This document shows positions 1-64,000 of a DNA stretch of 64,000 nucleotides, piece after piece. Position 1 is the first letter of the stretch; every line of letters starts with the position of its first letter. The DNA comes from Macrostomum hystrix. Taxonomy: Eukaryota > Animalia > Platyhelminthes. The stretch spans positions 6,386,001 through 6,450,000 of the forward strand of contig CATNEN010000003.1 of NCBI GenBank assembly GCA_950097015.1, written 5' to 3'. The notes beneath the pieces are model-generated. The model had not been told where the DNA came from. It did not search any database and saw nothing but the letters and a program-made list of their open reading frames with translations. The translations under genes were made by a program, and so were the position numbers.

Positions 1-664
1 CTTCGATCGGGCACTGTCCGGACTTCAGGACGCCTGCGGCTTGTCTCACATTGCCAATGTCAAGCAGTGCGTCAGAGTGCTGGCTTCCAGAGCTGGCACT
101 TGCGCAGCAGCCGCCGCCGCGGCAACGGCCGGGGATTCTTCGTCGTCTTCTCCTAGTAGCCAGCAGGCGATTGGTCTGAGAATGATCTGCAAAGCCAGCT
201 GTCCCTGCCTGGAGGCCCTAGTGCCTCTACCGGAGCCATTGAAAAAGTCGCTGGTCGCTTTTGAACAGGTTTTAATTATGTTATTATGCCCAACTACACT
301 ACTAACAAGTAGGTTAGTAGAGAAAATGGACATCAAATTTGGATTAATTTGTTAATTTACCATTTATTCTTAGCTGGTCACGGAGAGCAAGAAGCTGATG
401 CAGCTGGGTCCGGGAATGCGCAGTCGCCTATTGGACTGCGAGTCAACCTGTATGCAGTACTACGATGAACTGCCAACAATGTGCTCAACAGCTGGCCACA
501 AGCCGCGCAAGGTGGCCAAAATTGCTGACAGTTTCGCTTGGAACATTCGTGTACTGCGCGGCCAGGCCGACCTGCTGGCGAGGGCGGCGGATGGAGCCCG
601 AAGCACCATGGTGCAGGCTGAGGAAGCCGGCGAGGCCACGGGTCTGGCCATGACTGCCGTCTGA
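1..664 (+). CDS. 3' part of an uncharacterised protein gene (exons <1-268 and 374-664; begins upstream of the window)
   Basis: Open frame to GAACAG|gt at 268/269 and acceptor tcttag|CTG at 373/374. The phase-0 join links ORF 41..355 to ORF 398..664. TGA at 662-664, AATAAA at 1263-1268. Confidence 0.7.
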
Positions 665-759
665 TTGGCTGGCTAATTGTTAACCGCAGTCGTCTAAATG
701 GCTGACAAACCATAGATGAACTTGGTATAAACTGTTGTAACTAGCGATTAATGAGTGTT

Positions 760-1160
760 TTCTGATAGGCTGGCTAATTACTACTCGTATCTGTCCTTTA
801 ATTAGATGGCAAGTTATGAATGCCTGCTGATTGGCTGGCTAATTATTACTCGTATCTGCAGTCCTCTAATTGGCTGGCGAGTTACGACAGCCTGCTGATT
901 GGGTGGCTAATTATTTAGCTGTCCTCTAATTGGATGGTGAGTCAAGACTGCCTTCTAATTGGCTGGCGAGTTATGACTGCCTGCTGATTGGCTGGCTAAT
1001 TATTTAGCTGTCCTCTAATTGGATGGTGAGTCAAGACTGCCTTCTAATTGGCTGGCGAGTTACGACAGCCTGCTGATTGGCTGGCTAATTATTTAGCTGT
1101 CCTCTAATTGGATGGTGAGTCATGACTGCCTTCTAATTGGCTGGCGAGTTATGACTGTTG
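760..1160. repeat. Degenerate tandem repeat (ATTGGCTGGC-core subunits, ~89-bp higher-order unit), probably in the 3' UTR
   Basis: Recurrent ctaattggctggcgagtta...ctgattggctggctaatta blocks. Confidence 0.8.
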
Positions 1161-2093
1161 GTGATTTGTTGGTGAACTGTAGCTACCATTTAGTTAGCAA
1201 CCAGTAATTATAGCTGTTTGACTAAAATTGATAGCCAAGCCATTTCTGCCAAGATTTCGTTTAATAAAGTTCGTCTGTTTCATATTCTTCTGCTGCTTGT
1301 TGACCAATTAACTTTTTTGATGCCTTTTTAGCTAGGTCTACTAATATATTTTGTTTATATGAGCTATTTGTCCTTCCCCTGCAATCGCCCAAGGCTAACC
1401 ATGCATGACATATTTCCACTTTGGCAAATAACGCTAATTTCCCCCTTATTATAATCCGTTTCTGACGTTCTGTTTAAAAAAAACTGACAAAACACACAGC
1501 AGAACTTTGTGTTACTTAAAGGCACAATCTTTTCTAGTTTTTTCTGCATAATCGTATAGATTCAATTTATTAGTCATAAAATTATATTTTTTATCTGACC
1601 AAAAATTAATACGCACAATTTTCCTTTTTCTTTACTACTATTAGTAGAGATTTGTAATTTGTAGGTAAATTTGTAAAATTAATTTACAAATTCTCGCGTT
1701 TATTTAATAATTTCGTTTTAACAAAAGCAGCTGCTCTTATTGCAATTTTATTCCTTGATTTACAAATTAGTCAACAGATGTCGTTGCAATTTGTCAATTT
1801 GTTATTCTATTTCACACAGAGAATGCATGAAATATTTTCTTTATGTAGATTCATTAAGAAATGACAACCATAAAATTATCTTTCTTTTACAAAGTTTCGA
1901 GCACGCTGAGCTATGAATTCCGCTACTCAAAATTCATCAATTTATAGATGTTTAGATTTATTTTGTATAGACGATGCATAATATACAATTATATTAAGTC
2001 CGACTAAAAAATCTCACGAATTAGTAAACGCGTTAAGTTTTTTTATTTCAATTTAAAAAGCGAATTAAACAGTTTCCAGCAAAGTTCAAGGTG

Positions 2094-2396
2094 TCACTGC
2101 TGCTGCTGTTGCTGGCGTTGTTTCATCTGCACGATCTCCGCTTCTGTTGCGTCGTATTTTCTATAATCAGATCTGCTGATAGAAAAGTACAAGAAAGCCA
2201 TGGAGACTAAAACACCGTAGCCAAACACCTGGCCTAGCCTAGGCTTCGGTATAACACTGAACTTTTTGTAAAAACTGCCTTTAATATTTGACAATATGCC
2301 GCCGAAATTAATCTTCACAGCGGCAGCTGTTTCCCTGCTTGGCGTAGGATTCGGCTTTGGCGAAGAATTTAGCAACGACGGGAATTCCTTTTGCAT
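2094..2396 (-). CDS. Small (~100 aa) putative single-pass membrane protein with C-terminal polyQ
   Basis: GC-richer ORF in AT-rich flanks. A ttttccag acceptor lies just before the ATG at 2396. Hydrophobic segment VFGYGVLVSMAFLYFSI. Confidence 0.5.
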   Translation of the reverse strand: MQKEFPSLLNSSPKPNPTPSRETAAAVKINFGGILSNIKGSFYKKFSVIPKPRLGQVFGYGVLVSMAFLYFSISRSDYRKYDATEAEIVQMKQRQQQQQQ

Positions 2397-2540
2397 GATT
2401 TCTGCTCTGGAAAAGAAATTAATCAATCGAGTAGTTTTTAGCTGGCGATATTTAGTAGCTCTGAAACATTTTGAAAGGCTTTACTTATGCCTTATATACT
2501 AAAAATACAATAATTAACTAATAGTAGTATAATAATAGTA

Positions 2541-2592
2541 GTTCGGGAATCGAACCCCCGACCTTTAAGTTGTTAGTCCGATGTTGCAAACT
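2541..2592 (-). mobile_element. tRNA-derived SINE head fragment
   Basis: Reverse complement contains acttaaaggtcgggggttcgattcc, identical to the copy at ~5178-5202 (B box GGTTCGATTCC). Confidence 0.55.
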
Positions 2593-3151
2593 GGTATATG
2601 GGTATAAAGTTATGCATGCATGTTTAGATTAGCCTATGTACCAAATTACATAACTACCGCCAACGGAAAACTTTAAAGAAACAAGATTAGAAGATAACTG
2701 ATTAGAAAAAAATGGTCACTCGTTAATTACGTCACAGGTTTAATGTTTTGCATACATGATGCAATTTTATGCGACTACTTTAAGTAGCGAAAGTAGCAAA
2801 TCATCACCGATTTTTTTGAATATCTGAACGAGCAAAAAACTGAATAAACTGATTGAGGATAGAAAAAATGAGTCGCTAAGTCTTTTATGTTACAAATGTT
2901 TTGAATTAAAATGATTCTTAGCTGTGACGGTTTTTTTCACAAGAGAAAGCATCAATGTAGGGTATGTGATTATAATGCACAGCAATCAGTTAAACAAGCG
3001 ATAACAATTACAATGAGAAAATGGAAAAAATGCTTACAACAGAAACTTTAAAAAAGTTACATTAGAGAATTACATTAAAATGCTGTTGTTGCTACTTAGG
3101 CTGCTAATATAATAAGTAGTCTAATTAGCGTAGAGATAGATAAATACACAA

Positions 3152-5703
3152 TCAAATTGGACAATCAGCATGGCCGGCCAATTTAAGCCTTTCGGAAACG
3201 AGCTGATGCCGGAAATCGATCAGGTCCTGAAGATAGCGCGATAATTTTGCTTCCGTAAGATTTTGCGATCGCGAGCGCAATAGCGGATGCAATCTAAGTA
3301 GTCTCATTGCTTGACGACTGGCTTCGCTGCACAGATGCCTATCTCTAGCGCTAAGAGGTGCGGCAAAGCAGGCTAGGGCTTGATTTCGGTCAAGGCCTAG
3401 CTTCAGCAATGCCAGGTAGAGTCCCAGACAGCGCAGGCGGGAGCGCGCAATGCCGCATGTCGGCCAGGAAGCCGATAGGATGTCGGTGAGAACGGCAGCG
3501 TCAGCTGTCAAATTGGCTCCCGCTTCGCCTCGGCCCATTGGCGATAGAAGGTTCAAGAAATCGGCCTGAATATTAGTTTGGGGTGCAATGCCGGGTTTAT
3601 TTTCAAGTTTCCGAATGTACATTCTCAGTGTACTGTCTATCCCTTCTGATGTGCATTCTCTGTGTACTCTCTATCCATTCTGATGTGCATTCTCTGTGTA
3701 CTCTCTATCCCTTCTGTTGTACATTCTCAGTGTACTCTCCATCCATTCTGATGTACATTCTCAGTGTACTGTCTATCCCTTCTGATGTGCATTCTCTGTG
3801 TACTCTCTATCCATTCTGATGTGCATTCTCTGTGTACTCTCTATCCCTTCTGTTGTACATTCTCAGTGTACTCTCCATCCATTCTGATGTACATTCTCAG
3901 TGCACTCTATTCATTCTTATGTACATACTCAGTGTACTCTCTATCCATTCTTATGTACATACTCAGTGTACTCTCTATCCATTTTGATGTACATTCTCAG
4001 TGTACTCTATCCCTTCTGATGTGCATTCTCTGTGTACTCTCTATCCATTCTGATGTGCATTCTCTGTGTACTCTCTATCCCTTCTGTTGTACATTCTCAG
4101 TGTACTCTCCATCCATTCTGATGTACATTCTCAGTGTACTCTATTCATTCTTATGTACATACTCAGTGTACTCTCTATCCATTCTTATGTACATACTCAG
4201 TGTACTCTCTATCCATTTTGATGTACATTCTCAGTGTACTCTATTCATTCTGATGGACATTCTCAGTGTACTCTCTATCCCTTATGATGTACATTCTCAG
4301 TGTACTCTCTATCCCTTCTGATGGACATTCTCAGTGTACTCTCTATCCCTTCTGATGTTCATTCTCTGTGTACTCTCTATCCCTTATGATGTACATTCTC
4401 AGTGTACTCTCTATCCCTTCTGATGTACATTCTCTGTGTACTCTCTATCCCTTCTGATGTACATTCTCTGTGTAGAATAGACTTATTTCAACTGGTTTAC
4501 TCCTCTATTTGATATGTGTTTGTTGATTACATAATTTTTATGACCCTAATTGCCTATTACCTGCAAAACATTTGGTACTAAGAATATTATACAAACTAAA
4601 CTACACTAAATAAATAAACAAATTAATCTTACCTCATCTTCAACAGACTTGTATTCACTCTCATCCTTAACATCAGCCGTAGAGGCAGTACTCAAATTAG
4701 CAGCTGCAGCCAATTTCCATCCGTGTTCAATTAAAAACTGTTTTGTATGGATTAATAGAGATAAACCGCCTCGACTAGAAGCCTGACAGACGTGCCTAGC
4801 CTTGACTAGGGGGACATTTGGACAAAGCAGATGCAAAAGGCAGGCTAGATAGCCTCTGAGTTTCCGCTCCTGGCACCGGGGCATTTTTGAAGATAATTGA
4901 CGCAGTGCCAGACGAACTCGCTCTAGGTCGCACGGCTGACGAATGCCCAGAGAATTGGCATGGCCTTTTAGGGAGTGACACAGTTTCTTAGCCAATGGTG
5001 TTGGAGCATTGTCGCCTATGTCTAGCTTGGAGTTAGGTACACCCAAGTAGCGTGCGAGAGCAACGCGAGACCTGGCCTGCGGAAAATTGCGAAGAGGAAA
5101 ATGCGCGTATTTCTACTGATAGTAGGCTAATAAAATGAAACGGATTGTAGCCTAGTGCTTAGGGCGTTGGACTCGCGACTTAAAGGTCGGGGGTTCGATT
5201 CCAGACTTCACACCAGCTTTTACATGGGTACCAGCCAAATTGGGGTAATTGATGGCGTCCCCCAGTCCATGGACAGAACAGCCGCCACGAAATAGGTACA
5301 GCTGTGCTGTTGGCTGCTAGTTATCAAGAAATTTACTATGAAAGTTACTATGGAAACTATGGCATATACAGTCTTTCAGTCCATGGACTAGAGAGTGTGG
5401 AGCTACCATAACTACCATAAAAAATTTTTCCTTTAAAACTGAGATTCGAACCCTTGACTTCTTGGTCTATCATTGTGATTTTGACTTCATTATTACCTGT
5501 GAAAATGCCACACCCTCGGTGTCAAACAGACCGCAGCCAGTTGACTTTGGATCTGTGACCAATTCGCAGCTGTTGGTTCCAGAAGAAGCCAATCCGCCAG
5601 AGTCAAATTTTGTTTCAGATTGAACAGCGCCACAATCTAGGCATACTTTGTCATGCGACAGGGTGGCCTTGACCACCTCCCCATTGCAGCACTGGCAGAA
5701 TTG
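3152..5703 (-). CDS. BRF2: BRF2-like TFIIB-related factor (TFIIIB subunit); exons 5703-5497, 5076-4633, 3565-3152; start exon not located
   Basis: TFIIB-type Zn ribbon (CQCC...VCLDCGAV). Three exons join in phase 0 with GT-AG ends. C-terminal segments ILSASWPTCG..LYLAL and KLSRYLQDLIDFRHQLV resemble recalled vertebrate BRF2 (ANETWLVTGRHP..FLAW; VVKHIGDLLQHRQSLV). Confidence 0.6.
3615..4472. repeat. 34-bp intronic minisatellite (tgatgtacattctcagtgtactctctatcccttc)
   Basis: About 25 tandem units inside intron 3566-4632. Confidence 0.95.
5142..5290 (+). mobile_element. tRNA-derived SINE in a BRF2 intron
   Basis: A-box-like TAGCCTAGTGCTTAGG, B box GGTTCGATTCC and CCA at 5213-5215. Body motif CCCCCAGTCCATGGAC recurs near 53015. 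Acceptor stem pairs poorly. Confidence 0.6.
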
Positions 5704-7499
5704 CTGCAGATGTTATATAGCAATGTGTGTAATGATTAATAAGTTGCAGAATAAACTCTAAGCAGATTAGATAAATAGACAGCAGGAATGAAACAATTAA
5801 AAGAAGAATTTGGCTTACTATTAGCTTTCACTAGATTTTAATAATTGGCTAGCAATAGTTCAACATGTGTGTTCTTTTAAATAGTTTTATTTAACTGGAC
5901 AGCCTGAAAATACACAAACCTAAAAAAACACCTATTCTTTAAAGCTTGGGCCCCCAAGTTTTTTATTTAGGTTTTTCTGAAAATTTATAAAGCCTTAATG
6001 TTTTTTCATATTTTTGTTTAAAAATGCAATACATAAATTATAAATTTATAATTTATAAATATATTATATATAAATATATAAATTATAAATTGTAATGGTT
6101 TTGTAACATTAGTTTTTTAAGAGCATTTAAAAACTATTTTTACTGTCTCCAATAGGATTATTAATTAATAAACTTGATGCTCAAGTAATCATGTTTAATT
6201 TGCTATTAATGCAGCTGAATTTTTAGGCCTTAAAAACCAACACACTTGTGCTACATGAAGCTATAAAGAAATTTGTCAAGTAAAAGCATTAAAATAGCTA
6301 GAGTAAGTTATTTTAAAAGAGAGAAAGTGGAGAACCAGTCTGGAAACTGAATTGCTATGATCCTTAGTCTTTGGACTGGATGTCTATAAGCAATGCCTGA
6401 AATGCACTTCTGTCCAGTTTAAAAATGCTACTGCAAAGATGCAATATCACAAGGGTTAAATAATAGAAAATTATAAAGAACAAAACAACAAAAACAACAA
6501 AGAAATCATAAATGGACGTTTTTAAACATGTATTCCTTTCTTTGTAGTGTTTTTCTTAGAAATTACTTTGCTTTTAGGCACTCATTCTTTAGTTTTAATT
6601 TCTTGTGCCAATTTAAAATTTTTATACATGAAAGTGCCCTGATGTTTAGAAATCTTGATTTTTACATCCACAGTTTGTTAAACCAAGTTTGTTAAAAAGA
6701 TGTAGAAGTGTTTCAATTTACAATATAAAATGTCTATTTAACTTCTCAGCCAGAAAATGTGAAATTGTTATAATCATACTAAATAAGGTATTATGTGAGA
6801 AAAAAGGTTGATTTACTATGATACAAAGCCTATCTTGAAAAAAATTTACAAGAAAACATGTGTATAAGGTCAGGGAAGCCTCCAATCAACTGGAAGCCTA
6901 CAACAACACTAAATAGATTTGTACCAGCTAAAGCCAAATCATTGCTTATCATTCCAATGCTAAGTAATTCATTGGAAATAAGTATACTTGTATGGTGTCT
7001 TGGTGCTTAGACAGTCCTATCCACTAACATAGGCCTAGTAAATTATAAAATTTATAATCAATAGTATTATGAGTCATGACTATGTCACTACATACAAAGT
7101 ACACAGGCATTCAGCAGACATTCAAAAGGACAGACAAAAGCTTGGCTGACAATTGGTAGGCCTAAGAGAAAGGGATTTAGATTCAGAGAGATTGCATGCA
7201 CAGAAGCTATTCACCCAGTGTTTGATTGTGTGCACAGCAGTTTCGACTTCTAATTCATATGTTAAAGTGTAATTGAAAGTTTATATCCATTTGATTAAAC
7301 AAAGTTGTCATTTAAAAACAATTTAAAAACATTCAAGCAAATTAAAAAACATGATGTTACAAAGTAGGCCCTATACATACATTTGGTTTGCTTGTCAAGG
7401 TGAAATTGCATAGCAACAGAACATAATTAGGCTTGAGTCTTTTGCTTGTAATTGAGAACCAAATGCTGATTTTGTCCTAGGGCTATTTTATAATATTTA

Positions 7500-8090
7500 A
7501 TATCCCACTGAATGTCACCAAAGTTGTGCTAGGGATAATTATTCTTCTACCTTACTTTCAAAATGTTGTTGTATTTCTTATTGTTAATGTTCTACGAAAG
7601 TCGTTTTTATAGAGGTCGTATTTGAATATAATATTGAAGAAATTTCAATATTTTCTTAGAACTATTTTATATATTTAAAGGAATTTCTTGGTAGCGTATT
7701 TAGTTATTCTGAGTATCGCATTTAGTTAGTCTAGGTAGCGTATTTAGTTATTCTGGCCGATTACTTTATCGCATGTATGTATTTCTGAGTATAGGCTTTC
7801 CGAAGAGCGTTACCAATGATTTCAAGTGTACAGCAATACTTTCTATTTATCTCTCTATCTTAAATCTTTCTTAGCATTCGTCTCCAAATGTTTTATAAAG
7901 AATGAAAGAACACAATTCTGAGTATTGTATACGAACTTGTTTCAAACTGCGTTGAACAAGGTTATTTCTCTCTTGCTTTCGCTCCTGTATTTATATACTA
8001 ATTTTGTATCGTTTCAAACAAATAGTTACAGCGCATTCAAACAAACTAATTTCGCGTTAAAACAAATATACCACAATTTAAACAAAAAAG
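7500..8090 (-). repeat. Dispersed repeat, copy 1 (homologous to 33085-33600)
   Basis: Shared order: (cc/tc)accaaagttgt, tatttagtt repeats, catgtatgtatttctgag..taggct..tgatttca..tgtacagcaata, tatttata. Confidence 0.7.
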
Positions 8091-8953
8091 GAAAAGTCGC
8101 AGGTTTTCAAATATACTAGGTTTCGGTCTACATCAACTGACCTCCCTACTAGGGTTTTTCGAAACAAGACAGTGAGAAAAACACTATATACAATGATTAC
8201 TGAGCATAGTTAAAACAATAATAATGGCAGATGCAAAATTTATACAGGTAGGTCTGGAATAAAATGAGCACATGCATACACATTAAGTAAACAATAAGGA
8301 AACATATAGGCAAAAATGGCAAAATTATAAGTAGAATGTTAGCATTGATAAAGTCAGTTCTGAAGTATTTAAAATTCACAAGGTGCTGGTAAATCCCTAT
8401 AGTACTATAGCGCTATACTATACTATACTACTAGCACTACTATAGTAGCGCCATCCAATTTGCGAAAACATCCATCGAAACTCGATGTTTACCATTTGGC
8501 GATGTATCGTCCGGGTAATGTTGGCTAAGCCTTTGTGTACAGCCTGGGCCGTCGCTTGTAGTAGAGTAAATGACCTTTTCTCGGCTGTAGTTCTCGCGCA
8601 GAGTTCGCACACGCTTCCATACTTGAGATCGCTGAGGGTAGTGCTGATCGTAGGTGGGACTGGCTACAAATAATGTTGTAGGCCTAACTTCTTAACTAGT
8701 AACTTAATAAATCCCACTACTGTCACTAAAGTTGTTGTAGGGTATTATCTTAATAGCTTAACAATTTCACTAATACCACCAAAGTTGCTACAGGTCTTTA
8801 CTAGACTGCTGTCACCAAGGTTGTACTACGGTTATCTTTTATCTCACTGCTTGTTATTGTACCAGGGCTTACTTCCTTTTACTTAATTTTACTGAATGCC
8901 ACCAAAGTTGTACAGGTGGAAATTAATATTTCTACTACAGTTGACTCACATTA

Positions 8954-9180
8954 ACTGGTGGACCTTAAAAGGGCCGTTTTAACTTCTTAATTGGTAGCGT
9001 TTATATATGCACGAGCGGTAATTAGGCAACTGTATACTTTTCCAGCCGATTAGGCGTCCCCGAGATTAGAGTTTAGCAGTTCCCTTCGATAATATTCTTA
9101 GTATAACTTCTGAGTATAATTCTACTTATACTTCTCACTGCTATCTTCCTTTAAAATGAATAACACAATGCAAAGCTGTC
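8954..9180. repeat. Local duplicate module, copy A (copy B at ~9696-10080)
   Basis: aactgg.gg.ccttaaa.gggccgttt...ggtagcgt...gcacgag...attaggcaactgtat...gattagagtttagc is shared by both copies. Confidence 0.75.
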
Positions 9181-9839
9181 GGAAATTTATCTTTTAAACA
9201 CACTTAAAACTATATTTACAAACACCTCTTGAAAAACTACTTCAACTTTTAAACTCTTTAAACACTCTCCTGAAACACTTTAATACTCTTGTACAAAGGC
9301 TTTCAGCTTTAACTCAACTCAACAATTTCAACTTCAACTCTAAAAACACACTTCGAAACACTCTTACAAACTCACTGAAACACTTCGAACACTTTCGAAC
9401 TCTCTCGGACTCACTCACCGGGTTATTTTTCCAGACCAAAAGTGCGGCTATTTATAGTGAGAAAAATTAACTTTTGTTTAAACGGGAGCATTTTACATAA
9501 TATTATTTATAATACGCGATTTAAAACAAAATTATTTACATACAGTATTACTTTTGATACGGTACAAAGATAAACAAATTATTATTTTTTTGGCGCATTT
9601 TTAATTTTATTTATTTTTATAATTTTTATAATAGAATAACGTATATACAAGAGGCTAACTATTACATTATCACCATCCAGTAGATATGTTTTTAAACTGG
9701 CGGTCCTTAAATGGGCCGTTTAACTCTTTAATCTGGTAGCGTCTGTATTTGCACGAGGAGTAAATTAGGCAACTGTATGTATTTTAGATTAGAGTTTAGC
9801 GCAGTTCCCTCTTATTATTAGTAATATTCTTGGTATAAA

Positions 9840-10040
9840 TCTTAGTATAGTTCTTAGTATGGTACTTCTTAGTATGGTTCTTAGTATAGTTCTTAGTATG
9901 GTTCTTAGTATGGTTCTTAGTATGGTTCTTAGTATGGTTCTTAGTATGGTTCTTAGTATGGTTCTTAGTATGGTTCTTAGTATGGTTCTTAGTATGGTTC
10001 TTAGTATGGTTCTTAGTATGGTTCTTGGTATGGTTCTTAG
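9840..10040. repeat. 12-bp minisatellite (ttagtatggttc)n
   Basis: About 15 tandem units. Gives spurious RTIL/KNHT/MVLS ORFs. Confidence 0.95.
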
Positions 10041-10428
10041 TGTTATACGTGGCATCTCGCTTTCCATTTTCTCTGCTGCGTAAAGCTTCTCTATTGCACT
10101 CTTTAACAGCACCTTTACGATCGCGCGACTGTATTGATAAAATTTTTACCATAGACATTCTGACCGGTCATTAATCGTGTTCATTAGTGACCGCCGAAAG
10201 AGCACTGAATGCGTGCCATGCATAAAAGTTTCGCGGTCATTAATGAGGTGTCCTTGAAAAATGTTATCATTGGCCAATGACAATAGAGACCGGCTATTTC
10301 GGGTATCAATGTCTTTATATTTACATTAGTATGCAGACACAAAGTTTACGTCGACTTTGATATAATTAATAGTAAAATATATGTAGGCTGTAAACTACTA
10401 GGAGTAAATTTATTCGCGATTGAATTTT

Positions 10429-11178
10429 TCAGTTAAAAGGACTGATGCACTCGCACAAAACAGCGCCAGGAGTATCCGAATGATCTCGAAAGTCTGAGAG
10501 CTTATCGTGATAGAACCAACGACCAATCACGTTTTCGGCGTTGTTGCGATTGTCTGGTTCTCCGAAGCCCCACAAACTGCCGTCCACGGTGATGTTGCAG
10601 CCGACCCAGTACCAGCCACCTGCTGGCTCTGGACTGCCTGCTGGCTGAAAGCCTCCGAGCCAGAAGGATTTGCCTCCAGCCCTGTTGTAGTAGATCTGGT
10701 CCACGCGAATCATCTCTGTGGTGTCCATCACATCGGCCATGATCACCAGACCGCTCTCCGACTCGCACTTCTGCCTGCTCGGCCACCAGTAACCTACGCC
10801 GAAGTACAGCTTGTACTTCACTCCGCACAGGTCGTCTCCGTAGCCAATCGGACACAGCTGGCCAGCCTCGAGTCCCGGCTGCTGCTTCACAAACACCTGG
10901 CCTCTCCTGGAGCAGCTGCAGTCCCTCACCGACTTGCTGCACTTGTTGAACACGAACAGCTGACACGGACCGTCAGCCATGGTGAAGGCTTGGCAGTTTG
11001 TCATCTCGAAGCACATCATGGAGCAGTGTCGGAGAGATGTCGCAGATTGGTTTCTAACAAACTCAGGTCGGATGCACAGGAATCCATTATGAGCATCGAA
11101 AGTTATGCTGGCATCGCAGGGTCGATGCACCAGCAACAGTGCCAGCAGGATACTTTTGAGCTTAACCACTAGTTGCAT
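10429..11178 (-). CDS. Secreted PAN/apple + C-type lectin domain protein, copy 1 (intronless)
   Basis: Signal peptide from the ATG at 11178 (MQLVVKLKSILLALLLV..DA). PAN-like CSMMC..CQAF..CQLF. CTLD motifs FWLGG, WYW, WGFGEPD, LCE. Confidence 0.8.
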   Translation of the reverse strand: MQLVVKLKSILLALLLVHRPCDASITFDAHNGFLCIRPEFVRNQSATSLRHCSMMCFEMTNCQAFTMADGPCQLFVFNKCSKSVRDCSCSRRGQVFVKQQPGLEAGQLCPIGYGDDLCGVKYKLYFGVGYWWPSRQKCESESGLVIMADVMDTTEMIRVDQIYYNRAGGKSFWLGGFQPAGSPEPAGGWYWVGCNITVDGSLWGFGEPDNRNNAENVIGRWFYHDKLSDFRDHSDTPGAVLCECISPFN

Positions 11179-13837
11179 GTTTGGGCGATTGGATGTTGTG
11201 AAGATGATGGATGTTGTTGAACGTTTGGATATCGTCCTTTTCGTAGACGTTGAGTTGCCGTCTTGTGTCCAATGATATTTTTCTGCTTTCGTTTTGAATA
11301 TTTGACTACACGGCAAATGATTGATCAGTTTCCAAGGCGTCATTTTTACGACGTAAACATCACACGAGAATTGAATGAGAATGAGTTTATTTTGAGCTCA
11401 ACATACAGACCAACGTCCGTATTCATAGGAATGAAGAATCCAGTGTCAGTTGTAAATCATATTTTGAGCCGTGGTTTTAGGATGTTGAAGTCCTCTGCTG
11501 CATTATTTTTGTCTAGAAGCCATGCATCACTAGAGTTGCAGCAGATGATTGACAGATTGGGGATGGGAAGCTCAGCTTCAACAGTTGAAGCTATTCTAAA
11601 AATCTAAAAGCTGGCACTAATTTTAGACAATAATCTAGCTATAGCGTCTTTTTGAAAACGAATTCCTTCACTGCAACGCAACGGACCTTGTCAAGGATGT
11701 ATTTAATCGAGGATTTAATTTTGTTGCCTTCAGTATGACGTGTGAATAATCATTTTTCGGATGAAAGGATGGGCAATGCGCGATGCTGCCTGCATTTAAA
11801 TTTTAAGAGATTTGGCTATTGCTGTCAGTCTAACTGTTGCAATTAATATTAATACGAGTTATTATCTTCTTCTGCAATCTACGAGTATCCAATATATTGC
11901 ATCAGCGACCTTGATGTGTTTAACGTTCTGCCACTGACCCCCAGGCTAAGAAGGATAGCGAAGAGAGTAAGCTATCACAATTAGATCGCCAAGATCTAAA
12001 TTTGTGATTCATGATTCCTCAGGTTATTGAAGTTGATAAGAAAGTGAATCTCTATTTTTTCCGCGACGTCATTGTTTGGTGAATCTTTGTGTTGTAGTGC
12101 TTCTTCTAATTGCACTTCTCTAGTAGTTCAAACTCTCCTTCCTTAATAATGCATACTGTAAATGGTTGGCCTAAAACTCCTTATTTACTGCCTACAGTCA
12201 CTTAAAGTGACATATACATTATACCACACCCCTGCTCGGGTGGACTTGTACAAACTACAGATAGTTTGGGTAGCGTGGCTATTTGTCACGATATTTCTGG
12301 CCTCCTGCCAGTTATATTCTAGATATTGAATCTAGTTAGATCTGGAGACAATGCTCTCAGGTGATTCAGACAAGTTTTTGTCAGGTAATTCAGGCTCTCT
12401 GGCCAGTCTGTACTCGGGCTTCCCCGGATCGGTTTCAACGGCTTCCACTTACTTTAGAAATAAGTAAGGCTTTGTAAGATTGCTCACGAGGAGAATTGAA
12501 CTGTTTCTAATAATGGGCACGAAACGGTTAGCTATCTTCAGTCCCTTCTGTCTCTATTTATAGTAATTTTCCCAAATACGCTGGATGTATACGCAGTATA
12601 TTTTTACATTTTAAACAAATCGAATATGTCTAATATTATAAGCATATACGTAACATATTTTTAGCACGAATTCAAATTAGCCTACTACATTTGTTTCATG
12701 AATTTAGGCCTGTACTAGCCTCTAGTGTAGTCTAACCAACTTAGCATCACAAAAACGTTTTCAATTTTGTATTGCATCTGAGTTAAAAAGAATATAATAA
12801 TAACAAGACTTACATGTATTCGACAATAAGCACTTGCACTTAGATTTTAAGCCTTTATCCAGAATGTTCTATAATTTAAGATGCCCGGTCCATCTAGCTC
12901 GTAATACGCTTTCAAATTAAGATCGAACGGCATCTCATAGTTACTCTTCGTGTGTTATTCCATCTTCGATTTCACCTCGTCTAGAACTCAGTGAAGCAGA
13001 AGTTGAAGGCTTTTAAGTTCCCACTTTAGTTGTCGGTTACTTAATTGAAAGCAAAATCAAAAACTATCAAAATCTGAAAATATTGGAGCAACTGCACGCG
13101 TGCTTTAGAAAGAAGATAAAAATAGCTCGTCGTTTCTAAATGTCATAATCTGTGCTAACACATGATCTTGAGGAGATTTTAGTACTGAAGCTTCATAATT
13201 TTCGCACGAATGATAACAGAGGAAATTCAGAATAGCATGACGCGTTCAGATTTGTTTTACAAATATCAAAAAGAGATAGTCAACAATCCAAGCCAAATTA
13301 AAATGAGAACTTGCGACAAATGAATAAGGACAAAAAAATTGATAGTTATTAACGAAAAAAAACAATTTTTTCAAAACGATGAGCACAGTTTCAAGTTGAA
13401 TGCAAGTTGAATTATTAACCTGCATGGCTGGAGCTCTCTGAGAAGTTATTAAGAAGTCAATATGAATGCCGACAACTAGAACGTTTTCGCCTTTGTGACA
13501 ATTACTTGGCTCGGGTTTAAAAGGTTAGCCTGCAGCTGACCTTGTGTATTTACACATATATAGCCCTTAATATGTAAAAACCAACAGTCACATGGACCAA
13601 GAAATCTCGCAAAAATTACGGCCAGGTAATTGCTTCACGCAAAGAAACAAACAATTTAAAGACCAATAAACGTTAGAAAAATAGGTCGAAGTAAACAGAA
13701 ACATTCCGAAATAATAGACCAGAGAGGTCGCCAGTCTAAATTATCCTGAATTAAACCCGTATACATCTATTTTATAAGAGCATGAATCGCGCACGACATT
13801 CATGACGACGAATTTCAGTGTGAATTCGCTGAATTAA

Positions 13838-14596
13838 TCAGTCAAATGGGTTGACGCATTCGCACAGAACAGCTACCGGGGTGAGCGAGAAATCTCGAAA
13901 GTCGGAAAGGTTGCTGTGCGCATTCCAGCGACCGGTGGCGTTTTCATTGTCGTCTCCGTTGTACCCGCTGGGATCCCCTGTGCCCCACAGACTGCCGTCC
14001 AGGGTGATGTTGCAGCCGACCCAGTACCAACCTCCAGCTGGCTCCGGACTGCCAGGAGCTTGAAGACCGCCGAGCCAGATGGATGTGCCTCCAGCCTGGG
14101 CGTTGTAGATCTGCTCCACGCGAATCATCTCGGTGGTGTCCATCACATCGGCCATGATCACCAGACCGCTCTCCGACTCGCACTTCTGCCTGCTCGGCCA
14201 CCAGGTTCCCATGCCGAAGTACAGCTTGTACTTCACTCCGCACAGGTCGTCTCCGTAGCCAGTCGGACACAGCTGGCCAGCCTCGAGTCCCGGCTGCTGC
14301 TTCACAAACACCTGGCCTCTTCTGGAGCAGCTGCAGTCCCTCACCGACTTGCTGCACTTGTCAAACATGAACAGCTGACACGGACCGTCAGCCATGGTGA
14401 AGGCCTGGCAGCTTTCCATCTCGGAGCACATCATGGAGCAGTGTCGGAGAGATGTCGCAGATTGGTTTCTAACAAACTCAGGTCGGGTGCACAGGTAGCT
14501 GAGTCGAGCCGAGAAAGGTAAATTGGCACTGCTCGAGAAGAGGCATCCAGACAGCAGCAATGCCAACACGATGCTTCCCAAGACTGATTGCCACAT
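13838..14596 (-). CDS. Secreted PAN/apple + C-type lectin domain protein, copy 2 (intronless)
   Basis: Signal peptide MWQSVLGSIVLALLLSGCLFSSSA from the ATG at 14596. Core nearly identical to copies 1 and 3. Confidence 0.8.
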   Translation of the reverse strand: MWQSVLGSIVLALLLSGCLFSSSANLPFSARLSYLCTRPEFVRNQSATSLRHCSMMCSEMESCQAFTMADGPCQLFMFDKCSKSVRDCSCSRRGQVFVKQQPGLEAGQLCPTGYGDDLCGVKYKLYFGMGTWWPSRQKCESESGLVIMADVMDTTEMIRVEQIYNAQAGGTSIWLGGLQAPGSPEPAGGWYWVGCNITLDGSLWGTGDPSGYNGDDNENATGRWNAHSNLSDFRDFSLTPVAVLCECVNPFD

Positions 14597-15699
14597 ATTC
14601 AACTGTGTGCTCTGTTTAGACTTAAAGTTTTTGCTTTTGGCCACGATGTTCCTTACCTTCTTAGTCTTTTGTAGGTCTAAATAAAGCCGTGTTGAGGCAT
14701 GAAGTTCTCTGCTAGAGTTTAAATAAACCAGATGGATCTAGTTCCCAGAAATTCCGGAATTGTACATATTTTATTTGTCTAAAAATTGTTTGTGTCCGTT
14801 GCCCATAATGCTGTCTTCCCACCTAGCCCACCCCAATGTACCTGGCTCCTGTACCCTGCATGAGGGCGCAGCTGCATTTAAAAGCTGATTTGATGAAATA
14901 GTAGGAGAGCAAGCCAATTATTAATTCAGTTCTTTAAATATATGTTCACTGGAATAAAAGCTTGGCTGTGAGTAACCGTTTTGAACCCTTACCGTCACAA
15001 GGGTTCAATTACAAAATGCTTTTTCCGATATATGTGCATTATGTAATCATGACAATATTTAAAAAGTGAACAGTTAAAAAAATTATTTAGAGAAAAACAG
15101 CATATGAAAATTGCTGGTGCAGATATTGTCAGCTTTTAATATTTAAAGTAAAACGAAATGAAACACACAGACATAAAATTTATAGACCTGAAGAAAGACT
15201 ATAATCCACGTTGGTGGTTTTTTATGCTATAGTCCACTTTCTCCGAGCGGTAACGTGACCTCGTCCGATCGTCGAGTTAAACCCGCAGCATCAGCATCTA
15301 GACGAACTAGATTGGCAGCTGAAGTACGAAGCATGTCGAATAGGCTGCACGTTCATCGTTCAACATTCATCGACAACCCGTCAAACTTCAGTCCAAATGC
15401 TGCAATCGTATCGAGCCCAATGATTGGTTTTTATTTGATTGTGAGTCACTACCAGGTTGGCTTCGGCGACCCGTCCTAAAATTTCAGCAGTCGTGTGAGC
15501 AGTGCCCTGTAGCAGTGCCGTGTACGATGCACTTATCGACCAGCTCCTGGCAGGCCGCCCTGTGAGCATGGTTTAGCCGGCCAAGGCGGATGGCTGCATC
15601 TTTATCCGGTGCAACTCGGAGGAGAGTAGCAGAGCTCTATGAAATTAGCTTCTGCAAACTTCTTTGTTTCTGGTGAAGCGCGCTGCACGTTCTGGTCGA

Positions 15700-17350
15700 C
15701 TTGAGAAAGCTGTGCTTGGCAACGGCTTCGCTCTGGGTGTCTTCCTGGACATTCATGGTGCATACTTGTGCATCTGACCTGAACATATGTATGCATATGC
15801 ATAAGCGAATTCAGTGCACTCTCGATCTCACCCATGGTGCATGGTGCGTTGTGCATGGTCCTCTTCGAAGCGTTCCACAAAGCCCTCTGTGGGAGACAAA
15901 CTCACTCGTCCCTCACCAGATGGATCATGCATATGATCTGTCATCGCACGGTCACCGCCAGCCTGCTGGGCCACCAACGGACTATCCCCATCCGCAAAGG
16001 AAGCCCGCAGGGAGGGGCGCTTCTCTCCTATTCTCAGGAACATGGTCATTGACGAGCTCCTCCGGTAGGGGACGCCCGGCCTGACCCAATCCTAAAGGTT
16101 GGTTATGCGGACGACATCACTGCTGTGGCGTCTGGCTCATCAATTGACACGCTCAGTGACCTCCTTCAGAATTTCATACACACTGCTGAGGAATGGTCGG
16201 GTCGCTGCGACCTGAAGCGCTCGGACACTAAGACTGCAGTGATCATGTTCACCCACAGGACTAAGTGGCAGATACTGCCGCTTACGTTTTTTCAGTTGTA
16301 ATGGGTTTTCCCCCGCGGTTCAGCCCCAAGCCGGGGCTCTGCCGCTGTATTTTAAAAGTGACGAATTTATTTTGGGAGCCGTGGATTTGGCTGCGATATC
16401 AATATTTTATGGGTGATTTTAAAAGAATATTGTCCCCCAGTTTCATGTTGTGCGGTGCAATACTTAGAAATATCTATAAACTATAACTAAATCACAAAGA
16501 ATCAGATATACTAAGCTAAGCTCTATGCCTACAGTGCGACAACACGAGAGCTAGTGGGGGATTTAGTTAGAAAAAGTGAACCATTTGGTAGCCGCTTACG
16601 CTTTACGGAAATGAAATTTCCTGTAAGCAAACCAAGTGCTTACGGATCACACTGGACCATAGGCTGAACTGGTCTCCCCATTTTCAAACCAAAACCACGA
16701 ACGCTCTTGCGATCCTCGCGCAGCCGCGAAGGGCCGTCGGTACTTCCTCAGGGCTCACCCCCAAACGCCTCTGGTGGATCTACACTGCAATGGTGAGGCC
16801 AGCTGTCTCGTACGGCATCTTGATCTGGGCCAGCGCCCTGCAGATGAAGACCTGCCTGGAGGCCCTCAGGTGAACGCAAGGGGCGCGCATGTCGCATGAC
16901 CATGAGCACCCTATCATCTGCCCCCTTATGACGGCCTCAATGCCTTTCTTGCAACGTTCCCCCGCTGGACATTATGTCCTCAGGGAAGCAGCTAAAACGG
17001 CCCGACTGCTCATTGATGCTGGCGTCCGCTTCACGCCACACAGAGCCATGGCTAAGCGCAAGCTTCTGTCTCACGCTGACCTGTGCCTTAGAGATGAGCG
17101 AGACTGCGGCTGTTCCAAGTCTTATCTGATGGTGAACAGCGCACTCTCGATCTCACCTAGCGCTGCAACGTTCAGTTCCTCCGGGCGACAAGACAAACCA
17201 CGTTCTTCCATACGGAAGACAACGCTGCTGGACGGACCGGTGGACCACCCTGACCAGCCCCGCGCCTTCGCCTGTCAGCAGGCCTATACAGTTGTTAGAG
17301 GTATGGGCGACCCTCGCCTCCCCACTGTGTCCATTGACCAACCCTGCAGA
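15700..17350 (+). mobile_element. Degenerate non-LTR retrotransposon (LINE; R1/LOA/I-group-like RT), frameshifted
   Basis: RT motifs VFLDIHGA (~15737), GSPQGG/LSPI..NMVIDELL (~16000), GYADDITAV (16101) and GLTPKRLWWIYTAMVRPAVSYGILIW (~16750). Many frameshifts and stops. Confidence 0.85.
16287..16590. mobile_element. 304-bp non-autonomous insertion nested in the LINE, with a 10-bp target-site duplication
   Basis: GCCGCTTACG at 16277-16286 and 16591-16600. Removing the insert restores the RT frame (..TKWQILPLTLYGNEI..). Confidence 0.75.
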
Positions 17351-17539
17351 TAAGTCAAGTTAGAAAATATATAAGGCGGGGCAAAGCCGTATCTGAAGGT
17401 ACTGATGCAACCCCTGTTTAACTCTGACAGTTGTAAACAGATGGTAAATATTTTTATTCTGCACAACTTTTAAACCGAAATTAAAACTGTTTTTTATTTA
17501 TAGGTAATTAAAGACGGCAAAACTGCGACATAAGTAGAC

Positions 17540-17812
17540 TTCTTGACAGTATATCTTGACAGTGTGTCTTGACAGTATGTCTTAACAGTATGTCTTGACA
17601 GTGTGTCTTGACAGAATGTCTTGACAATATGTCTTGACAGTGTGTCTTGACAGTATGTCTTGACAGTATGTCTTGACAGTATGTCTTGACAGTGTGTCTT
17701 GACAGAATGTCTTGACAGTATGTCTTGACAGTGTGTCTTGACAGTATGTCTTGACAGTGTGTCTTGACAGTATGTCTTGACAGTATGTCTTGACAGTATG
17801 TCTTGACAGTAG
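17540..17812. repeat. 13-bp minisatellite (cagtatgtcttga)n
   Basis: About 20 tandem units. Confidence 0.95.
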
Positions 17813-17947
17813 ACATTGGGAATTGTCTACCAAAATACACAGAGTCACATTCCTGTACCAGCGTTGTAACTCCACTGTAATATAGTATTCGTATCAGTTA
17901 CTAAATCATCATCAGAAAGATTTCTGTTGCGAAAAAATTGTATTCCC

Positions 17948-18733
17948 TCAGTCGAAGGGAGACAGGCACTCGCACAGGACAGCGCCAGGTGTGCCTGAGG
18001 AATCCCAAAAGTCTGAGAGCTTATCATGCGAGGACCAGCGCCCGATAGTATTCTCGCGATTTTGATTGTTGTTCGGATCGCCACTGCCCCACAGACTGCC
18101 GTCTAGGTTGATGTTGCAGCCGACCCAGTACCAACCTCCAGCTGGCTCTGGACTGCCCGGAGCTTGAAGACCGCCGAGCCAGATGGATGTGCCTCCAGCC
18201 TGGGCGTTGTAGATCTGGTCCACGCGAATCATCTCTGTGGTGTCCATCACATCGGCCATGATCACCAGACCGCTCTCCGACTCGCACTTCTGCCTGCTCG
18301 GCCACCAGTAACCTACGCCGAAGTACAGCTTGTACTTCACTCCGCACAGGTCGTCTCCGTAGCCAGTCGGACACAGCTGGCCAGCCTCAAGTCCCGGCTG
18401 CTGCTTCACAAACACCTGGCCTCTCCTGGAGCAGCTGCAGTCCCTCACCGACTTGCTACACTTGTTGAACACGAACAGCTGACACGGACCGTCAGCCATG
18501 GTAAAGGCTTGGCAGTTTGTCATCTCGGAGCACATCATGGAGCAGTGTCGGAGAGATGTCGCAGATTGGTTTCTAACAAACCCAGGTCGGATGCACAGGT
18601 AGCCCAGTTGATTTTTGAAATTCAGGTTTGCAGCGGATGATAACAGGCGTCGATGCAGCAAGAGCAGCAGCAGCAGCAGCAGCGGCGGCGGTAGCGGCTC
18701 AAACATTGTTCTAGTGATTCCTAATAGCCGCAT
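17948..18733 (-). CDS. Secreted PAN/apple + C-type lectin domain protein, copy 3 (intronless; start 18733 or 18706)
   Basis: Poly-Leu signal peptide, same PAN + CTLD core, WGSGDPN loop, LCE. Confidence 0.8.
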   Translation of the reverse strand: MRLLGITRTMFEPLPPPLLLLLLLLLHRRLLSSAANLNFKNQLGYLCIRPGFVRNQSATSLRHCSMMCSEMTNCQAFTMADGPCQLFVFNKCSKSVRDCSCSRRGQVFVKQQPGLEAGQLCPTGYGDDLCGVKYKLYFGVGYWWPSRQKCESESGLVIMADVMDTTEMIRVDQIYNAQAGGTSIWLGGLQAPGSPEPAGGWYWVGCNINLDGSLWGSGDPNNNQNRENTIGRWSSHDKLSDFWDSSGTPGAVLCECLSPFD

Positions 18734-19697
18734 TTCAAACCACTGAAAGAGAATATATGAATGTAATGTCTTCTGTGATAATGGATGTCTCTTCCAATCA
18801 GATAGCTTTTTTGTGTTTAAAAAAGGATGTAAACTTCTAAAACTGCATTGCTTTGTGGATAAATTCCATTGAGGAGGCTATTTATGAGCCTTGGTGAGTT
18901 TGTTATCTAAAAGGGATTAAACGGACAGCGAGACATTGGGATATTTAGCAACTAGGCAACTGGTCTGAGCAGGTCTGAGCAGGTCTGAGCAGGCGAACAT
19001 TGCGAAGCGGGGTAACAGGATCCTATTATGCACTATGAGCAGATACGCCATAGGCTTGGCTAGTGGTGAACTGAGCATTGAGAAATTATATGGCCATTTG
19101 TTGGAGCTAAAAATGATTGGCTGCAGCCCTAATCTATATTCTATGTAGACGGAGGTAAGGCTGACTAGATGGCCTTGACGTTGCATGGACGTGAAAAAAA
19201 TTGGAAAAATGTTTCATTCTGCTTGTGCTGCATATTGTTACTCATTCTCCGATAAGTTCGTATTATTATCATTAGTCCAGTGTTGCCATCTGCTAAATTA
19301 TTTAACGTCTTTCTGCCAAAACTTCCTCATCCCTCGTTTCTTCCCACGCTATATCGGTTGTCATGATAAATATCCTTATTGGATAATTTAAGAATATCAA
19401 AGTTCCTTAAATTTAGAAGATTCGCTACTAGATTAACAGTAGAACTACCAAGGGGGATTTCCCCCATTACAATTTTTTGTGCTGCACCCGAACGGAGCAA
19501 GGCAAGAACACGAAACTCGGCAACACGGGCCAACTTTTTGTTGCGCATCTTCTGAAACAATAATCAAGTCGCTAGCTCGTCAGACCGTCGAGATATTCAA
19601 ATGTTTCTGGCCTAAGATCAGATTTTTCCCATTTCATTTCATTTCATACACCACTATACACGAATTTGCACTGCGCCTCAGTGCGGCCTAAGCCAAA

Positions 19698-20565
19698 CTG
19701 ATGTCCCACCCCAATCCAATCCAATGTGATGCCCCACCCCAATCCAATGTGATGCCCCACCCCAATCCAATGTGATGCCCCACCCCAATCCAAGGTGATG
19801 CCCCACCCCAATCCAAGGTGATGCCCCACCCCAATCCAATCCAATGTGATGCCCCACCCCAATCCAATGTGATGCCCCACCCCAATACAATGTGATGCCC
19901 CACCCCAATCCAATGTGATGCCCCACCCCAATCCAATGTGATGTCCCACCCCAATACAATGTGATGTCCCACCCCAATCCAATGTGATGCCCCACCCCAA
20001 TCCAAGGTGATGCCCCACCCCAATCCAATGTGATGCCCCACCCCAATCCAATGTGATGCCCCACCCCAATCCAAGGTGATGCCCCACCCCAATCCAATGT
20101 GATGCCCCACCCCAATCCAATGTGATGCCCCACCCCAATCCAATGTGATGCCCCACCCCAATTCAATGTGATGCCCCACCCCAATCCAAGGTGACGCCCC
20201 ACCCCAATCCAAGGTGATGCCCCACCCCAATCCAATGTGATGTCCCACCCCAATCCAATGTGATGCCCCACCCCAATCCAATGTGATGCCCCACCCCAAT
20301 CCAAGGTGATGCCCCACCCCAATCCAATGTGATGCCCCACCCCAATCCAATGTGATGCCCCACCCCAATCCAATGTGATGCCCCACCCCAATCCAATGTG
20401 ATGCCCCACCCCAATCCAATGTGATGCCCCACCCCAATCCAAGGTGATGCCCCACCCCAATCCAATGTGATGCCCCACCCCAATCAAAGGTAATGCCCCA
20501 CCCCAATCCAAGGTGATGCCCCACCCCAATCCAAGGTGATGCCCCACCCCAATCCAATGTGACAC
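19698..20565. repeat. 23-bp C-rich/G-rich minisatellite (tgatgccccaccccaatccaatg)n
   Basis: About 37 tandem units. The minus strand has GGGGTGGGG in every unit. Confidence 0.95.
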
Positions 20566-20798
20566 CACTAATTATAGAAATCGAATCAATAAACCACACA
20601 AGACAACTGCAAAAACTAGTTCTATTTTTGCATGCATTGTGTTTTGTCAAAGAACAATGAGATTCAATAAGATGGATTTCTGTAAGTGGCGACTCGGACT
20701 TGTATTTCAATTTCGTTGAAAATGAATGAATAACGAACGAATAAACGTGTCGAATAATGGAAGATAAGAACAAAAAGCAGCATCAAGCATTTTGTGAA

Positions 20799-20936
20799 TT
20801 ATTTAAATATCCTTTCAGGTGGGATGCACACGTAGCTGTTTTGAACTCTAAAGCTCAGATCGGCATGACAGCATAGGAAGTACCGAACCATAAACAGAAG
20901 CAGCGTGGCGTTTGCAAGAAATCTTGGCTCAGCCAT
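20799..20936 (-). pseudogene. Truncated fourth member of the PAN-lectin cluster (signal peptide plus start of the PAN domain)
   Basis: MAEPRFLANATLLLFMVRYFLCCHA-DLSFRVQNSYVCIPPE aligns with A-NLNFKNQLGYLCIRPG (copy 3) and SITFDAHNGFLCIRPE (copy 1), then stops. Confidence 0.45.
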
Positions 20937-21919
20937 TGTGGCGAGAGAAGGAATTATGGTGGGATAGAATTTTTGTCGCGATTCGTGAATTTTTGAAGTT
21001 TTGATTCTTGCAGGTTGAAAAAAAACGTTTTCTATATGCATTTCGTAGTCAACTGTCAACTCTACTCCATCTGGCTTGTTCTAGCGTCTCAATAGAGTGC
21101 ACCAGAGCACAGCTGGTTCAGTTCTGTTCTAGCTGTCTTAGGGTTCATTGTTTCCATCTATTCAGTTGGTAAGATTGGCTCGTGGGAAATGGAAACTTTG
21201 TGAGGATTAAACTTCTTTCCTTCCTTGTTTATAGTCATGTGTCAATATTCTATAATTCCTCAGCAGGTGAATAGAGGTTGTTTTATTAAGGCAAACATTT
21301 CTTGCCGAACGGTGACCCGGGTTGAATTTAAACCAATTATTTTTTCTTTTAGGACGCAATAAAGGTTTGCAAGGCGATGTTTCTGCATGGCTTGCGTGCA
21401 AATTTTGCAACCTAACGACTACAACAGGTAAGCACGTCTGTTTTTATTATTTAAGCATCGAATAATTTTGGAACTACTTTGACTACCTGTCCATTCATAT
21501 TTAAACAAAAAAAGTTTTAACCACAACAATAGTCCCTCTTTAATCGATCAATAAGGAGTCCACTTACCTTACACTCGATGATGCTAATCATGCATCGAAA
21601 GCATACACGCAAACAGCTGCATGGTACTGTGATTTTTTTGTCTTTAAATGGTGCGTTTATGCCTTGTCCATAATTCATTAAAAATTATATTGAAGGATTT
21701 TTTATTTTTTAACAGTAGCCTTTCTGTACTTGTTATAACAGTTAAGAGATTTAAAATAACATGGTAACATGGAGTGAACGTCTGTCTTTACCCACATGAA
21801 ACTATACTCTTTGATCTGTTGATCTCGTAGAACATATTTAGATCTATACCAGAACGCCTCTTTATCGTCAGGTCTTACTGTTGCTGGCGATTCGGCCTTT
21901 AAAAGCGTAGTTTAATTAG

Positions 21920-23041
21920 CAAGCAGTAAGTCTGCTCCACAAATTGCACGTGAAGAATTACTCGCCATCAACTATATGGATCTGCTCAACGATCCAAATC
22001 TGCCAAACCCAGAAAACCTCGCAATTAGAGCTGCTAATCGGGATCGGCAGAAGGACCGACCTGAGAAGCCCGCGAACGTCGACTTCCAACTGCAGCACGC
22101 TGCTCTGCCCGAAGGTTTTCTGGTTAAGGATGTTCAGGTAAGTTTTTGAGTCAAATGCTTATTTGGGTTATTGCGTTATTATAGCGTTATTGTAAACATG
22201 ATTGTCTTTTATTGTTTTCCAAAGCAACCAGGCAGGCGACACTTGCTGTTTGCAACTGAGCTAATGCTCACTCTGCTGTGCCATGCTGATACATGGTACA
22301 TGGATGGCACTTTTTACGTTGTGAACTCACCGTTTGCACAGCTGTACAGCATCCACGTCTTCATTAGCGGTCCAAGCGACAATAAAAAGCAGGTCCCGGT
22401 CCTGTTCGGAATGATGTCCGGGCGGCAGCGCGAAGACTATTGCCTGCTGCTCGCTGCTGTCCGTGCAGTCTTGTGCCACACGCACAACCTACGACTTTTG
22501 TCATGGACTTCGAGGCCGCTGCTTGGCGGGCCGTGAGGCAACTGTTTCCGCACGCTCAACTTAGAGGCTGCGCTTTTCACTATACGCAGGTGCGTGTTGT
22601 AACAAATAGTTTTATCGTTGTAACGTAAATGAGAGTTTTACGTATTATGTAATGGCTTTCAGGCCATCTACCGCCACATTCAAAGTTCCGGACTACAAAA
22701 TTTGTACGTTACCGACTTCGAAGTAAGGGAGCTCAGCGTTTTCCAGGACGTTCGTTATACAAACAACGACACCGAAGGCTGGCACAAGAAGTTAAATGCC
22801 CGAGCACAGGGAGGCCATCTTCCGTTCTACTTTCTGGTACGATTGCTGCATGCATGAGGAGGCCCATCTAGTCGCAATCGAATCGCGGCTCGTCGCTCAA
22901 GGTACCGAGTGAAGACGACAATGGGTAAATTATCGCCGGCGGGGCCTCCAGTACCTGCAGCGCTATTGTGCTGAATATCTCTCTGGAGAGCGGATCGCAG
23001 AAAAATTGTTAGAATCGTGCCGCCTGCTGAATGGCCCTTGA
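21920..23041 (+). mobile_element. Mutator-like (MULE) DNA-transposon transposase remnant with two introns
   Basis: WYMDGTF, QLYSIH, VPVLF, VMDFEAA, GCAFHYTQ and TNNDTEGWH motifs. Introns 22138-22224 and 22590-22662. Frameshift near 22470 and premature stop near 22856. Confidence 0.85.
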
Positions 23042-24296
23042 GTTTTTAATCGACATTTTGAGCATGCACATTTTAACAGCTTTTTACCGTACAGTACTCA
23101 TTACATACATATGGTACATGTACAGCTCTCGATGAGGCTCTCGATGTTTATATGCGCTTTTAATTTTGCGTGATGAAAAATACATTTCAAATTGCTCGCT
23201 CACAAAAAAAAACTCGCTCGTTCGCTCGATCCGCGCTTGTATGTAGTCAAAGCTTGAAAACAGGAGCTTGGAAAGGAGCAGTGCGCCCGCCTTTATAACG
23301 ACGCTGTCAGTCCGAGGACACTCCCGGGCATCTGCAACATCCAATTTATGAGGGCGGAGATTGGAGAATAATTTTACGCAAACAAACCAGAATTAATTTG
23401 CTGGCACATTGTTTGTGCCTATAACCTAATCTTGTTTGAATAATAATACTCAAGCAAAAATAAAAAATGTCCAAAGAATTAGTCACTGCTACAAGTCATG
23501 TCTATTTAAACTCTCGATCAAAATAATTTCTTGCAGAACCCTATTCACGGCCCCTATTAACAGGTCGTTAATTTCGAGCGGAGCGAAGCGGAGCGAGTCT
23601 TTAGGTTTATGATGCCCCGGTAGGTCTGATGTGCCAAACCCCCCCCTTTTTCTCAGCTCGTACCCTACCGATTTTCTTGGGACTTGCGCCATTCGATTCG
23701 TCGTCGAAAATTAGTTTGGGATCACCAAAACAGACTTGCAACATTTCCATTGCTTCCTGCTCAAAATTGAGTATTTCCCTTTCTGAGCTATTTTTAGCAT
23801 CAAGGTCAGAAGTCAGAGCCTTTTTAACTTTCCTTTCCTTCCTTCCTTAAGGAAGGCAGGCTCCACGCAGCACGGGGGCAGTTAATGTACATTGAATTCA
23901 CTGGCCTAGCACAGCAGCGGGCATCAGCCAGCCAGCCACACTAAGGCTCCCGACCTCCCCTTCGCCCCTTAACCAATTGGCCTGCACTTGCCAAAGCCAC
24001 ACACCACTGACACTAAGGAAGGAAGGCTGGCTGCTATTCAATTGTGCAGCACACACCAACCCCAAATCCTTTCGGGCCAGTTAATGTGCATGTGAAGACA
24101 GAAAACACACAACAACCCCACACCACGCCACACAGCACGAAGCAGCCCACATAAGGACCACCACCACTACTGCAGCGACATTGTTAGCTGATATTGTTGT
24201 ACTGACTTAGTATTATAAAATAATAAATTAGTCTATTAAAATGTAAAAATTAAATAAATTAGTCTATTAAAATGTAAAAATTAAATTAGAAACAAA

Positions 24297-25110
24297 ATGA
24301 GCCCTCCGAAGTTTCCAGCTAGTTGTCCAAAATGTGGACTGTTTTGGAAGAAAGGTCGGCAGTCATGCTGTAGGAGAAGCTGCAATTTCAATTTACTCGG
24401 AGGGCTGAAGGGTCCAGAGTTTGGTGCACGAGGAAAGCAATTTGGCGTTCAAGGAAAACAATTTGGTGAAAAAGGGCGTCGTCAGTTTGGACACGAAGGA
24501 CGTGACTTCGGATTGCTCGTCGGTCGTCGGGTTGCAAGTAAGTTTGTGTTTTTATACTTTCACCACACAAGAGATTAGGGTCCGAGACCCGATGATATAT
24601 TTAATTTCTCTATAACGTTCTACACATGCTCCAGGGAATTCTTCTTCTGCTTCACCTCTGCCTATTTCGCGGCCAAACACGCGTTACGTTTGCTTTGCAA
24701 ACAGTGCGCTCACCAGTCTGATATCCGGCACTGTCCTGGGCCAGTTGGCATCTGACATCGGAGAGCAAGCTACTGCCACGAATGTCGAGTTATTATTGGC
24801 GAATTGTAGCAGATCAGGACAAGAGCAGAATGTGCATCGACTCATCAATGCAGTGGCTGCGGTAGGTGCAGCGGGTCCGCAATTCGTTGTTGGTGAGTTT
24901 GGTGATTGTGCAGAATTTTTGTCGGCTTTGTTGCAGCATCTGGCTGTTGGAACTAGGAGTGATGCTGTACGCCATTTGTTTGAGCTGCCAATTTTTATCA
25001 GGTGTGATACCTGCTTATCAGTGCCATATGAAGGCCGACATTTACTGCTTTCATTGCCAGTGCCTTCGACAGCCAATAGTATGACACTGCAGGATTTAAT
25101 TGTCAGATAG
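24297..25110 (+). CDS. N-terminal part of the element ORF (exons 24297-24537, 24635-25110): Cys-rich head, GKQFG-like repeats and USP/C19 Cys box; ends at an in-frame TAG
   Basis: Donor A|gtaagt at 24538 and acceptor ccag|GG at 24634 join in frame with ORF 24745..25110. Motifs PNTRYVCFANSAL, GDCAEFL, CDTC, LSLP. Confidence 0.7.
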
Positions 25111-28100
25111 ATGACGATTTCTGTCGCACAGCAATGTTGCCCCAATGCCCAGCCAAATTTGGAATTTAACCAAGCACCTAAGCACATAGTAGTTGAGCTG
25201 TCGCGCATTACTGAGTCATTAGAGCCCGTGCGGTCATTAGTAAACTTAGTCGCTGAATTTAGAATTGGAAATCGAGTCTATTATCCTACAGCAGTAGTGC
25301 ATCAAACCGGAAGCCAGCAGCTTGGTACATCACACTTTTTCTGTGATGTGTACAACAACGATTCCTGGTATCGATGTAATGATTTCTCTGTCACATCCAT
25401 CAGCAAGGAAGAAGTTGGCCTCGGCGGCAGAACCTGCTGTCTTTTGATTCTCACAGCTGATCTACACTCATCTCCTTTCTCTGCTAACGTTCAGCAAGTG
25501 CGTTTTAGTAATGCCGCTACTACAAGTGTTCACGCAGATCCACCGGATGCTGCTTCAGCCTCTACGAGTGTTCCCGTGGATTCACCATATGCTGCTTCTG
25601 GTGAAGCTGGTAATGCCTCGCAAGATGCAGCTCCTTTTTGCTCACAGATTTACGACGATGCGCAGCTTCCGTCACGGGCACAACATGCAGCCAACGACAA
25701 CGAAGAGGTTGGTACCAACTCCACCCCCCAGAGGCCTTCTGTGTATGATGAATGGATGATGCAGAAATCGCTACAACCGACATTCAATGATTTCATAGAA
25801 TATCGGCAAATGGAGTTCGACGCGATGCGGTTGCATGCTGATGCTGTCGATTTTAAGAGCTACTTACCAGACTTCAACCCATTTTTGGGCTTAGGAATTA
25901 AATTTGACGCCAATATTGCCGAATACGCGACTTGGAAAAAGTGCAAAGTTTGTGAACGACAGTGGCCCAATCTTGATGTAGACAATAATGGAAAGTGTAA
26001 ATATTGCAGAGTTCCAGACACCCCACTATTTTCACCAGCCAATGGATTCAGTCTGGAAGATGTGCCCCCTGACCTGAATGATCTGACATGCGTGGAGCAA
26101 GCTTTGATCTCGCGGCTGCATATTGTGAAAACGGTATATCTACTGCGTGGATCTTCATGTAACTTAAGCCGTGGTCATTCTATTGCATTTGAGCAGGATG
26201 TGCAAGGGTTTATTAATCGCTTGCCCTGCAGTGCAGCCAACCTGCCTTTCCTCGTGGTGCGGATGCCTGGAACCTGTGTAACCAAGGTTAAAGACTTTCG
26301 AGTAAGGCGACATCGTGTGCTACGAGCACTAAATTGGTTGCGCTTAAATAACCCAGAGTATAAATCTATCGAAATTGACGACCACTTACTTAACACCCTT
26401 CCCGAAGATGGCTGCATTGATGAAGTGCCGCACATTGATATTGGAGTTGAAAATTCAGCCGACTCCGGTCCCAAAGACAGTTCCGACGATATTCATATCG
26501 ATCGGAGTGCCGCTCAGCCAGGTGGGGATTTCTCGGGTCTACGTCAAGAGAAGTTGATTCTAAGAGCTTTGCAGAACATTTCCGTTCCGTACCCAGCTGT
26601 CGGATCACATGCAGTGCAAGAGAAAACCCCTGGCTACTTTACTTGTGCTTTTCCTTGCCTCTTTCCTTACGGCCGATGCGACATCACTCGCAGTGGGCGC
26701 TTGAAACAGCCACAGCTGACAACAGGCACTTATCAGAAATACTTTCAGTTTCTTGTACAGCTCGACAGAAGATTTGCACAGCATCACCTGTTTCCGTTTG
26801 TGGCTGCAAACATGCTGCAGCGTCATCAGGCAATGCAGATCGGTGGAGTGTTCTGCGATCGTGCTGTTGCTGGACTTTCGGCTGAGGAACTGGCTCGACG
26901 TTATCAAAATGGAGACCGAAGTATCATTAACAAGCTGTCACATTTTGCATCTGTAATAAAAGGTAGTCCATCTTACTTTCAACAGATGGCTCGGAAATCT
27001 CTTTCGTACTGTGCCTACAATAGAATTCGTGGCGATCAAATGTTCAACGTTTTCATGACTTTGTCGGCTGCAGATCTGCAATGGAAGGATTTACATCTTA
27101 TTTTAGACAGGGAAAATAATTATGTAGATAAGAACGTGATCCGTCTCGGCGTAGGTGACACGCTGCCTCATGGCAGTCTGGATGCTAAGTCGGATATGGC
27201 GATGCGCATGAATCTGCGAAACAATTCTGATGTGGCTGACTGGTTTTTCTGCGAAAAAGTGCGACACTTCATGAAGCACGTGATTCGTCCTGCATTCGGC
27301 GTCATTGATTTTATTATTCGGTACGAGTATCAATTCAGGGGATCTGTGCATGCTCATATCCTGCTGCAGGTCCCAAATGCTGTGACCGCTGCGGATCTCA
27401 AACTGGCATCGTTACTTTGGAAGCAGCATGCTGGCATGGTAAATTATAACGACGATGAGTCTACGGCCATTCATGAAAGCAAATTGCGATACGAAAAATT
27501 CACGATGTTGATGGGGGTCAGAGCGGTTCATCCGGAGTGCAATGTGAAGCAGTGGCCGCCTCCATTGGGAGAAAATTTTCAGGAACCTCCAGTCAATTGC
27601 CTTCGAATGCGCTATTCAGATGTCGCTGCCAGTGCCAAGGAGCGTTCTGCACTAAAAGACGTTTTGCGTCATGACTACACTCTCTTAACAAACCGAACCC
27701 TGCTTCATGACTGCCGGAAGGGCAAGTCGTCCTGCTTTAAACATAATAGTGATAAGTGCCGTTTTCAGTTTCCTCGTGATTTGGTCGATTATTTTCTTTG
27801 GCCCTGCAATTCTGGCGTTCGTGAAGGAGAATCCAAACCAGAAACTTTTTATCGTAGAGGAGGTACGCACAGTAACATAGTTTTTGACCGGAGTGGGATG
27901 CTTGTAATTCGTAATCACCCTTTCGTTGTTTCACACGTGCCAGAATTAGCGCAAATTTTCAGAAGCAACGTTGATGTCCAGTTGGTGCAATCTTATTCGT
28001 CGCTGCTAAAGTACCTCATGAAGTACACCCTGAAAGGCGAAGGAAGCTCAGATGCATTTTCCGTTATTACTGCCGACGTGCTGAAAAGTTCAAGTAGTGC

Positions 28101-30510
28101 ACTGGATAAAACACGCGCATCTGTGTACCAGAAGCTGCTGATTCAGTGGACTGGAAAGCGCGACTACTCAATGCAAGAAGCATTTCACCTAATATTTAAC
28201 CAACACTTTGTTGAATTCGGACGCGAATTTCGTACGGTCAGCTTGGGTGGTAAGAAACTTCTAGCAAAGAACTCAATTGATTGGGCAGAACTTTACTGGA
28301 GCAAAGACGAAGACCCAAACTTTTTTAATCTCTTGCAAGCTTTTATCAGTGGAGATGTTACTACGGACCCTCGGCTTGTCACATTGTATGAATTTGTGAG
28401 TAGCTACAGTTCCAAGTGGAGGCCACTAGGCAGTGGTGAACGAGGTTCGCACAACACTGCCTACATTCCACATGTGGTGCCTTCAATTGTCAAAGCACCC
28501 GTGAAAGGCTCGCCACAGTATAAACAATTCTGCTGGCAGCAGCTGATTCTGCACCTACCGGGTGCCAAGCCAAGCGAATTAGAAATCGATACAGCCGATG
28601 TGATGCTCGCTGAATTCGTCAAAAACAACTCGAGGTGTCCATCTTATGTTAAGGAACAGTTCTATCAACTTCAGCTGCCGCAGAGGGGACCTAAGAAGGT
28701 TGTCGACGACATTGCAGAAAGAATTATCAATTGTCGTGACGACTCCAATGAAGCTGAACTCGTTCCCGATGATCTTCCCGTGCCAAATAATCTGATTTTC
28801 CAGGCGGACTGGACTGGTGTGCATAGGAATAATCCAAACGAAGAGCTTCAGGTTGACTCCGACGATGAACAAGAGGAGCTGGAAAAAATGGCTCGAGCAT
28901 CTGATTACGCTTGCTGCAATAGAAGGCTCTCTCTTCAGCAAATTGAAGCTGGTGTTCATTGGTTGAAGAATACAACTAAACAGTATAACCAGATTGGTGA
29001 TAAAGCAAAAGTTACCGATGATGTCCACATGATTGACCCAAATTCGCTTAACGTAAAGCAGAGACAGATTTTTACATATATTACACAAAAACTCGATGAA
29101 TATGTCCGTTGCATTGTTGATCTGCAGAGTGAATGGCCTAAACCTATTTATGTTGACATTTCTGGAGCTGCTGGTTGTGGCAAGTCATTCACATTGAAGT
29201 GCATTCTTCAACATCTTACAGAAAGTTTGCGTCAGAGAAGCTCTGCTTCCTTGAATGACAGCTCTGTGGCTCAAGTTGCTGCCTACTCAGGCTGCGCAGC
29301 AAATCTTATTGGTGGTTGCACGCTTCATAGCCTGTTGAGCTTGCCACTGAAGCCTAAAAATATCCAACCGTTATCAGCAGAGCAGCTAGTGCGTTTGCAA
29401 GCGCAGCATAAAAATTTGCGCATGCTGTTCATTGACGAGAAAAGCATGATGGGTAAATTAGCTTTTGCATGCATTGATCATCGGTTGAGAGAGCTTTTTC
29501 CAGCCAATGCAACAAAGCCTTTTGGTGGGATTTCCATCGTTCTGTTGGGTGACTGGTGTCAACTACCGCCTGTGAAGGACACTCCGTTGTTTGCTGAAAA
29601 CCCAAAATACGCCACCAAGATGCACTCTGATGCTACTATTCTCTTCGAGCTTTTCACAGACTGTTTTGAATTAGCTGTCAATGAGAGACAAACGGGCCAG
29701 TCAGAGTTGCAGTTTCGCGATGAATTACAGCGGCTTCGTGATGGCACGTTTACAATTGCCGACTACAGGCATTGGCAGGAGAGACTATTCAACTCTGTTG
29801 CTGTAGATGAGCAGCTGGAATTTGCTGGAGCCACGCACATTTGCATGGTGAATTCTGTCAAGAATGTATGCAATCGAACAGCACTGATTTCAATGCAGGA
29901 GCCTATCATTGGAATTCATTCTTTTAACAGCCGAGGAACTGTGCGCATCGAAGGACTAAGTAATAAACTTTATCTGGCAGTTGGAGCCCAGGTCATGTTG
30001 ACACGCAACATCTGGGTTACTGCTGGTCTGACGAATGGAAGTGAAGGCATAGTGTACGACATCTGTTATCTTCCTGGACGCAGCCCTCCCGATCTGCCTG
30101 ATGTCATTGTCGTGTGTTTTCCTGGATTCTCTGGACCTCCATTCCTGCCTGAAATTGCTCACTCTGTCGCTCTAGTCCCAGTGACGAGCGTGGCAGACGA
30201 TGACACCAACGTCAGATATAGGAAGCAGTTTCCTCTAAAGCTTTCCTTTGCAATGTCAGTACACAAGGCTCAGGGAAAAACGTTGGAGAAGGCAATTTTA
30301 CACCTGGATCGCAGAGAGTTCACACCCGGTCTGTTGTACACTGCCTGCACTCGGACTCGCAGAATACAGGATCTGCTGTTCATGTCTCTGCCGCCTTTCA
30401 TAGTATTCCAGCAAATGGCCCAATCGTCTTCGTTCAGGCTTCGACGAATGGTGTTCGAGCAATTTCACCAACGTTGCAGGATTACAGCGGAACGTCTGCA
30501 ACAGCTTTAA
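25111..30510 (+). CDS. Helitron-type Rep (HUH Y2) / PIF1 helicase protein, preceded by the C-terminal half of the USP domain
   Basis: USP His box (AVVHQTG..GTSHFF..WYRCND). DUF6570-like RVRRHRVLRALNWL..NPEY, FPCLFPYG. Rep motifs FMTLSAAD, EYQFRGSVHAH, YLMKYTLKGE. Helicase motifs GAAGCGKS, FIDEKSM, FGGISIVLLGDWCQLPPV, QFPLKLSFAMSVHKAQGKTL. Confidence 0.93.
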   Translation: MTISVAQQCCPNAQPNLEFNQAPKHIVVELSRITESLEPVRSLVNLVAEFRIGNRVYYPTAVVHQTGSQQLGTSHFFCDVYNNDSWYRCNDFSVTSISKEEVGLGGRTCCLLILTADLHSSPFSANVQQVRFSNAATTSVHADPPDAASASTSVPVDSPYAASGEAGNASQDAAPFCSQIYDDAQLPSRAQHAANDNEEVGTNSTPQRPSVYDEWMMQKSLQPTFNDFIEYRQMEFDAMRLHADAVDFKSYLPDFNPFLGLGIKFDANIAEYATWKKCKVCERQWPNLDVDNNGKCKYCRVPDTPLFSPANGFSLEDVPPDLNDLTCVEQALISRLHIVKTVYLLRGSSCNLSRGHSIAFEQDVQGFINRLPCSAANLPFLVVRMPGTCVTKVKDFRVRRHRVLRALNWLRLNNPEYKSIEIDDHLLNTLPEDGCIDEVPHIDIGVENSADSGPKDSSDDIHIDRSAAQPGGDFSGLRQEKLILRALQNISVPYPAVGSHAVQEKTPGYFTCAFPCLFPYGRCDITRSGRLKQPQLTTGTYQKYFQFLVQLDRRFAQHHLFPFVAANMLQRHQAMQIGGVFCDRAVAGLSAEELARRYQNGDRSIINKLSHFASVIKGSPSYFQQMARKSLSYCAYNRIRGDQMFNVFMTLSAADLQWKDLHLILDRENNYVDKNVIRLGVGDTLPHGSLDAKSDMAMRMNLRNNSDVADWFFCEKVRHFMKHVIRPAFGVIDFIIRYEYQFRGSVHAHILLQVPNAVTAADLKLASLLWKQHAGMVNYNDDESTAIHESKLRYEKFTMLMGVRAVHPECNVKQWPPPLGENFQEPPVNCLRMRYSDVAASAKERSALKDVLRHDYTLLTNRTLLHDCRKGKSSCFKHNSDKCRFQFPRDLVDYFLWPCNSGVREGESKPETFYRRGGTHSNIVFDRSGMLVIRNHPFVVSHVPELAQIFRSNVDVQLVQSYSSLLKYLMKYTLKGEGSSDAFSVITADVLKSSSSALDKTRASVYQKLLIQWTGKRDYSMQEAFHLIFNQHFVEFGREFRTVSLGGKKLLAKNSIDWAELYWSKDEDPNFFNLLQAFISGDVTTDPRLVTLYEFVSSYSSKWRPLGSGERGSHNTAYIPHVVPSIVKAPVKGSPQYKQFCWQQLILHLPGAKPSELEIDTADVMLAEFVKNNSRCPSYVKEQFYQLQLPQRGPKKVVDDIAERIINCRDDSNEAELVPDDLPVPNNLIFQADWTGVHRNNPNEELQVDSDDEQEELEKMARASDYACCNRRLSLQQIEAGVHWLKNTTKQYNQIGDKAKVTDDVHMIDPNSLNVKQRQIFTYITQKLDEYVRCIVDLQSEWPKPIYVDISGAAGCGKSFTLKCILQHLTESLRQRSSASLNDSSVAQVAAYSGCAANLIGGCTLHSLLSLPLKPKNIQPLSAEQLVRLQAQHKNLRMLFIDEKSMMGKLAFACIDHRLRELFPANATKPFGGISIVLLGDWCQLPPVKDTPLFAENPKYATKMHSDATILFELFTDCFELAVNERQTGQSELQFRDELQRLRDGTFTIADYRHWQERLFNSVAVDEQLEFAGATHICMVNSVKNVCNRTALISMQEPIIGIHSFNSRGTVRIEGLSNKLYLAVGAQVMLTRNIWVTAGLTNGSEGIVYDICYLPGRSPPDLPDVIVVCFPGFSGPPFLPEIAHSVALVPVTSVADDDTNVRYRKQFPLKLSFAMSVHKAQGKTLEKAILHLDRREFTPGLLYTACTRTRRIQDLLFMSLPPFIVFQQMAQSSSFRLRRMVFEQFHQRCRITAERLQQL

Positions 30511-33084
30511 AGTGAGCATTTTTATTCCTTTTGAACGCTGTCCAGGATTTTAGCTTTTGAGGCGCTCATGGAATGTGGGGTCGGGTCGCCATGAATTCAG
30601 TTAACTCACGAATTACTACCTTGGCTTCCTCATACTTCTCTCGTATTTATTTCAATTGGTGAAACTACTGTAGTCGTCATTCCTCGCGAACTACAGGCAC
30701 TCATCAGCAGCAGCAGCAGCATCACTATGGTCAGCCGAACAAACAGCACCCGACAGTTGCACGGTGTTAAGCAGGACTCTGAACTGATTCTCAGACAGTG
30801 CTTTCGACCAGCTAATAAGGCCCGACTGACTGACTTGCAATTCGACCTGATGACCAAGGCTCTGGATAGCTGGATGTCTATGTCTATGACTATGACTAAA
30901 TTACTATGAAAATGACACTGACTTTGACTATTAACGCTGACTATGACTATGGCCATGTATACACAACTCTAAACCTATTTGCACTATTTGCAATCTTTAT
31001 GATAGGTGGCTAATGAGATTATTGAGTCCATCCCATTCCCAAATGGGGAAAGATCTGTCACTTCTGTCATAGCTGTCAGGGGAACTATCGTAATGCAGTT
31101 CCTCACGCTCCGCTCGTTTTTTTATTTCAATTGGTGAAACAATTGAAATAACTTCAGTGTATGCTATTTATCAACTTAAAGTGATCTGCTTCACTGCGAA
31201 TCTCGCTCCACTCCAAATCAGTGGGCCACCCAAATCATATTTCTAATACTAATACTAATAGGGCGTCTAGACTAAATTTAAAGTTTTTTGAAGTTCAGTT
31301 ATCTTAAAAGTCTAATCAGTTAGACTTAACTAGTGACTAAGGTCCAGATGCGCGCGCGCCCGCCAAACTGGTTGCCACTAAGTCAAGCGTAATTTAAGCA
31401 AATATTTTATACATGATTAATACAAAACTTTGGTACGAAAATGCAGTATATATGAGACGACTTTGAATAATTATATTATAATAACAATTTACAACAAAAA
31501 TTTTGACTTCAATACCAATTAAAAATATAATAACGATTTCATTACAATATTGCAGTTATTAAAAAATGCTAACAAGCTCAAAAGGTTACAACATGCATTT
31601 TACATAATTTTTTTCCTGCTTATGTCCTAACGACATCGGTTCCATTTTCAAACAAGAAGGCTCGACATCATTTTTCGAAATATTATTGTAGTTTGTCTAG
31701 ATGATGACCTTCTTCAATTTGCAAGTAACAACTAACAATTAATAGTAAACTTTTAGACTAAAATTCCCATGTATAGCTGTCGATATACATGTTACATAGA
31801 ATTCAAAGCAGGTCTTGTACCTAACTAAAATGTAACGCTTTGAATCTAATTAATAAAAAAACTTTTTTGAATCGACTAGCTTACTTATTAGATATAATTA
31901 ATTTAATTTCTTACTGGTTTTAAGGCTCCAAAAGACAAAACAAAAACAAGCAAAACAAAACAAAAATATTGAAATAGAACCCATTTTAGGCCTATATATA
32001 TTTCTGACTGAATTCAGAATAAATTGGCAAATTCACTCTTCATTTAGCTATTTCTAATCATTTTTACCTAGGGCCTACCTAACATTTTTGCCCCTATGCC
32101 ACCTACTCTTAATCTTAATATATTCTCTTGAGAATAAATCCCTATTGGAATAAATTTTCTTATCCTATGGACACTGACATTTAGGATGGGTTTATAAGCA
32201 TTATTTAAACATTTCAAAGTTGTGTTGTGTAGTGCATAAGTTTAACCAAATTTTGTAGTAGATGGTTGTACACGATTCACTCAGTTATTCTAATAATTAA
32301 TAGGGAGAATAAATTAGGGCCTAGCCTATCTGCTTTTTACCCTATTTACTTTTTAGCAACCCATGTTAGCCTTTCTGTTGCCAAACAATCAATTGCTTTC
32401 ACAAAAAATCACATTGTTTCTTGATCAATCTGATCTGATATAGTTCATGACCCTTGGCCCTTAGACCCATGTGGGCCTATCTAAATTTGTGGCTAATCCT
32501 AATATGATGATAATAACTTAATGATAAACATTAACTTATCTAAAAATATGTAGACTGTGGTTTATAGGCAAATAGGCATATCCTAATAAATATATATTCA
32601 TTATTTTATATTTTTAGGCTCCAGTTCAATAAAGATATTGAACTTGCTGTATATTTCAAATGAACTTATTTGTTGCTGGCCTTCTGATTTATCATAGCCC
32701 TATAATCAATGTGTAGGCCTATGGCTAATTTAATATTCTAACTTTATGCTCACAACATGCTAGGGTAATGTATCATCAACCAAACAGTGTATCTTCAAAA
32801 CCAAACAAGAATTTTGACTCCTTCCTTGGTCTTGTGCAAGACAGAAACAAGCTATTGTATTTCACAGAACAACTATTTTGAATATCAATGAAATTATTTA
32901 TACAAGCTAAGGCATGAAATGTGCCAATGAAGCAATAAAAGGAAAGAAAGATATGGATGTTTCAGTAGAAATTTTTATCACAAAAGCATACTTTTTAACA
33001 GCATCTTTTCAGCATGTACTTTAGACTAAGATTGTATGTGGTTGCTTTCCAATTAAATTACCATAAATGTAGTTATTTATAGAT

Positions 33085-33600
33085 AATAATGCCACCAAAG
33101 TTGTAGGGCTTTCTGAGAATTGGTTTCTGAGAAAAATTGTACAAACATTTTTGGGTAACATATTTATTAGTTAGTCTACTTGTGTATTTAGTCTGGTAGT
33201 GTATTTAGTTAGTCAATGTAATATATTTAGTTATTGTAGTAGTATATTGTTTTTTTTGGGTAGCATATTTAGGGAGTCTAGCTGATTTTATTTATCACAT
33301 GTATGTATTTCTGAGCATAGGCTCTCCAAAGATTGTTATTAATGATTTCACTTGTACAGCAATATTTTCTACTTCCCTCTCTTGAACTCCTTAGTATTCA
33401 TCTCTATATGTTGATAAATAATTGAGGAGCACCTGTTATTATTATATACAAACTTGGTATAAAACCACAAGTTGTTTTTCCTCCTTCTAATGTCATAGTA
33501 TTTATAGTTTTTTAAGTCAATATAGCAGACAATTTATAACAATAATTTATCATATGGTAAAACAAAGGTTTGCATTTAAACAAATAAAAATTGTTTTCAA
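33085..33600 (-). repeat. Dispersed repeat, copy 2 (homologous to 7500-8090)
   Basis: Same motif order and alignable core as copy 1. Confidence 0.7.
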
Positions 33601-35159
33601 CAAATGTTATAGAGTAAAACATAAATGTTGCAAATTATAGAGTAAATTTCTTAAAAACTATTTGTTTTTTGGTTATTTATTGGCATATCTCAATTATTTT
33701 AGTCAGTGTTTGTTGAAGTGGCCAAGCAATATAATGGCCATGCACACTACTATAATTACTATAATTGCAATTGTAATTTCTATGATTGCAATGCTATAAG
33801 CAATAACCGAAAATTTTTACAATCGGGAACTTTTTTTGTCATTCTAAAACAGCAAACTAAACAGCTTGGCATAATCTGGTATATAGTGTCTAGATTATTT
33901 CACTGGTGGCATAACTTGGTCCTGAAAAAAAATTAAAAAAATTTTCCTGCATAGTGTGATTTAGACAGACTATAGTAAGCCATTTTATTTAACTGATTTT
34001 TGTTCAGTCATTCCAACATTTCTGCAATTTTAAAGTTAATATTTTTTAGTTTCTAAACTAAATATGTTATATTAGAAAATGTATCAAACTTTTTTACTTC
34101 TAAAAGTTATTTTTAATTTCTACAGTTACACTTCATACAGAGTGTCTTTTCTGTTCTTTATCTTCAATATCACTAATTTTCCTTTTTATTTGTTGGTTAT
34201 CTTTATTATCTATTATATTATGACATTCTTTAGTTTTTTCTTCTTTAGATCTTATAGTATTACTCATAGATAATTTATAAAGTCTCTACATTATCTAACA
34301 TTAAACACTTTTTTGGCATTAGTATAATATTTTATTCATAAAGTTTGCCTCATTTTTGGCCAAAACAGATATATAGTGTTTGGATGATTGTGATTGCTAA
34401 TCAGATTTGTTTTATTTAATTCTGGCACAATCCTGTTTGTTTTAGGTTTAAAATAATATATTGTTATATCTGTCATCTAAAACTCACAAGTTAAGTCTAT
34501 CAGTTCTACGTATGCTCTTTTATAAACAATTCATATCTCCTTTACTTAGCTGTTTAAATGTTTAAGCACTTTGTAAATGGTTAAATCTGGCCTAGATTTC
34601 TTGACAAGTTGAGCTCTGGTTTGAGTATTGTTTAGAAGGCTTAAGTTCTTTGTGTGATAAGGATTTTAAGTTTTTTCAGGATCAGATTCACAACAATCCT
34701 TATAGCTTATTTTGACAGAGTGGTTAAAATCCGTAGTGCCAAAATGTTATGATGAATTAGGTATAATAAAAAACTTAGTTCTAAATTAGCTCAACAATTG
34801 TACTATTATTTAAAGCTCGGATTCAAATATCAAGTTTTAATCATTTAATGGTTGGACCAAATATAAGCTATCTAATTTGTTAGATTACATTGTCATTAAA
34901 ATGATAGACTTTATGTATACTACAAGGTAACAAGGTATTTAATTTGTATATATACAGAACATTCAGTTTTTTGTTTCAGTAACAAGATAAAATATCATTT
35001 AAGTAACTTAATCGTTGATTTCTAAATTTTTGTTTATAAAAAGTTAACTTTTTAGATTGGTAAGCTACTAGGAGAAACCTTATAAACAGGTTTGGCCATT
35101 AAGAGACAAGTCAGATATTGGTTAGTATTATCAACACAATTACAAAATTCCTTCTGCAG

Positions 35160-38100
35160 TCTTCTTTTGTGGGTAGCGACAACGATGATAGCGGCGACGC
35201 CGCCACGGCAACAGCCGCTGCTGCAACAGTTGCCATGGCAAACTCGGTGCTGAGTCCAAACTCAACAGCTGCATCGTTTCACACGGCAACCTCGCCTGGC
35301 GGCTTTGGCGAGAAATTAGCCGCCGAAGAACAGCTGGTCTACTCCGACGATGAAAATGTCGACGTCCAAGAAGGCGACAGTGGCGCAGCTGCTGACAATC
35401 TAGACATTCACGCCGACATGTCAGACGATGAATTGGCTAATTCTAGAGGCCGTGCCAAAGAGGTGGGTGATTGACACGGTTATGTACATCTTGCCTCTTT
35501 GAGCACACTTAAAATTATAATTGCGTAATTTTCATTCAGGGTAAGCCGACACGAGGCGAAAAACGGTCATCGACTGCTGGCAAATCAGCTGCGGCTGGTA
35601 CTGCGGCGTCAGCTAACGCTGCCCGTAGCAGCGGCAGCGCTAATCGTCGCGGTTCTGCCGAGGCTGGAGTTCCATCCACTGGCGATGATGACGATGGTGA
35701 ACCGCCTGCTAAGAAGGCTGACACTGTTGCTGGTGAGTGCCAGAAATATGTTACTAGCATGGACCTTGGACCTACTTTATTCGCTGTTTCTCTATACAGT
35801 CATGTAAATTCACTACATCTCTACCCCTTTAATAATGTTGATCTACATTAAGCTCATCGCTGCCCTTTGATAATGTACATTCATTTTTTAATCTCTACCC
35901 CTTGATGATGTACATACACTGAATCTCTAACCCTTAGTGATGTACATTAATCTCATAGCTACCCCTTGATGTACATTCATCTCATCGGTAACCCTTAATT
36001 ATGTACATTTGCTTAATTTCTATCCCTTAATGATGCGCACTCGCCTTATCTCTCCGCGTAGATAACATAGCTCCTGACTTTCTCACCAACACAGAGACAA
36101 AGCCGCGCAAACCGAGACAGCGCAGAGCAGCTTGGGGCCTAAAAAAGTCAAATCAGAAGCAACAAACGAATGGCACTGCTGCTTCAACTGTTGGCACTGC
36201 TTCAGCTCTACCCCTGCCGCTGATCACAACGAAAGTTTTGGATGTAAGAATTGCTTCGAGGAAATAGTGCTTTTGTTTTATTTCTCTATTTAACCTCTTT
36301 ATTTAACCTTCTCTATTTATCCTCGATTTGTTTCAGAAACTGCTTCCAGATTGTCGCGCCGAGCTCAAAGCTCGCCTGAAGCTTCGTCGATCGTCCAGCA
36401 TCGCCGGCTCGGACAGCGGGGCCGTGGCAGCCAATGGCGAGTCGAAAACTGATCGCTTAGCGACCGGTCACGGCGAGGAAAATAATGGCGATATGGAGGA
36501 GGGCGAAGTCTACGATACTCATCAGCAGCAGCTGGAGCTTCAGAGGCGTCACCGTAGGGAAGCTTCTAGATCACCCTCGCAGAAGCGTCAAGTAATTCGA
36601 CGAACGAAAGTGGTTGATTATCAGGTTGACGAGCCAATTAGAGTTGGTTCGGCTAGGTCCGCTGAGAATAAAGAATCGCAGGTGAGAACAGATTTGGAAT
36701 TATCGAACTGTCAGTCAAGTTTCCTGGGGTTTTCAAGCCGTCAGTCTAGGTTTTAAGGTAGTCAAACTGTCAGTCTTTGTATTGGGGTTGTCAAACTGTC
36801 AGCCTATGTATTGGGGTTGTCTAACTGTCAGTCTTTGTATTGGGGTTGTCAAACTGTCAGTCTTTGTATTGGGGTTGTCAAACTGTCAGTCTTTGTATTG
36901 GGGTTGTCAAACTGTCAGTCTTTGTATTGGGGTTGTCAAACTGTCAGTCTTTGTATTGGGGTTGTCAAACTGTCAGTCTTTGTATTGGAGTTGTCAAACT
37001 GTCAGCCTATGTATTGGGGTTGTCTAACTGTCAGTCAAGTTTCTTGAGTATGGGTTGTCAAACTGTCAGTCAAGTTTCCTGGGGTTGTCAAGCCGTCAGT
37101 CTAGGTTTTAAGGTTGTCAAACTGTCAGTCTATGTATTGGGGTTGTCAAACTGTCAGTCTTTGTATTGGGGTTGTCAAACTGTCAGTCTTTGTATTGGGG
37201 TTGTCAATCTGTCAGTCTTTGTATTGGGGTTGTCAAACTGTCAGTCAAGTTTCTTGAGTATGGGTTGTCAAACTGTCAGTCAAGTTTCCTGGGGTCGTCA
37301 AGCCGTCAGTCTAGGTTTTAAGGTTGTCAAACTGTCAGTCAAAGTTTTAGGCGTTTTCCAAAATGTTAACATTATTATACCCTATTATTATAATTAGACA
37401 GCAGTTTTTGTTACAAAATTACACATACTACTTCTAGTGCCTAGTATTAAGTAGTGTGGCGTCTTAAGTTTAATTTGCAAACTAAATTTCTTTTAGATTC
37501 TCAAAGTGACAGGCTTAGTGCGGCCATTCACTCTGCAACAGCTGCGAGAACTGCTCAGTAGATTTGGTCAATTAAAGCAGTCGTCTTCCAAACAGGCGGA
37601 GCCAACAGCCGCCGATGCCGAAGCTGTTGACGACAACGATTCGGTGGAAAAGAAGAAAGTTGAGTCTGCAACTGACAATCCAGATCCCATCTGGCTAGAC
37701 CGGATCAAGACCCGCTGCTACGCCGAGTTTGATTCTATTGAGGAAGCTAAAAAGGTTCGCATCGCATTGGATAATTGTCGCTGGCCTAGGCACAATGCCG
37801 ACCCGCTGACTGTTGAATTCGCTAGCAAATTAGAGTTGGACTGGGCTAGGCAGCATGGCAACTCTGAAAAGCCTGTGCCTAAGCGACTATTGTTGGCTTC
37901 TAGACTAGGGGAAGACGCTCTTAGCGATGCCGAAGCTGCCGCTGCGGACGACGAAATTGTCGAGATTGAGGACAGCAGCGAAGACGAGCGTCAGGCTAGA
38001 CGGCCGGCTAGTGACGACGGTGACTCAGCTAAAGACGGTCACAAGAATCGGCACCAGACGAAAAGGAAGTCGCCCAGAATGAAGAAAGAAGATTTCGCCA

Positions 38101-41100
38101 CCAATGCCGAGAGTAAGCAGTGTACTGTTTGTTTGGTCAATTGAAATAGGATTTCTTGTGAAGGCTTGCTCTACTGGCATTCTTCTGTTAGTGGGATATT
38201 TTCCTCTTTAAGACAACTCTGTTTGATATGGGATTTCTCTGTTGGTATGGGGTTTCTCTGTTGGTAGGGGGTTTCTCTGTTGCTATGATGTTTCTCTGTT
38301 GCTATGGGGTTTTTCTGTTGCTATGGAATTCTCTGTTGCTAAGGAATTCTCTGTTGCTATGGGGTTTTTCTGTTGCTATGGAATTCTCTGTTGCTAAGGA
38401 ATTCTCTGTTGCTATGCAGTTTCTCTTCTCTGTTGCTATGGGGTTTCTCTGTTGCTATGAGATTTCTCTGTTGCTATGGGATTTCTCGTCTGCTTTGTAA
38501 CTTCTCTGTTGCTTTGTGATTTCTCTGTTGCTTTGAGGTTTTTCAGTGGCTGTGGGATTTCTCTGTTGCTATTGGATTTCCTGTCATGGATTTCTCTTTA
38601 GGAAATATTTTTAGGTGGTTTGTTATTCTCTACCTTCGTAAATGCTACTAATAGTAATAGAATTAAAATTTTATGAAATTTAGAGTGAAATATTGAGATT
38701 GTAAATCCTATCGATATTCTAAGATTAGTTTTTTCCATAATTCGTAGAAGATCCAGAGCCCGGTACCCTATTGGACCAGCTGTTTCGCAAGACCTGTACA
38801 ACACCATTCATCTATTGGATGCCGCTCAATGATGAACAGGTAAGTTCATTAATTTTAAAACATGTTATGTATTTTTTACACTCTAGTAGTGCACATAAAA
38901 TAGTCGGCCCTTTTTATCTAATCATATTTCAATAAGGTTTATCGAACTTCTGCACCGTTAATAAATGTTTCTATATTAAGTCTGTTATAATCACGTGCTT
39001 AGCGTGTAAATTAAAAAATTTTAGGCTCGGAAATATATTCATTTGTTTGTCAGTCATAATTTTACACTATTGTCATTTAAGCGTTGTTGTTTTGTTGCCA
39101 TAGTGACTAGAAGGAAATGCCTCGCACAGTATTGCGTGTGCAGCTATTTTTAGCATCCAGGCCGAATTCATTTTAAACGGCGGGTTTTATGTTTGTCAGC
39201 TGATATTTATAAAAGTACATCGAACGTACGACAATGGCTAATAATCAACACGCTACTTATGTTCTTTATTGGGCAAAATATTGCAGACGTATAGTGTTCG
39301 TAGTTTTTGTTTTTTAGTCTGGGTGAAAAAAAAAATAGCTTTTTTTACTAACACGCAGACCTTGCATGACTGGAAAAAGGGGACTTTAGGAGCAGCCAGC
39401 TCGAAGAAGCATTTCATATCGCTATGCAGCAATTTTTTCATTTTTATCTTTAACTTCTTATCCTATTGTTTTTTGTAGATACTTATGCCCTGGATTGCGC
39501 AAAATGGGCAGAGGTTATGACTACTGCGTTAGTCTACTGTTTTTTATGAGCTAAAATTAGACTAAAATAAATATCCAGACACCCCGTGTATTTCTTTTGC
39601 ATTTTTGCATCTCTTAATTTGCAATTTACTTTATATCGGGTCATTGAGTATGAGTCATTAAATAATTATATCAATGTATTACTTGTATAAAACTATACTT
39701 AAATGCCTAGATTTCTCTGAGCTATGTGATGCAGAACGCATGGGACATATACTGACATTTGTAGTGTTAGTCACACTGATATTCTTAAGTTAGGGCGGGC
39801 CTCGATTTTACTGCGTCAGGTACTAAAAATAAAGTGTCACAGATTTGTTTCATATTTTAAGACGTGAAATTAATTCACTAATGTGATTTAAATGTTGGGT
39901 TGTGAAAAAGGTAGAGGATATTGAAGTTTTATCGTCGTTATTTTCAATAGGGATTCAGAATTTCGGAATTTCAGTCCGGTTTTTTTGGCTTTGGATCTAC
40001 TCTAGAAGTTTTGGGAAATAAAGTCACTTTTTGGAGGTGATTATAAAGTTTTCGAAACTTGTTCCATTGTTTTGGGGAGTTGATTGGTGTAAATATTCGG
40101 AAATTGAGTCTGTTTTCGGGAGGAAATCGGTAAATTTTCGGAAATTGAGTCTGTTTTCGGAGAAAATCGGTAAATTTTCGGAAAAATTGAGTGTTTTCGG
40201 TAAAAATTGGTAAATTTTCGGAAAATTGAGTCTGTTTTCGGAGGAAATCGGTAATTTTTCGGAAATTGAGTCTGTTTTCGGAGAGAATTTGTGAAATTTC
40301 GAAAATTGAAGCTGTTTTCAGGAGAGAATTTGTGAAATTTCGGAAATTGAGTCTGTTTTCGGGAGGAAATCGGTAAATTTTCGAAAAGTTGAGTCTGTAT
40401 TCAGGAGAGAATTTATGAAATTTCGGAAATTGAGTCTGTTTTCGGGAGGAAATCGGTAAATTTTCGAAAAGTTGAGTCTGTATTCAGGAGAGAATTTATG
40501 AAATTTCGGAAATTGAGTCTTTTTTTGAGAGGAAATCGGTAATTTTCAGAAAAATTGAGTCTGTTTTCGGAGAAAATTGGTAAATTTTCGGAAATTGAGT
40601 CTGTTTTCAGGAGAGAATATGTGAAATTTCGGAAATTGAGTCTGTTTTCGGGAGGAAATCGGTAAATTTTCGGAAAAATTGAGTCTGTTTTCGGAGAAAA
40701 ATGGTAAATTTTCGGAAATTGAGTCTGTTTTCGGGAGGAAATCGGTAAATTTTCGAAAAGTTGAGTCTGTATTCAGGAGAGAATTTATGAAATTTCGGAA
40801 ATTGAGTCTTTTTTTGAGAGGAAATCGGTAATTTTCAGAAAAATTGAGTCTGTTTTCGGAGAAAATTGGTAAATTTTCGGAAATTGAGTCTGTTTTCAGG
40901 AGAGAATATGTGAAATTTCGGAAATTGAGTCTGTTTTCGGGAGGAAATCGGTAAATTTTCGGAAAAATTGAGTCTGTTTTCGGAGAAAAATGGTAAATTT
41001 TCGGAAATTGAGTCTGTTTTCGGGAGGAAATCGGTAAATTTTCAAAAAAATTGATTCTGTTTTCGTAGAAAATTGGTGAATTTTTCGGAAATTGAGTCCG

Positions 41101-41751
41101 TTTTCGGGGAGAATTAGTGAAATTTCGGAAATTGAGTCTGTTTTCAGGAGACAATTTGTGAAATTTCGGAAATTGAGTCTGTTTTCGGGAGGGAATCGGT
41201 AAATTTTCGGAAATTGAGTCTGTTTTCAGGAGAGAGTTTGTGAAATTTCGGAAATTTAGTCTGCTTTCGGGAGGGAATCGGTTAATTTCCGGAAATTGAG
41301 TCTGTTTTCAGGAGAGAGTTTTTTTCTGAATTTTGGAAATTTAGTCATCGCTTTCGGAAAAGGGATTACAAGGTTTTTGGAAATCGAAATTCAATTTTTC
41401 GGTAAGCAATTCCATAGTTTTCGGAAATTTATTCGTCATATTTCGAAGTTGTTAAATTTTGAGAAAATGTTCCATGAAATTTAGATTTTATGTAAAATAC
41501 TTTCGTCCTCTCATCAATATTCGGTCTCTTCCATCTTCCCCCAGGTGAAGGTTCGCGACGAGAAACGTCAATCAGCAAACGCATCAGCTACTGCTAAAGC
41601 GCGCGACTCAACGGGCGATAAGCCTCGCTACACCAGACTCAATCTGTCTAACAGCGGCGGCGGCGGCGGAGGCGGCGGCGGCATTCGGCGTCGAAGCCGA
41701 AGTCGCAGTCGCGGCGTCGATCGGGACAGGGACAGGGGCGGTCGGCGATGA
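35160..41751 (+). CDS. ACIN1: Acinus (ASAP/EJC-associated splicing factor) homologue; exons 35160/35235-35462, 35540-35732, 36095-36243, 36337-36681, 37497-38112, 38748-38839, 41545-41751
   Basis: RRM-like VTGLVRPFTLQQLRELL..IWLDRIKTRCY..RWP..L.VEFA. RSB motif LLDQLFRKT..PFIYWMPL. RRAAWG and ITTKVLDKLLPD motifs, RS/RD-rich tail. All splice phases are compatible. The 5' start is uncertain. Confidence 0.9.
36712..37342. repeat. 29-bp intronic minisatellite (gtattggggttgtcaaactgtcagtcttt)
   Basis: Tandem units in an Acinus intron. Confidence 0.92.
38225..38600. repeat. ~18-20-bp intronic minisatellite (tttctctgttgctatggg)
   Basis: Tandem degenerate units. Confidence 0.85.
40090..41335. repeat. 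~41-bp intronic minisatellite (ggaaattgagtctgttttcgggaggaaatcggtaaattttc) with higher-order duplication
   Basis: About 30 units in the last Acinus intron. Confidence 0.92.
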
Positions 41752-43446
41752 CTGGAATGTAGTGAAACGAAGGTTAATTAATCTACGCTTTTCTCGCTGA
41801 CTATAAGGGACTGCGGTATAATGTATGATTTATGGACTAATGAAAGTTAATGAAAGCTAATTATAAGTACCTGAAGAAAATATGGTGTAGCCCATTAGTT
41901 TCTTAGAATCATACTTAGATCACATTATTATATTATAGTCTGCCAGTCCTGTTCAGTATCCAGTCTGGCAGCTTTTGGATACGGAATGTTTGTTTATTAA
42001 TAAAAATTATTCACCTGTCAAATAACTAATTTTTGTCCTCTTTCAGCGTCTTGTGTTTCATCTGTTTTCAAATACCATCTCGTACAAAACAAGACAAAAG
42101 ACGAAAAACTATTAAAAAGCTATGTAATATCCATTTGAATAATCATCCGGTTATTAAACTATTCTTGCATGTTTGTTGCTTTTGGTATGTAAACTTATAA
42201 TTCTGTCAGTTTTATAATTATTAATATTGATGTTATCATTTTAATCTTTCTCTTTGTTTGTGTACTATTGTGAAATTTAGTTTTACTGTTGTACTTTAGG
42301 GTTTGAATGGAAAATAGTTGGTGTAATCAGCTACCATGAAATTCACAATAGAACATGCTTTACGAGTAATTATTTTCAATTCAATCTGTGGTACTTATTT
42401 TGTCTGTCTCTCAATATTTTAGGTATAAGATGTTGTTAATTGAAATTAAAAAAATTGCACTCCTAAAAATTGCCTCAAAATGGGAAAAACCCTCGCAAAC
42501 TTCATATTTGTACCAAAATTTAATAATAATTTAATTGTTAAATTATGGCCTATTAAATTATTGAACCCCCGAAATAAAAAGTGCAAGCTTGGTGGCTTTG
42601 CGCAACACTTGATTGCCATTGCCGTTTGTTGACATATTTCATTTAAAACCATGTTACCCTTTTTTAACTTATTTGTTATCTTTAATTCTAAGATATATTT
42701 TACATGCAGAATAGAAGCTTAGATAGGAAATTGCTGTGTTCATTTTGTAGTTCTGTCATATTTCTTATTAGGTACTTTCTTTGGTCAATGTGCGTAAAAC
42801 TACCTTATAATAGGCGCGTCCTTATTTCTCTCTGCACTAGTTATTCGCTAACATAAGTCACGCCCTGACTTGTACAGCCCTTTTCTCATTTCTGTCCTCA
42901 AGGTCATTTATGCTATCTTAGTCTACGCTTGTCGATAATGTACAGTAGGCTGATGTACATTCGTTCTCTCCCGCGCGTGCCATCTGGGGTCGCCCCATAA
43001 CCCACCCCACCACCCCTAGCACTTTATGTTAGCCAGCGGAGACTGCGAATAAAAACGTTGAAACCCTTCCGCGGTCAAACCGCGGGAATTCCACTGTCTT
43101 GTAGAGCCTTGTCTTGGGGTTGGTTCCAGTGTACATTAGGCGGCTGCGTGTCTGTCTGCTTAAATAGACTTTTAGTTACAAATTTTACAAAGCAAGCATT
43201 ATTTATACAGATAGCTTAACAAAGGATTAAATAGAAAATCAATATTATTCTAGAGTCGATATTAAAGAATTATTTGTTAATTGATATTGTTGAAATTCTT
43301 CTCAAATTGCAGCCACTCTGACCCCAAAACACTGGCGATTTGGTGGACTTCGTCTCCGCTTTAGGGGCCGAAATAACTCTAATTAGACTAAATTTTTCTT
43401 CTCTTATTGAACTGAATACAACAAATAAAGAAAGTCAATCACAGCA

Positions 43447-46400
43447 ATGGCAGATTGGCAAGCGTCACTGCTGGATCGGAATGGCTCAAGGTAAGGCCTT
43501 GTAATTATCCTGTACGTACTATACTGTATTTTAACTAATTATACAACTGCTTTTAATGTTCTCAGTGCGATGGTATCTGACGATGTGACGGCAACGAACC
43601 TTGTGAATGCCAACATGCAGGAATGTCTGGCCCGAGCCAATACGGACGGTAGACTCGTGGCCGGCTTCAAATCCGTTGTGGAAACGCTCGAAAAAAAGTA
43701 ATTATTAACTGCCCGGACACTGTTTAAGTTCTTGTCTGTCAGTCTACTGTTTTCTTGTCTGTCAGTCTACTGTTTTCCTGTCTTTAAGTCTACTGTTTTC
43801 CTGTCTGTCAGTCTACTGTTTTCCTGTCTGTCAGTCTACTGTTTTCCTGTCTGTCAGTCTACTGTTTTCCTGTCTGTCAGTCTACTGTTTTCTTGTCTGT
43901 CAGTCTACTGTTTTCCTGTCTGTCAGTCTACTGTTTTCTTGTCTGTCAGTCTACTGTTTTCCTGTCTGTCAGTCTACTGTTTTCCTGTCTGTCAGTCTAC
44001 TGTTTTCCTGTCTGTCAGTCTACTGTTTTCCTGTCTGTCAGTCTACTGTTTTCCTGTCTGTCAGTCTACTGTTTTCCTGTCTGTCAGTCTACTGTTTTCC
44101 TGTCTGTCAGTCTACTGTTTTCCTGTCTGTCAGTCTACTGTTTTCTTGTCTGTCTTTGTCTGTCTGTCTGTGTCTGTCTGTCTTTTGTTTTCGTGTCTGT
44201 CTGTATTTCTGTCGTTTGCTGATCTAGAATTTTAGAAAGTTAAGTTTATTACAATAACTTAACTTTATCCTTTATCCTATTAACTTATTCATTTTTCACC
44301 TAGACTTTTTACCTAAAGTTAAACTTTTTCTCACGAATTTATATTTTTCCGTGTCTCCAACCCAACCCGCAGTTCAGATCACTGTCTATTCTGTGTACTA
44401 CCGGAGAATCTCTGGAGTGATAAAAATCGAGTAGGCTTGTTCAGCTGTGTCATGTCTCTCTGCCATCAGCACAATGTCAAAATGATTAAGGTTAGTAGTT
44501 TTCGTTTTTTAATTATTAATCATGTAACAAAAACAAATTTGGTTGTTTTTAGCTTCCACAACAAAAAGATTACATTCATTATTCAAACCGTTTCAAATCA
44601 ATAACAGGTTTCTTAGAATTATAAGTGTCAGGCTTCCTAGAATTAAAAGTATCAGGTTTCTTAGAATTATAAGTGTCAGGTTTCTTAGAATCATAAGTGT
44701 CAGGCTTCTTAGAATTAAAAGTATCAGGTTTCTTAGAATTATAAGTGTCAGGCTTCTTCGAATTAAAAGTATCAGGTTTCTTAGAATTATAAGTGTCAGG
44801 CTTCTTAGAATTATGTGTCAGGTTTCTTAGAATTATAAAGTGTCAGGCTTCTTAGAATTATAAAAGTGTCAGGCTTCTTAGAATTATAAAAGTGTCAGGC
44901 TTCTTAGAATTATAAAAGTGTCAGGCTTCTTAGAATTATAAAAGCGTCAGGCTTCTTAGAATTATAAAAGTGTCAGGTTTCTTAGAATTATAAAAGTTTC
45001 ATGCTTCTTAGAATTATAAAAGTGTCAGGCTTCTTAGAATTATAAAAGCGTCAGTTTTCTTAGAATTATAAATTTTCATGCTTCTTAGAATTATAAAAGC
45101 GTCAGTTTCCTTAGAATTATAAAAGTGTCAGGCTTCTTAGAATTATTAAAGTGTCAGGCTTCTTATATTCAGAGAAGTTACAGGTTTCTTAGAATCAGAA
45201 CTGTGTCAGGTATCCTGGAATCAGAGCAGTTACAGGTTTCCTAGAATCAGAAATGTGTCATGTTTCTTAGAATCAGATCAGTTACAGGTTTCTTAGAACC
45301 AGATCAGTTACAGGTTTCTTAGAATCAGAGCAGTTACAGGTTTCTTAGAATCAGAGCAGTTACATGTTTCTTAGAATCAGAGCAGTTACAGGTTTCTTAA
45401 AATCAGAGCAGTTACATGTTTCTTAGAACCAGATCAGTTACAGGTTTCTTAGAATCAGATCAGTTACATGTTTCTTAGAACCAGATCAGTTACATGTTTC
45501 TTAGAACCAGATCAGTTACAGGTTTCTTAGAACCAGATCAGTTACAGGTTTCTTAGAATCAGATCAGTTACAGGTTTCTTAGAATCAGAGCAGTTACAGG
45601 TTTCTTAGAATCAGAGCAGTTACAGGTTTCTTAGAATCAGATCAGTTACAGGTTTCTTAGAATCAGAGCAGTTACAGGTTTCTTAGAATCAGATCAGTTA
45701 CAGGTTTCTTAGAATCAGAGCAGTTACAGGTTTCTTAGAATCAGAGCAGTTACATGTTTCTTAGAACCAGATCAGTTACAGGTTTTTTAGAATCAGAGCA
45801 GTTACAGGTTTCTTAGAATCAGATCAGTTACAGGTTTCTTAGAATCTGATAATATTTTCTAAAAGCAGACTTGTAGATATGTTAAAAGTAAATATAAAAT
45901 GGTTGCTGGGTTATATTCTGAGTGCGTAACTAAATTACGAAGGAATTTCCACTGTCTGCTGTTTAAGATTAACAAAATGGCAAACCGTATGGAGTTATTT
46001 TCTGTCCCTTTCTATCTCTCTGTCTTTCTCATTCTATACCGGACTATATAAAATTGTACTGTGTAAGTGAATACCCGCTAGAAGACAGAAGATATGCTCT
46101 GCGTGGGTGGGTGGGTGTTCTTGTGGGCCAGCCATTGCTTTAAACTGTTATTCGACAGCTTGAAGTATGTCTTCCATTTTCATCCGCAAGGTTTCAAATT
46201 GAGTGTGTGTGAACGATAACATGGAACTAAATGTTTTATATGGGTAGCGACTAGCGGCAGACACTGATGACTTAATAATGCAAATAGGGTTATACTAGTA
46301 GATTTAGACCGTTGATGAGAGAAGTAGACTGATTTATGAGATAAGTACGAGTATATTAATTTTTGAGAGAGATTTTTTGAGAAGTAGACTGGATGAGAGA

Positions 46401-47265
46401 AGTAGACTGATGGATGATAGAAGTAGACTGATGGATGATAGAAGTAGACTGATGGATGAGAGAAGTAGACTGATGGATGATAGAAGTAGACTGATAGATG
46501 ATAGAAGTAGACTAATTGATGATAGAAGTAGACTGATGGATGATAGAAGTAGACTGATGGATGAGAGAAGTAGACTGATGGATGAGAGAAGTAGACTGAT
46601 AGATGACAGAAGTAGACTAATTGATGATAGAAGTAGACTGATGGATGAGAGAAGTAGACTGGTGGATGAGAGAAGTAGACTAATTGATGATTGAAGTAGA
46701 TTGGTGGATGAGAGAAGTAGACGGATGGATGAGAGAAGTAGACTGATGGATGATTGAAGTAGACTAATTGATGATTGAAGTAGACTGATGAATGAGAGAA
46801 GTAGACTGATGGATGATAGAAGTAGACTGATAGATGATAGAAGTAGACTAATTGATGATAGAAGTAGACTGATGGATGATAGAAGTAGACTGATGGATGA
46901 GAGAAGTAGACTGATAGATGAGAGAAGTAGGCTGATGGATGAGAGAAGTAGACTGGTGGATGAGAGAAGTAGACTGGTGGATGAGAGAAGTAGACTGATT
47001 AATGAAAGAAGTAGACTTTACCTGACACCCTTCTCTTCCCGTTGCCAACCAGGTTGACGACGATCAGCTGGTTAGGAAAATTATCGATCGGACCTCCGGC
47101 GGTTCCAGCAGTACTTCCCACCTGTCCTACGAGTGCATGCTGATCATGCAGCCTAACAATAGACAGCCAATATTGCCATGCGATGAGCAAATGCTTCGCT
47201 ATCACAGTAGATTTCCAGGAAACGATTTCTCAAATTTGCCTCTAGTTCGGCTGTCAGAGTTCTGA
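43447..47265 (+). CDS. GADD45: GADD45-family protein (L7Ae/L30e/S12e/Gadd45 fold), 168 aa; exons 43447-43490, 43566-43697, 44373-44490, 47053-47265
   Basis: Hand splice gives 507 nt in frame: ..MQECLARANTDGRLVAGFKSVVETLEKNSDHCLFCVLP..SLCHQHNVKMIKVDDDQLVRKII..YECMLIMQP..LPLVRLSEF. This follows the recalled GADD45 pattern (ITVGV..DPDNVVLCLL..AFCCENDINILRV..LHCVLVTNP..VPVINLPE). Confidence 0.82.
43730..44155. repeat. 23-bp minisatellite (ctgtcagtctactgttttcctgt) in GADD45 intron 2
   Basis: About 18 tandem units. Confidence 0.95.
44605..45846. repeat. Compound 24-26-bp minisatellite with constant TTCTTAGAA core in GADD45 intron 3
   Basis: Sub-array 1 is gtgtcaggcttcttagaattataaaa, sub-array 2 is cagttacaggtttcttagaatcagag. 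Confidence 0.95.
46312..47018. repeat. 21-bp minisatellite (gatgagagaagtagactgatg) in GADD45 intron 3
   Basis: About 30 tandem units ending just before the acceptor at 47052. Confidence 0.95.
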
Positions 47266-47489
47266 CATTTTTTTGTTTATTTGTTATTGTAATTGTGTGG
47301 TTTTCTTAATGGTCTATATAGTCGAATTGTAATGATTTTATTCTCGATTTTTTCTAGGTGAAATTTGTTAGCAATGTCACTGTATTGTTTAGTTTCAATT
47401 TCCATCAGATGGCGTTGTACTTGACAGGGCAGTGCGCCTTAAGACCTGTATTCATTTGTCATTTTCTCGGGGCTGATTTGAATGCTTTA

Positions 47490-48290
47490 AAATGGCGCCA
47501 GTCTAGTGCCACTTTGGAGTCTTTGCTCAAGAAATGGCGTTTTCTATAGTGCCACTTTAGAGTCTTCACCTAAAAATGGCTTTTTCTTTAGTGCCACTTT
47601 GAAGTCGTGGCTCAAAAATGGCTTCTTTTATAGTGCCACTTTGGAGTCTTGGCTCAAAAATGGCTTCTTTTATAGTGCCACTTTGAAGTCGTGGCTCAAA
47701 AATGGCTTCTTTTATAGTGCCACTTTGAAGTCGTGGCTCAAAAATGGCTTCTTGTATAGTGCCACTTTGGAGTCTTGATTTAAAAACGGCGTTTTCTAAG
47801 TGCCACTTTAGTCTTTGCCTAAAAATTGCTTCTTTAATAGTGCCACTTTGAAGTATTGGCTCGAAAATGGCTTCATTTAAAGTGCCACTTTGAAGTCTTG
47901 GCTCAAAAAAGGCTTCTTCTATAGTGCCACTTTCGAGTCTTGGCTTTAAAACGGCGTTTTCTAAAGTGCCACTTTAGATTCTTTGCCTAAAAATGGCTTC
48001 TTTAATAGTGCCACTTTGAAGTCTTGGCTCAAAAATGGCTTCATTTAAAGTGCCACTTTGGAGTCTTGGCTCAAAAATGGCTTCTTTTATAGTGCCACTT
48101 TGAAGTCGTGGCTCAAAAATGGCTTCTTGTATAGTGCCACTTGGGAGTCTTGGCTTTAAAACGGCGTTTTCTAAAGTGCCACTTTAGAGTCTTTGCCTAA
48201 AAATGGCTTCTTTAATAGTGCCACTTTGAAGTATTGGCTCAAAAATGGCTTCATTTAAAGTGCCACTTTTAAGTTTTGGCTCAAAAACGT
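47490..48290. repeat. 42-bp minisatellite (tagtgccactttgaagtcgtggctcaaaaatggcttctttta)
   Basis: About 19 tandem units downstream of the GADD45 stop. Confidence 0.92.
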
Positions 48291-49300
48291 CATCTGTAGT
48301 GTCTAAAGTTCAAAATGGCGTCTTCTTCATGCGACTTTGAAGGCATCCGCAAAAAATTGCAACTCGAAATAACTAAAGGCCTTATTTGTTACTGCTTTGA
48401 AATTATGTGCTAAACTTTGCCCGCCAGGCTATTGATTTGTGCACCAGTTTGGTCGGTTAATTTGATATCCTGAAACTCAGTCCATTGTGTCAGTTTTCAA
48501 ACAGGCTCAGACAATAATTTATTTGAAAATTCCACTTCCAAAGAAATTTGGTATTTTAATTCTATGCATATAGTTTATAGGTTGAGATTATTTTGATCTG
48601 TTAAGATTTCATTTTAACTGTACATAAATATTTGTCTTTTCGAACGTACTTTTTAAATAAATTAACTATAATTCTGTCCACTAAGTTTACGAATTCAATG
48701 TAGCTCGTAATTATATGTACTCATATAGATTGATAACTTTGAATAACATTAAAGCTACACGCAGAAATATTTCAATAAATTTTAATTGAATATCTACAAT
48801 TGAAACACATTTAATTGTGCCTTTTTTAGTTCTCGTTCTTTATAATTATTTTACCGATATTTCTACTGATCAGTAGACTAATGCGTCTCTGACGGCCTAT
48901 ATTTAATTAGAAAATAAAAAATGCCATTTCTTCAAGCGTGATAATCTAAAATGACGTTACTAAAAATGGCAACAATATATCAAATAGGAGGATGCCAATC
49001 AGCATCAAAGCATGTTGGCAATGTCCTTTGTGTGTGTGTGTGTGTGTATGTATGCACAAGCTACAAGTATTCGTGCGTGAGGTGTCCAATGGCGCAAAAA
49101 AATCTCTATGCGAAAGAAGCACTTTCGATGCTTCCAAAACAAACGACTGTTTGGCCAAGCGTGCCATTCAGATTGCTGCTGCTGCTGCTGCTGCTGCTCA
49201 GTTCTGCGAATGACGGTATTGTCGTGTCTTGTTCGCCTCTCAAGCGCTGCCTCAAACAAAGGTGACATTGACTGTACAGTGCCATTTTGCCTTTACATAG

Positions 49301-49352
49301 GAGATTGTAGCCTAGTGGTTACTGATAGGTCGTGGGTTCGCATCTCTACCCA
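49301..49352 (+). mobile_element. Truncated tRNA-derived SINE head
   Basis: gattgtagcctagtggtta...aggtcgtgggttcg matches the head at 5143. Confidence 0.45.
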
Positions 49353-49425
49353 AGGAGGACAATGAGTGCGTGACCAAGACATTTAATTCTTCATGAGAAC
49401 TTTTCATCTTAATTTGATTAGTCAG

Positions 49426-51580
49426 TTAGCTTGCCTAACAGAATAGCGACCTGTCTAACATCTCATTAGCTTGCCTAACAGAATAGCGACCTGTCTAACA
49501 TCTCATTAGCTTGCCTAACAGAATAGCGACCTGTCTAACATGTCATTAGCTTGCCTAATAGAAGAGCGACATGTCTAACATGTCATTAGCTTGCCTAACA
49601 GAATAGCGACCTGTCCAACATGTCATTAGCTTGCTTAATAGAAGAGCGACCTGTCTAACATGTCTATTAACTTGTCTAACTGTCTAGCGACCTGTCTAAC
49701 ATGTCTATTAGCTTGCCTAACAGAATAGCGACCTGTCTAACATCTCATTAGCTTGCCTAACAGAATAGCGACCTGTCTAACATATCATTAGCTTGCCTAA
49801 CAGACTAGCGACCTGTCCAACATGTCATTAGCTTGCCTAACAGACTAGCGTCCTGTCTAACATGTCATTAGCTTGCCTAATAGAAGAGCGACCTGTCTAA
49901 CATGTCATTAGCTTGCCTAACAGAATAGCGACCTGTCCAACATGTCATTAGCTTGCTTAATAGAAGAGCGACCTGTCTAACATGTCTATTAACTTGTCTA
50001 ACTGTCTAGTGACCTGTCTAACATGTCATTAGCTTGTCTAACTGTCTAGCGACCTGTCTAACATGTCTATTAGCTTGCCTAACAGAATAGCGACCTGTCT
50101 AACATCTCATTAGCTTGCTTAATAGAAGAGCGACCTGTCTAACATGTCTATTAACTTGTCTAACTGTCTAGTGACCTGTCTAACATGTCTATTAGCTTGC
50201 CTAACAGAATAGCGACCTGTCCAACATGTCATTAGCTTGCCTAATAGAAGAGCGACCTGTCTAACATGTCTATTAACTTGTCTAACTGTCTAGTGACCTG
50301 TCTAACATGTCTATTAGCTTGTCTAACTGTCTAGCGACCTGTCTAACATGTCTATTAGCTTGCCTAACAGAATAGCGACCTGTCTAACATGTCATTAGCT
50401 TGCCTAACAGAATAGCGACCTGTCCAACATGTCTATTAACTTGTCTAACTGTCTAGCGACCTGTCTAACATGTCTATTAGCTTGCCTAACAGAATAGCGA
50501 CCTGTCTAACATGTCATTAGCTTGCCTAACAGAATAGCGACCTGTCTAACATGTCATTAGCTTGCCTAACAGAATAGTGTCCTGTCTAACATGTCATTAG
50601 CTTGCCTAACAGAATAGCGACCTGTCCAACATGTCTATTAACTTGTCTAACTGTCTAGCGACCTGTCTAACATGTCATTAGCTTGTCTAACTGTCTATCG
50701 ACCTGTCTAACATGTCTATTAGCTTGCCTAACAGAATAGCGACCTGTCTAACATCTCATTAGCTTGCCTAACAGAATAGCGACCTGTCCAACATGTCTAT
50801 TAGCTTGTCTAACTGTCTAGCGACCCGTCTAACATGTCATTAGCTTGTCTAACTGTCTAACGACCTATCTAACATGTTTATTTGCTTGTCTAACTGTCTA
50901 TCGACCTGTCTAACATGTTTATTTGCTTGTCTAACTGTCTAGCGACCTGTCTAACATATCGTTAGCTTGTCTAACTGTCTAGCGACCCGTCTAACATGTC
51001 ATTAGCTTGTCTTTCTAGCGACCCGTCTAACATGTCATTAGCTTGTCTGTCTAGCGACCTGTCTAACATGTCATTAGCTTATCTAACTGTCTAACGACCT
51101 GTCTAACATGTCTTCAGCTTTTCTAACTGTCTAGCGACCTGTCTAACATGTCATTAGCTTGTCTAACTGTCTAGCGACCTGTCTAACATATCGTTAGCTT
51201 GTCTAACTGTCTAACGACCTATCTAACATGTTTATTTGCTTGTCTAACTGTCTATCGACCTGTCTAACATGTTTATTTGCTTGTCTAACTGTCTAGCGAC
51301 CTGTCTAACATATCGTTAGCTTGTCTAACTGTCTAGCGACCCGTCTAACATGTCATTAGCTTGTCTGTCTAGCGACCCGTCTAACATGTCATTAGCTTGT
51401 CTGTCTAGCGACCTGTCTAACATGTCATTAGCTTATCTAACTGTCTAACGACCTGTCTAACATGTCTTCAGCTTTTCTAACTGTCTAGCGACCTGTCTAA
51501 CATGTCATTAGCTTGTCTAACTGTCTAGCGACCTGTCTAACATATCGTTAGCTTGTCTAACTGGTTTATTAGCTTATCTA
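49426..51580. repeat. 40-41-bp minisatellite (attagcttgcctaacagaatagcgacctgtctaacatgtc)
   Basis: About 53 units with a variant gradient along the array. Confidence 0.95.
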
Positions 51581-52159
51581 ACAGTCTATTGATTGATCTA
51601 CCACATTGACTATTTATCGAACTAATCGGAAGCCACTCCACTCCACTCTGACATGTCAGTCAAAGTTGTTACTAACTAGTTAGCATTGGCTTGTCTAACG
51701 GGCGAGCAAAATGAAAATTTTCGCAAAGACATTTATCGTGACTGCTTTAGATTGTCAGCATTTAATATCGGCTTAAAGATTTGTTTGGTTGTTGACTGAA
51801 ATGAGATTTTTTCAATATCCCGATTTGTTTCCGTTTAAGCTAAAAAAGAATTAATCCTCGGCACCCACCAACCACCCCAGGACAATGAGGATGGCTCAGT
51901 TTCGTCCATTTACCCAGTTCCCAGCACCCGTTCCAAGCCAAGACTGCCAAGTCACGCTAGCCCCAATGCCCGCACAGATTTGACAATTTTATTGAGGAAT
52001 TATATCCTAGTTTACCTGGGCGCTTATCTCTTGGCTCACGCTAAGAGGTCTCCTAGGAGACGAGTGGGAGAAGCACAAACAGCTGCCTTGACATCTGCCT
52101 TTGGCGTCATCTCCCGTTGACATCTGGTGAGATTCCCAGTCTGGTTGTTAGTGATTTAG

Positions 52160-52795
52160 GATAATCTGGGATATCATAATCTGATGATCTGGGATATCAT
52201 AATCTGTGGATCTGGGATATCATAATCTGTGGATCTAGGATATCATAATCTGAGGATCTGGGATATCATAATCTGAGGATCAGGGATTTCATAATCTGAG
52301 GATCTGGGATATCATAATCTGAGGATCAGGGATTTCATAATCTGAGGATCTGGGATATCATAATCTGAGGATCTGGGATATCATAATCTGAGGATCTGGG
52401 ATTTCATAATCTGAGGATCTGGGATATCATAATCTGAGGATCTGGGATATCATAATCTGTGGATCAGGGATTTCATAATCTGTGGATCTGGGATTTCATA
52501 ATCTGATGATTTGAAATATCATAACCTGAGGATCTGGGATATCATAACCTGAGGATCTGGGATATCATAATCTGTGGATCAGGGATTTCATAATCTGTGG
52601 ATCTGGGATTTCATAATCTGAGGATCTGGGATATCATAATCTGAGGATCTGGGATATCATAATCTGAGGATCTGGGATTTCATAATCTGAGGATCTTGGA
52701 TTTCATAATCTGAGGATCTGGGATATCATAATCTGAGGATCTCGGATATCATAATCTAAGGATCTGGGATATCATAATCTGAGGATCTGGGATCA
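52160..52795. repeat. 23-bp minisatellite (gggatatcataatctgaggatct)
   Basis: About 27 tandem units. Confidence 0.95.
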
Positions 52796-53719
52796 CTCGT
52801 TTTCAGGATCTGCGATTTCGTATCCTGATGATGTTGGATATACCATTTTGAGGATCTGAACCTTTGTAATCTGAGGATCTGGGATAAAAGTTTTTTGGAT
52901 GTGAAATTGCACAGCCTGAGGCATATCCCGATTTGATCAGTTAAAAAATCGGAAATGTCCACGTTATATGCATTTTAACTTTTGTCCATTAGTATGGCAC
53001 TTAACTCTGGTGTCCCCCCAGTCCATGGACTGAACATCTGGTTTAACTAGTTTTCTTTTTTTACTCGATAAATAACAAATCCCTGATGATTTTAACAAAA
53101 TAATCTTTTCTTCTTAAGATTTGAGGATTCTAGTTATTTCCCTGGCTTAAGCCTGTTGCTGAAATTGATTTTCACTTCAATAACAACTGTCGATAAATAA
53201 GATAAGATTTTTCTTTTTAGTTCGAAAAACTACAAATCCTTTTCCATGCTTCAATCCCAACTGTTAATAAATAAAAGGAACACAGTTTAAATCAATAAAA
53301 GTTATCTCGATCATTTATTTATGCAACGAACAAAACATACAGTTTTTCTTTGAAAACGGTGTACATCATTTTTTATTTTATGCTCGGGTTTGATTAAACT
53401 AAAATTAATGATCGCAATTTACAACAGTAAAAGCAGCAAAAGTGTACTGTTATTTTTTTAATGATATCGATACTTTGTCATACAATGTACCTCGATTTCT
53501 GTTTCTGTATATTAAAAAAAATAGACCGTCTGGATACTGCATTAACACGAAATTCGAAATATCCGGTATTGACTTGTGTGGGAAAATCGACAATTAATTA
53601 TAATACTTTTAATTCAATTCAACTGTAGAGAACGGGTTCATTGATTTGATTAATTTGTAAAATCACGAAATTTCTAATTTTGTCACGGGAATCTCAATGG
53701 TTTTACACAAAACCCTGTG

Positions 53720-53985
53720 ATTGCAAGGAAATCCTCAAGGTTTTTGGGAAATCCCGGCTATATCAGGGAAATCCCGACGATTTCAGGGAAACCCCAACAA
53801 ATTCAGGAAAATCCAAATGATATCATGGAAATCCCTTGGATTTTAGAGAAATCCGAATGATTTAGGGAAATCGAAACTATTTTAGGGAAATCCCAACTAT
53901 TTCAGGTAAATCTCAACGATTTCAGGGAAATCCCGACGATTTCAGGGAAATCCCGACGATTTTAGGGAAATCCCAATGATATCAG
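53720..53985. repeat. Degenerate ~20-bp repeat (gatttcagggaaatcccgac)
   Basis: Recurrent gggaaatccc units. Confidence 0.75.
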
Positions 53986-54564
53986 CATTGTTTGTAAGGA
54001 AATTCCGTACGATTTCAAGGAAATCCCATCAAACTAAGCTTCATGTTTTGAAACGTACGTAATAAACTACATAAGCAACATAGCATTGCACTTGATTCTA
54101 TCATAAACGAGACTCAGTAGTACGGAAAATTACGGCAATTTAATAAAATGGGTTACAGGTTTACAGCAGGACAGTGCAAACTATTATTCTGTACAGGAAA
54201 AAATTCTTAGGCGCAGATACAGTGAATGCTGGATTTCGTTTTTTCGAATCGGCTTTCGAAATGATTTCGCGATATTTTGTTACAAAAAAATGTTCAAAAA
54301 AGTAATTGATCAACAACTAAGATACTTCAATGAAAGCATTGAAACTTTTTTTACGATTTATCAAGGTTTTAGTTTGGAAAAGTGCAGTTCAAATTCACCA
54401 GGAACAAGCGTTTTTATGTAGTAAATCCTTACTCCTTTAAAACATGCTCAGAAGGATTTCATGCGCTATTAAAATACTTTAAAATGCACTCAGTGCCTTT
54501 TACTCGATACTGGATTCGATGCTTTTTATTGCTGCTGTATTTTGTCTTTTTCCTAGATTGTTTT

Positions 54565-55200
54565 TATAGAGGATTTCTCTTGAATACAGCATTTATCTTG
54601 GACATAGGATTTCCCTCGGACACGAGATTGTCCTTAGAAACAGGATTTCCCTTGGAAACAGGATTTCCTTTGGACAGATAATTTCCCTTAGATTTCCTTT
54701 GAATACAGGATCTCCCTTGAACAGAGGATTTCCCTTGGATACAGGATCTCTCTTGGACAGAGGATTTCCCTTGGATACAGGATCGCCCCTGGATTGGGGA
54801 TTTCCCTTGGATTTCCCTTAGATACAGGATTCCCTTGGACAAATAATTTCCCTTAGGTTTGAATACAGGATCTCCTTTGGACAGAGGATTTCCCTTGGAT
54901 TTCCCTTGGATACAGAACTTCCCTTGAATACAGGATTTCCCTTGGACAGAGGATGTCCCTTGGATTTCCCTTAGATACCGGATTTTCATTCGGAACAGGA
55001 CTTGTTTTTAATACATGATTTCTGTTGAATACAGGATCTTCCTTGGACAGAGGATTTCCCTTGGATACAGAACTTCCCTTGAATACAGGATTTCCCTTGG
55101 ACAGAGGATGTCCCTTGGATTTCCCTTAGATACCGGATTTTCATTCGGAACAGGACTTGTTTTTAATACATGATTGAATACAGGATCTTCCTTGGATGTA
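54565..55200. repeat. Degenerate ~18-bp repeat (caggatttcccttggata)
   Basis: Recurrent ggatttcccttgga units, with an internal ~140-bp duplication. Confidence 0.8.
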
Positions 55201-56183
55201 GGATTCACTTGGAAAGAGGATATTTGGTGTCGAGTTAAACTCAGGTGCTGCACATATCACTTTTAGATGTTCTCGAAATGCTGCTCTCTTGTTTAAAACT
55301 TTATAAACATGAAAAGGCAATAGAATGTAGCCAAATTATTTTAATCGGAGCTGGATAATGGATTAGGCAATTCCCCAAGGACCGAAGCAAGCCTGCTCAA
55401 CCATAATCCGCTAAGCGATTTTTAAAAAATTATGCTTATTCGGAGAGAACACAGCATTGCAAGGTAACATTCAAATGATCAGAAACTCTGGCTTAACTAA
55501 GGATTTTTTTAATCAGGGCAAAATTTCGAACTTATTGATTTGTTCCTAGAAAAAGCGACACGTATTCTGAGAGGGTAAGGACACTAATAAATTGCAAAAA
55601 TCTAAAATATGCCGAATAATGAATGCGGTGTGAATTGAACAAAAAGCATGTCAAAATTGCTGGAGTTTTTGTACACAGACAGGAGACAGGAGTCAAAAAG
55701 TGGAGAAAAGTTTATCTGTAAAAATTATGTTGATTAATAGTTTTGCAATAAAAAATATCCTGTCTTATCATCTCGCTTATACCCAAATTAAATTTTATCT
55801 CTTAGTAAGCTAGCGCGCACGCTCTCTAAACGTGATGAAAATTGTCCTTGAAATTTGATTGGTCGAGAAAATATAAATCAAATATGGATGGATGAGTTGA
55901 TGCTATTTTTGAACATCTGGGAAACTCCCGGCACGTGACCAGTTTTAGCTAATGAAATACGCATACAAACGCGGATGAAGAATATTGTGAAACTCAAAGC
56001 TGGCGACAACATGAAACATTTTCATCACAAAGCAAAGCAAGCATATCGATCAAAAAAATCTCTAAGTGCATGATCTAGTCTTCTTTAGTTTAAGAAACAA
56101 TCGGAGAAAGCTTTTCCGCTTGCTCACAAGCCTCCTGCTAAGAAGATGCATAAGCCGCTAATTGTCAAGCCTCTAGTCTGGAG

Positions 56184-59100
56184 TCACTGGTGCTTCTTCA
56201 TGTGCAGCGACAAATGGTCTGATCTGCTGAATGCTCGCTTGCAGATGTCGCACTGGAAGGGCCTGTCCCCTGTGTGCTTCCGAAAATGGCGCGTCAACTC
56301 GTCCGACCTGGCGAATCGCCAGCCGCAGCTGTGCCAGCCGCAAATATACGGCTTCTCGCCTGTGTGGGTGCGCATGTGCGCCTTCAGGTGCGAGCTCTTG
56401 CTGTAGGCCTTGCTGCAGCCCTGCTCGGGGCAGGCGTGTACACCTGAACGCTTCGTTGGCGATACGCCGTCTTTGCTGCTGTGCCTGAGTGGTTGATAGT
56501 AGAAAATTAACTCTGTGCTTTACAAATGATTACTCTTATTTGAATACTGGTTCCGATTCCCGTCATTAATCGCCTGGGATTTGCCATTATTTGCTTGCTG
56601 GGATTTCCGATTAGTTAGTTGCTGAAATTTCCTAGTAGATACTTGCTGGGATTTCCCATAAGTTACTTGCAGGGGTTTCCCATTAGTTACTGGCTGGAAT
56701 TTCCCCTTATTTACTTGTTGGGATTTCCCAGTAGTTACTTGCTGGGATTTCCGGTAAGTTACTTGCTGGGATTTCCCTTCAGTTTTTTTGTTGTGATTTT
56801 CCAATATTTACTTGCTGGGATTTCCCATTATTTAGTTGCTGCGATTTCCCAGTAGTCGGTTATTAAGGATTTCCTTAGACTGACTGGGAGTTCCCATGGA
56901 TACTGACTAGGATTTTCCATGGATACTGACTGGGATTTCCCCTAGATACTGACTGGGAGTTCCCCTGGATACTGACTGGGAATTCCCATGCATACTAATT
57001 TGGAGTTCCCATTGTTCCGCAAAATTTCTTACATTCGACCCTGAAGACTTCGACGATGCTTTGATCGCGACAGACCGGATGCGGCTGATTTAACAGTTCG
57101 ACCAGCAGCCATTGTAACCGAGCTATTAACTGGCGCTGCGTAGCCGCCAACAGCCGGGCGGGGCTCCGGTGAGTTCAGATACTCTAGAAGGCTGGCGTCC
57201 TCTAAACTGTTTGGTGTCGCAGACTTGCACGATGGTATTGGCGTCATCTCCTGCGTTTGGCAACAGCCAAACCCCTGATGCTGCTGATGCTGAAACTGCT
57301 GCTGCTGTTGCTTGCAAGGTGTTATTGGTGGACTTAAAATGCCAATTTCATGATTAAATAGTGTGCTAACACTCGGCAAAGGTTCCGCCTTGACTGGCTG
57401 ATTGTGCTGATGCTGCTGCTGCTGCTGCTGCTGATGCTGCTGCTCTGGCGCACTGCTATACACAATAGGAACATGATGATTCATGCAACCGCCAGCCAGA
57501 ATTATCTCTGGACTAGACAGGCCATGATGTTCAAGCTCCTGCTGATGCTGATGCTGCTGCTGATGCTGCTGCTGGTCATGCTGAATATTGATATCAGAAT
57601 GTTCAATAATGAAGTCCAAATCTAGTAGGCCTTCGTCGTGACAGCAGATACTTCCACTAGTTAACATCATCGGCTGATGCTGTTGATGAGTCTGGGCTTG
57701 CTGCTGCTGCTGCTGCTGCTGACAGCAGAGACTGGTGGACTCATAGTATAGCTGGCTGGCCAAGTCGCTAATTGGGTCGCGGCAGTTGAGCTGGTCATGG
57801 TAAGACTGCTGATGAAGCATGTCTAGGCCTTCGCGCACAGCAGCCGACGTGCTGGACATCTGACGATGCGACCGGCCTACGGCTGGCGAATCAGGCGAAC
57901 AGGTCGATGTACTGCCGGAGTGCGCCGACAGGGGCGACAATTGCGGAGTGGGCAGCTGGAAGGTTTTTGAGAAATGCAAAAGAACAGTAAAGAAAATTAA
58001 ATTTTCTGTTTCTCCTCATTTCGAATCATTTGGTACATTTGTACACGCACACAGATACTGTACGCAGGGACATGCTCACACAGGTGTGTACATCTGCCCT
58101 GACTTTCTCATCGTCAAGCAGTGTACACTCTCACTGTGCCTTGGAGGTTGGCCCTCAAGAGCGTAAATTGCACGAAAAGCCCCCAAGCCTTCTCTCCACG
58201 GCTGAGCCCCAAATGAATGTGGCCTCGCCGCGGAATCGAGCTCAGGGACCTTGGTGCGAGAGGCAAACGCGTTGGACCACTCTGCCATTAACTCCGTGTG
58301 ACCTCATTTGCTTTTGAAATGCAAAGATGGTGTCTGACACCCTGTTGAACGGTTGGAAGATGGTGTCTGACACCCTGTAGAATGGCTGGAAGATGGTGTC
58401 TGACACCCTGTAGAATGGCTGGGAGATGGTGTCTGACACCCTGTAGAATGGCTGGAAGATGGTGTCTGACACCCTGTAGAATGGCTGGAAGATGGTGTCT
58501 GACACCCTGTTGAATGGCTGGAAGATGGTGTCTGACACCCTGTAGAATGGCTGGAAGATGGTGTCTGACACCCTGTTGAATGGCTGGAAGATGGTGTCTG
58601 ACACCCTGTAGAATGGCTGGAAGATGGTGTCTGACACCCTGTAGAATGGCTGGAAGATGGTGTCTGACACCCTGTAGAATGGCTGGGAGATGGTGTCTGA
58701 CACCCTGTAGAATGGCTGGAAGATGGTGTCTGACACCCTGTAGAATGGCTGGAAGATGGTGTCTGACACCCTGTTGAATGGCTGGAAGATGGTGTCTGAC
58801 ACCCTGTAGAATGGCTGGGAGATGGTGTCTGACACCCTGTAGAATGGCTGGAAGATGGTGTCTGACACCCTGTAGAATGGCTGGAAGATGGTGTCTGACA
58901 CCCTGTTGAATGGCTGGAAGATGGTGTCTGACACCCTGTAGAATGGCTGGAAGATGGTGTCTGACACCCTGTTGAATGGCTGGAAGATGGTGTCTGACAC
59001 CCTGTTGAATGGCTGGAAGATGGTGTCTGACACCCTGTAGAATGGCTGGAAGATGGTGTCTGACACCCTGTTGAATGGCTGGACGATGGTGTCTGACACC

Positions 59101-61179
59101 CTGTTGAATGGCTGGAAGATGGTGTCTGACACCCTGTAGAATGGCTGGAAGATGGTGTCTGACACCCTGTTGAATGGCTGGAAGATGGTGTCTGACACCC
59201 TGTAGAATGGCTGGAAGATGGTGTCTGACACCCTGTTGAATGGCTGGAAGATGGTGTCTGACACCCTGTAGAATGGCTGGAAGATGGTGTCTGACACCCT
59301 GTTGAATGGCTGGAAGATGGTGTCTGACACCCTGTAGAATGGCTGGAAGATGGTGTCTGACACCCTGTTGAATGGCTGGAAGATGGTGTCTGACACCCTG
59401 TAGAATGGCTGGAAGATGGTGTCTGACACCCTGTTGAATGGCTGGACGATGGTGTCTGACACCCTGTTGAATGGCTGGAAGATGGTGTCTGACACCCTGT
59501 AGAATGGCTGGAAGATGGTGTCTGACACCCTGTTGAATGGCTGGAAGATGGTGTCTGACACCCTGTTGAATGGCTGGACGATGGTGTCTGACACCCTGTT
59601 GAATGGCTGGAAGATGGCGTCTGACACCCTGTTGAATGGCTGGAAGATGGTGTCTGACACCCTGTAGAATGGCTGGAAGATGGCGTCTGACACCCTGTTG
59701 AATGGCTGGAAGATGGTGTCTGACACCCTGTAGAATGGCTGGAAGATGGTGTCTGACACCCTGTAGAATGGCTGGAAGATGGTGTCTGACACCCTGTAGA
59801 ATGGCTGGAAGATGGCGTCTAACACCCTGTTGAATGGCTGGAAGATGGTGTCTGACACCCTGTAGAATGGCTGGAAGATGGTGTCTGACACCCTGTTGAA
59901 TGGCTGGACGATGGTGTCTGACACCCTGTTGAATGGCTGGAAGATGGTGTCTGACACCCTGTTGAATGGCTGGAAGATGGTGTCTGACACCCTGTAGAAT
60001 GGCTGGAAGATGGCGTCTGACACCCTGTAGAATGGCTGGAAGATGGTGTCTGACACCCTGTAGAATGGCTGGAAGATGGTGTCTGACACCCTGTAGAATG
60101 GCTGGAAGATGGTGTCTGACACCCTGTAGAATGGCTGGAAGATGGCGTCTAACACCCTGTTGAACGGTTGGAAGATGGTGTCTGACAAAGTCGTCAGCGA
60201 GGAATCGGAAATCCTGAAGACAAAAGTTTGCAAAATGCCTCAAATATTTCATTGCCTATTCTTTTTCATCGACTCAACTTTCAGCTGTGTGTTCACGACA
60301 GCAGAAGGATTCAATAAAAGAATCCGATCACAAGTCAGGCCTCCCAAAGGACTGCGTCATCTGCTTTTTATTCTCTAGCCGCGTCGGTGTGCCATTGCAC
60401 CTCCCCCAACGGACACCTTTGAGGATTTTTCTCGCCGTGTCTCCGGGGTGTCAGAAATCGATTGATTGTCATCGACTTAGCCCGAAAGATGCAGGTAGGA
60501 GAAAGCTTTGCTTTAGCCCGCCTTTGTATAAATCATGCAACACAATCCCTGCGCGGCTTGGAAACTGTGCGTGCATTGTTACTGCTAATATTATTATAGG
60601 TAGCCTTGTTAATTATGATTAGTTATTAGTAATTATTTAAGTAAGTTATTCGGAAATTGCTTCCGGCAGTAAAATATCAGCACTGGGAACATTCTAGATG
60701 CTATGCTATTAGACCCCTTAGTGATTTCCTCCCAACACATCGAATCGTCAGACAAGATCCCTAAATACCAAATCCCCATCCAAAATCCTTAAACACCAAA
60801 TCCCCATCCAAGATCCCTAAATACCAAATCCCCATCCAAGAACCCTAAATACCAAATCCCCATCCAAGATCCCTAAATACCAAATCCCCATCCAAGATCC
60901 CTAAATACCAAATCCCCATCCAAGATCCCAAATATCAAATCCTCATCTAAGATCCCAAGCCCCCCAATCGTCAACCTAGATCCCTAAAACCGTAATCCTC
61001 AAAGATCACAATCCATTATCCCGAATCCCCAGCGATCAGGATCCAGCAGTGCTCCAAGCGGATTCCACCAGCCGACTCACTGGAATCATTGCTGAATACT
61101 CCTCCGCGGAACTGCTTGACTGGGCGCAGAAGAAGTCGCTGTCGAAACCGCCGCAGCCGCCAGCGAAGAACGATGACAT
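56184..61179 (-). CDS. KLF: Kruppel-like factor, KLF2/KLF4-like; exons 61179-61081 (tentative), 57955-57033, 56484-56184
   Basis: Three C2H2 fingers: [79 protein letters not shown] motif and polyQ tracts. Splice phases 0 and 2 are compatible. Confidence 0.9.
56570..57012. repeat. Degenerate intronic repeat (ttacttgctgggatttccc / gatactgactggga)
   Basis: Recurrent units in KLF intron 2. Confidence 0.75.
58325..60187. repeat. 30-bp minisatellite (aagatggtgtctgacaccctgtagaatggc/tgg), ~62 units, in KLF intron 1
   Basis: Near-perfect tandem array. It explains the 650-aa periodic ORFs. Confidence 0.97.
60755..60960. repeat. 28-bp minisatellite (taaataccaaatccccatccaagatccc)
   Basis: About 7 tandem units. 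Confidence 0.88.
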
Positions 61180-62929
61180 CGAGCCGGCGCCCGCGGTTGC
61201 CAGGTAGCCACCGACCTCGTCGCCGCCAATTAAAAATGGAGACTCCAGGGCTGCGGTGATTAATTCTTTGATCTGTCTAAAATTGGCTTCAACTTTTTAG
61301 CGTATTCGCATGGCCGATTTCAACAGGCATTTCTTGTTAAAATCAAACCTGCGGGCTATATATGCCGCGACTTGCCATCCTACCCAATGCCCTGCCCCCC
61401 CCCACCTCAGACAATCCCCCGGCGTCCCACCTGATTCCTACCTGCCTCATCGAACTATACTTTGTGCTCAAGCCTCGAATGGTGAAGAAAAAGAAGAAGA
61501 TGGCAATGAGGAGGGACGAGGGGAGGCTGGGAAGAGCAAAATGAGGTGCGGGAGAATCCAATGGATTAATGGGAAGGTTTTGATATCGAATCACCTTGGT
61601 CTCGTTTGGGTCAGAAATATTGAGGCAGGATGCGAACAAAACCGTCATTCGCTCATTCTCCGTGTCCAGAGCCAAGGAGCTGTTTTTATATTTTCTCTCT
61701 CTCTCTCTTTCACTCTACTCTATTTTTCAATCTTTCACCCACCTCTCTATCTCTTCTAATTCATTTGCTACAATTGGACTAACGTTTCTTTCATAAAGAA
61801 CAATTCAATTTAGATTTAAATTGAAACAAAATAAGTTCGACTAATAAGGTGTCGTCAGCTTTCCTGCGGGCGCATTTGAAATTCTTGTTTGATTACATTT
61901 TCTCTTTTCTACTAAAATGACTTTGGTTTAACAAATTGCCCCCTTTGATTAAGCCTTCTGAGCTGCATAAAGCCTGCCTGTCTATTTATTAATTTAACAA
62001 AGGGCAATAAAACTTATAAAACTGGCCAGGCCTGTTTCTATTTTTAGAACTGTCGATGTACATTCAATGTACACAACCTAATCGTAACAGGCACGTGAAT
62101 TTTCTATAGCCAATCAGGCTTCAAGTCAAGTTATGGCTTGGAGAGGGACTCCTGCTTGTTCGTTAATGGCGGTATTTAAGGTGTTTTTATTGCTAGAGGT
62201 TACAACAATTTTACATTTTTTAATGTACAATGTACAACACAGCATGTGTAATCACGTGACTGATTCCTGACCAATCATACTTATTCATAATGGATTTAAC
62301 TAGAATGCCTGGCTACGATACCTGGCTATGATACCTGGTCAGGCGAGGCTTACCAGGAAACGACTAGGCGGACCAGATCGCGAGACTGTAGCAGCCGTTT
62401 CCTCTCATCCCCATCCCATCTCTCATCCCATCTCTGATGTGTGTGCTACTCCCAGTTCGAGATCAGATTCCTTTTGCCTCGCGATGTCTGGATTTGTTAC
62501 TCCTCTACCCCAAGTTTTAACCCGTGTCATGGATTCTTAACAGCCGTCTTTCTCCTAGTCTTCTTTTGCTTCAATTCAGCGAGCACAGTAGAGCCAAAAC
62601 TACTCAATTCGAGCATGAACAGCTAAGGCGCATGTTGCTCTCACGGTTCAAAGATTACGGAGTTAACATTGGCCTGTGTTTGGCTCATCCCGACAAAGGA
62701 ATCCCTTGGAGTTTTTTTGATATTTAGCTCAGCAGTGGCCGTGCGGGCTTCGGCTAGGGGGAAATAAGACACAAAAACGAGAGCAGGGATTTGAGTACGA
62801 CCTGTGACTGACAGGTTGGGGCGGCTTTGCAAAAAAACTGCTCGCTTTGGTCTTTTGTTTGCCTGGAATTAATTATTAATGTCTTCTTTCTCATCCTCTT
62901 TACCTCACTTTATCATTGCCTTTTTTCTG

Positions 62930-64000
62930 TCCCATCTCTCTTCTAAATCTCCCATCTCTCTTCCCAATCTCCCATCTCTCTTCCCAATCTCACATCTCTC
63001 TTCCACATCTCCCATCTCTCTTCCAAATCTCTTATCTCTCTTCCCAATCTCTAGTCTCTCATCCCAATCTCACATCTCTCTTCCCAATCTCCCATCTCTC
63101 ATCCCAATCTCACATCTCTCTTCCCAATCTAACATCTCTCTTCCCAATCTCACATCTCTCTTCCTGTTCTCCCATCTCTCTTCCCAATCTCTAGTCTCTC
63201 ATCCCAATCTCCCATCTCTCTTCTAAATCTCCCATCTCTCTTCTAAATCTCCCATCTCTCTTCCCAATCTCCCATCTCTCATCCCAATCTCTAGTCTCTC
63301 TTCCCAATCTCCCATCTCTCTTCCCAACCTCTTATCTCTCTTCTCAATCTCTAGTCTCTATTCCCAATCTCTTATCTCTCTTCCCAATCTCCCATCTCTC
63401 ATCCCAATTTCACATCTCTCTTCCCAATCTCACATCTCTCTTCCCAATCTCACATCTCTCTTCCTGTTCTCCCATCTCTCTTCCCAATCTCTAGTCTCTC
63501 ATCCCAATCTCCCATCTCTATTCCCAATCTCCCATCTCTCTTCCCAACCTCTTATCTCTCTTCCCAATCTCTAGTCTCTATTCCCAATCTCTTATCTCTC
63601 TTCCCAATCTCCCATCTCTCATCCCAATCTCACATCTCTCTTCCCAATCTCACATCTCTCTTCCCAATCTCACATCTCTCTTCCTGTTCTCCCATCTCTC
63701 TTCCCAATCTCTAGTCTCTCATCCCAATCTCCCATCTCTCTTCTAAATCTCCCATCTCTCTTCCCAACCTCTTATCTCTCTTCCCAATCTCTAGTCTCTC
63801 TTCCACATCTCCCATCTCTCTTCCCAATCTCTAGTCTCTATTCCCAATCTCTTATCTCTCTTCCCAATCTCCCATCTCTCATCCCAATCTCACATCTCTC
63901 TTCCCAATCTCACATCTCTCTTCCCAATCTCACATCTCTCTTCCTGTTCTCCCATCTCTCTTCCCAATCTCTAGTCTCTCATCCCAATCTCCCATCTCTC
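62930..64000. repeat. 20-bp pyrimidine-rich minisatellite (ttcccaatctcccatctctc), runs off the window end
   Basis: More than 50 tandem units with higher-order variant blocks. Confidence 0.96.

Follow-up and report, generated by a model that had tools for sequence, protein, structure and literature searches.

The stretch of DNA analyzed here (the window; 64,000 nt of Macrostomum hystrix contig CATNEN010000003.1) contains a Helitron-like, HLE2-type rolling-circle transposon, low-copy and single-gene, in which a true USP-family domain (peptidase C19; Pfam UCH) is fused to the RepHel protein, a fusion of which we are confident. The reading that best explains the whole, and to which we assign a probability of roughly 60%, is that of a recently active HLE2 element with a USP-RepHel transposase acting as a tethered deubiquitinase. 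This is not a new kind of system, UCH having been catalogued in this Helitron class in 2024 (PMC11417382); what is new is the flatworm host, the in-frame UCH-RepHel fusion, and a minimal USP that has diverged very far yet keeps its triad intact.

The window copy of the full-length HLE2/Helitron2-type element spans positions 23569 to 31242 (7674 bp) on the forward (+) strand, on which all features described below also lie; the genome has five full-length copies, this one included. Comparison of 30-kb neighbourhoods by blastn places the start of homology with the other four copies at 23567-23569 and its end at 31242-31246, beyond which the flanks are unrelated. Identity between the window copy and its four siblings is 99.2-99.4% (blastn), and each of the five aligned copies has 5-8 private substitutions per 7.65 kb. 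The family is very young and recently active, and we count its recent copying as established. Judged from their sequence, the ends of the element look HLE2/Helitron2-like, and the termini are the same in all five copies. The 5' terminus, TAATTTCGAGCGGAGCGAAGCGGAGCGAG (23569-23597), holds GAGCGGAGCG-type repeats, inverted copies of which recur near the 3' end as two matches, one of 11 nt that pairs 23575-23585 with 31106-31116 and one of 8 nt at 31202-31209. The first of these forms part of a subterminal segment (31106-31151) in which CGCTCCGCTCG is followed by a hairpin with a perfect 12-bp stem (31122-31133/31140-31151); the second, CTCGCTCC, opens the 3' terminus (31202-31242), which continues with a short GTGG-G-CCAC hairpin and ends in ...CATATTT. 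Features expected of the HLE2 group are a short inverted repeat linking the 5' end to a subterminal 3' position, a 3' stem-loop, and insertion between T and T. Every copy begins with T and ends with TTT, as a T|T target would allow, the boundary given here being approximate.

A single gene encodes, in this order, the USP domain, DUF6570, an HUH Rep endonuclease, and a PIF1 helicase. The USP domain (24637-25461; about 275 codons, recognized by motifs, Pfam, and predicted fold) is joined by a low-complexity Ser/Ala/Pro/Asp-rich linker (25462-26010; 185 residues in the protein) to DUF6570 (26017-26391; PF20209, E 9.9e-27, ORF residues 303-427), whose position upstream of Rep is a proposed marker of HLE2 (PMC11417382). 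The Rep domain (Helitron_like_N, 26740-27432; PF14214, E 3.8e-22, residues 544-752), which is accompanied by a weak REP_ORF2-G2P match (PF23343, residues 715-774), occurs in one ORF with the PIF1-type SF1B helicase (29137-30360; PF05970, E 2e-23, residues 1343-1548), as in RepHel proteins, and the helicase also matches Pif1_2B (PF21530, 1613-1649) and UvrD_C_2 (PF13538, 1712-1750). The initial annotation had called this region a rolling-circle transposon, an assignment that the combination of Rep, PIF1, and DUF6570 upholds and refines to HLE2-type. No match to an AP-type endonuclease (Exo_endo_phos, PF03372) was found in the 1958-residue protein, and the stop codon is followed by 730 bp without a long ORF; because the C-terminal AP-type endonuclease is absent, the element is Helitron2-like and not a Helentron.

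The USP motifs, their order, and the coordinates of the Cys and His codons given in the initial annotation are all recovered in the reading frame from 24637. In this frame, the Cys box reads RPNTRYVCFANSALTSL, with the catalytic Cys codon at 24691-24693 (Cys19), and fits the pattern N-x4-C-[FY]-x-N-[SA] (PNTRYVCFANSAL), the Asn four residues before Cys being kept. The His box reads YYPTAVVHQTGSQQLGTSHFF (catalytic His codon 25333-25335, His233), WYRCNDFSV holds the Asp codon (25381-25383, Asp249), and between the Cys and His boxes the same frame contains, in order, GEFGDCAEFL, RCDTC, LLLSLPVP, and APKHIVVELSR. Within a 14-sequence USP alignment, the only invariant columns are His233, Asp249, P181, and R190, and the Cys boxes of 10 USP proteins line up with that of the transposon domain. 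The QQD of the "QQDAxEFL" box is replaced by FGD; in the zinc ribbon, the first pair (CDTC) is present and the second CxxC pair is shrunk to adjacent CC ("QQCCPN"). As its primary structure reads, the domain is a minimal, very divergent USP with the triad intact.

A premature TAG (25108-25110) interrupts the domain in the window copy, and the long ORF is listed only from 25111, which is how the ORF track came to hide the domain, as had been pointed out. The pieces on either side of the TAG were searched apart, and both are sub-threshold against PF00443 (profile 5-108, E 0.02; profile 197-243, E 0.017) because the stop cuts the domain; the whole frame was represented by a naturally unbroken sibling locus, which scores 40.2 bits (E 4e-10, profile 5-243 of 254) against a cut-off of 23.9. 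Genome-wide, a PF00443 scan recovers five of five copies, the window copy included, at 35.5-36.9 bits, again over the cut-off. The sub-threshold scores of the window copy, together with a phmmer search of the PDB that found no chain with the single USP-domain sequence as query, might be taken to mean that the motifs resemble a USP by chance, but its two halves keep a collinear order along the profile, the sibling exceeds the curated cut-off, and the predicted fold matches USPs with a Z score of 21 over residues 13-275. On these grounds, we reject chance resemblance, whose probability we regard as close to nil.

In the AF2 model (pLDDT 73, pTM 0.73; residues 39-65 of low confidence), the transposon domain has the predicted thumb-palm-fingers USP fold. 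Compared with its best structural matches, USP12, USP46, and USP2, the model gives Z scores of 20-21 and an rmsd of 3.1-3.8 Å over 231-246 aligned residues, and with USP12, USP46, USP2, USP15, USP21, and USP30 together it gives Z scores of 19-21 over residues 13-275, bearing in mind that the input alignment was made of USP proteins and may bias the model towards a USP fold. Foldseek matches the model to solved USPs (E 3e-14, probability 1.0), and the look-alikes of the domain in the ESM-Atlas are all UCH clusters. A profile of the 14-sequence alignment matches every USP, which is not independent support because 13 bona fide USP rows dominate that profile. As in the compact cores of USP12, USP46, and USP2, the Cys box of the domain is followed by the zinc-ribbon position, the His box, and then the Asp, but the domain is only 17-23% identical to these cores and about 60-80 residues shorter; unlike them, it has no full CxxC...CxxC zinc site and carries FGD for QQD.

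At 25108-25110, all four siblings have TGG (Trp), as do contigs from four public runs (alignment column 25109, A/G/G/G/G), making the TAG private to the window copy. One copy has an unbroken 1958-codon frame spanning USP, DUF6570, Rep, and PIF1, which substantiates the earlier claim of a USP/C19 domain in frame with RepHel; its catalytic Cys, His, and Asp are all present. Stops in the other four copies (W158*, Q179*, E984*, and G1511*) are each private, and the common source frame was therefore open throughout. The window copy further has a private Leu-to-Pro change in its USP domain (25024-25026) and a 31-bp AT-rich tandem duplication a short way 5' of the putative start codon (24222-24252), which is absent from all four siblings and also skipped by contigs from two public runs; with the private TAG, the Leu-to-Pro change, a 3-bp deletion, and this duplication, the window copy is dead.

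The gene probably consists of two exons, a short one at the 5' end and one of 5.9 kb. The putative exon 1 (24297-24537; ATG plus 80 codons plus 1 base) has a Cys-rich, basic product with an LLGG motif at residues 33-36 and, searched apart from exon 2, gave no Pfam match. It is followed by a putative 97-nt intron (24538-24634) with a 5' GTAAGT, a pyrimidine-rich tail, and a 3' AG, inside which falls an in-frame TAA (24611-24613), and the putative splice preserves the frame (241 nt + 2 nt). In the exon-2 frame, no Met precedes residue 149, which lies downstream of the catalytic Cys, and exon 1 is therefore needed as the source of a start codon. Public sequencing-run contigs that match the element are of DNA type, none being on record as RNA. 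The transposase would be one polypeptide of about 2040 residues, probably produced from the spliced short 5' exon and the 5.9-kb exon.

Within such a polypeptide, the most likely role of the tethered USP would be to strip ubiquitin, or else a ubiquitin-like modifier, off the transposase or off proteins close to the intermediate of transposition or replication. Deubiquitination would spare these targets proteasomal turnover or ubiquitin-dependent repair and silencing signals, a job that has also been proposed in print for VTD and OTU domains elsewhere in HLE2. Catalytic activity on ubiquitin and a benefit to transposition are somewhat favored. The altered boxes could also be read as those of a pseudo-enzyme or of a module that binds ubiquitin or a ubiquitin-like protein and guides RepHel to chromatin, PCNA, or replication factors that carry ubiquitin: the QQD box has lost its Gln (FGD), the fingers have a degenerate zinc ribbon, and the domain is unusually short (about 260 residues) and very divergent, scoring 36-40 bits where host USPs score 100-240. 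A four-Cys zinc ribbon in the fingers is common but not universal among USPs, and the zinc-binding cysteines are absent from several active USPs. Inactive USPs usually are without at least one of the Cys, the His, the Asp, and the upstream Asn; in the transposon domain, however, Cys, His, Asp, and the Asn four residues before Cys are all kept at aligned positions, and we regard a noncatalytic role as unlikely.

A different use of an active protease would be in cis, with the USP cutting the polyprotein, in the manner of papain-like or USP-fold proteases of viruses, and so freeing RepHel or trimming its own N terminus. In viruses, DUBs often have a second function as polyprotein proteases (PMC9741609), and the LLGG of exon 1 is similar to the LxGG sites cut by viral USP-fold proteases, but about 0.5 LxGG is expected by chance at this protein length and the motif is thus not significant. 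The 185-residue linker between USP and DUF6570 contains no LxGG or RGG sites, and the one further LxGG falls within the helicase core; the absence of LxGG between USP and Rep weakly disfavors self-processing at that junction, and we consider a processing protease very unlikely.

Helitrons capture host gene fragments, and the USP could be a neutral passenger, i.e., a captured fragment that is still open in a young family and of no use to the element. The domain is confined to one family of five near-identical copies in this genome, and no close relative was found elsewhere. The initial annotation had suggested measuring dN/dS on the USP; among the five copies, there are about 20 nonsynonymous versus 7 synonymous changes (omega about 0.8), a neutral-looking pattern that offers no evidence of selection but is also uninformative on selection acting on the USP because it is what post-insertion decay is expected to produce. 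Against a passenger stand the lack of a host parent gene, the completeness of an intronless, in-frame domain with its catalytic residues intact, and the recurrence of the same Pfam family at a conserved position in other HLE2 (PMC11417382), which together lead us to view this explanation as quite improbable.

No host locus in the M. hystrix genome matches the USP domain at E<=0.001, and host USPs score 100-240 bits against PF00443 compared with about 36 bits for the transposon domain. An exhaustive phmmer search of 1.84 billion representatives returned 17 matches, the best about 30-35% identical; the three long proteins among these matches consist of several USPs in tandem and are not fusions to RepHel. 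The missing host parent, the low score relative to host USPs, and the best match of about 30-35% speak against recent capture of a host gene. Because the domain is complete, intronless, in frame, and intact in its residues at <=35% identity to known USPs, long maintenance is the more plausible history than fresh capture. A word-indexed search of long proteins, with the USP region as query, gave no match at E<=0.001, a result that says little given that this search needs a length window and shared words. The nearest RepHel proteins are 26-29% identical and show no PF00443, a rescan at lenient thresholds also being without UCH, and a scan of metagenome contigs yielded no relatives.

The initial annotation had regarded USP as an uncatalogued accessory domain, and this part does not stand. 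HELIANO (Li et al., NAR 2024, PMC11417382) lists UCH as one of 20 domains stably included in Helitron-like elements, nearly confined to HLE2 and enriched in its subgroups c and d. The annotation had itself allowed that an existing catalogue of USP-RepHel families would remove the novelty, which is largely the case because HELIANO lists UCH in HLE2 and deubiquitinases were shown by Erven et al. (Nat Commun 2022, PMC9741609). The published UCH-HLE2 cases are mostly from lungfish and axolotl, flatworms being unmentioned in the paper's text, and that paper reports no catalytic-residue, fold, or activity analysis of UCH (PMC11417382). Like the HELIANO elements, which carry PF00443 at a fixed position relative to RepHel, the present one combines DUF6570, Helitron_like_N, and PIF1; but whereas HELIANO places UCH among 17 domains whose coding frame is separate from that of RepHel ("encoded in different ORFs"; PMC11417382), here it shares the uninterrupted RepHel frame, and the host is a Macrostomum flatworm. 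The catalogue is thereby corrected in this detail, at least for this flatworm family, and the known hosts of UCH-bearing HLE2 are extended to flatworms.

Other ubiquitin-system proteases occupy comparable places. The VTD domains of Helentrons are active DUBs, proposed to shield transposition proteins from ubiquitin-dependent degradation; OTU domains fill the same niche in Helentrons, the activity of transposon OTUs being untested; and Helitrons have been argued to benefit from DUB activity drawn from different DUB classes (PMC9741609). As with VTD (Herpes_teg_N-like; zebrafish DrT1/DrT2), a papain-fold cysteine DUB domain is built into an HLE2-group RepHel, but the class here is USP/C19, the AP endonuclease of the VTD elements has no counterpart in this one, and DUB activity was shown biochemically for theirs and is predicted for ours. 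Likewise, the OTU elements (Helentrons and Helitron2, plus some HLE1) have a ubiquitin-system cysteine protease attached to RepHel, with an OTU fold in place of the USP thumb-palm-fingers fold. Why rolling-circle transposons keep gaining such proteases is a question already posed (PMC9741609), for which this family offers a compact, young study case: one gene, a 275-residue USP core, and five copies in which all damage is private. It suits tests of the DUB activity and the linkage or modifier specificity of a RepHel-borne USP and of transposase stabilization.

We tentatively raise the possibility, itself rather doubtful, that USP is a third non-homologous DUB class, after OTU and VTD, that was independently recruited to the HLE2 N terminus, here in flatworms and without relation to the cases from lungfish and axolotl. 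If so, sister HLE2 families within one genome would differ in the DUB class that they carry at the same position (USP and a weak OTU-like match), and a tethered deubiquitinase would come close to being functionally required when HLE2 elements transpose in animals, rather than being cargo picked up now and then. In the second HLE2 family of the M. hystrix genome, a weak OTU/otubain match occupies the equivalent position, on the N-terminal side of DUF6570, and a RepHel relative from the sponge Oscarella carries an OTU.

The initial annotation proposed that a rolling-circle transposon carries a USP-type (peptidase C19) deubiquitinase domain in frame with its Rep-helicase (RepHel), and translation of the forward-strand frame from 24637 confirms the USP motifs in the expected order: the Cys box RPNTRYVCFANSALTSL (Cys codon 24691), GEFGDCAEFL, RCDTC, LLLSLPVP, APKHIVVELSR, the His box YYPTAVVHQTGSQQLGTSHFF (His codon 25333), and WYRCNDFSV (Asp codon 25381). 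In the window copy, this domain is interrupted by a TAG at 25108-25110; the mechanical ORF list therefore begins its 1799-codon ORF at 25111, splitting and hiding the domain as had been suspected. The remainder of the long ORF contains DUF6570, Helitron_like_N, and PIF1 (Pfam). Scanned separately, the pieces on either side of the TAG yield weak, collinear matches to Pfam UCH (PF00443; profile 5-108 at E 0.02 and 197-243 at E 0.017). A naturally unbroken sibling (L018:7101-8000, minus strand) matches the same profile at 40.2 bits (E 4e-10, profile 5-243 of 254), above the cutoff of 23.9 bits. When the whole genome is scanned with PF00443, each of the five copies of the element appears as a single continuous match of 35.5 to 36.9 bits, and host USP genes score 100 to 240 bits.

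An exhaustive phmmer search of the domain against 1.84 billion representatives returned 17 matches at E<=0.001, all of them USP proteins (23-35% identity); the same kind of search of the single domain sequence against the PDB found no chain. When aligned with 13 of these 17 proteins, the element's Cys falls in their Cys box, and the catalytic His (H233) and Asp (D249) occupy invariant columns. The AlphaFold2 model (pLDDT 73, pTM 0.73; residues 1-14 and 39-65 poor) matches solved USP cores in Foldseek (E about 3e-14, prob 1.0) and, over model residues 13-275, in VIA-align (Z of 21.4 for USP12, 21.2 for USP46, and 20.8 for USP2; rmsd 3.1-3.8 A over 231-246 residues), a fold agreement that is to be read in light of the model's dependence on an alignment of true USPs. 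The look-alikes of the domain in ESM-Atlas are all UCH clusters.

VTD domains of Helentrons have been shown to be active deubiquitinases (K48/K63/K11), OTU domains have been noted at the same place, and Helitrons have been proposed to profit from deubiquitinase activity suppliable by different classes (PMC9741609, Nat Commun 2022). By analogy with VTD, the USP domain would most likely (we put the probability at roughly 55%) act as a tethered, active deubiquitinase shielding the transposase, or factors close to it, from turnover or signaling that depends on ubiquitin. It is possible, alternatively, that the domain is a pseudo-enzyme or ubiquitin reader, given the replacement of QQD by FGD in the "QQDAxEFL" box and a degenerate zinc ribbon whose second pair has shrunk to CC.

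The USP segment is present in five copies (98-100% protein identity) in the genome (220 Mb, 42 contigs). An intronless HSP70 encoded in this assembly matches Macrostomum lignano proteins at 95% identity and the other listed hits at 84% or less, in line with a Macrostomum-type flatworm as host. Comparison of 30 kb around each copy shows homology (99.2-99.4% identity) starting at window 23567-23569 and ending at 31242-31246 between unrelated flanks, which delimits an element of 7.67 kb (window 23569-31242). Four of the five copies contain a single premature stop, different in each (W158* in the window copy, Q179*, E984*, and G1511*), and the fifth has none. Of the five copies, only the window copy has the A at 25109 that creates the TAG; the codon is TGG (Trp) in 4/4 siblings, and G at this position also occurs in contigs of four public runs from two studies. 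Because each stop is private and one copy is unbroken, the common source had an uninterrupted frame that included the USP domain, the helicase, and all between them, placing the domain in the RepHel frame as proposed. With only 5 to 8 private substitutions per copy over 7.65 kb, the burst of copying must be very recent. The window copy also has a private 31-bp AT-rich tandem duplication (24222-24252) shortly upstream of the putative ATG, absent from contigs of public runs X1 and X6, and lacks a GAA triplet between 27209 and 27210 that is present in 4/4 siblings and 4/4 public runs, an in-frame one-codon deletion in the Rep region. Among the five copies, the length of a poly-C run close to the 5' end (23638-23641) differs by 0 to 3 extra C.

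The domain content (DUF6570, HUH Rep, and PIF1 helicase), with no Exo_endo_phos domain in the element protein by Pfam and no room for a further gene, and the termini fit the HLE2/Helitron2 pattern: the 5' end (TAATTTCGAGCGGAGCG...) is matched in inverted orientation at 31106-31116 and 31202-31209, a perfect hairpin with a 12-bp stem lies at 31122-31151, and all copies begin with T and end with TTT, which is compatible with a T|T target. A few shorter genomic pieces have the termini alone in common (87-96% identity). One unit of about 880 bp (G000:C1:24310155-24311037), combining the 5' end (96% identity) with part of the 3' end (94%), is probably a short nonautonomous derivative, and further solo ends (87-94%) occur on contigs C38, C37, and C1.

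Upstream, a TAA at 24611-24613 closes the exon-2 frame, in which the first Met (residue 149) lies downstream of the catalytic Cys, so a complete USP domain requires an upstream start. A plausible splice model, predicted from sequence, would supply it: a putative exon 1 (24297-24537) is directly followed by a canonical GTAAGT, the 97-nt putative intron closes with a pyrimidine-rich stretch followed by AG (24633-24634), and the join preserves the reading frame. In public sequencing runs, the element was found solely as DNA-type contigs. Exons 1 and 2 were searched separately, unjoined; the exon-1 peptide has no Pfam match and displays a C-x2-C...CC-x3-C cysteine pattern and GxxFG repeats. Its single LLGG motif (residues 33-36; window 24393-24404) resembles the LxGG sites cleaved by USP-fold viral proteases, as might be expected if the domain processed its own polyprotein; this is less likely, however, since about 0.5 such motifs are expected by chance in a protein this long and the linker between USP and DUF6570 contains neither LxGG nor RGG.

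The domain does not look like a fresh capture from the host genome: a protein search of the genome returned the five element copies as the sole matches at E<=0.001, and the domain departs much further from the Pfam profile than host USPs do. Differences among the copies are about neutral (roughly 20 nonsynonymous versus 7 synonymous events), which is the expectation of postinsertion decay and carries no information on selection in the active lineage. The closest RepHel proteins in databases (26-29% identity) include one sponge protein with OTU and none with PF00443, and a metagenome scan for relatives found nothing. Separately, faint UCH matches (26-28 bits) covering the C-terminal His-box part of the profile occur at G000:C3:15620707-15620814 and 15644793-15644894, within very long open frames of 3108 and 2571 aa.

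The view that USP is a nonstandard, uncatalogued Helitron accessory domain does not hold, as HELIANO (PMC11417382, NAR 2024) lists UCH as one of 20 domains "stably included" in Helitron-like elements, almost exclusively in HLE2. With this listing and the deubiquitinase proposal of PMC9741609, both architecture and functional idea are prior knowledge. In HELIANO, however, UCH is among 17 domains "encoded in different ORFs" from RepHel and is enriched in subgroups c and d, mostly of lungfish and axolotl, whereas the present element has UCH within the RepHel frame and a flatworm host; the literature searched contained no further paper linking Helitrons to USP/UCH and no flatworm case. New at this locus are the flatworm host, a fusion that is demonstrably in frame, a minimal, divergent USP core whose triad is intact, and a family so young that every defect is private.

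The same genome contains another HLE2 family, a distant relative (31% identity over the Rep region; ORFs up to 2091 aa), with two copies in head-to-tail order, separated by about 5.8 kb, on contig C38 (G000:C38:21969629-21974149, L025:2130-6650; and 21975425-21981700, L023:1926-8201) and one on C24 (L024:1987-6234). Within its N-terminal extension of about 650 residues, residues 339-432 weakly match otubain C65 (E 0.002) and OTU (E 0.004); this stretch corresponds in position to the USP domain of the family studied here.
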